Part shown: in pieces, positions 1 through 10,680 of the stretch
How positions within the stretch are numbered: position 1 is the stretch's first letter
Layout: each line of letters begins with the position of its first letter
Virus record (IMG/VR): IMGVR_UViG_2778261697_000006
Reading direction: 5' to 3' (one strand)
Origin: a virus
Lineage: Duplodnaviria; Heunggongvirae; Uroviricota; Caudoviricetes
Length of the DNA: 10,680 bases
Notes under the pieces: generated by a model
Databases searched by the model: none
Seen by the model: the letters and a program-made list of their open reading frames with translations, nothing else
What the model was told of the DNA's origin: nothing
Position numbers and translations under genes: made by a program

Positions 1-360
1 ATGAGAATGACCAGCCGCAAAAAAGAGATACTTAGCTACTTTGAACCGGATAACCTCGAATGGGTGACAGGTGAGATTGGTGCGCCGCCGTTCGATGTGT
101 CGGGTGTGGCCTACCTGCTTCATGGCATGGTGTCGTTCGATAAGCGCCACCAGATCGAATCAACCCGGCGCACACTGGAAAGCATGGTTGCTGGTGGACT
201 GCTTGAGCGGGTGACAGTGTATGAATCGCGCCAGATACGGCGCGGCGGTGAAACTAACGCTACGGTCGTGCGCTACGGTTTACCCGGTCAGTGCGCTGTT
301 ATGCGCGATACTGGCGGCGCTGATAACGCAATATCAGGTGAATACATGCGGGTCAGTTAA
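1..360 (+). CDS. Hypothetical protein (119 aa), family not recognised
   Basis: ORF from ATG at base 1 to stop at 358-360; protein-like, non-repetitive composition. Its 3' end overlaps the convergent 353..895 gene by 8 nt. The true 5' end could lie upstream of the window. Confidence 0.45.
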   Translation: MRMTSRKKEILSYFEPDNLEWVTGEIGAPPFDVSGVAYLLHGMVSFDKRHQIESTRRTLESMVAGGLLERVTVYESRQIRRGGETNATVVRYGLPGQCAVMRDTGGADNAISGEYMRVS

Positions 361-895
361 TAGCCTGCAATCTGTCGTTGATGCGGCTCAGGTCGTAAAC
401 CCGGCGTTCAATATCCAGCATCAGGAAATTGTGGATCTCGGCCTGCTCAGGATTATCAGACTCTCTGGCCTGTAATAGCAATTCATTGTAACCATGCAAG
501 CCGCCTGAGTTTTCCGCCGGGGTTGTGCCTTTCCCACGCAGGCAGCTAATGGGCTGATTACTCGTATCGTGTGTTTGCTTCTCCAGCACAATGACGCAAT
601 CCCACCAGTCGCCAAAGTCATACGTGTAAACCAGCTTGTCCCCCTCATTCTGGAGCGCCGCCCATAGTGGCGTGATTGCCGCGTTACCCATGCTTTCATC
701 CTCACCCCATACGCGATACTCGCTACCTGGATCACCTTTACGCCCTTTCTCGAACATATACAGGTGTTCGTCATTCCAGCCAAAAGCTAACTGGATCACG
801 GCATGAAGTTTACTAAAGGGGATTTGCTCTGGAACCAGCACACGCCGCCATATAGGTGGTTTGCTGTCTCGGATGGTTATCTTTAGCTGGTACAT
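353..895 (-). CDS. pRiA4b ORF-3-like family protein (180 aa), function unknown
   Basis: N-terminus YQLKITIRDSKPPIWRRVLVPEQIPFSKLHAVIQLAFGWNDEHLYMF matches my recollection of the PF07929 pattern (YxLKI..L...PPIWRR..VP....L.LH..IQ.AFGW...HL..F). Weak AGGA-like SD about 5 nt before the ATG at 893-895; AT-rich putative promoter region 896-1015. Confidence 0.65.
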   Translation of the reverse strand: MYQLKITIRDSKPPIWRRVLVPEQIPFSKLHAVIQLAFGWNDEHLYMFEKGRKGDPGSEYRVWGEDESMGNAAITPLWAALQNEGDKLVYTYDFGDWWDCVIVLEKQTHDTSNQPISCLRGKGTTPAENSGGLHGYNELLLQARESDNPEQAEIHNFLMLDIERRVYDLSRINDRLQAIN

Positions 896-1015
896 GCAAA
901 TCCTGAATAAATGCGAATCGGAAGGATAACGATACTGACGTACTCACAATTCTGTAAAGGTGAATAAAGGAAATTTGCTTAATACGCATAAGTTACATGT
1001 GGAATAATCCCATAT

Positions 1016-1201
1016 CTACCTGCGCGGCGCTGGCTTCTTCCACTGGTAGGCAGGTGCTCGCATCATTTCGCGGAACCTGTCGCGCCGGGCTATATCGGCA
1101 TTAACTGAGCGTTCTATCTCCCGTTGATCTGCCTGTGTAAGCTGGTGGCCTCCGTGCTCAAGTTTGGCGATGGTCAATAAGGCTATTTCGCGTGGTGTCA
1201 T
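1016..1201 (-). CDS. Hypothetical small protein (61 aa)
   Basis: ATG at 1199-1201 preceded by a GAGGG SD-like motif (AGAGGGTATGACGT-ATG); charged, helical-looking sequence. No family recognised; short ORF, so uncertain. Confidence 0.4.
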   Translation of the reverse strand: MTPREIALLTIAKLEHGGHQLTQADQREIERSVNADIARRDRFREMMRAPAYQWKKPAPRR

Positions 1202-1335
1202 ACGTCATACCCTCTGGAAGGATGAAACACGCCCGGATTAAATTTCATTTTTCGCGGGTATGAAAAAACGATGGGGCGGGCAGTCCCGGACAGTCAGGGC
1301 TGTAGAGATTTGACTACCCCCTCCCCGCTGGTGGT

Positions 1336-1617
1336 CTACCTTTGCCTATTGCCGCCATTTAACCGGAAGGCGTTACCGTTCGGTTGCGCTATCCCCATGC
1401 GGTGTTGCGTTTCGGTAACAGCTTTATGCAGGTCGCCAAAGTCCTCAACCTTCACGGGCGGGCGCTTCACGTTCTCCAGACACGTTTCACGGCGGCGCTT
1501 TATCCATTCCCGATCATCGTCCTCGGTGCATAACAGCATGACTTCCATCCATCGCGCTGCGGCGCGTCGGTACAGCCCTTTTGCTTCCAGATCCTCGGCT
1601 TTACTGTCGTTTACCAT
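1336..1617 (-). CDS. PerC-family transcriptional activator-like protein (93 aa)
   Basis: N-terminal AEDLEAKGLYRRAAARWMEVM matches the LE.KGL.RRAA.RW motif I associate with PerC/Pch-type small regulators. GGGGGAGA SD about 6 nt before the ATG at 1615-1617; a TATAAT hexamer on the minus strand (1683-1688) upstream. Confidence 0.6.
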   Translation of the reverse strand: MVNDSKAEDLEAKGLYRRAAARWMEVMLLCTEDDDREWIKRRRETCLENVKRPPVKVEDFGDLHKAVTETQHRMGIAQPNGNAFRLNGGNRQR

Positions 1618-1830
1618 GTTTATCTCCCCCAGAATGGCGTTTCATCGTCGAATGGTGGGCGTTGGTCAAAATCATCAGGGGTATTATATAACTCCTATCC
1701 CGGCGCGGATTGTGTTGCGTGGCCTCCTGTGTGCCTGTAGCCTGGCTGATTCCGGTAATACTGCGGAGTTAGGTATACCGGCATAGCTTACCCGTGGAGA
1801 AATGAATCATCGAATGAGTTTGGTCTGGAG

Positions 1831-2502
1831 TTATTCCACCAGCAAAAATGGCGTTGCCCGGTCTATGACGTTGATGCCAATTAACGAGCTAACATTTCGA
1901 CCATTCACAATGCTATCCCGTTCAAGCAAATGCGCTATTTTTTCTACTTCATACCAGTATTGAGACATGAGGGCTTTGGTCTTTTCAACGAGTTTAGAAA
2001 GCATTAACTCCCTGTTAATTCGCTTATCTGTAGCGCAGATTAAATCGAGCATGTCATTTACGTTAGCCATGTCATAGCGATGAGGTAGCGAATACTTTTT
2101 GTTGAAAATATCGTTGTTTTCGTAAAGGGCTTCGCTTACTGGTCCGGCGAGGGATACAAAAGCGGCCTTTTTTGCATCGCGCTTTATACCATCCGCATAG
2201 TAACGTATGAAAGGGATAACTTTACCATTCTGCCCAACTACACCAGATTTACTATCCCGCAAACGCCCTAGATCGTGGCTGTGAATTATGCTGTGTTTAA
2301 CAACACCCAAACACTTGGCCTCATGTACATGTTCGCCAGCAACGTAACCGTATTCATCCATAACGGCGATAACCTGTATATCTAAGCGAATAAGCCATGC
2401 AGCTACTGCATGTCCCGCTTCGTGGAATGCTACACATCGTTTACCATCACCTATCCAGTTATAGAACATTTCATGCTCATATATCTGGTGAATGGCGCCC
2501 AT
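1831..2502 (-). CDS. Putative zinc metallopeptidase (223 aa) with HEAGH motif
   Basis: FHEAGHAVAAWLI near the N-terminus is an HExxH zinc-binding motif in an FtsH/M41-like context (HEAGHA). Start ATG at 2500-2502 overlaps the stop of the upstream small ORF (TAATG), indicating translational coupling. Visibly AT-richer than flanking genes. Confidence 0.7.
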   Translation of the reverse strand: MGAIHQIYEHEMFYNWIGDGKRCVAFHEAGHAVAAWLIRLDIQVIAVMDEYGYVAGEHVHEAKCLGVVKHSIIHSHDLGRLRDSKSGVVGQNGKVIPFIRYYADGIKRDAKKAAFVSLAGPVSEALYENNDIFNKKYSLPHRYDMANVNDMLDLICATDKRINRELMLSKLVEKTKALMSQYWYEVEKIAHLLERDSIVNGRNVSSLIGINVIDRATPFLLVE

Positions 2503-2675
2503 TACGCGCCCTCGCTTGCCAGTGAGGCCAGCGCCTTATCCATTAATCCCCGAGCAATTTCGTGGATCGTTGGCGCAACTCCTACCTCTGATTTTTTACG
2601 CTGCTCCTCCTGAATTTTCTTTATCGCTTCCATTTGCTTCTCACTTATCAATACCGGCTTTACTGAAATAGCCAT
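2502..2675 (-). CDS. Small ribbon-helix-helix-like protein (57 aa), first gene of a two-gene operon with the metallopeptidase
   Basis: ATG at 2673-2675 preceded by AAGGGG 4 nt upstream; the ORF-track extension to 2702 begins with TTG and lacks an SD, so I prefer the internal ATG. MAISVKPVLISEKQMEAIKKIQEE looks like a beta-strand followed by a helix (RHH/Arc/CopG-like). Stop overlaps the start of 1831..2502. Confidence 0.5.
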   Translation of the reverse strand: MAISVKPVLISEKQMEAIKKIQEEQRKKSEVGVAPTIHEIARGLMDKALASLASEGA

Positions 2676-2699
2676 AACGCCCCTTAGAACTGTATAAAA

Positions 2700-2745
2700 C
2701 AACAGTTATTATAGTTTCACAAATAGCAATATTTATCACCGTAAT
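2700..2745 (-). promoter_or_regulatory. Candidate sigma70-type promoter for the RHH-metallopeptidase operon
   Basis: Perfect TATAAT on the minus strand (plus 2708-2713) about 33 nt upstream of the ATG at 2675; only a weak -35 (ATAAAT at 17-nt spacing). AT-rich context. Confidence 0.3.
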
Positions 2746-2769
2746 TGCAAAATATGAAACAAATAGCAC

Positions 2770-2801
2770 AAAAAAATGCCGCCGCTCAGTAGCTGGTGGC
2801 A
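2770..2801 (-). terminator. Candidate intrinsic terminator ending the primase transcript
   Basis: Minus-strand transcript UGCCACCAGCUACUGAGCGGCGGCA forms a GC-rich imperfect hairpin (about 8 bp with one mismatch and one bulge) followed immediately by seven U (plus-strand A-run 2770-2776). The U-tract is on the minus strand only. Confidence 0.35.
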
Positions 2802-2811
2802 TCGTTCTGTG

Positions 2812-2826
2812 TGTCAAGTTTTGACA
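2812..2826. promoter_or_regulatory. Perfect palindrome TGTCAA-gtt-TTGACA, operator-like site
   Basis: 6-bp inverted repeat with 3-bp spacer read directly from the sequence. Half-sites equal the -35 consensus but no matching -10 lies at 16-18 bp on either strand, so I read it as a protein-binding site rather than a promoter. Confidence 0.3.
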
Positions 2827-2842
2827 AGTTTCGTTTTAAGCT

Positions 2843-2871
2843 CACCCCCCCATAGAATCTTTTTGGGGGTG
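2843..2871. other. GC-clamped hairpin / inverted repeat flanking the iteron array
   Basis: CACCCCC ... GGGGGTG 7-bp inverted repeat with a 15-nt loop; no U-tract follows on either strand, so not called a terminator. Confidence 0.3.
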
Positions 2872-2873
2872 TA

Positions 2874-3127
2874 ATATCCCTACCAATCCCTACTAACTGG
2901 CTCATGCCACGAATGGCAAGGCTTTCAGACTGGTAGGCATTCAATTTTGTTGCCCTACATAACCCTACTTATCCCTACTAAATCACTTCAACGGCATTTT
3001 ACTGCCTGTTTTATTTGGTAGGGATATGTAGGGATAAGTAGGGATAAAAATATATATCCCTACCTAGTTTAAAGCCTTGCTACGTCTGGCCTCGTCTCGT
3101 TTTTAGTAGGGCAGTAGGGATAAGTGC
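2874..3127. repeat. Iteron array, putative origin of replication (ori/crr-like)
   Basis: At least 10 copies of GTAGGGATA or its complement TATCCCTAC. Reverse copies at about 2875, 2886, 2952, 2962, 2971 and 3055; forward copies at 3019, 3028, 3038 and 3114, plus degenerate copies at 3106 and 2931. An AT-rich core (ATAAAAATATATAT, 3044-3057) sits between inverted copies. Lies immediately 3' of the primase gene, as P4 crr does relative to alpha. Confidence 0.75.
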
Positions 3128-3140
3128 CGCCGTAAAAGTT

Positions 3141-5582
3141 TCAATCATCACTCTGCCCGCTCTCCACACCGTAAGCGCGTGGCATGAACTCCTCAGCCTT
3201 CTCGTTATAGCCAACGTTGGTTTGCGCTCTGCCGTTAATGCTTCTCGTCAGGTAGCTGGCTCGGTACTCTTTTGCTGCTGATTTTATGGCGCGTGAAAAC
3301 TTATTGACGGAAAGCGGTTTACCCAGGCCGTGATACTCCATAAACGCCAGATAAAGATGATAAAGATATGTCCTCGGCTCTGGCTGGCCTGCCCATGTAC
3401 CTCCGCCCATCATCATGCCTTTGGGTTCGTTCATGAAAAAAAGCGCCGCACACATATCGACAACCGGATCTGTGCCGCGTTTAACCTCTAGCGCCTCCTG
3501 CGAATCGCGCTGCTCTAGTAATAGAGCCTTTGCTTTGTTCTGGTCGGCAAAGGTGGTTAGCAGGTGGCGGATAATCACCGGGATTTCTCGCCTGATTTTT
3601 GCGGTTAAATCCGGGTCTTTGTCTGCGTCTGATACCGGGTTATTAAACGGGAATATCACGCGGCGGCGGGCAATGCCCCCGTTTCGCTCCGTGAATGTCA
3701 TCGGCTCGTTATTGGTTGCCATAACAACGGCATTTATCACGGTTGTGAACTGCTTTTCATATTTCCCATCAATCTCTACCGGATCGCCGCCCGTAATGGC
3801 TTTAATCCCCGCACCCTCTCCAACGTAGCGGGTCTGGTCAGGCATAATAATCAGGCTTTTCCCTACGAACTGCGCCCGTCCCCGTGCGGTGTCCAGCGTC
3901 ATCATGCTACCGCTGGCGGTGTTGTGTTCACCTGCCAGCGTGGTTGCTATGCTGCTGAATACGGATTTCCCACTGCCGCCCTCGCCAGTTATCTCAATGA
4001 ATAGCTGCCAGTCGTGACGCTTCGCCAGCACCATAAACAAGGCTGCTTTGATACGCTCGGCCTTATGATGGTCGCCAGCCGTTGCATGATTCAGCCAACG
4101 GGTAAAATTGGGGGCGCTGGTGGTAATATTTTCCCCCGGCGCTGGCGGGGTGTAGGTGATCCCATTGTGGTTCATCAGCCAGTTACCCGGCGAATGGGCG
4201 GAAAACGTCTGCGTAGCGAGGTCATAAACGCCGTTATCAAAACCAATCAGATCCCCGCTCCGCTCACCAATTACCGGTATTTGCAGCTTCATGGTTGCGA
4301 CAACCGATTTAATCCCCTTTTCGGTGTAGTGGGCTTCGTGCTCGTCGAAAATTGCCACCATAACCCTTTCTAATTCGCTGTCTGGTAGCTTCACCCATAC
4401 GCCAGATTCGTAGCAGTAAACAGTGCCACTATCAGGGTTAACCGCCAACATATCCCATCGAGATGAAAGCAACCGCGCTTTCTGGCTGGCTGCCATTTGT
4501 GCAATATCTCCGACTTCGGCTTTACGGCGGGATTTACCGCCCGCAATGGCCTGTAGTTGTGGTTTCACGGCTTCCCCCTGAATCTGGTACATCGAATCGT
4601 TAAACGCAGCCGTAGCGACTTCCAGCCCGTTTTGCTGGCGGTAGTCGTCCCAGTCGGCTTTGTAGTCTGTCGGCGGCAGCGCCACCCAGCCAGCCACGGA
4701 TAAGGCGGCTTTCTCTGCGGCATCTTTGCCCGTGTTCGCCTGTTCGTCCTGCTGGTGGTCGTTATCTGCGGCAATGATAATTTGCGACTGCGGGTGTTTC
4801 CGGCGCATTACTCTGGCAACGTGGATCAGGTTCCCGGCGTCAATTGCCGCCACTGTAAGCGCGTCCGGGCGCATCAGGTGAACGGACAGGGCCGTCGCCA
4901 GCCCCTCGGCAATTAATACGCTCTGCGGCTGTTCTGGTGCGTTTACGGCGCGATATGCCCCGCGCTTTGCTGAACCTGTCAGGAGTCGCTTCTCTCCCTG
5001 CGGTGTAATGGTTTGCGCTGCTGCCACTGCGCCGGATTCGTCCACCAGCTCCAGCAATAACGAACCATCCGGCATAACCGGATAGTTAAACCCGGTCAGC
5101 CCTTTTGATTGCAGGTAATCAGATTCTCCCTGTGTGGCACTCTGGCGCATTCCGGCATACAGACGGGCAAACGTAGCCCTTCGCTGCTCTGCATCCTCTG
5201 CTGCCTGTTTCTGGCGCTCCTGCTCACGCTGCTGGCGGTCAGCTTCCAGTTGCTCTCTTCTATGGCTCGCTGCCACCGGGTCGGTTTCCGCTGCCCGGTA
5301 ATCAATACCCAGCACATCAGCGGCAAGCTGTGCCGCCTCCGTAGTGTCGCAGTTGTTCACCTTCTTAATCAGGTCTAAACCGTCACCAGCGCCACACTGA
5401 TTGCAGATAAAGCTACCGCGCCCGTTGTCGTCGAATCTGAAACGGTCTTTTCCACCACATGCAGGGCATGGAGAATGGCGGCGCGATGAATCAGGCACGT
5501 CGATAGACAATCCAGCCAGCACATAAGGCCAGCGCCCGGCGGCGGCACTGGTCACTTCGCGGATAAGGTCGATATTACGCAT
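3141..5582 (-). CDS. P4-alpha-like primase-helicase (813 aa): Zn-ribbon + TOPRIM primase + D5/P4-type NTPase
   Basis: CPACGG...CNQCG zinc-ribbon near the N-terminus; TOPRIM motifs LIAEGLATA (cf. P4 alpha/DnaG EGYATA) and IIIAADNDHQQDE; Walker A ITGEGGSGKS around nt 3963-3986. Strong AGGAGG SD 5 nt before the ATG at 5580-5582. Start overlaps the stop of the upstream 113-aa ORF by 8 nt. Confidence 0.9.
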   Translation of the reverse strand: MRNIDLIREVTSAAAGRWPYVLAGLSIDVPDSSRRHSPCPACGGKDRFRFDDNGRGSFICNQCGAGDGLDLIKKVNNCDTTEAAQLAADVLGIDYRAAETDPVAASHRREQLEADRQQREQERQKQAAEDAEQRRATFARLYAGMRQSATQGESDYLQSKGLTGFNYPVMPDGSLLLELVDESGAVAAAQTITPQGEKRLLTGSAKRGAYRAVNAPEQPQSVLIAEGLATALSVHLMRPDALTVAAIDAGNLIHVARVMRRKHPQSQIIIAADNDHQQDEQANTGKDAAEKAALSVAGWVALPPTDYKADWDDYRQQNGLEVATAAFNDSMYQIQGEAVKPQLQAIAGGKSRRKAEVGDIAQMAASQKARLLSSRWDMLAVNPDSGTVYCYESGVWVKLPDSELERVMVAIFDEHEAHYTEKGIKSVVATMKLQIPVIGERSGDLIGFDNGVYDLATQTFSAHSPGNWLMNHNGITYTPPAPGENITTSAPNFTRWLNHATAGDHHKAERIKAALFMVLAKRHDWQLFIEITGEGGSGKSVFSSIATTLAGEHNTASGSMMTLDTARGRAQFVGKSLIIMPDQTRYVGEGAGIKAITGGDPVEIDGKYEKQFTTVINAVVMATNNEPMTFTERNGGIARRRVIFPFNNPVSDADKDPDLTAKIRREIPVIIRHLLTTFADQNKAKALLLEQRDSQEALEVKRGTDPVVDMCAALFFMNEPKGMMMGGGTWAGQPEPRTYLYHLYLAFMEYHGLGKPLSVNKFSRAIKSAAKEYRASYLTRSINGRAQTNVGYNEKAEEFMPRAYGVESGQSDD

Positions 5583-5916
5583 GGTTGCCTCCTGCCACGG
5601 TCGCGCCCATGTCTTTAACCATGCTTTGCCATATCTCGCGCCCGACGTCAGTCAATCCGTCCTTAGTGACGCAACGCTCAAGAAGCTCGACCCCCACGGT
5701 TTCCCACTGCGGGTAGGACACTTTCATGGCTGCCAGTGTGTAGCTATCGATCAGGCTGCGAACGCCTTTTACTCCATTGACGATTTCCACACGGATTTGC
5801 TGGCCTGCCGCGTCAACCATGAAGTAATTGCCACCATTGATAGCCGTAATGTGGTTATACAGTGCCGTCGCATACTTATTCGCCAGCGCATTCAGTCGGA
5901 AATTTTTAGTAATCAT
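5575..5916 (-). CDS. Hypothetical protein (113 aa), in operon with the primase
   Basis: ATG at 5914-5916 preceded by GAGGGGG; 3' end overlaps the primase start by 8 nt. No family recognised. Confidence 0.55.
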   Translation of the reverse strand: MITKNFRLNALANKYATALYNHITAINGGNYFMVDAAGQQIRVEIVNGVKGVRSLIDSYTLAAMKVSYPQWETVGVELLERCVTKDGLTDVGREIWQSMVKDMGATVAGGNHA

Positions 5917-5970
5917 GTCGCCCCCTCAGTGCGCCAGCGGCATTTCCCGATTTAATGGTCGGTGCGTTGC

Positions 5971-6234
5971 TCATGCGCTGCCCTCCGCATCAATTCTGGC
6001 TATATCGACAATCGTCAGGACTTTACTCAGCCAGCAATACACGATTTCGGCCTGTTCATCGTTTAGTTGAGTGGCTAAATCAGTCATAACGTGAGCCAGC
6101 CCATTGCGGGCGCGGGTCATGCGTTCTGCTGTTCGGTCTGCCAGCGTAAAATCATCCGGGTATGATTCTTTGCGAGATAGCATCGCTTCGGCTTCCAGCT
6201 CTGCCGGGTGGCGGTAGATGGTAGTTATGTTCAT
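5971..6234 (-). CDS. Hypothetical protein (87 aa)
   Basis: ATGA start/stop overlap with the upstream 104-aa ORF; GGGAGGG SD-like motif upstream. No family recognised. Confidence 0.5.
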   Translation of the reverse strand: MNITTIYRHPAELEAEAMLSRKESYPDDFTLADRTAERMTRARNGLAHVMTDLATQLNDEQAEIVYCWLSKVLTIVDIARIDAEGSA

Positions 6235-6545
6235 TTGCCCGCCCTCCCTTTGGCTTCTTTTTCACTGATTGAGCGCAAGAATGCGGCGTTTGCAGCGCTA
6301 TCGTTCAGCGCCCGCGCAACTTCTCCGATATGTCCCAGCATTGCGCCTAATCTGTACATATCAGCCTTAGCGCTTTCCTCCGGGTAGCCATCGCTACCAG
6401 CCGCCCAGAACATGAGGCTACCAATGGCACTTACGCCCAGCATTAAATCATCCACGGCATCACTGGCGCAGCTCTCAATTCCTTTCAGATCATCAGGTGT
6501 ACAACCATCAAATTTGCAGGACACTAAATCGTTATACATGCTCAT
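6231..6545 (-). CDS. Hypothetical protein (104 aa)
   Basis: ATG at 6543-6545 preceded by GAGGTGG; ATGA overlap with the ORF upstream and with the 87-aa ORF downstream. No family recognised. Confidence 0.5.
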   Translation of the reverse strand: MSMYNDLVSCKFDGCTPDDLKGIESCASDAVDDLMLGVSAIGSLMFWAAGSDGYPEESAKADMYRLGAMLGHIGEVARALNDSAANAAFLRSISEKEAKGRAGK

Positions 6546-6721
6546 GCTGCCACCTCACGAATGCGGGTAATCTGGATGTGGGAAAGGCGTTCATTTCTGG
6601 CCTGATCTAGCGCCTCAGCTTTGGCGCTGATCGCGCTGCGGGCGTCAACGATATAAACGAACTCGACTAATTCTCCGCTCCGGGCGGTGGCGCATCCTGC
6701 AACACGGAAGTAATTAAGCAT
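6542..6721 (-). CDS. Hypothetical small protein (59 aa), coupled to the 312-aa gene
   Basis: Internal ATG at 6719-6721 of the 138-aa track ORF, 2 nt upstream of the 312-aa stop (TAA 6714-6716), preceded by GGGGG. The remaining N-terminal 79 codons of the track ORF (6722..6958) overlap the 312-aa gene and look like a low-complexity off-frame (L/P/R-rich). Confidence 0.35.
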   Translation of the reverse strand: MLNYFRVAGCATARSGELVEFVYIVDARSAISAKAEALDQARNERLSHIQITRIREVAA

Positions 6722-7652
6722 GTGCGCCCCCTGTGCGAATACGTCCGGCAAAAAAGCAAACGTGATCCCGCGCCAGAATGCGGCGGGCTTCCTGCTCAGT
6801 CTCTGCGGCGATATGGTGAATTTTGGCGGTAATTGTCGGCATATCGCGGCGAACTGCGGCGATAATCCAGATAAATTGCGGTTTTTGGGTAGGGGTAGTA
6901 GCCAGCATAGCGGCAGCCTCTGATTCATGGTTTTGAGAACCACCACCGGAAACGCCAATTTCGCTGGTGGTGAACTGTACAGGGTTGGCGTAACCGGGAA
7001 TCAGAGAAACCGGCGCGGATTGCTCCGCCCCCATACAGTCCACCATTGAACAGGTGTAACTGCGCGGCACAAAAAAACACGCATGGCGCGTGTTGTGCGC
7101 TCTGATAATTACCGGGACGCCAATCCCGACACCAGATTTTGCTGGTGCGCTATAACCATAAACCGGGTTGGCGATAGTCGGCAAGCTCTTTTTTATGGAC
7201 TCCGAAAACTCACCTTCTCGCGTAACGACCCCTAGTAAATCTTCCAGCGCACGCGTATTTGTCGAGAAAGTCGATGTGGAACGGTTCACAACGGTAGCAA
7301 TCCAGTTCATACCACCAGCCAGCAGGGGGAATTTATTCCCCACAATCAGCTTTTTAGAGGTGATTATTTCTTGGTTTAAAATGTCATCATTTGTCGTCAT
7401 TCCCCGTGCGTGGATGTCAGGTTTTGTGAGGTTCAGGCTAAGTTTTGCTAAGTCATTAACCATAACAATTGATAACAGGCAGCCGTTCGCGACCTTTGGT
7501 TTTATAAGGTTGTAAGGGTTAACATTTGTTAACAGGCTAGCCAGATTAAAGGCTTCTTTCTGGGCGGCAAATTCATTACCGTTAATTGTTCCCTGATAGG
7601 CGTTCAGATGAGGGGCGGCCTCAGAAATTAATCTGCTTTTTTCGATGTTCAT
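6714..7652 (-). CDS. Hypothetical protein (312 aa), satellite-specific, function unknown
   Basis: Long ORF with a GAGG SD 6 nt before the ATG at 7650-7652, only 11 nt after the stop of the 144-aa ORF. Protein-like composition; no catalytic motif recognised. Confidence 0.6.
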   Translation of the reverse strand: MNIEKSRLISEAAPHLNAYQGTINGNEFAAQKEAFNLASLLTNVNPYNLIKPKVANGCLLSIVMVNDLAKLSLNLTKPDIHARGMTTNDDILNQEIITSKKLIVGNKFPLLAGGMNWIATVVNRSTSTFSTNTRALEDLLGVVTREGEFSESIKKSLPTIANPVYGYSAPAKSGVGIGVPVIIRAHNTRHACFFVPRSYTCSMVDCMGAEQSAPVSLIPGYANPVQFTTSEIGVSGGGSQNHESEAAAMLATTPTQKPQFIWIIAAVRRDMPTITAKIHHIAAETEQEARRILARDHVCFFAGRIRTGGAHA

Positions 7653-7663
7653 TTTCAGCCTCG

Positions 7664-8098
7664 TTAGGCGGCGGTGAGATTGTCCGGGTATAGATTGAGA
7701 ATGTCGGCAATTTCAGGTTGAGAAAGTCCCTGATAGCCGCCAGCGTCGGCGTTATGGTTCACAAGCCTAATAACTTTTAGAACGTCACCGCGCCCGGTAA
7801 AGCGATAGCGTAAATGTGACCCTATCCCGTCGGGGTTCTTTTCGTCTATACGCTCAAGCTGAATATCAAGCCTGCGCTCTAACTCACTGGCGTAGTTCCT
7901 TCCAGACGAAAGGCGGCAATAACGCAGAATGTCGTTTTCTGTCCATCCCTCTACGCCAGTACGCAGCATATAGACGCGGGCGCGGTGTTTCTTTGGGGTT
8001 CGCTTAGGTACTTGTACCGGGCTGGTGGTCGGCGTAATATCAGACGTGCGAATATCTGAGTTAGCCGCCTGCTGTACGGGGCGGTTTTTCTTTTTCAT
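7664..8098 (-). CDS. Hypothetical protein (144 aa) with basic N-terminal tail
   Basis: ATG at 8096-8098 overlaps the alpA-like stop (TAATG), preceded by AAGGTGG. N-terminus K/R/P-rich (MKKKNRPVQQ...PKRTPKKHRAR). No family recognised. Confidence 0.55.
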   Translation of the reverse strand: MKKKNRPVQQAANSDIRTSDITPTTSPVQVPKRTPKKHRARVYMLRTGVEGWTENDILRYCRLSSGRNYASELERRLDIQLERIDEKNPDGIGSHLRYRFTGRGDVLKVIRLVNHNADAGGYQGLSQPEIADILNLYPDNLTAA

Positions 8099-8385
8099 TA
8101 CGCCACCTTTCCCCGGCGCTCCGCCAGCCAGTTATTAATCTCTACCGCATCAAAGGCGGTCACGTTATCGGTGAGTTTTACCGGGCGCGGCAGTGTGCCG
8201 TTTTTAACCCAGCGATCGATAGTTGGCATGGATACACCCAGAAGTTCCGGCATGCGGAAACGACGGATGTATCCTGTTGTTGGGATAGCGGAGATTGCCG
8301 CTTGATGTGCTGTCATATGTCCTGTAACTCCTGTGATAGCTGATGAAGTTACGGTAATCATGTGATCAAGGGGGTTAGATGTCAT
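8098..8385 (-). CDS. alpA: AlpA-family phage regulatory / excisionase-like DNA-binding protein (95 aa as longest ORF; true start may be internal)
   Basis: C-terminal half YIRRFRMPELLGVSMPTIDRWVKNGTLPRPVKLTDNVTAFDAVEINNWLAER resembles the AlpA HTH core. The first ATG (8383-8385) has no SD; an internal ATG at 8314-8316 has AGGAG about 11 nt upstream, so the N-terminus is uncertain. Confidence 0.7.
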   Translation of the reverse strand: MTSNPLDHMITVTSSAITGVTGHMTAHQAAISAIPTTGYIRRFRMPELLGVSMPTIDRWVKNGTLPRPVKLTDNVTAFDAVEINNWLAERRGKVA

Positions 8386-8421
8386 CGCAACGAAAAATGG
8401 ATTTTCGCTGCGAAACTATCC

Positions 8422-9318
8422 TCATGATTTAAAAGATTTATTAGCCGATGAGAAATATTCATCCAGTAAGCGGGGACTTAACTTTAAACCTACATCCAGC
8501 ATTTCTGCCTTGAGGGCGTCTTGTGTCCACCTTTTAGAGGTTGGTTCAGCTTTTTTTAAAGCTTTCAGCATTGAACCTATCACTAATAAGCTTTCGTTTA
8601 AGGTCAAATCGCCATCGTCTCTTCCAAGCGATTGCTGCTCAAACTTCTCAATATTCTCGCGCCTAAAAATAAACTCAACATCTCCCAATCCGTCGGCAGG
8701 ATAAAAGAATCTATGGTGATTATCAAAATCAACCTTTTCACCTGTCACGCTGTCACAATAAGCCAACACATCATCATTCATTCTCTTAAACTCAAGAGGG
8801 TTGAAACTCTCCATAATGTTATAGAGTTCTCCCCCGCTGAGCACGAAAGCACCCTCGGTATTCACAAACTCCCTCGGATTTCTGCCTTGCTTAATGTCGA
8901 ATAAGTGCATGACATCAAGCTCCTCGCTCCCCAGCAGAGGGCAAGGCAAGTCATAAATGTCATGTCTCAACCTAACGACTGCCCCCTCCCTTTTGATAGT
9001 TTCATATTCAAAATCCAACTCTGCATTTGTAAAAAACCTTACGTCATTTAGAAGCGAGGAGAATGCTCCTTCACTTGTCGTTTCCGTTATGGTGCGCGAG
9101 AACAATTCTCTTTTAGAGGTTGTAACGATTTTTGCTTTAACTGCATACCTAGAGTCGGATAAGAGAATAGATATTGTTATATGACCATCTAAAGCCAATT
9201 GAAGGCAATCAACCTCACTTATTTCCTCTCCAAAAGAAACAGTAAGTCTTTTGGCTGCCTCATTTAATGTTAACCACTCTTTTAGTTTAAAAAGCTTTTT
9301 CACTGCGTCACCTTTCAC
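8422..9318 (-). CDS. Hypothetical protein (298 aa), AT-rich cargo gene between int and alpA; possible N-terminal HTH
   Basis: Long ORF with no ATG in the first ~137 codons: starts at GTG 9316-9318 (AAGG 6 nt upstream) or GTG 9301-9303 (AAGGTG 5 nt upstream). Markedly AT-richer than flanks by eye. N-terminal WLTLNEAAKRLTVSFGEEISEV has a helix-turn-helix-like pattern. No enzymatic motif recognised. Confidence 0.6.
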   Translation of the reverse strand: MKGDAVKKLFKLKEWLTLNEAAKRLTVSFGEEISEVDCLQLALDGHITISILLSDSRYAVKAKIVTTSKRELFSRTITETTSEGAFSSLLNDVRFFTNAELDFEYETIKREGAVVRLRHDIYDLPCPLLGSEELDVMHLFDIKQGRNPREFVNTEGAFVLSGGELYNIMESFNPLEFKRMNDDVLAYCDSVTGEKVDFDNHHRFFYPADGLGDVEFIFRRENIEKFEQQSLGRDDGDLTLNESLLVIGSMLKALKKAEPTSKRWTQDALKAEMLDVGLKLSPRLLDEYFSSANKSFKS

Positions 9319-9335
9319 GCTACGCCTTAATGAGC

Positions 9336-9391
9336 GATTGAGTCAGGCGGTAAGGCTTCCCGCTTTTCGCCCCGTCGAGCTAGACTCAATC
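9336..9391. repeat. 9-bp perfect inverted repeat GATTGAGTC / GACTCAATC separated by 38 bp, in the int - 298-aa gene intergenic region
   Basis: Read directly: 9336-9344 and 9383-9391 are reverse complements. Lies just 3' of the int stop and upstream of the 298-aa gene. Confidence 0.35.
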
Positions 9392-9420
9392 TGTCCGTTA
9401 ATTCTGGTTACTAATCGTGG

Positions 9421-10680
9421 TTACTTCGCCTTTCTCAATGGCGTCACGTTGTATTCTTCGCCGCGTTCCAGAGCCACCAGCAAATCACACCACTGCGCCA
9501 GCGCCGCTTTACGCTCATCAAAATACTGGTGACGGTTATAGATACCCTCCACGCCTTTAATTTTGTGGTTGAGGCATCTTTCAGCCACTACGGGATCAAC
9601 GCCCAGCGCGGCTAAATGGGTGCGGGCTGTGCGCCGGAAGTCGTGAATAGTGAAATTCGGCACGTCCGACATTTCAGCGCGAACCTTAGCCAGTGCTACG
9701 GGTAAAGTGCTTTCCTGAATATGTGGGATCATTCTGTTTTGCATCTTCCTGGCTGGAAGCACCCATGCGCTGTTGCATGAGAACGTTTTAAGCTCTCTCA
9801 GCCATTCGACGGCTGGCGGTGCTAATGGAATGTCTATAGCGTCGCCGTTTTTGCTGCGTTCCTCTGGTAAATGCCATACGGCTTTATCAAAATCGAACTC
9901 CTCCCAGCGGGCGGCGCATAACTCCATTTTGCGGACGCATAACGCTAACAGTAATTTGAACGTGATTTCGTTCTGGCGACTGAATCCCTTAGCCGTGCGC
10001 ATGGCTTTGAATAGCTGGATTAACTCATCGCGGGTTAACCAGCGGTCGCGGGAAACTTCTTTCCCTCCGGCGTCTGCCACCTCAAAGGCTGAACATGGGT
10101 TAATCTCCAGCGCGTGCCGTTTGATTCCGTAGTCGAATATGCGGCGCGTCCATCTCAGCACGTCCGTTGCTATGGTCGGCGCTCCACGGTCAACAATACC
10201 TTTCAGCATGTCATCGATATGGCGCGGCTTCACGTCCTCCACCTTCATGTTGCCAATGCAGGGGTTTATATCTTTGTCGATACGGCGGCGGAGTATATCG
10301 GGGTGCTTCCAGCGCGGGAGGATCTGACGCTCAAAGTATTCAGCGGCAAGCTCTGAAACGCGCATAGCGTTCTTCTCTGCTTCCATCTTCGCCAGTGCTT
10401 CGGCTTTCCGTTCCTGCTTCTCTCCTGCAACGTCATAGCCCAACGCAACGCGAGCCGATAGCTCTTTGGCTGTCTCTCTGGCCTTTGATAGTGATAGCTC
10501 GGCATATGAGCCGATAACCATTGCTCGCTGCTTACCTGCGAATTTATAGCGAAAGCGCCAGAAAGGGACTGTGTAGTTTTTGGGGTAGCAAATATAAAGG
10601 CCGTTGCCATCGGCCCTTCCTTCAAATCTATCTCCGGCCTTTATCCATGCGCGGATCTGCATGTCTGTAATCTTTGGCAT
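9421..10680 (-). CDS. int: P4-type tyrosine integrase / site-specific recombinase (419 aa)
   Basis: N-terminus ITDMQIRAWIKAGDRFEGRADGNGLYICYPKNYTVPFWRFRYKFAGKQRAMVIGSYAELSLSKARE matches the arm-binding domain pattern of P4-family integrases; C-terminus has HDFRRTARTHLAALG and LNHKIKGVEGIYNRHQY (H-x-x-R box and catalytic Tyr region). Start codon ATG at 10678-10680, the window edge. Confidence 0.9.
   Translation of the reverse strand: MPKITDMQIRAWIKAGDRFEGRADGNGLYICYPKNYTVPFWRFRYKFAGKQRAMVIGSYAELSLSKARETAKELSARVALGYDVAGEKQERKAEALAKMEAEKNAMRVSELAAEYFERQILPRWKHPDILRRRIDKDINPCIGNMKVEDVKPRHIDDMLKGIVDRGAPTIATDVLRWTRRIFDYGIKRHALEINPCSAFEVADAGGKEVSRDRWLTRDELIQLFKAMRTAKGFSRQNEITFKLLLALCVRKMELCAARWEEFDFDKAVWHLPEERSKNGDAIDIPLAPPAVEWLRELKTFSCNSAWVLPARKMQNRMIPHIQESTLPVALAKVRAEMSDVPNFTIHDFRRTARTHLAALGVDPVVAERCLNHKIKGVEGIYNRHQYFDERKAALAQWCDLLVALERGEEYNVTPLRKAK

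Follow-up and report, generated by a model that had tools for sequence, protein, structure and literature searches.

Gene content and insertion site of the island

The window, that is, the whole 10,680-bp stretch of DNA analyzed here, was 100% identical to contig JATAOE010000010.1 of GCA_036915295.1, and its reverse complement corresponded, also at 100% identity, to positions 10001 to 20680 of the source contig (L006). Sixteen ORFs received scores as genes, and 15 of these were co-oriented on the minus strand. The elements followed one another in the order int, int-alpA RNA, a helix-turn-helix (HTH) gene, alpA-orf144, an isrK/seqA-like leader, a C4/CI-like RNA, an Icd-like ORF, small ORFs, an alpha-type primase-helicase, an iteron origin, and cargo. 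The co-oriented int, alpA, primase, and ori modules proposed in the initial annotation were all found, on the minus strand. The isrK, C4, c4-a1b1, and int-alpA RNA elements had not been mentioned there.

The int gene (9421-10680, minus strand) encodes a P4-type tyrosine integrase of 419 amino acids (aa) with an arm-binding domain (Pfam Arm-DNA-bind_3, Phage_int_M, and Phage_integrase; phrog_1), the motif HDFRR, and the C-terminal tyrosine. Int shared 92% aa identity with that of a circular sister island (L091) and 88% with that of EcCIRM13514. In all six contigs encoding this Int, yicC adjoined int; the enzyme specifically targets the yicC 3' end. The spacer after int held the int-alpA RNA motif (Rfam RF02996; 9324-9390, minus strand; cmscan score, 60 bits; gathering score, 35.8), which was also found in one relative (H1/L001). 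It was followed by a conserved int-adjacent gene (8422-9303, minus strand; 293 aa from the GTG at 9303, the mechanical ORF reaching 9318), whose product combines an N-terminal winged HTH of the Xis/AlpA/MerR type with a beta-rich domain.

The alpA gene (8098-8316, minus strand) encodes an AlpA/Vis-family regulator of 72 aa (PF05930, E = 3.7e-6, above the gathering score). The ORF can be extended to 8385, and the 72-aa form was called in 6/6 related contigs; a promoter-like site at 8357-8385 is a candidate sigma-70 promoter. The next gene, orf144 (7664-8098, minus strand), overlaps alpA by ATGA, an arrangement of translational coupling. Family searches with orf144 gave no match, while the EcCIMP1 gene at the equivalent position was 78% identical (aa), and islands of the EcCIMP1 type keep orf144 as a conserved partner of their alpA.

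The whole island is about 11,092 bp long and is inserted at the 3' end of Escherichia coli yicC, in the yicC-dinD interval. An att target next to int, a tRNA or some other gene, had been anticipated; the target was indeed found there, but it is not a tRNA. Approximately 204 to 222 bp on one side and 190 to 210 bp on the other are missing from the window ends; the att repeats lie in these stretches, together with the arm-type repeats of the integrase. The expected att direct repeats were located outside both window ends, approximately 200 bp beyond each; they are imperfect and approximately 20 bp long (attL, CAGATTCAGAATATCGAGTAA; attR, CAGATTCAATATTGAATAA). The unoccupied site in K-12, CAGATTCAGAACATCGAATAA, joins yicC to dinD. 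Every core ORF is intact, as are the arm repeats and the att repeat on either side. The yicC-dinD interval was already listed as a PICI attC, with EcCIRM13514 and CfCIP10159 (Fillol-Salom 2018, Table S1; PMC6092414).

No structural phage genes were found beyond the window. One flank consists of host yicC, rph, and pyrE and the other of an ISL3 element followed by host dinD, and in the source contig, as in six related contigs, host genes lay immediately outside both att sites. The phage-type integrase, the AlpA/Xis-like regulator, the primase, and the C4/isrK RNAs, which are also known from lambdoid phages, would be compatible with a larger, complete prophage of which the window is the left arm, with the structural genes just beyond it. 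However, the host genes flanking both att sites, the total of 11.1 kb, and the yicC-dinD junction of the empty K-12 site leave this reading with practically no probability, and the host-gene flanks refute it.

RNA immunity module and Icd-like ORF

Downstream of orf144, ORF calling gave a mechanical "Ash/Icd-like" ORF of 312 aa (6714-7652, minus strand) with a Pfam Phage_ASH match at aa 166 to 259. This match maps to nucleotides ~7157 to 6876, which is the stretch of isrK and C4, and variable sites in the C4 stretch were spread evenly across the codon positions (18/29, 20/29, and 20/30). The ORF is largely a read-through of RNA genes into an Icd-like ORF. Its N-terminal ~158 aa (7179-7652), a variable "Bro-zone," matched no family.

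The isrK/seqA-like leader RNA (7072-7161, minus strand) scored 81 bits with Rfam isrK (gathering threshold, 50), and c4-a1b1 scored 45.1 bits in the leader region against a threshold of 46.7. By complementarity, the leader holds the first set of C4 targets, AUUGGCGU at 7124-7117 and AUCAGAG at 7106-7100. A terminator scan detected a hairpin with a U-run at 7094-7072, and a candidate promoter, TTGCCG-18-TATGGT, was read by eye directly upstream of isrK.

The C4/P4-CI-type antisense immunity RNA (6963-7050, minus strand) scored 76.7 bits with Rfam C4 (gathering threshold, 45). Its element-specific parts are the a' loop, CUCUGAUUC, and the b' segment, ACGCCAA. The consensus fold of seven elements contained 28 pairs, 12 of which showed compensatory changes, and the a'/b' loops covaried with both target sets in all seven elements, P4 among them. 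C4 and isrK RNAs occur in lambdoid phages also.

The second target set and the Icd-like ORF occupy 6714-6959 (minus strand). The ORF itself runs from the ATG at 6908 to the stop at 6714 (64 aa; NCBIfam phage_ICD_like, E = 2e-19). The targets are AUUGGCGU at 6959-6952 and AAUCAGAGG at 6925-6917, the latter overlapping the Shine-Dalgarno sequence of the Icd-like ORF. In EcCIMP1, the Icd-like protein is annotated on its own and shares 84% aa identity with the one encoded here; the C-terminal portion of the historic P4 "cI ORF137" is a homologue as well.

Primase-helicase and putative origin

Four small early ORFs follow on the minus strand: orf59 (6542-6721), orf104 (6231-6545), orf87 (5971-6234), and orf113 (5575-5916), the last overlapping the primase start and sharing 88% aa identity with an EcCIMP1 gene. 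They matched only PHROGs without an assigned function (phrog_6805 and phrog_37628). None had a sequence match in the PDB, and therefore no Rpp homologue was recognized by sequence.

The P4-alpha-type primase-helicase-initiator (813 aa; 3141-5582, minus strand) contains Zn_Ribbon_Prim, Toprim_3, D5_N, DUF5906, and Pox_D5 domains and passed the cutoff of the NCBIfam "P4 family" model TIGR01613. Its top match in the phage collection was P4 alpha (38% identity over aa 7 to 803, 98% of the length; E = 1e-160), and Pri of EcCICFT073 was 55% identical across the C-terminal 441 aa, the helicase half.

An iteron origin just 3' of the fused primase-helicase had been proposed, and 11 iterons indeed begin 16 bp past its stop codon. 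This putative replication origin (2874-3125, no strand assigned) consists of copies of the core (TAT)CCCTAC that point either way and keep a 10-bp phase. CCCTAC/GTAGGG occurred 11 times in 276 nucleotides against 0.09 expected; the whole window contained 13 copies, including these 11. The iterons flank a tract of 75% A+T (3045-3056), and their sequence switches with the primase allele across sister islands. Since its position equals that of the PICI ori and of P4 crr, the array is probably the ori by homology. The origin is followed by a conserved noncoding stretch (2676-2831, minus strand) with two 10-bp direct repeats, AACTTGWCAM, and a terminator-like hairpin with a T-run, after which comes the upstream region of orf57. 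Positions 2527 to 2831 were 92 to 97% identical to EcCIMP1 and L091, whereas the primase genes beside this region were merely ~73% identical or unrelated in these two.

Cargo and right-end module

As predicted in the initial annotation, accessory genes lie downstream of the iterons. The first, orf57 (2502-2675, minus strand), overlaps the gene for a predicted stand-alone FtsH/M41-like metalloprotease of 223 aa (1831-2502, minus strand) in a variable slot downstream of pri/ori, which is a recognized PICI accessory region (PMC11364771). The putative protease has an HEAGH motif and a weak Pfam M41 match and is a member of a narrow family from enterobacteria that carries the name "peptidase M41 family protein." Its AF2 model had a pLDDT of 75, and the top Foldseek matches were all FtsH/m-AAA protease domains (E = 2e-4; TM, ~0.5). 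PADLOC gave no match for this slot. In sister islands, the slot (1831-2675) is filled with other genes, for example SSB or a pair of 76 and 245 aa.

Further along lies the gene for a PerC-family regulator (93 aa; 1336-1617, minus strand; PF06069, E = 1e-29), whose product is 92.5% identical (aa) to EcCIMP1_025, which silenced LEE1 expression in Citrobacter rodentium (PMC11773190); perC is among the listed PICI accessory genes (Fillol-Salom 2018; PMC6092414). The right-end module comprises orf61 (1016-1201, minus strand), a gene for a pRiA4b ORF-3-family protein (353-895, minus strand; PF07929, E = 1e-42; PDB 2i1s, a "hypothetical protein," E = 3e-21), and the convergent orf119 (1-360, plus strand), which overlaps the latter by 8 bp. 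The EcCIMP1 homologues were 100%, 100%, and 97.5% identical, respectively, and positions 1 to 1331 were 98.9% identical in DNA sequence to the EcCIMP1 end. The genes after the origin (the M41-like protease pair, PerC, pRiA4b ORF-3, and orf119) are exchangeable cargo.

Satellite class and comparison with known elements

The absence of capsid, tail, and lysis genes noted at the outset was borne out, with no capsid, tail, lysis, or terminase family matched in the window in Pfam, PHROGs, or NCBIfam. Neither sid/Delta/psu nor the P2/P4 cos was found in the window, and a search for helper-interaction functions gave no TerS, Rpp (by sequence), capsid-morphogenesis gene, or lambda-type cosN. The P22-like ejection and DUF2824 genes, considered packaging candidates by the EcCIMP1 authors, are not present in the island. 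SatelliteFinder rules returned a PICI, in line with the initial annotation, of "Type C," with three of the five PICI core components; the authors of the tool view Type C as possibly defective or as another kind of element (PMC10085698). Membership in the P4 family was rejected, with three of the seven P4 core genes present.

One of the closest known systems is EcCIMP1 from E. coli MP1, likewise "Type C," which has the same design. Both elements contain int, alpA-orf144, a Bro/Ash zone with isrK and C4, the Icd-like ORF, small ORFs, a primase, and iterons, followed by an orf57-like gene (81% aa identity to orf57), cargo, PerC, orf61, pRiA4b ORF-3, and orf119. However, the EcCIMP1 Int is only 28% identical and targets tRNA-Thr instead of yicC, its AlpA allele differs (28% identity), and its primase is of the TOPRIM-DUF927 type with TGAACCAAC iterons, in contrast to the P4-alpha type with ATCCCTAC iterons. 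The C4 a'/b' specificity also differs. EcCIMP1 is 20 kb long and carries P22-like ejection genes, DUF2824 genes, and a second alpA, while the M41-like protease pair and the int-adjacent HTH gene are found in the present island.

EcCIRM13514 (yicC-dinD) and CfCIP10159 (yicC-yicG) share the chromosomal target, and their att cores overlap that of the island (GAGCAGATTCAA and ATCGAGTAAG within ...GAGCAGATTCAGAATATCGAGTAA). They also share the int, alpA, pri, ori, and PerC layout and a length of ~11 to 12 kb. EcCIRM13514 has a shorter, different primase, GGTGAACA iterons (identical to the P4 type I iteron), and SSB and ProQ/FinO as cargo and, unlike the island, no C4/isrK match at the gathering threshold. 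EcCICFT073, the prototype Gram-negative PICI with helpers lambda and phi80, has the same order of int, alpA, Icd-like ORF, small ORFs, pri, iteron ori, and PerC (48% identical to the island PerC), unidirectional transcription, and a length of ~11 kb. In contrast, no counterpart of its major-capsid-protein homologue, head-decoration gene, cos sites, or Rpp-mediated packaging redirection was found in the window; EcCICFT073 lacks C4/isrK at the gathering threshold, and its att lies elsewhere (ycfD-phoQ).

The elements shared with P4 have the same order and strand in the island: an integrase of the same type (25% identity), a Vis/AlpA-family regulator, the homologous immunity cassette with an isrK-type leader (the P4 seqA region) and then a C4-type RNA (P4 CI), a small ORF starting MATT/MLATT whose Shine-Dalgarno sequence is covered by a second target, and the full-length alpha homologue with iterons right after it, at the P4 crr position. 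The P4 genes sid, delta, psu, epsilon, orf151, orf106, and gop/beta/cII and the P2-type cos are missing, there is no second ori region, and the iteron sequence and att target differ. Judged by sequence, the P4-homologous half is the early, immunity, and replication half (Int, CI/C4 RNA with seqA-like and seqC-like targets, alpha, and crr-position iterons), and the P4 late half (sid, delta, psu, and cos) is absent. The label "P4/PICI-like" is apt, and the claim that the window is the body of such a satellite is supported by an architecture that matches the definition of Gram-negative PICIs (PMC6092414) and by the P4-homologous early half.

Mobility of the island

A sister island with an Int 92% identical was assembled twice, integrated at yicC and as a 12,152-bp circle with attP. 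For the same Int/att family, a permuted record, "phage_14408_2," is present in NRZ14408. Viral contigs, metagenome contigs, and 5,426 complete E. coli genomes yielded neither a circular nor an attP form for the exact end pair of the present island, and its relatives in IMG/VR resemble provirus cutouts instead of virion DNA. EcCIMP1 is excised and transduced only with its helper vB_EcoP_Kapi1, with alpA and int required; circles form only in the presence of the helper, and transfer is helper specific instead of generalized transduction (PMC11773190). Because of these experiments and the sister circle, we infer that the island probably depends on a helper phage.

The missing packaging or hijacking genes and cos site, the partial sets of core components (three of five for PICIs and three of seven for P4), the lack of a circle of this exact variant, and the adjoining ISL3 element could indicate a P4-like or PICI remnant that has been domesticated or is decaying. 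Such a remnant would no longer have late and packaging functions (sid-delta-psu-cos or a capsid/Rpp/TerS module) and would persist solely as a vertically inherited carrier of cargo (PerC and the M41-like protease) that no phage mobilizes. We consider this unlikely. The core ORFs, att repeats, and arm repeats are intact. The Int clade is found in 382 of the 5,426 genomes, and at the same yicC site the islands exchange the immunity loop, the primase/iteron pair, and the cargo as modules, the cargo slots differing among copies; this pattern indicates ongoing horizontal flow. In addition, the sister element, equally without recognizable head, terminase, or cos functions, was captured as an excised circle, and EcCIMP1, although of "Type C" too, was mobilized experimentally.

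It is even less probable that the island is an integrative element able to exist autonomously as a plasmid, like P4 in its plasmid mode, and that it moves mainly by generalized or lateral transduction or conjugative mobilization instead of dedicated helper packaging, which would make "satellite" a misnomer. The island has a complete alpha-type initiator with iterons, as does P4, which can replicate as a plasmid; the depositors of a finished assembly labeled the sister circle a "plasmid"; and packaging determinants were not found. However, no relaxase, oriT-associated, partition, or copy-control family was matched in Pfam or NCBIfam, the strain with the circle also holds an integrated copy, which fits spontaneous or phage-induced excision, and the helper-dependent circles and helper-specific transfer of EcCIMP1 speak against this mode.

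Proposed life cycle

Thus, the window is probably the body of an intact PICI-type satellite of ~11.1 kb at the 3' end of yicC, with a P4-related early operon as its core and the following life cycle, in which promoters, C4-mediated termination, induction by AlpA, and origin function are modeled on homologous systems. During quiescence, a constitutive promoter just upstream of isrK would yield short transcripts that give the C4-like RNA. Its a'/b' segments would pair with the leader targets and with those over the Icd-like Shine-Dalgarno sequence, blocking translation and causing premature termination, as in P4 and P1 immI immunity, so that the primase operon stays off. A helper phage entering the lytic cycle would switch on alpA, an effect demonstrated for EcCICFT073 and EcCIMP1, and AlpA would activate its own expression and then drive transcription across the operon. 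Int would excise the island at the yicC core, with AlpA as a directionality or activating factor, and the alpha-type protein would bind the allele-specific iterons and replicate the circle. Island DNA would then be packaged in the capsids of a presumed helper, by a route that the sequence does not reveal. In general, the island is an ordinary example of a kind already catalogued, a PICI-type satellite whose replication and RNA-immunity core is P4-like.

Gene order and setting of the island

At 100% identity, the window matches the opposite strand of its source, an E. coli contig (L006:10001-20680; GCA_036915295.1, JATAOE010000010.1). Its limits are the start codon of a plus-strand ORF at one end and the integrase start codon at the other, and it holds ~96% of an island of ~11,092 bp. 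Fifteen of the 16 ORFs scored as genes lie on the minus strand. Read in the direction of transcription, they begin with int (9421-10680; Pfam Arm-DNA-bind_3, Phage_int_M, and Phage_integrase), a 293-aa gene (8422-9303), alpA (8098-8316; PF05930), and orf144 (7664-8098). These are followed by a mechanically called 312-aa "Ash/Icd" ORF (6714-7652), by orf59, orf104, orf87, and orf113, and by the 813-aa primase-helicase (3141-5582; Zn-ribbon, Toprim, D5_N, DUF5906, and Pox_D5; TIGR01613, "P4 family"). An iteron field (2874-3125) lies 3' of the primase gene. Beyond it are orf57 and a 223-aa M41-like protein (together 1831-2675), PerC (1336-1617), orf61, and the pRiA4b-ORF3 protein (353-895), all on the minus strand, and the convergent orf119 (1-360, plus strand). 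The co-oriented int, alpA, primase, and ori modules with accessory genes after them, as read in the initial annotation, were thus all present. Its statement that capsid, tail, and lysis genes are lacking held as well: the window proteins had no match to capsid, tail, terminase, lysis, or known defense functions in Pfam, PHROGs, NCBIfam, or PADLOC. In general, the core of the window runs from int through the int-adjacent HTH gene, alpA-orf144, a putative RNA switch, and the small ORFs to the primase and its iterons, and the exchangeable cargo consists of the M41-like protease pair, PerC, orf61, pRiA4b-ORF3, and orf119.

Two features of the int-alpA interval were also observed. The Rfam int-alpA RNA motif (9324-9390, minus strand) scores 60 bits, the gathering score being 35.8, and occupies the spacer that follows the int stop codon; the island of strain PK6 has it as well, and EcCIMP1, EcCICFT073, and EcCIRM13514 do not. 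The gene that separates int from alpA is a member of a conserved, unnamed family of ~293 aa with an N-terminal Xis/AlpA-like wHTH and a beta-rich domain. The int-X-alpA order is kept in a Pseudomonas island with different replication genes and GmrSD/HNH cargo (L089:8001-8897; L088:8001-8888).

The att boundaries were set by comparison with the empty site in K-12, where attB comprises the last codons of yicC (CAGATTCAGAACATCGAATAA). On either side of the island is an imperfect repeat of ~20 bp derived from the 3' end of yicC, with attL (CAGATTCAGAATATCGAGTAA) 190-210 bp past window position 10680 and attR (CAGATTCAATATTGAATAA) 204-222 bp ahead of position 1. The direct repeats expected outside the window were therefore present, ~200 bp from each end. 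A tRNA or another att target had been expected next to int; the window has no tRNA, and the target is the yicC 3' end, whose stop codon is restored by the island. The ends outside the window hold no gene; the int side has four (A/G)TGTACA arm-type repeats and the far side two. Both att sites are directly followed by host genes, namely yicC, rph, and pyrE at one end and dinD at the other. The phage structural genes whose presence beyond the window would have pointed to a full prophage are absent. With host flanks, att repeats, and no head, tail, terminase, or lysis module, the possibility that the window is part of a larger temperate prophage was ruled out.

Both the source strain and PK6 have an ISL3-family ISKox3 between attR and dinD (source contig L006:20904-21260; PK6 locus L001:6291-7606). 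In the sister island of strain 600029, a dinD-like (Bro-N) gene belonging to the island separates attR from orf119 (L003:2930-4000), resulting in two adjacent dinD copies.

Putative replication origin and its initiator

The hexamer core CCCTAC/GTAGGG occurs in 11 copies within 276 nt, in a field starting 16 bp past the primase stop codon, compared with 0.09 copies (maximum, 2) in shuffled sequence. This field holds 11 of the 13 copies in the window. The iterons are arranged in two orientations, most of them in register at 10 bp, and surround a tract of 75% A+T (3045-3056); the P4 crr occupies the same position. The order expected of PICIs, pri-rep and then an ori in which two sets of iterons bracket an A+T-rich tract, was thus found at the sequence level.

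Across related islands, the iteron sequence shifts with the initiator allele. The 813-aa initiator of the window is accompanied by ATCCCTAC (8 copies), a 780-aa allele by CCTGTACCA (7 copies), and the DUF927 allele of EcCIMP1 and the circular sister, a related island, by TGAACCAAC (6 copies). The iteron of EcCICFT073 is GGTAGAYA and that of EcCIRM13514 is GGTGAACA. Such covariation is what a cognate initiator-origin pair predicts. The EcCIRM13514 iteron, present in 9 copies (L011:9054-9546), matches the P4 type I iteron (crr, L012:4291-4590) exactly, even though the EcCIRM13514 primase is shorter and annotated "DNA primase family protein."

A putative element-specific RNA switch within the "Ash" ORF

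Three Rfam elements, all on the minus strand, lie inside the 312-aa ORF: isrK (7072-7148; 81 bits), c4-a1b1 (7109-7161; 45.1 bits, slightly below the gathering score), and C4 (6963-7050; 76.7 bits). Two target sets show complementarity to the hairpin loop of C4 (a'), CUCUGAUUC, and to a single-stranded ACGCCAA. One set (AUUGGCGU/AUCAGAG) lies within the isrK leader. The other (AUUGGCGU/AAUCAGAGG) lies downstream, and its second element shares nucleotides with the Shine-Dalgarno sequence of an Icd-like ORF of 64 aa (ATG at 6908). At the sequence level, the window therefore has a predicted CI-type RNA immunity like that of P4-like satellites, which precedes the replication operon and includes seqA-like and seqC-like targets. 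By analogy with P4 CI and P1 c4, whose regulation is established, the C4-type RNA would silence both the Icd-like ORF and the primase operon behind it as long as the island is quiescent. Upon helper induction, AlpA-driven transcription would override this repression.

The isrK/C4 pair was also matched in P4 (cI and leader regions), EcCIMP1, the circular sister, the PK6 island, and the lambdoid phages Ayreon and 2H10; it was not matched in EcCICFT073 or EcCIRM13514. The C4 fold was compared over these seven elements: window 6963-7050, the PK6 island (L001:14650-14737), the circular sister (L091:1939-2026), P4 (L012:8420-8507), and the remaining three (L010:18600-18687, L094, and L095). Compensatory changes were found in 12 of its 28 pairs. 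The a' loop is distinct in each of the seven elements, and both target sets covary with it. The PK6 island is 98% identical to the window elsewhere, yet it has another a' specificity. The immunity cassette is thus swapped as a unit.

The same region had been open to being read as a single 312-aa Ash/Icd protein. A Pfam Phage_ASH match is indeed obtained (aa 166-259; window 6876-7161, minus strand), and it coincides exactly with the isrK and C4 RNA genes. The variable sites of the C4 stretch are spread over the codon positions (18/29, 20/29, and 20/30) without third-position bias, and EcCIMP1 carries a 38-nt insertion in the region of this ORF. One protein was therefore rejected as the primary reading, though translation may run through the region. 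Because the Pfam match overlaps RNA genes and codon-position bias is lacking, the "Ash domain" in the window probably reflects the translation of RNA genes. At the DNA level, similarity to phages is confined to the C4/isrK stretch (77-84% identity). Cross-immunity between the C4 RNA of the island and a helper-phage immI was considered; direct cross talk with the phages compared is unlikely, since the a' recognition loops all differ.

Relationship to known satellites

The yicC-dinD site has been listed as a PICI attC, in Table S1 of Fillol-Salom et al. 2018, for EcCIRM13514 (core, GAGCAGATTCAA), and the table also gives CfCIP10159 (core, ATCGAGTAAG) (PMC6092414). The Int of EcCIRM13514 is 88% identical to that of the window. 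As described for PICIs (PMC6092414), int lies at the end of the island at a specific attC with repeats, AlpA lies downstream of int with unidirectional transcription, and the island (11,092 bp) falls within ~8-15 kb without structural or lysis genes. The packaging and interference component of PICIs is not represented, as no TerS, Rpp, or capsid-morphogenesis homologues were found in the window. Capsid, portal, head-tail connector/adaptor, and TerL genes of the cf-PICI kind were not detected there either. EcCICFT073, the prototype Gram-negative PICI, has the gene order of the window; its additional capsid-protein homologue, head-decoration gene, cos sites, and Rpp were not found in the window.

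EcCIMP1 of E. coli MP1 is excised only with its helper Kapi1, needs alpA and int, and undergoes specific transduction (PMC11773190). Over window 1-1331, the DNA of the two islands is 98.9% identical, and the EcCIMP1 PerC (92.5%), orf113 (88%), Icd-like (84%), orf57 (81%), and orf144 (78%) proteins resemble those of the window at the amino acid level. It differs in its Int (28% identity), its tRNA-Thr target, its AlpA allele, and its primase and iterons. Under the rules of SatelliteFinder, the window has three of the five PICI core components ("Type C"). The proven PICI EcCIMP1 is also of "Type C," and the authors of SatelliteFinder set "Type C" PICIs aside as uncertain (PMC10085698).

Membership of the P4 family was also examined. 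P4 alpha is the top phage-collection match of the window primase, at 38% identity over 98% of its length (38.5% identity by tblastn). In a tblastn search with 14 P4 proteins, only Int (25%), alpha, and the historic "cI ORF137" gave matches; the AlpA/Vis-family regulator was recognized by Pfam alone. The P4-like core of SatelliteFinder comprises int, alpA/vis, alpha, epsilon, sid, delta, and psu, of which the first three are represented in the window. Sid, Delta, Psu, and Epsilon, which in P4 serve to redirect capsid size, activate late genes, and derepress the helper, had no tblastn match at E <= 0.01, and there was no Psu or Ogr/Delta Pfam match. P2-type cos (GGCGAGGCGGGGAAAGCAC) was not found at <=3 mismatches in a scan of the window, the ~200-bp outer ends having been inspected by reading. 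For lambda/phi80 cosN, a single 2-mismatch match inside the primase gene is at chance level. Without these four proteins and a P2-type cos, the island is not a member of the P4-like family by the SatelliteFinder definition. The earlier designation as a "P4/PICI-like" satellite body is apt with respect to both the PICI architecture and the P4-related early operon. The evidence supports placing the element with the PICIs (EcCIMP1-like, "Type C"), with an early operon related to that of P4.

Excision and circular forms

The circular sister (NZ_CP148430.1; 12,152 bp), whose Int is 92% identical to that of the window, was deposited as a "plasmid" in a finished assembly whose chromosome retains an identical, integrated copy at yicC (NZ_CP148427.1:2339714-2351886, L092). 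Its attP consists of the far-side arm repeats, the 21-bp yicC core, and the int-side arm repeats. A second assembly contains a permuted PerC-attP-int record named "phage_14408_2." The primase is flagged with an internal stop in the chromosomal copy of the sister island and not in the circular copy.

For the exact window variant, exact-pattern scans for attP in IMG/VR and JGI metagenome contigs gave no matches. Megablast of a synthetic 402-bp attP against 5,426 E. coli genomes returned separate halves only, in 79 genomes. Relatives of the primase occur at 75 loci in IMG/VR; the close ones begin at int and resemble provirus cutouts, and they are thus not evidence of encapsidation. No hijacking function is recognizable in the window, and we infer that the element would depend on a helper and be packaged. 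Indirect evidence for helper-induced excision, replication, and high-frequency transfer comes from the sister island, seen in both integrated and circular form, and from the experiments on EcCIMP1.

Cargo and the post-ori region

orf57 and the 223-aa protein fill a post-ori slot that varies among sister islands and is a recognized PICI accessory region (PMC11364771). The 223-aa protein has a HEAGH motif and is predicted to fold like an FtsH protease domain that lacks the AAA+ module. This stand-alone FtsH/M41-like gene overlaps the 57-aa ORF upstream (1831-2675, minus strand), and its family is limited to Enterobacterales. PADLOC matched no defense-system model to any cargo or uncharacterized protein of the window. 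The M41-like protease and orf57 are a candidate for an undescribed defense or toxin pair. An Arc/Mnt-like ribbon-helix-helix assignment of orf57, which came from sequence impression, had no support from Pfam or the PDB and is not claimed. As to the other cargo, the EcCIMP1 PerC homologue silenced LEE1 expression (PMC11773190), and the sole PDB match of the pRiA4b-ORF3 protein is an uncharacterized entry.

The ~300 bp after the origin (2527-2831), comprising orf57 and its upstream region, contain two AACTTGWCA repeats and a terminator-like hairpin. They are kept at 92-97% identity in EcCIMP1 and the circular sister, whose adjoining primases are ~73% identical or unrelated and whose downstream cargo differs. 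This stretch could be a cis-acting site.

Significance

Little of the above is new: yicC-dinD PICIs were cataloged in 2018, the EcCIMP1 type was characterized in 2025, and C4/isrK-type RNAs in the "Bro zone" of Gram-negative PICIs were already noted by Mageeney et al. 2023 (PMC10111431). A broader reading, which we consider rather improbable, would place the island in a P4-derived lineage of minimal satellites, represented by the EcCIMP1 group of "Type C" PICIs. Such islands would have no capsid- or terminase-hijacking protein, would sense the helper and provide immunity via AlpA and an element-specific C4/CI RNA switch, and would be packaged via a cis-acting site. If this were true, window 2527-2831 would be one candidate packaging site, and much of the database "Ash family protein" (PF10554) would represent translated isrK/C4 RNA genes and no protein domain.

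For "Type C" PICIs, which are left out of conservative satellite counts, the window provides a clean case of an organized, intact, modular island. Their early operon is nearer to P4 than that of the prototype EcCICFT073, and they exchange immunity-RNA specificity and primase/iteron pairs as units.

What the first reader, a model, noticed from the sequence alone, without database searches (positions are those of the whole stretch)
1831..2745. AT-rich, translationally coupled RHH + HEAGH metallopeptidase operon next to the satellite origin
A 57-aa protein with an RHH-like N-terminus is coupled (TAATG overlap) to a 223-aa protein carrying an FtsH-like HEAGH zinc-binding motif but no AAA+ ATPase domain. 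The pair has its own TATAAT promoter, is separated from the primase operon by a terminator-like hairpin, and is AT-richer than the replication module, suggesting separately acquired cargo. A small DNA-binding protein plus protease pair is the logic of ImmR/ImmA-type switches and of some toxin-antitoxin or abortive-infection modules, but the RHH partner and M41-like motif do not match a system I can name. It could be an anti-phage or addiction module, or a protease-controlled regulator of the island.
Basis: partly seen in the sequence, partly recalled or inferred. Interest (0 to 1): 0.7.

Follow-up and report, generated by a model that had tools for sequence, protein, structure and literature searches.

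The report
Satellite operon: regulator plus FtsH-like protease
The two genes are real, but the small DNA-binding protein is the conserved first gene of an operon in a known family of E. coli phage satellites, and only the AAA-less FtsH-like protease behind it is swapped-in cargo, sitting where related satellites carry phage DNA-injection genes.

Summary
On the minus strand a 57-aa ORF (2675-2502) overlaps by TAATG a 223-aa ORF (2502-1831) with an HEAGH motif. A terminator-like hairpin and a TATAAT lie upstream, and the protease gene is AT-rich (43% GC vs 55% for the primase).

The 223-aa protein is a stand-alone FtsH-type M41 protease domain with invariant H27, E28, H31 and D144. It is found in 53 E. 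coli genomes and in no phage or plasmid record. It matches no PADLOC model. It also occurs without the RHH gene, including a Dickeya in-frame fusion that deletes most of that gene.

Toxin-antitoxin and ImmR/ImmA readings fail their tests. Most likely it is a swapped-in proteolytic effector of the satellite's helper-exploitation operon. Its substrate is unknown.

The parts
2874..3125 (.). Iteron-type replication origin of the satellite: GTAGGGATA/TATCCCTAC repeats in both orientations around an AT-rich core
   Evidence: the repeat finder families D1-D3 and pairs I1-I8. It lies directly downstream of the P4-family primase gene, 5582-3141.
2767..2811 (-). Terminator-like hairpin (GAUGCCACC...GGCGGCAU) followed by U7, separating the primase operon from the next operon
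   Evidence: RNA fold of 2880-2760(-): -39.7 kcal/mol, z = -4.68. Conserved in EcCIMP1-type E. coli islands.
2725..2750 (-). Conserved dyad TTGCAAT-N13-ATTGCT, a candidate operator or activator site overlapping the -35 position
   Evidence: One match in the window against 0.02 expected. Found once or twice at the same place upstream of the small ORF in 21 loci.
2708..2713 (-). Perfect -10 hexamer TATAAT with no canonical -35 (probably an activator-dependent promoter)
   Evidence: Sequence reading. Nearly invariant in alignment A5. Not called by the sigma-70 scan.
2502..2675 (-). 57-aa ribbon-helix-helix protein, the conserved leader gene of the post-origin operon
2521..2527 (.). Right-hand recombination junction of the variable segment, inside the last 6-8 codons of the RHH gene
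   Evidence: Matches to other islands start at window 2521 or 2527. The C-terminal tail of the RHH protein changes with the downstream gene.
1831..2502 (-). 223-aa stand-alone FtsH-type (M41) zinc metalloprotease domain, translationally coupled to the RHH gene by a TAATG overlap
   Evidence: Profile against FtsH 2ce7, E = 2.3e-5 in two collinear stretches. AF2 model pLDDT 71; the 43 best Foldseek hits are all FtsH, AFG3L2, YME1 or FtsHi chains. All 44 sampled relatives hit PF01434. dN/dS 0.17-0.21.
2410..2424 (-). HEAGH zinc-binding and catalytic motif (H27, E28, H31)
   Evidence: Invariant in the close family and in 44 distant relatives.
2071..2073 (-). Asp144, candidate third zinc ligand (by analogy with the Asp ligand of FtsH)
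   Evidence: Invariant in alignments A2 and A3. The ligand role is inferred.
1618..1830 (-). Left part of the island-specific segment: spacer between the protease gene and the conserved PerC gene (1617-1336)
   Evidence: Backbone similarity to EcCIMP1 and CP53 resumes at 1617. The segment shared with other protease-carrying islands starts at about 1764-1766.

Best explanation
**What the island is (shown).** The window is an ~11-kb EcCIMP1-like phage-inducible chromosomal island (PICI) at tRNA-Thr. Gene order on the minus strand is: int, DUF6387, AlpA, AntA/B, Icd-like, P4-type primase, iteron origin, terminator, promoter, RHH gene, protease gene, PerC, 61-aa ORF, pRiA4b ORF-3.

**What the RHH gene is.** It is the conserved first gene of the operon that begins just after the origin (shown). 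It probably regulates that operon through the conserved dyad next to the -10 (inferred).

**What relatives carry in this slot (shown).** The RHH gene is translationally coupled to helper-type DNA-delivery genes:
- P22 gp14/gp7/gp20 plus a gp16-like or SLT protein in E. coli, including EcCIMP1 itself.
- Tape-measure, baseplate-hub or internal-virion proteins in other Enterobacterales.

**What happened here (shown).** In this island, and in 26 of 5,426 complete E. coli genomes, recombination within the last 6-8 codons of the RHH gene replaced that cassette. The replacement is one AT-rich gene for a soluble, AAA-less FtsH-type zinc metalloprotease domain with intact catalytic residues.

**Most likely function (inferred).** The protease is made together with the RHH protein when the operon is switched on. 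It acts as a proteolytic effector of the satellite's helper-exploitation or phage-interference module, cleaving a phage protein (of the helper or of a superinfecting phage) or a host protein. It is not the toxin of an RHH-antitoxin pair, and it is not an ImmA-like switch. Its substrate and phenotype are unknown.
For: **Island identity**
- 100% DNA match in E. coli MIN9, next to tRNA-Thr/proA.
- Protein identity to EcCIMP1 (locus L048): PerC 92%, 61-aa ORF 100%, pRiA4b 100%, 113-aa ORF 88%, primase N-terminal part 72%, RHH about 80%.
- EcCIMP1 is an experimentally verified PICI, mobilised by the P22-like phage Kapi1, with mapped ends (PMC11773190).

**RHH gene is backbone**
- The core 50 residues are conserved while the tail changes with the downstream gene.
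- 30 IMG/VR loci carry it; the P4-type primase was detected upstream in 18 of them.
- 508 E. coli genomes carry it.
- In E. coli the gene that follows it is a gp20-like ejection gene in 214 genomes, DUF2824 (gp14-like) in 258, and the protease in 26.

**Occupants of the slot**
- P22_gp7 (E = 1.9e-72), Inj_translocase, DUF2824 and SLT domains.
- Tape measure, baseplate hub and internal virion/endolysin-domain proteins.
- No credible PADLOC hit for any occupant.

**Protease identity**
- Searches agree on an M41 protease domain.
- Catalytic residues are conserved and selection is purifying.

**Independence from the RHH gene**
- E. coli QDFD216: SSB gene, then the protease.
- Dickeya: the family promoter and the first RHH codons (M..VKPV) are fused in frame to an intact protease.
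- Loci L007/L008: a different 55-aa ORF precedes the protease.

**A second island subfamily shows the same swap.** In the E2348/69 type the leader block is int, a 183-aa ORF, a 62-aa ORF, then RHH. It is followed either by the protease or by a tape-measure gene.
Against: - No experiment or substrate prediction links the protease to any phage or host protein.
- The window protein itself scores below Pfam's M41 gathering cutoff (21.3 vs 29.9 bits).
- In three lineages the RHH gene and the protease do stay together with the same overlap (window type, E2348/69 type, L022). A functional partnership is therefore not excluded.
- Several of the best structural matches of the RHH model are antitoxins.
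- In L008 and L022 the protease is followed by baseplate or head/tail genes. It may accompany virion genes rather than replace them, or those islands may sit inside prophages. Island ends in the IMG/VR loci were not mapped.
- The helper phage of this particular island is unknown.
- The promoter call rests on conservation only.
Confidence: 0.55

Rival explanations
1. Morphogenetic or virion-linked protease. The enzyme would process or degrade helper DNA-delivery or tail proteins during assembly, or would itself be delivered with the DNA. It would then be a functional member of the same virion/DNA-entry module that fills this slot in relatives.
For: - It occupies exactly the slot that otherwise holds ejection, tape-measure, hub or internal-virion genes.
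- In L008 baseplate genes follow it (Baseplate_J, Phage_Wedge1), and in L022 major head, neck and sheath genes follow it.
- Pick et al. call this position the typical place for PICI packaging genes.
Against: - tblastn finds no homologue in 50,697 phage records, neither for the window protein nor for two distant family members. A standard virion or assembly protease would be expected in phages.
- It has no signal peptide or membrane segment (sequence reading).
- In the window island it stands alone, with no virion gene nearby.
Confidence: 0.15
2. Regulatory anti-repressor protease of the ImmA/IrrE type of logic. The enzyme would cleave a repressor, of the island or of the helper prophage, to switch a lifecycle.
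For: - Distant stand-alone M41 proteins sit in mobile elements next to small HTH_3/HTH_31 genes or integrases.
- FtsH itself degrades lambda CII, CIII and Xis (established knowledge).
- In E2348/69-type islands the cassette lies between int and the regulatory genes.
Against: - No Pfam M78/ImmA match; the fold is M41.
- The neighbouring gene is an RHH protein shared with islands that lack the protease.
- Only about 5% of islands with this backbone carry the protease. AlpA is the master regulator in EcCIMP1. The protease therefore cannot be the family's core switch.
Confidence: 0.13
3. Self-contained two-gene toxin-antitoxin, abortive-infection or defence module: RHH antitoxin/regulator plus metalloprotease toxin/effector.
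For: - The stop/start overlap is kept in three diverged lineages.
- EcCIMP1-like elements confer unexplained superinfection immunity.
Against: - The same RHH gene, 80-91% identical, is coupled to structural ejection genes in 472 E. coli genomes.
- An intact protease occurs without it in QDFD216, in Dickeya (an in-frame deletion of the RHH gene) and in L007/L008.
- Neither protein, nor any of 44 relatives, matches a PADLOC model.
Confidence: 0.12
4. Neutral or decaying passenger gene with no current function, left after the ejection cassette was lost.
For: - It is a single gene in place of a 4-5-kb cassette.
- It is a minority variant, in 53 of 5,426 genomes.
Against: - dN/dS is 0.17-0.21 over up to 26% protein divergence.
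- Catalytic residues are invariant down to about 20% identity.
- It is full length in E. coli, Salmonella, Enterobacter, Citrobacter, Shigella and Dickeya.
Confidence: 0.04

Closest known systems
EcCIMP1, a PICI of E. coli MP1 with helper phage vB_EcoP_Kapi1 (Pick, Stadel & Raivio, ISME J 2025; PMC11773190)
   Same: - Same attachment site (tRNA-Thr, between proA and yagU) and the same backbone order.
- PerC 92%, 61-aa ORF 100% and pRiA4b 100% identical; the primase N-terminal part is 72% identical.
- The same RHH leader gene and promoter region follow the origin.
   Different: - EcCIMP1 is 20 kb. After the RHH gene it carries DUF2824, P22_gp7, Inj_translocase and a 906-aa SLT protein.
- The window island carries only the M41 protease there.
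- The paper mentions neither the RHH gene nor any protease.
FtsH / peptidase family M41 (Pfam PF01434)
   Same: - HEAGH motif and an invariant downstream Asp.
- Collinear sequence-profile match to the FtsH protease domain.
- Predicted fold matches FtsH, AFG3L2 and YME1 protease domains.
   Different: - No transmembrane anchor and no AAA+ unfoldase; only 223 aa.
- An insertion of about 50 residues follows the HEXXH helix, relative to the 150-200-aa stand-alone relatives.
- About 11-16% identity to FtsH chains.
- Belongs to a large, uncharacterised group of stand-alone M41 domains: 2,385 representatives at E <= 1e-3.
ImmR/ImmA (ICEBs1) and IrrE/DdrO metalloprotease-repressor switches
   Same: - A small DNA-binding protein sits next to an HEXXH metalloprotease on a mobile element.
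- Some distant M41 relatives neighbour HTH_3 genes.
   Different: - A different protease family (M78, not M41).
- The partner here is an RHH protein, not an XRE-type HTH.
- The protease lies in a variable cargo slot, is absent from most relatives, and is not in the island's regulatory module.
[not shown]
   Same: - RHH fold, small size, upstream position, and a stop/start overlap with the downstream gene.
   Different: - The RHH gene is shared with non-toxin partners.
- The downstream gene occurs without it.
- No toxin family is matched.
Helper-exploitation operons placed after the origin in other satellites (SaPI operon I; the rpp region of EcCICFT073-type PICIs)
   Same: - Position downstream of the primase and origin, transcribed as a separate unit.
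- Content that varies with the helper phage (established knowledge of PICIs).
   Different: - Those operons encode capsid-size, packaging-redirection or small-terminase proteins.
- This family encodes DNA-delivery proteins or, here, a protease.

Membership tests
Peptidase family M41 (FtsH-type protease domain) | HEXXH zinc motif plus a downstream acidic third ligand | tested here: met
   HEAGH at residues 27-31. H27, E28, H31 and D144 are invariant in 12 close and 44 distant relatives. The ligand role of D144 is inferred.
Peptidase family M41 (FtsH-type protease domain) | M41 protease-domain fold | tested here: met
   AF2 model pLDDT 71.3, pTM 0.73. The 43 best Foldseek PDB hits are all FtsH, AFG3L2, YME1 or FtsHi chains, E down to 6e-5 and TM about 0.5.
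Peptidase family M41 (FtsH-type protease domain) | Score above the curated Pfam PF01434 gathering cutoff | tested here: not met
   21.3 bits against a cutoff of 29.9, matching residues 21-40 only. Relatives do match: all 44 at E <= 0.01, best 4.2e-16. The family profile hits FtsH 2ce7 at E = 2.3e-5.
FtsH proper (NCBIfam TIGR01241) | N-terminal membrane anchor and AAA+ ATPase fused to the protease | tested here: not met
   The protein is 223 aa. TIGR01241 scores 15 bits against a cutoff of 600. No AAA family appears in Pfam.
Ribbon-helix-helix DNA-binding proteins (small ORF) | N-terminal strand followed by two helices (RHH fold) | tested here: met
   [not shown]
Ribbon-helix-helix DNA-binding proteins (small ORF) | Sequence-profile match to an RHH family | tested here: not met
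   No Pfam, NCBIfam or PHROG match for the protein or for 28 homologues.
Ribbon-helix-helix DNA-binding proteins (small ORF) | Dimeric, sequence-specific DNA binding | not testable with these tools
   The candidate site is the conserved dyad at 2750-2725. Binding was not tested.
Type II toxin-antitoxin pair (RHH antitoxin plus toxin) | Antitoxin and toxin are dedicated partners that travel together | tested here: not met
   The RHH gene is coupled to ejection genes in 214 + 258 E. coli genomes against 26 with the protease. In other genera it is coupled to tape-measure, hub or internal-virion genes.
Type II toxin-antitoxin pair (RHH antitoxin plus toxin) | The toxin gene is not maintained without its antitoxin | tested here: not met
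   An intact protease occurs without the RHH gene in QDFD216, in Dickeya (an in-frame fusion that deletes the RHH body) and in L007/L008.
Type II toxin-antitoxin pair (RHH antitoxin plus toxin) | Toxicity of the downstream protein, neutralised by the upstream one | not testable with these tools
   This needs expression experiments.
ImmR/ImmA-type repressor-protease switch | ImmA/IrrE (M78, PF06114) protease paired with an XRE-type HTH repressor in the regulatory module | tested here: not met
   No M78 hit. The partner is an RHH protein. The gene lies in the cargo slot and is absent from about 95% of islands with this backbone.
Known anti-phage defence systems (PADLOC-DB v2.0) | Match to a model of a described defence protein | tested here: not met
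   No hit for the protease or for 44 relatives. The small ORF has only a chance-level Cas11a hit, E = 0.015.
PICI satellites, EcCIMP1-like (the island as a whole) | int-AlpA-primase-origin layout, small size, tRNA attachment site, homology to a verified member | tested here: met
   Gene content. Same site and 72-100% identical backbone proteins compared with EcCIMP1.
PICI satellites, EcCIMP1-like (the island as a whole) | Helper-dependent excision, replication and packaging | not testable with these tools
   Shown experimentally for EcCIMP1 with Kapi1 (PMC11773190), not for this island.

The most novel reading that the evidence does not exclude
The AAA-less FtsH-type protease is a new kind of satellite-encoded entry or superinfection-exclusion effector. 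Lacking an unfoldase, it would attack proteins that reach the cytoplasm unfolded or that are intrinsically labile. Candidates are phage ejection proteins threading in with the DNA, or CII/CIII-like early regulators that FtsH normally degrades. On this reading it does by proteolysis what the ejection-protein cassette of sister islands may do by competition, which would explain why the two are interchangeable in the same slot. It might also assemble into, or compete with, host FtsH rings.
Probability: 0.12. Interest if true: 0.8.

Novelty: new variant of a known kind. Interest (0 to 1): 0.5.

Why it matters
EcCIMP1-like PICIs are common in E. coli: the leader gene alone is in about 9% of complete genomes. 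How they exploit their helpers is unknown, and so is how they confer the unexplained superinfection immunity reported for EcCIMP1.

This analysis shows that one promoter and one RHH leader gene drive an exchangeable cassette. That cassette is usually a helper-type DNA-injection set and, in this island, a stand-alone FtsH-like protease. This gives a natural swap experiment for that question.

It also gives a first biological handle on a very large, uncharacterised group of AAA-less M41 domains found on mobile elements.

Finally, it removes a tempting but wrong reading. The pair looks like a toxin-antitoxin or ImmR/ImmA module only when this one island is viewed on its own.

Tried and rejected
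**Searches that found nothing**
- PADLOC on both proteins, on 44 protease relatives and on ten slot occupants gave no credible hit.
- Pfam, NCBIfam and PHROGs on the small ORF and 28 homologues gave nothing.
- A profile of the small ORF against PDB sequences found nothing relevant.
- tblastn of the protease and of two distant relatives against phages, and of the protease against plasmids, found no match. tblastn of the small ORF against phages also found nothing.
- The sigma-70 and terminator scan called neither the TATAAT promoter nor the hairpin.
- Literature searches for 'peptidase M41' with anti-phage, or for FtsH-like proteins lacking AAA in prophages, returned no papers. The Tai tail-interference paper and the helper-embedded PICI paper do not mention a protease.
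- The afdb50 fold library was unavailable.

**Readings considered and rejected**
- The small ORF is not an origin-linked copy-control protein. In E2348/69-type islands it lies next to int, far from the primase.
- The 66-aa TTG start is unlikely. The ATG has a Shine-Dalgarno site and homologues start there.
- The slot is not a general defence hotspot like that of P4. Its occupants are virion DNA-delivery proteins, not defence systems.
Full report
**1. What is in the sequence**

All genes of the finding lie on the minus strand.

- The small ORF starts at ATG 2675, preceded by AAGGGG, and ends at TAA 2504-2502 (57 aa).
- The next ORF starts at ATG 2502-2500, so the two share one base in gcgTAATGggc. 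It ends at 1833-1831 (223 aa).
- HEAGH is residues 27-31 (2424-2410).
- Upstream, reading 5' to 3' on the minus strand:
  - the primase stop at 3141;
  - a field of GTAGGGATA/TATCCCTAC iterons at 3125-2874;
  - a strong hairpin followed by U7 at about 2811-2767 (fold z = -4.7);
  - a dyad, TTGCAAT-N13-ATTGCT, at 2750-2725;
  - a perfect TATAAT at 2713-2708.
- The consensus scan called neither promoter nor terminator. There is no -35 at the proper distance, and the hairpin loop is long.
- The protease gene has 43.3% GC (GC3 42%), against 55.2% (GC3 60%) for the primase and 47.7% for the small ORF.
- Both ORFs evolve under purifying selection, dN/dS 0.11-0.21.

**2. What the island is**

- The window is 100% identical to a segment of E. 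coli O176:H45 MIN9, next to tRNA-Thr and proA.
- Gene order is: int, DUF6387, AlpA-type HTH, 144-aa ORF, AntA/AntB, Icd-like, small ORFs, P4-family primase, origin, the two genes of the finding, PerC, 61-aa ORF, pRiA4b ORF-3, 119-aa ORF.
- It is a close relative of EcCIMP1 and sits at the same attachment site. EcCIMP1 is a PICI satellite shown experimentally to be excised, packaged and transferred by the P22-like phage Kapi1 (PMC11773190).
- Identity to EcCIMP1:

| Protein | Identity to EcCIMP1 |
|---|---|
| PerC | 92% |
| 61-aa ORF | 100% |
| pRiA4b ORF-3 | 100% |
| 113-aa ORF | 88% |
| Primase, N-terminal part | 72% |

- DNA similarity between the two covers window 1200-1617 and 2527-2831, and breaks in between.

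**3. The small protein**

- It has no sequence-family match.
- Its AlphaFold model (pLDDT 79) has an extended N-terminus and two helices.
- It is not a private partner of the protease. Its core 50 residues are conserved in other islands, while the last 6-7 residues change with whatever follows.
- Matches in other E. coli genomes begin at window 2521 or 2527.
- The gene with its promoter occurs in 508 of 5,426 complete E. coli genomes, 498 of them near full length.
- In E. coli the gene that follows it is as below. The three counts sum to the 498 near-full-length genomes.

| Gene following the RHH gene | E. coli genomes |
|---|---|
| gp20-like ejection gene | 214 |
| DUF2824 (gp14-like) gene | 258 |
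| M41 protease | 26 |

- Homologues form 186 protein clusters across Escherichia, Klebsiella, Serratia, Citrobacter, Raoultella, Hafnia, Pantoea and Erwinia. All are annotated as hypothetical.

**4. What normally sits behind the RHH gene**

- In EcCIMP1 the occupants are DUF2824, P22_gp7 (E = 1.9e-72), the P22 injectosome translocase domain and a 906-aa SLT protein.
- In 30 IMG/VR loci anchored on the RHH gene, the P4-type primase was detected upstream in 18. The downstream genes fall into about eight unrelated sets.
- PHROGs identifies them as tape-measure proteins (661 and 1,162 aa), a baseplate hub (337 aa), and internal-virion or endolysin-domain proteins (837-901 aa) with their partners.
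- None is a credible PADLOC hit.
- The slot therefore carries helper-type DNA-delivery genes rather than defence systems. Only 1 of these 30 loci has the protease.
- For E. coli genomes and EcCIMP1 these genes are inside the island. For the IMG/VR loci the island ends were not mapped.
- The dyad and TATAAT are conserved upstream of the RHH gene in 21 loci. This points to a regulated promoter that probably depends on an activator. Whether the RHH protein, AlpA or PerC acts there is inference.

**5. The 223-aa protein**

- Pfam gives only a sub-threshold M41 hit around HEAGH.
- A profile of close relatives matches FtsH structures in two collinear stretches, E = 2.3e-5.
- The AlphaFold model (pLDDT 71, pTM 0.73) retrieves FtsH, AFG3L2, YME1 and FtsHi chains as its 43 best matches.
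- An exhaustive profile search finds 2,385 representatives, mostly 150-250-aa stand-alone proteins.
- All 44 sampled relatives hit PF01434 and none hits PADLOC.
- H27, E28, H31, G120 and D144 are invariant.
- It is therefore a soluble FtsH-type protease domain without an unfoldase or membrane anchor.
- Close relatives (74% identity or more) are confined to Enterobacterales.
- The gene is in 53 E. coli genomes, including EPEC E2348/69, and in no phage or plasmid record.
- Distant members sit in mobile-element contexts: next to HTH_3 genes, integrases, transposases and primases.

**6. Is the pair a unit?**

They stay together, with the same overlap, in three settings:
- the window type;
- a second island subfamily ordered int, 183-aa ORF, 62-aa ORF, RHH, protease, sometimes followed by a 350-aa lipoprotein (E2348/69, O45:H2 FWSEC0003, 47-1826);
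- locus L022.

But the same 62-aa-plus-RHH leader also precedes a tape-measure gene in L026. The protease also occurs without the RHH gene:
- after an SSB gene in QDFD216;
- after a different 55-aa ORF in L007/L008;
- in Dickeya, where the family promoter and the first RHH codons (M..VKPV) are fused in frame to an intact protease, deleting the body of the RHH gene.

A dedicated antitoxin or repressor partner would not behave like this.

**7. Most likely mechanism**

Shown:
- The RHH gene is the conserved leader of the operon after the origin.
- The protease is an exchangeable cargo gene. The segment specific to protease-carrying islands is window 1618-2526, and it replaces a 4-5-kb ejection cassette.

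Inferred:
- The operon is switched on during helper-induced activation of the satellite. The RHH protein modulates it through the dyad.
- The protease then acts on a phage or host protein, as part of the helper-exploitation or phage-interference module.

I rate this reading at about 0.55. The rivals are:

| Rival reading | Confidence |
|---|---|
| Virion- or assembly-linked protease | 0.15 |
| ImmA-like regulatory protease | 0.13 |
| Self-contained toxin-antitoxin or defence pair | 0.12 |
| Neutral passenger gene | 0.04 |

The evidence for and against each rival is given in its own entry.

**8. Comparison and novelty**

- The island is a member of a known, recently described PICI type.
- The RHH leader and the cassette-swap architecture are not described in the paper on EcCIMP1. 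That paper only notes similarity of EcCIMP1_017-019 to DNA-transfer and DUF2824 proteins.
- RefSeq already names the large protein 'peptidase M41 family protein'. I found no paper on stand-alone M41 domains in satellites or defence.
- I therefore rate it a new variant of a known kind. It is moderately interesting, mainly because the swap of a protease for an ejection cassette is a ready-made experiment on how these satellites deal with their helpers.

Noticed in passing
Loci L002-L004, L011-L040, L048 (slot corresponding to window 1618-2526): Across this satellite family, the operon led by the RHH gene carries full-length helper-type DNA-delivery genes. These are P22 gp14/gp7/gp20 plus a gp16-like or SLT protein, tape-measure proteins, a baseplate hub and spike, and internal-virion proteins. 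They seem matched to different helper morphotypes. I found no description of this pattern beyond a remark on EcCIMP1_017-019.
   Followed up: partly
L001 1816-11922 (E. coli MIN9, beyond the left end of the window): A second, degraded P4-like satellite lies in tandem with this island. It has a truncated int, ISEc31, a truncated DUF927 primase, sid-like, psu and ogr/delta genes, and a DRT3a/DRT3b defence pair in its hotspot.
   Followed up: no
window 8422-9318 (-): The DUF6387 gene next to int is as AT-rich as the protease (40.6% GC). Unrelated genes replace it in sister islands (CP53, E1535), so this looks like a second variable slot. It has no PADLOC or Pfam hit.
   Followed up: partly
L006 7934-8986, L050 6866-7924, L009 10795-11853: A ~350-aa predicted lipoprotein (signal LALMFTGC) directly follows the protease in an E. 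coli tRNA-Ile island, an O45:H2 island and Dickeya. The E. coli and Dickeya copies are 68% identical. It is absent from the window and matches no family. It may be a functional partner or an exclusion lipoprotein.
   Followed up: partly
L009 9960-10060 (Dickeya dadantii): The family promoter region and the first codons of the RHH gene (MDTGCKVKPV) are fused in frame to the protease. This is a natural deletion of the RHH body that keeps an intact HEAGH protease.
   Followed up: yes
L022 7954-13876; L008 4019-8264: In these metagenomic or IMG/VR loci, major-head, neck and sheath genes (L022) or Baseplate_J/Wedge genes (L008) follow the protease. Either these elements carry virion genes beside the protease, or the islands are embedded in prophages. 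The ends were not mapped.
   Followed up: partly
window 2812-2871 (-): Two further palindromes lie between the iterons and the terminator. One is CACCCCC-N13-GGGGGGTG (2871-2843). The other is TTGTCAAAACTTGACA (about 2831-2812), which contains a perfect TTGACA. Their function is unknown; they may be origin or promoter elements.
   Followed up: no
window 2666-2676, 2719-2728, 2759-2768: The motif GCTATTTG (minus strand) occurs three times around the promoter and the start codon of the RHH gene, 40 and about 53 nt apart. It could be a second set of regulator sites or chance.
   Followed up: no
window 1271-1786 (+): The 171-aa ORF on the plus strand is antisense to the PerC gene (1617-1336). RefSeq does not annotate it, and it is almost certainly spurious.
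   Followed up: no
L041, L043, L044 (distant stand-alone M41 proteins): Distant family members sit beside small HTH_3/HTH_31 genes, a NikA-like RHH gene or integrases on unrelated mobile elements. This hints that some branches of this uncharacterised family may act in regulatory switches.
   Followed up: partly

Follow-up and report, generated by a model that had tools for sequence, protein, structure and literature searches.

The alpha protein of phage P4 consists of a DnaG-type primase, an SF3 helicase and a winged helix (PMC2777425), and the structure of its origin-binding winged-helix domain has been solved (PDB 1KA8). In the P4 record, ori is found between ORF88 and sid, ~2 kb upstream of the start of the alpha gene, and crr, made of two direct 120-bp repeats, follows directly after the gene; the type-I repeat, to which alpha binds, is TGTTCACC/GGTGAACA. 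P4 ori holds six type-I repeats, three in tandem and one inverted, then a 35-bp AT-rich spacer, then two more in tandem, and its function requires the distant crr.

The origins of Gram-negative PICIs comprise two oppositely oriented iteron sets that flank an AT-rich region and are located 3' of pri-rep (Fillol-Salom 2018, PMC6092414). A plasmid carrying the pri-ori segment of EcCICFT073 replicates, and its replication is reduced by deletion of ori (Fillol-Salom 2018, PMC6092414); a cosmid with the CFT073 'primase-ori' alone depends for its replication on primase provided in trans (Brödel 2024, PMC11338833). SaPI origins, in a different host range, are alike in general plan and position according to the same description (PMC6092414), and it is by description only that they resemble the locus considered here.

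The window, i.e., the whole 10,680-nt stretch of DNA that was analyzed, carries an iteron array which is very probably the vegetative replication origin of an E. coli phage-satellite island of the P4/PICI type, recognized by the adjacent primase-helicase. The original prediction of a probable origin finds support in comparison: the experimentally tested EcCICFT073 origin has the same layout, and the presumed initiator has the P4 alpha architecture. Predicted to comprise at least ten copies of a 9-bp unit, in both orientations over about 250 bp, the array holds 12 copies of GTAGGGATA within 2875-3122, six of them exact, three with one mismatch and three more degenerate. It also lies, as expected, directly downstream of the primase-helicase gene: 18 bp separate the nearest iteron from the stop codon (3141-3143) of the 813-aa ORF. 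From the gene outward, the features are:

3141-5582, minus strand: gene for the 813-aa P4-alpha-like primase-helicase, presumed initiator (ORF; Pfam)
3195-3473, minus strand: C-terminal winged-helix putative origin-binding domain, residues 704-796 (phmmer to PDB 1KA8, E = 4e-8)
3114-3122, plus strand: iteron 1, outer pair near the primase gene, GTAGGGATA
3106-3114, plus strand: iteron 2, outer pair near the primase gene, degenerate, GTAGGGCAG, one G in common with iteron 1
3064-3105: primase-proximal long spacer, ~45% GC, holding AAAGCC-N9-CTGG at 3071-3089
3055-3063, minus strand: iteron 3, inverted single of the proximal half, GTAGGGATA
3044-3073: candidate first-melting site, least stable 30-mer of the window, 80% AT (nearest-neighbor stability profile)
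3038-3046, plus strand: iteron 4, proximal inner triple (word scan)
3028-3036, plus strand: iteron 5, proximal inner triple (word scan)
3018-3026, plus strand: iteron 6, proximal inner triple (word scan)
2979-3017: central spacer, 39 bp, 33% GC, with the dyad center at ~2998
2970-2978, minus strand: iteron 7, distal inner triple (word scan)
2960-2968, minus strand: iteron 8, distal inner triple, GTAGGGTTA
2950-2958, minus strand: iteron 9, distal inner triple, degenerate, GTAGGGCAA
2933-2941, plus strand: iteron 10, inverted single of the distal half, degenerate, GTAGGCATT
2894-2932: distal long spacer, holding the mirror motif CCAC-N9-GGCTTT at 2907-2925
2885-2893, minus strand: iteron 11, distal outer pair, GTAGGGATT
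2875-2883, minus strand: iteron 12, distal outer pair, GTAGGGATA
2830-2874: outer limit of the conserved origin block on the distal side; inverted repeat of a C-run and a G-run at 2843-2871
2769-2811, minus strand: terminator-like hairpin with a U-run (RNA fold -22.3 kcal/mol, z = -5.0)

With up to one mismatch allowed, GTAGGGATA is matched 12 times across the window, and nine of these matches fall inside 2875-3122; dinucleotide-preserving shuffles of the whole window give a mean of 1.5 matches each, and none of 200 reaches 12. Raising the tolerance to two mismatches brings the array to 11 copies by adding GTAGGCATT (2933, plus strand) and GTAGGGCAA (2950, minus strand), and the twelfth copy, GTAGGGCAG (3106-3114, plus strand), retains the GTAGGG core. 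This hexamer occurs 11 times in the 256 bp of the array but only twice in the other 10.4 kb of the window.

Along the plus strand the site orientations read --+---+++-++, with starts at 2875, 2885, 2950, 2960, 2970 and 3055 for the minus-strand sites and at 2933, 3018, 3028, 3038, 3106 and 3114 for the plus-strand sites. Tandem sites are phased at 10 bp in the triples and at 8-10 bp in the pairs. The layout is a mirror image about ~2998, running from a pair through a spacer and an inverted single to a triple, and then from the second triple through an inverted single and a spacer to the second pair. All six mirror pairs share a center at 2998-2999.5; the array is thus composed of two inverted half-origins with six sites each. 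The symmetry reaches beyond the iterons, into 68-nt arms that are 75% complementary in the inverted, not the direct, sense. Both long spacers also carry a mirrored non-iteron motif (AAAGCC-N9-CTGG / CCAC-N9-GGCTTT), which is kept in diverged arrays and is present in the EcCICFT073 origin (L004, about 14186-14204). Initiator sites mirrored about a central region are familiar from the origins of SV40 and papillomaviruses, at which the initiators, large T antigen and E1, are SF3 helicases; their sites bear no sequence relation to those in the window, and the likeness to a double hexamer is one of analogy only.

Each half of the array follows the order of P4 ori, with spacers of 35-41 bp, and the whole amounts to two P4-ori-like modules placed head to head, whereas P4 has one; the 6+6 mirror layout, whose halves correspond to the P4 ori module, has apparently not been described explicitly before. 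The word itself is unlike the P4 octamer, as the original prediction had it (GTAGGGATA vs TGTTCACC/GGTGAACA). Because P4 crr directly follows the alpha gene, the position of the array corresponds to crr, which also holds about ten initiator-type repeats, in both orientations, over ~300 bp. Unlike the array, however, crr is made of direct repeats, within which the orientations follow another order, and it assists an ori located elsewhere. The predicted analogy to the P4 ori/crr repeats therefore holds for the position, which is that of crr, and for the halves, which match the ori layout, but the position is not that of ori.

Its place directly 3' of an alpha-type gene could mean that the array, too, is a crr-like auxiliary cis element, bound by the primase while replication starts at a separate ori, as in P4. 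This is very unlikely. Neither the window nor 24.6 kb around the island in the complete genome L001 contains a second iteron cluster, so that one compact element at the 3' end of the gene stands here in place of the two separated elements of P4. The halves are inverted instead of forming two direct 120-bp repeats, each of them has the order of P4 ori and not that of crr, and the homologous CFT073 array suffices as the sole cis element once the primase is supplied (PMC6092414; PMC11338833).

EcCICFT073 has the identical 12-site orientation pattern, with very similar spacings, in the 230 bp past the Pri-Rep stop, and its array, like that of the window, is directly 3' of the initiator gene; its word is GGTAGAYA in place of GTAGGGATA. 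The gene set of that island (int, AlpA, Icd-like, PerC) is similar to that of the window. CFT073 Pri-Rep is 55% identical over 441 residues to residues 360-800 of the window protein, and the two have an SF3 helicase and a winged-helix C-terminus in common. By contrast, the window initiator starts with a Zn-ribbon and a Toprim domain (DnaG-type), as does P4 alpha, whereas the N-terminus of the CFT073 initiator is shorter and unrelated, with 14% identity to the window protein there. EcCIRM13514 displays the same pattern with the word GGTGAACA, the P4 type-I repeat, and its Pri-Rep is 48% identical over 450 residues. In EcCIO42 (L090 5725-5924), an unrelated RepA-family helicase followed by about seven AAGTGAG repeats occupies the same slot of the island; the position is the same but the type of replicon is not. 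Primase-dependent origin activity has been demonstrated by others in the homologous CFT073 array and, by analogy, would be expected of the array in the window.

The long proximal spacer is 80-87% AT in CFT073, RM13514 and P4 ori but ~55% AT in the window array, which makes any assignment of the unwinding site tentative. An AT-rich core predicted between inverted copies does exist (AAAATATA, 3047-3054, between the copies at 3038 and 3055), but it is short, 8 bp, and the AT-rich stretch is both shorter than that of CFT073 and placed differently. The core is part of the 30-mer with the lowest stability in the window (3044-3073), which lies in the primase-proximal half, beside the inner triple, and belongs to the central 120 bp of the array, where GC content is 33-37%. 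The very AT-rich stretch at 2680-2780 was considered as an unwinding element and rejected, since homology with other islands stops near 2830, leaving this stretch outside the block common to them, and relatives carry a gene there.

Origins that rely on host initiators, of the iteron-plasmid or oriC type, have DnaA boxes, an IHF site and clusters of GATC. The array has neither a DnaA box (up to one mismatch) nor an IHF consensus, and GATC is absent throughout 2569-3466, which fits a self-sufficient alpha-type initiator. Rfam reports no RNA family inside the array. The hairpin at 2769-2811, on the same strand as the primase gene and ~65-105 bp past the array, is seen by folding only, as a consensus scan of 2450-3250 returns no promoter and no terminator. 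The primase operon probably terminates at this hairpin, in which case transcription would cross the array. A 52-aa ORF at 2786-2944 is unlikely to be a real gene because RefSeq annotates nothing there and indels in related arrays are not multiples of three. In related islands (L005-L008, L004, L089, L090), a small gene and an SSB gene, often followed by PerC, follow the origin immediately; at 1831-2830 the window carries another cassette instead, with a 57-aa ORF and a 223-aa ORF of the 'peptidase M41 family'.

An array that sits in a transcribed region, upstream of a terminator-like hairpin, with the primase gene on one side and downstream genes (in relatives, SSB and PerC) on the other, might instead be mainly regulatory: an operator of the downstream operon, or an autoregulatory or handcuffing site for copy control, bound by the primase or another island protein. 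Iterons of plasmid origins are indeed known to double as copy-control sites. We regard a mainly regulatory array as improbable, given that 2450-3250 contains no promoter-like site, that the iteron word co-varies with the origin-binding domain of the initiator (see below) and that the homologous CFT073 region has origin activity; a control role could, besides, accompany origin function without displacing it.

The presumed initiator matches Zn_Ribbon_Prim, Toprim_3, D5_N, DUF5906 and Pox_D5 in Pfam (D5_N and DUF5906 representing the SF3 helicase, and Pox_D5 the C-terminus) and shares 38% identity with P4 alpha across residues 7-803. Its Walker A motif (G533-S540) and the R639-R641 motif are invariant in alignment A1. 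Pfam also identifies an integrase, an AlpA regulator and an Ash-family protein among the products of the window. The closest complete genome has the island inserted at tRNA-Thr beside proA, with no annotation across the array; Table S1 of Fillol-Salom 2018 (PMC6092414) has no entry for an E. coli PICI at thrW/proA. Megablast of the window against phage genomes finds short matches in the antirepressor region only. Three Rfam matches at gathering score, all on the minus strand, are to C4 antisense RNA (6963-7050), isrK (7072-7148) and int-alpA RNA (9324-9390); they suggest that the island, which lacks sid, delta and psu, has an RNA immunity and regulatory region in the style of P4.

A widespread intergenic repeat family, the scenario that the original prediction had set against an origin, is excluded by the distribution of the array: it is present in 78 of 5426 complete E. 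coli genomes and on no plasmid, each time as unannotated DNA beside this primase gene. Among IMG/VR contigs, six of the eight that have two adjacent copies of the word carry an array beside a primase homolog, five with the full 12-site pattern and one (L098) truncated. The array of strain 873.10, 79% identical overall, keeps 12 of 12 sites, and in four diverged arrays the iteron columns are 73-88% identical as compared to 48-55% for the other columns. The number of copies in an inner triple varies in some strains through 10-bp indels: there are two in strain F11 (L006 1659-1669), in which the primase gene is frameshifted, and four in MSB1_1D (L007 1659-1689) and in one IMG/VR contig (L094 6575-6605).

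This gain and loss of 10-bp units (L006, L007, L094) is what might be seen if the repeats were functionless, a generic intergenic family or a by-product of slippage. Yet there is one locus per island, found only beside the primase gene; all 12 positions are retained in an array that is just 79% identical; the iterons are far better conserved than the spacers; and the layout is common across genera in spite of different words. Lack of function is thus exceedingly improbable.

A locus survey that took one genome per species yielded 80 alpha-like loci, and loci added to these raised the set to 86. An array is found within 300 bp past the stop in 58 of the 86, and its orientation string is within one edit of --+---+++-++ in 39 of these 58 and within two edits in 51; dozens of Enterobacterales loci have the 12-site layout. 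Lineages differ in the word, which is GTAGGGAT, GTAGAGATA, GGTAGACA, or GGTGAACA and its variants. About 28 of the 86 loci, mostly nearest to P4 alpha, lack a compact array in the 300 bp past the gene; among them, within L067-L088, are loci of Rahnella, Pantoea, Erwinia and Chimaeribacter, and these may have a split ori/crr arrangement like that of P4. A 280-kb contig labeled Chryseobacterium sp. 18061 (L014) has a GTAGGG array and a primase of Enterobacterales type (82% identical); it may represent contamination or a mislabeled assembly.

The original prediction held that the iteron word defines a replication-specificity group and proposed a comparison of words across related islands. That comparison supports the claim: the layout is the same, and the word tracks the C-terminus of the primase, chimeric proteins included. 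Among pairs of proteins with helicase domains at least 75% identical, identity of the C-terminal domains is 83-100% within one iteron class, vs a median of 38% between classes. The primase and helicase of the Tatumella protein (L018) share 66% and 81% identity, respectively, with those of the window protein. Its C-terminal domain, by contrast, shares only 34% and is nearest to that of P4 (49%), and the word of its array is GGTGAACA. The Rosenbergiella protein (L012), with a C-terminal domain 80% identical to that of the window protein, is accompanied by an iteron one base off (GTAGAGATA). Its 19 differences concentrate in residues 776-787, with 7 in these 12 positions vs 12 in the 94 elsewhere (Fisher p = 0.0009), and the segment matches CFT073 at 9 of 12 positions vs 47% elsewhere. 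In the AlphaFold model of the C-terminal domain, which has a low pLDDT of 59, a helix spans local residues 60-79 and a hairpin 82-87. By homology to 1KA8, the usual winged-helix topology and this low-confidence model, residues 776-787 would correspond to the end of the recognition helix and the wing. This pattern fits a wing that would read the middle of the iteron. Such natural chimeras, which tie the wing segment to the iteron word, are apparently new.

More broadly, alpha-type initiators are mosaic: the type of N-terminal primase, the helicase and the C-terminal domain differ in their nearest relatives (L018, L074, L082, L012). L074 and L082, for example, have a CFT073-like N-terminus and a helicase close to that of the window protein, and their C-termini are nearer to P4 (44-45%) than to the window (35-36%). 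At the level of sequence, the comparison supports a specificity group formed by the GTAGGGATA array and its own primase, distinct from those with GGTAGAYA (CFT073 type) and GGTGAACA (P4 type).

Upon induction, the island's 813-aa primase-helicase would be made, and its C-terminal winged-helix domains would bind the twelve GTAGGGATA sites, an interaction that we infer from sequence comparison. Each half-origin would present an outer pair, a ~40-bp spacer, an inverted site and an inner triple at 10-bp phasing. Since the half-origins are mirror images, the initiator would assemble on them in opposite orientations, plausibly as one SF3 hexamer per half, as the site counts suggest. The DNA would then open in its AT-richest part, at 3044-3073 and/or in the 33%-GC center, the helicase rings would load, the N-terminal DnaG-type primase would prime, and host polymerase III would carry out theta replication, presumably in both directions. 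The initiator's own helicase and primase would take over at this point, as established for P4 alpha. The word would be read largely by the wing (residues ~776-787) together with the recognition helix, setting which primase fires which origin.

A further, tentative reading is that the 6+6 mirror may be a loading platform conserved from P4 ori to the PICIs, with a hexamer for each half, and that a short, swappable wing segment around residues 776-787 would set specificity by reading the middle of the iteron; we consider this less likely than not. If it is true, the chimeric L012 and L018 would show how new, mutually orthogonal primase/origin pairs arise, and GTAGGGATA with the 813-aa protein would be an orthogonal pair that has not been described.

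This kind of origin is already known from Gram-negative PICIs and has been tested in the sister island EcCICFT073; what is new here is a specificity class with the word GTAGGGATA. Full-text matches to the word come from unrelated papers, several of them on double-strand-break repair. The I-SceI site contains TAGGGATAA and may explain the latter. As an iteron, GTAGGGATA was not found in the full-text literature search, although the word may still be drawn in Fig. 2a of Fillol-Salom 2018, whose supplement does not give iteron sequences as text.

The analysis locates the origin of a common satellite island of E. coli (78 of 5426 complete genomes) and gives this island a specificity group of its own. 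Primase/origin pairs of this family are already in use as conditional replicons in DNA delivery vectors (Brödel 2024, PMC11338833), and an additional pair, distinguished by its iteron word, could give an orthogonal replicon. The 12-site mirror, together with the co-variation of wing and iteron, suggests how alpha-type initiators recognize their origins and how they diversify.
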